This document shows, in pieces, positions 1-8,633 of a stretch of 8,633 bases of DNA (positions within the stretch are counted from its first letter, which is position 1; the number at the start of each line of letters is the position of its first letter). The translations under genes were made by a program, and so were the position numbers. Location of the stretch: assembly GCF_000143415.4 (NCBI RefSeq), contig NW_003314342.1, positions 881,636 to 890,268 on the forward strand, written 5' to 3'. This DNA comes from Selaginella moellendorffii. Its lineage: Eukaryota; Plantae; Lycopodiophyta. The notes beneath the pieces are model-generated. The model saw only the letters and a list, made by a program, of their open reading frames with translations, ran no database searches and was not told the origin of the DNA.

Positions 1-995
1 AAGGGGGGCACACTTTTTCTTCCAGACGGCACGCAACGATCGATCTAACTATCTAAGATATAAATTTAGCTTTTGTTGGGTTGTGTCGCTCCTTGTTTAC
101 GTCCGGTTTGGGTTTAAGTTTAAACTCCATACTATTCTAGTGGGTGGGGTACCCTCCTCCTTACATTATGCCACTAATATGCCAAAATTGTGTTAGACAC
201 CATTTAACACCATTTTGCGTGTAAGTGTTAGATATGGGGCATTGGTGCTCATGGGATTGTATTAGACCCTCGTTTTGTAGTGCAATAGGCTTGGAGTTCA
301 ACTCCAAATTCATGTGCACTACAGGCTTAGACCCAAGCTGGACATAGAACAAAAAGCAACAAATGCCTCAGGTGGTTAACCATGCATTTCAACCATTATC
401 TCTACTATATAGTTGGAAACCCCCATCCCTCCCCAGTTGAGGAACACATGCTTTAGGCTTTCACCCTTAGTACTAGGAGTTATGCGTGAAACTTACTAAA
501 TATGAAATGGCACTAGATCATGAATTAAGGTGCATAAACAATACCATAATACTTTCTATATTCCATAGATATACTTCTTGAGTGGATTTAGACACTTACT
601 ATGAATAGCATATAGTACTAAAATGGAACTAACACATAAAGCATGATAACGAGGGTGTCTAGCGAACAAGGTAAACTATCAAGTAATGATATTAAGGAAC
701 TAAACTCAATATCATGGGGGTTCTCAACACTAGTAAATGCAAAATTATAATTTGTGAGTTTCTCTAACCAAGTTAAATATGTTTGACTAATAGCATTTAG
801 AAATTCTATCTTTATGTTCATTTGGTCAAATGCACACATAATGACCAATTTTTCAACTAGCTTGGGTGGAGATTATAACAATAACAATAAGGGAAATAAC
901 AATACCAACCTTCTACTATTGTGGCAGTAAGGAGAAAGTGTCTATAAAGACTAGCTGATAAGTATCTTTTGATACCCAAAGTCACATTCGCAACA

Positions 996-1010
996 CTCTT
1001 CCCCCCTTGA
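996..1010 (-). other. Polypurine tract, probably of the chromovirus; a 3' LTR would begin at 995 (TGTTG on minus) and run leftwards, far end unresolved
   Basis: Minus strand TCAAGGGGGGAAGAG then TGTTG. Same orientation as pol and ~585 bp downstream of the pol stop once the TRIM is removed. No partner LTR was seen in the window. Confidence 0.65.
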
Positions 1011-1074
1011 AGAAAATTAATGTCCTTATCGATATATATTTGAGTCTAGCAAACTGTTAAGGAAAAAATTCTGA

Positions 1075-1236
1075 TGTAGCACATCTTATCTCTCTCCCAT
1101 TAAGCCAATTGGAAAAGGGGCAATTGCTTGATAAGAGAGCCCTTAGTGGCTATTTTATCCCCAGTTATCCCCCAAGGTTCCAAGGATCCATGGTGACAGT
1201 ATATCCAAATCTCATCCTATGATCACATACGCTACA
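1075..1236 (-). repeat. 3' LTR of the TRIM-like element
   Basis: TGTAGC...GCTACA 6-bp terminal inverted repeat. Aligns ungapped to 2019-2180 with 16 mismatches in 162 bp by hand count (~90% identity). Confidence 0.93.
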
Positions 1237-1251
1237 CTCACCCCCCCTTGA
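1237..1251 (-). other. Polypurine tract of the TRIM-like element
   Basis: Minus strand TCAAGGGGGGGTGAG immediately before the LTR start TGTAGC. Confidence 0.88.
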
Positions 1252-1281
1252 GAGATGTCAATGTCTTCATTGATTATTGAC

Positions 1282-1307
1282 TAACAACCCCTATTAACAA
1301 CCCCTAC
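1282..1307. repeat. 13-bp tandem duplication
   Basis: TAACAACCCCTAT followed by TAACAACCCCTAC. Confidence 0.8.
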
Positions 1308-1349
1308 TGAGTCAAAGGGAACCAACACCTCCATTTCCACACTCAATCT

Positions 1350-1945
1350 ACCAATCCTTCCATTGTGTAGATTAGCTATTCCATGTGAGGCAACTAGTCA
1401 TCCACCCATACCGTAGTTCCACAGTGGATACCTTCGTCCATGGATGCTCCACCAAGAGGAAGGACCAATCCTTCCATTGTGTAGATCAGCTATTCCATGT
1501 GAGGCAACTAGTCATCCACCCATACCGTAGTTCCACGGTGGATACCTTCGTCCATGGATGCTCCACCAAGAGGAAGGACGTACGCATTAATGCCCAATAC
1601 GTACGATTTCAAATTTAGGGGTAGGAATATACCTTGCTCACATGTGAGGCAACTAGTCATCCACCCATACCGTAGTTCCACTGTGTCATCCACCCATACC
1701 GTAGTTCCATGGTGGATACCTTCGTCCATGGATGCTCCACCAAGAGGAAGGACGTATGCATTGATGCCCAATACGTATGATTTCAAATTTAGGGGTAGAA
1801 ATATACCTTGCTCACATGTGAGGCAACTAGTCATCCACTCATACCGTAGTTCCATGGTGGATACCTTCGTCCATGAATGTTCCACCATGCATTGATGCCC
1901 AATACGTATGATTTCAAATTTAGGGGTAGGAATATACCTTGCTCA
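1350..1945. repeat. Modular tandem array inside the TRIM, order A-B-A-B-C-B'-C-B''-C'
   Basis: A = 32 bp (1350-1381, 1464-1495). B = 82 bp (1382-1463, 1496-1577, 1641-1751 with a 29-bp internal duplication, 1815-1887 truncated). C = 63 bp (1578-1640, 1752-1814, 1888-1945 truncated). About 14 bp are deleted at the last B/C junction. Confidence 0.92.
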
Positions 1946-1983
1946 AAGGTATATTATATTTTTTAAGTAGCCACTAATCAATG

Positions 1984-2051
1984 GGAATCGAACCCATGCC
2001 ATTTGCTCTGATACCACATGTAACACACTTTATCTCTCTCCCCTTAAGCCA
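1984..2051 (-). promoter_or_regulatory. Candidate type-2 (tRNA-like) RNA polymerase III internal promoter, A-box plus B-box
   Basis: B-box GGTTCGATTCC at 1994-1984 lies inside a 5-bp stem/7-nt loop ATGGG-TTCGATT-CCCAT. A-box-like TGGCTTAAGGG is at 2051-2041 (TGGCTTAATGG in the sister LTR, 1107-1097). The boxes are 46 nt apart. Motif evidence only. Confidence 0.45.
2005..2016 (-). other. Primer binding site complementary to the 3' end of initiator tRNA-Met
   Basis: Plus strand GCTCTGATACCA = minus TGGTATCAGAGC, the canonical plant tRNA-iMet PBS, 2 nt from the LTR end. Confidence 0.93.
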
Positions 2052-2180
2052 ACTAAAAAATGGGCAATTGCTTAATGAGAGAACCCTTAGTGGCTATTTT
2101 ATCCCCATTTATCCCCTAAGGTTCCAAGGATCCAAGGTGACAGTATATCCAAATCTCATCCGATGATCACATGCGCTACA
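2019..2180 (-). repeat. 5' LTR of the TRIM-like element
   Basis: TGTAAC...GCTACA, a direct repeat of 1075-1236, followed on the minus strand by the PBS. Confidence 0.93.
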
Positions 2181-2729
2181 TTTGAAAATTAACGGATAGC
2201 ACACTATATAGAACACACACCAATTTAAATGAATGATTGAATTACTTCTTCTCAACATCTAAAGTTGTTAAGACTCAGATACCCTTTAACCATCACCAAC
2301 AAGGAAATGACTAATAAAGTTAACCACCCTTGCTACTCTGAGTATCACTCGACTTACAAAGGAATGATATATTGTTGCCTATAGAGACATAATGAGAGAG
2401 CCAAAGGCTCAACTCCCTTGAACAAGAAATCAACCCCGTTGGGAAAATTTAGACAACTATTATAAATTGGTAGATGAAGTTGTTTACATGACCATATTTC
2501 TTTTCAAAAAATGAGTCAATGAAAGAGAGGTAAAGACTTGTGATCAGTCTATAATAATTATCTCTATGGTTATGGATTGTACCCATGCACCGAAGTGCCA
2601 AAATCAGCTTGCCAAAACTAACCCAAAAACTAATGAACAAAAGAAATGTTTAATTCAAATATATTACTTTATTGATTGCAAGATTTTTTATAAAGACTTA
2701 CAAAAGCTACTTTTTATTACAAGTCTTAT

Positions 2730-2885
2730 ACTTTGTGACAAGCTCACAGGCATATGTAAGATTACTTAGAGGCTCTCAAGTTAATTCACAAGTTGGATAA
2801 CAATGCCACTTAACTAAACATTCTTTGGTATGACCACCACATTTTTTATGACATGATAAAATGCTTTCAACTTTGTATTCAGGTT
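2730..2885 (-). pseudogene. Integrase C-terminal chromodomain, group I-like
   Basis: EPEYKVESILSCHKKCGGHTKECLVKWHCYPTCELT*EPLSNL. The Y...W..Y aromatic positions are present and the W of TWEP has become TGA. Confidence 0.88.
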
Positions 2886-2939
2886 CACTATTCAGAACTT
2901 CTAGTGGCAGACGATTCTCCCCTTGATGTGCAATATCCA

Positions 2940-3975
2940 TAGTGTATGAAGCCAATAAATTGGCATGAAATACATTATGAACATTGGACATGGAAGATCT
3001 AACTGATAGGATACATTATCAATCCATTTTAAAACCTGATAGGGTCTAATATATCTTGGTAACAACTTCCGAGATAAAAATCCCTTAATATTCAAATTTC
3101 GGGAAGATAGCTACACTTGATCTCCCACTTGATAGGATACATTGTGATGGTACTAATCCTTACCATGTTGATACTTATCTTAAGCTTTGCCCATTGCCTC
3201 AGTAGCTCTAAACCAACTATGGCATAGCTACTTCACATAAGTCTCAACAATCGAGATTAACACTTTAGACATTGGTTTTGGTATTAAAATCTATTAAGGA
3301 ACCCCATGAACATTCCCTTGCAATATCTCCCATAGAGAACAACTAATAGCATTGTGAAATATGTTGTTATAACAAATTTCTGCTATGTCCAAATGCTCAA
3401 CCCAGTCGCGTTAGTCCATTACAACATAGTACTGTTGATAATCCTCAATCTGAGCATTCATACATTCTCTCTACCCATCGGTTTGAGGATGATAAGTTGT
3501 ACTAAACTTCAACTTAGTATTGAATAACTAGAATAGTGTGCCCTAAAACTTCCTCATAATTATTTGAGATCATCTCTTTGGGAAGATTACAAACCTGTAC
3601 TACTTCATGGAAGAGAGCTCTATTGCTTGCTTAGCATTTATTGTTTCCACAGTTGGAATGAAGTGTGCAATCTTCAACAATTAATTCATAATTACCATCA
3701 AAGTATCATAACCCTTAAACTTCAGCAAGCAAGTGACGAAGTCAAGTGTCACACTTTGAAATGGCTATACCAGTATTGGAATGCACTACAACTTCTTAGC
3801 CTGCTTCTCAGTTCTTCACTTACACTACTGACATATAAGGTAAAAATAGACATAATTTGCTATATCACTTTCCATACTAGACTAAAAAAATCCCTTTTTC
3901 AATGAAGCAAGATTCTTTCATTTACCACCATGTCCCACTACCAAAACATCATGATGTTCCTGCAAAAACAACTGT
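2940..3975 (-). pseudogene. Integrase remnant (HHCC zinc finger, DDE core, GPY/F-like module)
   Basis: LQEHHDVLVVGHGG...YVYFYLICQQCK (~3820-3965); PFQSVTLDFVTCL...AHFIP (~3650-3765); LKFSTTYHPQTDG (~3475-3515); KLLPRYIRPYQVLKWIDNVSYQLDLP (~2995-3070). Confidence 0.9.
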
Positions 3976-4214
3976 TGCAAATCCTTGGAGGGAAGATACA
4001 ATCTTTCTTACTTATAGAAAATAAGCTCATCCTGAATTGAGAAGTGAAGTTTTATATTGGCATAACTAGCAACTTTACTGCTTCACTACTAGGGTATTGT
4101 TTTGATAACTCTACACGGCGCAAGATTTCTTTTGCTAATGGATCACTTCCATATGAAGCCCGAACATTCTCCAACCAATTTGAACTGATTGCCGACATTG
4201 TCTAAAACTAAGCT

Positions 4215-4348
4215 TGATAACTTAATGCATTTGAAACAATATTGTCTTTACTAGATTTATAGATGATTTTAATATCAAATCTAGTGAGCTTCTCTTTCCA
4301 AAGAATCTACTTTGGCATAAGCTTTGGCTATGTAGCAAAGTAGCTTAA
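4215..4348 (-). pseudogene. C-terminal end of RNase H only
   Basis: LSYFAT*PKL...WKEKLTRFDIKIIYKSSKDNIVSNALSY corresponds to the gypsy L.Y...QPKL..RQ.RW.E.L..FD..I.Y.PGK.N.VADALSR motif. Confidence 0.8.
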
Positions 4349-4349
4349 T

Positions 4350-4900
4350 TACACCACCACCAACATATGCCCAAGAAAGTTCAATTACAATTGTCCAAAC
4401 ATGATTTTACTTTCCTTAGCATATAGTTTGTGTTCATGCAACTTCTAAAACACCAGCTCCAAGTATTTTAAATGATCCTTTAACATTTCACTAAAGACTA
4501 GAATATCATCGATATATAAGATAACAAATATGTCCAAATAATCTCTAATTATTCTATCCATTATTATATTGAACGTGGTTGAAGCGTTACATAACTCAAA
4601 TGGCATGACAAGGAACTTATAAGATCCATATAGAATCTTAAAGGTTATCTTCTCCATATCTTGATCTACCACCCATATTTAATAATACCTAGACTGAAAA
4701 TCAAGTCGTGTAAAATACTTAGCATTTAAGAGTTGCCCAAACAAATCATCAATACGAGGCAAAAGATAACTATTTCTAACCATAATTTTGTTAAGAGCCC
4801 AATAATTAATACACATCCTTATGGTTTTATCCTTTTTCATAACAAAAAGGACCAGCAGGTGACTTGCTTGGTCGAATATGACTTTTATCAAAAAGCTTTA
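4350..4900 (-). pseudogene. Reverse transcriptase domain remnant
   Basis: ORFs 4679-4891 and 4445-4672; catalytic YIDD at 4516-4505; FLGH near 4365-4378. Confidence 0.95.
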
Positions 4901-5755
4901 TAAGTTACTTCTTGAGTTTAGCCACCTATTTGATATTCAAATAATATAAAACTTTTTCAGGTGGTTTAGAACCTGAAACAATCTTAATTCGATAATTAAC
5001 TTCACGGTTAGGAGGTAGCATTGGCAGTAAATCCTTTGAAAAGATATCTTGATTCCATACTAATAACTCTATTAAATGATTAAGATGTTAAGTTCATGAC
5101 TGCAAAAGCCACTCAAAAAGCAGCTAAGAAGGGATGTCAGACCTTAAGTGATGGAAGCTGAAGGTGATAGTGACCTAGTTTGAATGATAGGGTTTATAAT
5201 AAGAAAGTGAATTTAAACCTTTCAAGAAATAACTTTGAGCATCTTTATCACTCATATTTGCAATCATAATGCACTTCTTTAAATTGACAATCACAAATCA
5301 CTTCACTTCACAATAAGTTGATACAAGGAGGTAAAATATATATTTTGTATGTTTTTTGGTTTTCTCCACAGCTGTTTAGTGGGCAATATATCATATCATA
5401 TAATGTCAGCTTCTTGCTAGATGGTTCATTATTAAGATCACTAGCATGATTTAATTCTAGAGAAGGTGAATTATAATAATTCAAGTACTCAAAAACCCAC
5501 TAAATCTCCACCCATTTGGACTCGGAACCTTGCCAGTTACTAAAATTAAAATTGTGTATGCTCTAGAGACATGTGTTACACTTAAACACTAACATGCAAC
5601 TCTAAATCCTAAACAAAAAACATAATATAAATATAACATTTTAAAGTCATTGTGATGGATATCCAAGGATTTATATAATGATGGATAATGTCTCACCAAT
5701 GATATTAACTTATCTCAGTCAAGAAGGTTGGAGCAGGTAAACTGTAAAACCCTTC

Positions 5756-6090
5756 ATGATGTATGTTACCCTGGGAGAATTAATGACTAAAAAATTATGA
5801 TTGAAATAGAAAATGGTTGTCAAATATCAAGCATATCACTTGATCTGGTAAAAAAACTTAAGCTCCCTATAGTTCACAGTTACATGTATTTTTTAATAAG
5901 ACCATGTGCAAATGATCAATAGAAAGAAGGATATGGAATTGAAGATTTATCTTATAAATTTGGAAAGTTTCTAGAGAGGAGAACATTCAGTGTTATATGA
6001 AAAGCTCTTCTGAGACTATATTTCTTAGGGATGATAAGCATGTGGTAATTATTGACTTTAAAAATCACATTGTTACTTTTAAATGCAATG
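5756..6090 (+). pseudogene. Degenerate retroviral-like aspartic protease (retropepsin), probably of Ty3/gypsy origin
   Basis: Hand translation across frameshifts: MYV/PGRIND*KIMIEIENGCQISSISLDLVKKLKLPI...ANDQ*KEGYGIEDLSYKFGKF..F.V/ETIFL..DKHVVIIDFKNHIVTFK. This fits the pattern G.ING......D(S/T)G....IS...V.KL.L..ANG...G...ILG....H...ID.....TF, with the catalytic triad decayed to ENG (5809-5817). Confidence 0.62.
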
Positions 6091-6294
6091 AATCAAGGTT
6101 GGTGGCACAGATTTCAATCTTCACATGGTATATATGAGGTGAGTAAAAATAAATTCAAAGATATGAATAACTTATGTTGGTGTTCTAACACTCCAAGAGA
6201 TATTAGTTTGGCTGCAGAAAAAGTTTGTGCCTTTAGAAAACTTTCCAGATTTTCCTTAGGGTGAGAAGACTTAGATGAACTTTGGAATCTCCCA

Positions 6295-7210
6295 TGCTTC
6301 ATTGTAAGAAAATGAATAATATTTGTGCTTAGGATCAATCACAATGGCATTGCAAGCAGCACCAACACTCCTTTCAACTTATACAGAGTGGATCTTACAG
6401 GCAATCACGAACATCCCCAATTGGAAACATCTCAAATTAATAGCATTATATTTATGATCTCCTCTGCATCATCCAAGAGCCCGCAAGAACACTTATCAAG
6501 CAGCAATAGTGATCTCACTTGGGACTTAGATTGTAGTCAGAAACCATTGGAGCTAGTGTGTCTCTAGTAGGGATTACCAGCACAAGGTGGCAGCAAACGA
6601 TCGAAAGGCCCATGAAACTCTTGAATCCTTCCAGATTCAAGACTTTAAAAAGCTGAATGGACAGATCACCATGTAGATTCTGGGTAAATGACACGATAAG
6701 AACGTTCCTGGTCACGATGTTTGGCTGTAAACAGCATCTAAACAACGCCCAAGCGCTCGTCCAAGTGTCCATTTTGCCCATACACTCTGATAATGTAATT
6801 CCTTTAGAACTTCTACGGTGTCAAACAAGCACTTTGCTTCTCTTTTGGCATATGTAGTGATCATAACATTCCATGCTAAGAAAACTGTCCACGAGACAAG
6901 GTTTCTTTGAGGCATTGAATCAAAGAGATTGTGAATCCAGTGACAATAGCATACAAGGTAGCTCATGCAAACTACGTTCCACACTAGAATTCGATCAAAA
7001 ACAAGCCCTGCGACGTAATTTTCCAACATTCCACGTCACTACATTCTTCCCGGGCACGGAATAAAAAGCATGCAAAGCTGATGATTATGAATGTAATCTT
7101 GGAGCAGGATTTTCCATGAAAAGGAGTCTGGGGCACGAATGGAGTCAAACATGCAGCGTGCATCACTAGAGCTCCTGCATTTGCCATGCCTTGGAATCCT
7201 GTGGTGTGGC
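6295..7210 (-). pseudogene. PLS-class pentatricopeptide repeat (PPR) gene with E-domain motifs, disrupted
   Basis: GKCRSSSDARCMFDSIRAPDSFSWKILL; LFDSMPQRNLVSWT; PNIVTRNVLIVSFTQNLHGDLSIQLFKVLNLEG; MVSDYNLSPK*DHYCCLISVLA; GLLDDAEEII..M...DVSNWG; IACKIHS..VERSVGAA...IDPK. These are spread over all three frames with stops. Confidence 0.9.
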
Positions 7211-7544
7211 AACACCAAAGATCTAAGCAATGCTTGCAAGATCCACGCTTTCGAAGGAACATGTTACAAACAACGTCTACATTGCAAATGTCCTCGTCCA
7301 AATGCGATACCCCGGCACTTAAAGGCTTCCTATCTTTCGAAGGGTTTAGGATTTATCAAAGATGCCATATCTCCAGTGGAATCCTGTGTGCTCCAGAGCT
7401 GCCATGTATTGCCATAAGACTGGACTTTCATTTGCAGTGATGATTATTACCTATGATGTTAGACAAAACAAAGGTCCGAGGATTTAAACCAGAAGTCACA
7501 GTTTACACCATACTCACCAAACATGTAGGCCGGGAGTCCCACGA

Positions 7545-7900
7545 CCACTGCCATACTGCCGAAGCTGTGGCAAAGGCCGCACGAGAGTTGCATGCCAGAA
7601 GAACGTTGTAGTTCTTCATCCGCAGCGAGTGCAACGCACTAGAGAGATCACTGTCCTTGGAGGTGACGAAGAGATGCACTGGTGGCGGAACATCGACAGT
7701 CCACAGCACCAAATCCAGCATGAGAGTTTGATCAGATGACAAATTCTTGTGAGCTGGAAGAGCCACAAAAATCACAACAATGGATTCATGAAAATTCAGC
7801 AAAGAGGAAAGAGCGAGAACTTACACGAGGGCAAATGGTGGAGAGAAATCCCCATCGCCGCCAACTCCGCCACCACCACACACTCCAGCTCCGCCACCAC
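7545..7900 (-). pseudogene. NYN (LabA/limkain-b1/MARF1-like, PIN-fold) nuclease domain, C-terminal part, two exons
   Basis: Splicing out 7824-7754 (GTAAGT...TTCCAG, 71 nt) gives ELAAMGISLHHLPS-SHKNLSSDQTLMLDLVLWTVDVPPPVHLFVTSKDSDLSSALHSLRMKNYNVLLA...ASAVWQW. This matches plant NYN proteins (GISL.HVP..K...D..L..D...W..DNPPPA.L.LISGD.DF...LH.LR..NYN.LLA). There is an in-frame TAG at 7903-7901 and no WD.EN N-terminal motif was seen. Confidence 0.85.
7754..7824 (-). other. GT-AG spliceosomal intron (71 nt) in the NYN fragment
   Basis: Donor GTAAGT, T-rich body, acceptor CTCTTCCAG. Removing it restores the NYN reading frame and the GISLHHLP motif. Confidence 0.8.
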
Positions 7901-7956
7901 CTAGTCCAGCATCGCTTCCGCCACCACACACTCCACCCCGCCACCACCTTGTCCAG
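7853..7956. repeat. Imperfect GC-rich tandem duplication (57 and 47 bp, CCA/CCG-rich)
   Basis: 7853-7909 and 7910-7956 both read CATCGC...CCGCCACCACACACTCCA...CCGCCACCACCT.GTCCAG. Confidence 0.75.
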
Positions 7957-8325
7957 ACGTCCAGCACAAGATTCTCCGCCAGTGACACTAGAGAAGCAGG
8001 AATCTTTACAGGCCTTCCACAAGGATATTTGCGCACTGCTCCAACAAGCGGCTTTGACGCTCAGCCAAAAGCCTCCGGAATCGATGCTTTTGAGTGTGAC
8101 CCTGGGAGAAAGGATGATTGCTCCACAGCAACAGAGAACAGGAGAGTTTGGGGAAAGCTACTGAGAGCTCGACGTCTCAGTGTAAATGCTGTGAAAGTGA
8201 AGGATGGAAACCTAGTCGGGAGCTCAGCTCGCCAGGTGCTGTCACCAGTGCCCGAGACGAAGGAAAGTGGACGTGGAGAAGGTTTTGTTCGGATCCGGGA
8301 TGGAGGAAGCGGCAAAAGGCAAAAG

Positions 8326-8538
8326 ACTGCCAAGCAAATCGAGGAGATTGCGCTGGGATTGGAGGCAAGCAAGGTTCCTTTCCTCTGGGTGATACGATCA
8401 AACTCTGTTCTTGGCATGGACGAGGAGTTCCACAAAGGTTTCGTGAGCAGGACTGGCGGGAGAGGATTGTTTGTGAGCTGGGCGCTGCAGCTAGAGATCT
8501 TGCAGCACGAATCAACCGGGGCTTTTGTCACTCACTGT
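8326..8538 (+). pseudogene. Family-1 UDP-glycosyltransferase (UGT) internal fragment, truncated within the PSPG box
   Basis: TAKQIEEIALGLEASKVPFLWVIRS...RGLFVSWALQLEILQHESTGAFVTHC then S-stop. The PSPG consensus WAPQ..IL.H...G.F.THCGWNS is cut after HC, and the upstream YVSFGS motif is absent. Confidence 0.9.
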
Positions 8539-8620
8539 TCATGAGTTCGAATGTCCGAATGGCCGCCTGGGCCTCACCGGCTCGAGGGTAGGCCGCGACC
8601 ATGGCGTCGTAAGAAGTTAC
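8537..8620 (-). pseudogene. Isolated PPR motif fragment
   Basis: Minus translation VTSYDAMVAAYPRAGEAQAAIRTFELMN fits the PPR consensus V.SWNAMI.AYA..G....A...F..M. It is not in the supplied ORF track. Confidence 0.68.
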
Positions 8621-8633
8621 GTGTAATCACAAA

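Follow-up and report, generated by a model that had tools for sequence, protein, structure and literature searches.

TRIMs that carry Pol III boxes are known, with Cassandra and Helenus as the described cases and with lengths of up to 1263 bp (PMC10886601). Cassandra is a TRIM with the primer binding site (PBS) TGGTATCAGAGC, and its LTR contains the type-1 (5S) boxes A and C together with a terminator (PMC7215508). Helenus-1_SMo (TRIMp3; Kojima 2024), which comes from Selaginella moellendorffii, has an LTR of 120 bp and an interior of 85 bp (PMC10886601). A relationship between retrotransposon and tRNA sequences has also been described at the level of priming. In Ty1 and Ty3, packaging of the primer and initiation depend on segments downstream of the PBS that are complementary to the T-psi-C and D arms of tRNAiMet (PMC4974528).

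The stretch of DNA analysed here (the window, 8,633 nucleotides) contains a TRIM-like LTR element of 1,106 bp on the minus strand (2180..1075), here called the mini-element, in which a look-alike of a tRNA T arm with an exact B-box follows closely on the PBS. A first-pass annotation of the window had proposed that this look-alike is one half of a tRNA-type Pol III promoter that straddles the junction of LTR and PBS, with a priming structure as one of its fallback readings. Comparison with other LTR elements makes it likelier that the motif is part of the priming region than part of a Pol III promoter.

The mini-element resembles Cassandra in its PBS and in having promoter boxes like those of small-RNA genes, and it resembles Helenus in its small size, its lack of autonomy, its iMet-type PBS, and its A- and B-box-like motifs of the tRNA type; the 5-bp target site duplication (TSD) of Helenus has a near-identical counterpart (4/5 bases) in the flanks of the mini-element. 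It differs from Cassandra in lacking 5S similarity, none of which was detected by Rfam at the mini-element. It differs from Helenus in layout: each Helenus LTR holds a whole tRNA-like unit with both boxes, whereas the mini-element has a loose A-box in the LTR and an internal B-box. Membership in Helenus was considered and rejected on the basis of this layout and because the published LTR and interior of Helenus-1_SMo are, by eye, unlike those of the mini-element, which belongs to neither Cassandra nor Helenus. In common with tRNA genes and tRNA-derived SINEs, the mini-element has an exact B-box and a loosely A-box-like motif at an allowed distance (46 nt, compared to about 30-60 bp in type-2 units). 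Unlike them, it lacks a cloverleaf and acceptor pairing and is not called as a tRNA, it contains a run of six T residues between the expected start and the A-box, and it has LTRs, a PBS, and a polypurine tract (PPT) and therefore moves by the LTR route.

With Ty1 and Ty3 the mini-element shares priming by tRNAiMet and the presence, 3' of the PBS, of short stretches of template related to the T-psi-C arm. In contrast to those elements, it is non-autonomous and has a plant host, its pairing with the primer is a prediction, and its box is also a self-folding copy of an elongator-type T arm with an exact B-box; no D-arm box was found in it. HIV-1 differs in that its mimic copies the anticodon arm of tRNALys3, with contacts that have been shown experimentally, whereas the mini-element copies a T arm and is known here from sequence alone. 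The likeness to HIV-1 consists in tRNA mimicry or extra primer contacts beside the PBS, known there from the tRNA-like element (PMC8191761) and from the primer activation signal.

Anatomy of the mini-element and its gypsy host

The features of the mini-element and its surroundings are as follows.

2019..2180, minus strand: 5' LTR of 162 nt with TG...CA ends, a direct repeat with 1075-1236 at 90% identity
1075..1236, minus strand: 3' LTR of 162 nt, aligned as the direct repeat of 2019-2180
2181-2185 (tcaaa) and 1070-1074 (tcaga): candidate TSDs in the flanks of the mini-element, with 4/5 bases identical
2005..2016, minus strand: PBS for plant tRNAiMet, TGGTATCAGAGC (complement of the tRNA 3' end), with 2 nt (TG) between LTR and PBS
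1237..2018, minus strand: internal domain of 782 nt, with tandem 114/174-nt repeats at about 1350-1950
1511-1888, minus strand: sense-strand open reading frame (ORF) in the interior, a Peptidase_S24-like fragment
1237..1249, minus strand: PPT AAGGGGGGGTGAG, abutting the 3' LTR on its upstream side
981..1008, minus strand: PPT and first 3' LTR bases of the host Ty3/gypsy element, placed by alignment and resembling the PPT and LTR start of the mini-element

The mini-element thus has the features of a TRIM, namely, short TG...CA LTRs that fall in the TRIM range of about 100-250 bp, a tRNAiMet PBS with a PPT, and no gag/pol. The sole match to the PBS in the window is the one at 2016..2005. The match of 4/5 bases between the flanks fits an old insertion, because the two LTRs are 10% diverged. 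Both LTR copies keep, upstream, a TATA-like GATAAAATAG (identified by eye), so that an ordinary Pol II promoter is available to the mini-element.

In Pfam, the longest sense-strand ORF of the interior gave a match to Peptidase_S24 that passed the curated cut-off (E 2.2e-6), and a domain search of the interior ORFs found no retroelement domains and no gag/pol coding capacity. From this match and the threefold coding repeat, the interior looks like a captured and repeated gene fragment. At 782 nt, it is long for a classic TRIM. A word search with the plus-strand ORF found no further copies of this TRIM family, and an exact look-up of the 126-amino-acid ORF returned no record.

The mini-element is inserted in a decayed Ty3/gypsy element that contains RVT_1 and SH3_Tf2-1 (Tf2-1-type integrase SH3) domains and whose 5' end does not lie within the window. 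The best protein matches to this host element are just 40-55% identical. Given the resemblance of the PPT and LTR start, it is plausible that the family of the host element is the autonomous partner of the mini-element. Among five loci of host-element relatives there was a single iMet PBS, which was not accompanied by the box, a number too small to serve as an unbiased control.

The T-arm look-alike and its predicted complementarity to the primer

[quoted passage not shown]

1981..1997, minus strand: T-arm look-alike ATGGG-TTCGATT-CCCAT, with a 5-bp stem and a 7-nt loop, both perfect
1984-1994, minus strand: exact B-box GGTTCGATTCC (B-box pattern GGTTCGANNCC), within the T-arm look-alike
1998..2004, minus strand: spacer AAATGGC, 7 nt from PBS to T-arm look-alike
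2041..2051, minus strand: A-box-like motif TGGCTTAAGGG, in the presumed U5 of the 5' LTR
1097..1107, minus strand: A-box-like sister motif TGGCTTAATGG, in the 3' LTR
2055..2060, minus strand: run of six T (T6), 3 nt upstream of the A-box-like motif of the 5' LTR
1113..1116, minus strand: run of four T (T4) in the 3' LTR, homologous to the position of the T6

These motifs agree with the anatomy given in the first-pass annotation, which had placed a perfect T-arm mimic with its B-box 7 nt past the PBS and had described the B-box as internal. The box lies outside the LTRs, and no other exact B-box is present in the window; when one mismatch is tolerated, the window contains 2 matches, compared to 0.67 expected. 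The probability that an exact motif with nine specified bases falls within 10 nt of the PBS is about 1e-4. In view of the metagenome scan described below, an exact B-box this near the PBS is not a product of chance, and the motif is real and non-random.

The surrounding motifs are less distinctive. The A-box-like motif was present 46 nt upstream of the B-box, with its sister copy in the other LTR, as the earlier annotation had reported. TGGCTTAAGGG and TGGCTTAATGG are the sole matches to a loose A-box pattern, for which 1.32 matches are expected per window. Scored against the consensus TRGCNNAGTGG, the motif reaches 8/9 if a D-loop length variant is allowed for; in 5% of control windows of equal size the score was as good, making this a weak match. 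The T6 (2060..2055) and the T4 (1116..1113) are the sole sense-strand runs of at least four T, which bears out the earlier observation that the interior is free of TTTT and that the first such run lies in the 3' LTR. The 782-nt interior shares this property with 2.2% of mononucleotide shuffles, and its effective length is much shorter because it consists of tandem repeats of the captured coding fragment. Two caveats raised in the first-pass annotation thus hold, as the repeats weaken the significance of the missing TTTT and the T6 would be transcribed among the first 16 or so nucleotides from any canonical start.

Neither structure nor similarity searches identified a tRNA at this site. The T-arm hairpin has a predicted stability of about -5.5 kcal/mol (z -0.5) and is no more stable than shuffled sequences. 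ARAGORN found 0 tRNA genes at the mini-element, and Rfam matched an 18-nt piece to the T-arm part of the tmRNA model only (E 0.0011) and reported no tRNA-like gene. A whole tRNA-like gene spanning the junction was therefore rejected as a candidate; ARAGORN and Rfam find none here, and Rfam finds none in the analogous elements.

For plant tRNAiMet, the last 19 nt at the 3' end (AAACCUGGCUCUGAUACCA) are documented as a small RNA (PMC5846777). The 5' 19 nt are likewise documented as a small RNA, and searches for the 5' half of the plant tRNAiMet T arm found nothing beyond these two 19-nt ends. Positions 49-57 of the T arm were derived from stem complementarity together with textbook initiator features. 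The T-loop of initiator tRNA begins with AUCG (A54, A60). With the loop start taken from this textbook feature, the loop of the mimic, UUCGAU, complements the initiator T-loop AUCGAA (54-59) exactly. An alternative pairing aligns UG-GGUU-CGAUUC with tRNAiMet positions 64-52 with m1A58 bulged out; its core is GGUU/CGAUUC, which would pair with positions 52-62 once the methylated A58 is left out.

The predicted duplex between the post-PBS segment and the tRNAiMet T arm has an energy of -13.1 kcal/mol, compared to -8.5 +/- 2.5 kcal/mol for shuffles, 5% of which equaled it (p about 0.05). This duplex would consist of 12 bp with three wobbles and one bulge, or of a loop-loop contact of 6-7 bp. The proposed pairing would be hindered by m1A58 and by the folded T-loop of a real tRNA. 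Much of this complementarity to the T arm is expected from any elongator-type T arm.

The PBS and B-box layout in other LTR elements

Metagenome contigs were scanned with a pattern consisting of the iMet PBS, 0-25 nt, and GGTTCGANNCC. The scan identified 46 loci, about 39 of which are LTR elements that fall into about 15 families. Unrelated sequences accounted for about 6 of the 46 (bacterial coding DNA, a bacterial contig, and one true tRNA whose D-arm happens to contain the PBS 12-mer), which is roughly the number expected at random for such a collection. The LTR families contained the end of an LTR (…ACA, …CAA, or similar), the PBS, and then the motif after 0-15 nt. The gap between PBS and motif was 0-4 nt in 10 families, and gaps of 11-14 nt and of 16-25 nt were absent from the LTR elements, a distribution that ties the motif to the PBS. 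The sample was chosen by the B-box pattern, and an enrichment is suggested by the gap distribution and the number of chance matches. Scans of viral contigs covered sequences that contain almost no LTR elements.

Autonomous elements are among the carriers of this layout. Ty1/copia carriers (L004, L013, L030, L034, and L039) contained copia gag/Pol_BBD tens of nucleotides past the PBS, and L029 is a full autonomous Ty3/gypsy element with RNase H and integrase. At 5-10 kb, these autonomous carriers far exceed what Pol III could transcribe, and they contain too many T-runs for it, so that no Pol III explanation is needed for the motif.

The positions left free by the search pattern lean towards complementarity to tRNAiMet. 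The two bases before the GG, which are pyrimidine-purine in 13/16 families, would be able to pair with G64 and U63; at the two free positions of the loop, 9/16 families have TC or TT. T-stem pairing outside the GG/CC was not enriched across families (16/48 pairs, compared to 18 expected); the extra 3/3 stem pairs seen in the mini-element have a chance of 2-5% and are present in 2/17 families. In the LTR ends of the other families, something similar to the A-box-like motif was found only in the L026 and L029 types. A minihelix formed by the PBS with a mimic of the tRNA 3' end was also considered and rejected, being significant in L002 only (z -2.55) with a mean z of 0.01 across 17 families; for the PBS/anti-PBS minihelix of the mini-element, z is 0.04. 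L002 contains a perfect inverted repeat around the loop, and the family F8 has kept the box and a 15-nt spacer despite divergence of its LTRs. Families with gaps of 0-4 nt (L015, L006, L004, and L009) read like the tRNAiMet complement carried on past position 65, except that a T is lacking at position 58, which would result from read-through of the methylated base by reverse transcriptase or from selection for pairing around that base.

The closest analogue of the mini-element is a young TRIM present on ten VFQN01 contigs (L005/L017 and others), with a diverged subfamily on L028; no published description of it was found. The LTR of this TRIM measures about 113 nt and its interior about 355 nt, and its PPT is G-rich. 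Its LTR ends are TGTA(A)GCG...TTACA, followed by 2 nt and the same PBS, and after the PBS come a spacer of 4-8 nt and CA(T/C)GGGTTCGATCCCCA, which in the young TRIM takes the form of GGTC and then ATGGG-TTCGATC-CCCAC. The VFQN01 TRIM thus shares with the mini-element both TRIM architecture and the same module of LTR end, PBS, spacer, and CATGGGTTCGATYCCCA, with 82% identity across the 45-nt junction; beyond this junction, the window showed no similarity to the metagenome loci. It differs from the mini-element in its GC-rich host, in the absence of an A-box-like motif, and in a further T-arm-like box that lies about 125 nt downstream. An alignment of the VFQN01 subfamilies showed that the PBS and a leader of about 110-135 nt are about 95% identical, compared to about 50% for the U5 end of the LTR and the remaining interior. 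The single substitution in the box between the subfamilies changes a T-A stem pair to C·A and breaks a pair of the hairpin; in a model of intermolecular pairing, the same substitution would convert a U·G64 wobble to a C-G pair.

A second type of TRIM (L018/L026), associated with grass-phyllosphere metagenomes, has an LTR of about 84 nt and an interior of about 160 nt. It contains TGGCTAGGTGG exactly 45 nt before the post-PBS B-box and shows acceptor-like pairing around the unit. The Rfam tRNA model scores nothing at this TRIM; by its sequence, the split arrangement appears noticeably more tRNA-like than that of the mini-element. In both the VFQN01 and the grass-associated TRIMs, (A)GGTC, the usual variable loop of a tRNA, precedes the T arm, and the box looks like a sense tRNA 3' half and not like the complement of a primer. 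The orientation and origin of the box may differ between families.

Possible origin and role of the leader box

The T-arm look-alike of the mini-element is tentatively interpreted as part of a tRNA-related leader box that recurs shortly downstream of the tRNAiMet PBS in many LTR retrotransposons, or as a fossil of such a box. This interpretation is the best supported and may well be correct; our confidence in it is limited because the comparison set was selected by the motif, the evidence for conservation comes from an analogous TRIM, and the pairing is a model. In this scheme, Pol II would transcribe the genomic RNA of the mini-element from the LTR in the ordinary way, tRNAiMet would anneal to the 12-nt PBS, and the box would provide a second contact, at the RNA level, with the T arm of the same primer during priming of reverse transcription, in parallel to the bipartite PBS of Ty1 and Ty3. 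The motif itself, its recurrence beside iMet PBSs in autonomous and non-autonomous elements, and the conserved leader of the analogous TRIM are observations, from which we infer the pairing of the box with the primer and any effect that it may have on priming or packaging. If the box is a second primer contact, the bipartite-PBS logic of Ty1 and Ty3 would extend to copia, gypsy, and TRIM elements of plants and algae, and TRIMs without genes of their own, which borrow the machinery of autonomous partners, would have a concrete cis signal for doing so.

The proposal that the motif is half of a split type-2 Pol III promoter is improbable. [quoted passage not shown] The exact B-box, the A-box-like motif carried by both LTRs at a distance of 46 nt, and the interior without TTTT all accord with such a promoter, Cassandra and Helenus provide the precedent of TRIMs with Pol III boxes (PMC10886601), and the grass-associated TRIM combines TGGCTAGGTGG 45 nt before its B-box with acceptor-like pairing. 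Against these points, the A-box-like motif is close to chance level, with 5% of control windows scoring as well, and it is missing from the VFQN01 TRIM, in which the corresponding stretch of the LTR is the least conserved. Pol III transcription starts 10-20 nt upstream of the A-box, which corresponds here to about 2061-2071, and the T6 would lie at about +2 to +16 of any such start. By textbook Pol III rules, a transcript that started after the T6 and stopped at the T4 of the 3' LTR would have essentially no R repeat, and with no terminal repeat the minus-strand transfer would be expected to fail unless Pol III read into the flanking DNA. The proposal is further opposed by the same B-box layout in autonomous elements of 5-10 kb, by the absence of a tRNA-like gene from the ARAGORN and Rfam results at the mini-element and from the Rfam results in its analogues, by the TATA-like GATAAAATAG conserved upstream in the LTR (by eye), and by the origin of the TTTT-free interior as a repeated coding fragment. 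The headline inference of the first-pass annotation therefore found no support, whereas its anatomy is correct and its fallback, a priming structure, agrees with the coupling of the box to the iMet PBS and its presence in autonomous carriers. There is a small chance that some TRIMs do have a tRNA-like unit split by the LTR/PBS junction, with the A-box half in U5 and the variable-loop and T-arm half after the PBS, so that only the 5' end of the integrated element would bear a working type-2 promoter or TFIIIC site. Cassandra and Helenus would then be joined by a third Pol III-linked TRIM design, for which the mini-element is a candidate and the L018/L026 family more convincingly so. [quoted passage not shown]

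A role as a DNA site bound by TFIIIC alone, similar to an ETC, in which the B-box would act in chromatin boundaries or nuclear positioning and shield the element from silencing without Pol III transcription, would account for the recurrence of the sequence GGTTCGANNCC across families in which the hairpin does not recur, as for a DNA-binding site, and for its presence in autonomous and non-autonomous elements alike. It is nonetheless a long shot, as a chromatin element offers no rationale for the tight coupling to the PBS (gap of 0-15 nt) and the free positions favour tRNAiMet complementarity over the general B-box consensus. The box could also be a neutral fossil with no present function, a piece of tRNA sequence that reverse transcription placed beside the PBS, either by reading past m1A58 of the primer or by switching template to a tRNA. 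The families with gaps of 0-4 nt that read as a tRNAiMet complement minus the T at 58 (L015, L006, L004, and L009), the perfect inverted repeat of L002, as expected of snap-back synthesis, and the absence of conserved hairpin pairing across families point in this direction. A neutral fossil of this kind is unlikely, given that the box of the mini-element is a clean elongator-type T arm 7-10 nt from the PBS, that the leader bearing the box is strongly conserved between the diverged VFQN01 subfamilies, and that the F8 family retains its 15-nt spacer and box on diverged LTRs. The perfect 5-bp stem and 7-nt loop raise the alternative of an RNA structural signal that is independent of the primer, either bound by a host factor that recognizes T-loops or active in dimerisation or packaging, with the palindrome UCGA in its loop. 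Retroviral dimerisation and packaging hairpins also sit just 3' of the PBS, and the HIV-1 tRNA-like element adjoins the PBS (PMC8191761). We consider this signal improbable: the hairpin is not above shuffles in stability, its stem is not conserved in other families and is broken by the change between the VFQN01 subfamilies, and a palindrome of 4 nt is weak as a kissing loop. Pure coincidence in this single element would have in its favour that the site was chosen by the first-pass annotation for its perfect look and that its extra 3/3 stem pairs, with a chance of 2-5%, recur in just 2/17 families; it is the least credible explanation, in view of the probability of about 1e-4 for the exact motif within 10 nt of the PBS and the repetition of the layout in about 15 families.

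For the annotation of LTR elements, the practical consequence is that a B-box or T-arm match beside TGGTATCAGAGC does not by itself indicate a Pol III promoter or a tRNA pseudogene.

The mini-element, its Ty3/gypsy host and coding fragments

The decayed Ty3/gypsy element that hosts the insertion and the TRIM-like mini-element have a similar polypurine tract (PPT) and LTR start, as seen when window 981-1050 (-) is compared with 1195-1295 (-). The PPT and LTR start read AAGGGGGGAAGAG and TGTTGCGAATGTGA in the host and AAGGGGGGGTGAG and TGTAGCGTATGTGA in the mini-element, with a core identity of ~77% between the two regions. The family of the decayed host may be the autonomous partner of the mini-element.

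The interior of the mini-element contains an open reading frame, and there is a second coding fragment at the window's right end:

Window 1511-1888, (-), sense strand of the mini-element: 126-aa ORF inside the tandem repeats at 1350-1950
Window 8029-8541, (+): UDP-glycosyltransferase gene fragment (Pfam UDPGT, E 5.6e-5)

The 126-aa ORF matches Pfam Peptidase_S24 above the curated cut-off, with an E value of 2.2e-6. It includes the Ser-protease motif region (GGASMDEG...TTVWVDD) twice, and at least one further copy is found in the repeats downstream. This ORF looks like a host gene fragment that was captured by the retrotransposon and later duplicated. The UDP-glycosyltransferase fragment contains the plant PSPG-type motif and adjoins a low-complexity stretch rich in proline and histidine.

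tRNA-like arrangements beside the PBS in metagenome elements

Metagenome loci with an iMet PBS and a nearby B-box motif included the following elements:

L018, L025, L026, L027, L031, L047: tiny TRIM, contigs from grass phyllosphere and other metagenomes
L002, L023, L030: PBS/T-loop hairpin, autonomous copia
L005, L016, L017, L020, L035, L037, L038, L042, L043, L046; L028: VFQN01 TRIM, VFQN01 contigs

The tiny TRIM (L018/L026 type) has an LTR of ~84 nt and an interior of ~160 nt. It carries TGGCTAGGTGG 45 nt upstream of the B-box, (G)AGGTC ahead of the T arm, and a GGTCGGG/CCCGGCC pairing, and Rfam returned no tRNA match for it. Taken as one unit, the LTR end, the PBS and the sequence that follows it look like a tRNA divided at the anticodon arm, and the 3' half of this unit is similar to the tRNA-like part of Helenus-1_SMo, a published S. 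moellendorffii TRIM.

In the copia loci, a perfect 10-bp hairpin (ATCAGAGCGG / CCGCTCTGGT) is formed by ATCAGAGC, the 8 nt that end the PBS, together with a GG/CC extension of the stem and a T-like loop, TTCGATC. This hairpin is an acceptor/T-arm minihelix look-alike, and it would have to open before the primer binds.

Repeated units in the VFQN01 TRIM and L008

Members of the VFQN01 TRIM family are 97-100% identical, a young family whose copies are located at the ends of contigs from a eukaryotic host with a high GC content (60-65%). The leader includes two repeats of 38 nt, and ~125 nt past the PBS there is another T-arm-like box, TGTTCGAT(T)CCTGGCTGG. At another locus, L008, positions 100-330 hold three tandem copies of a ~65-nt unit in which the PBS is combined with an LTR end that contains an inverted repeat (ACCAAAACC...GGTTTTGGT); only the final copy is followed by the B-box. 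Rfam gave this region a weak match to the plant miRNA precursor MIR9486 (E 0.026).
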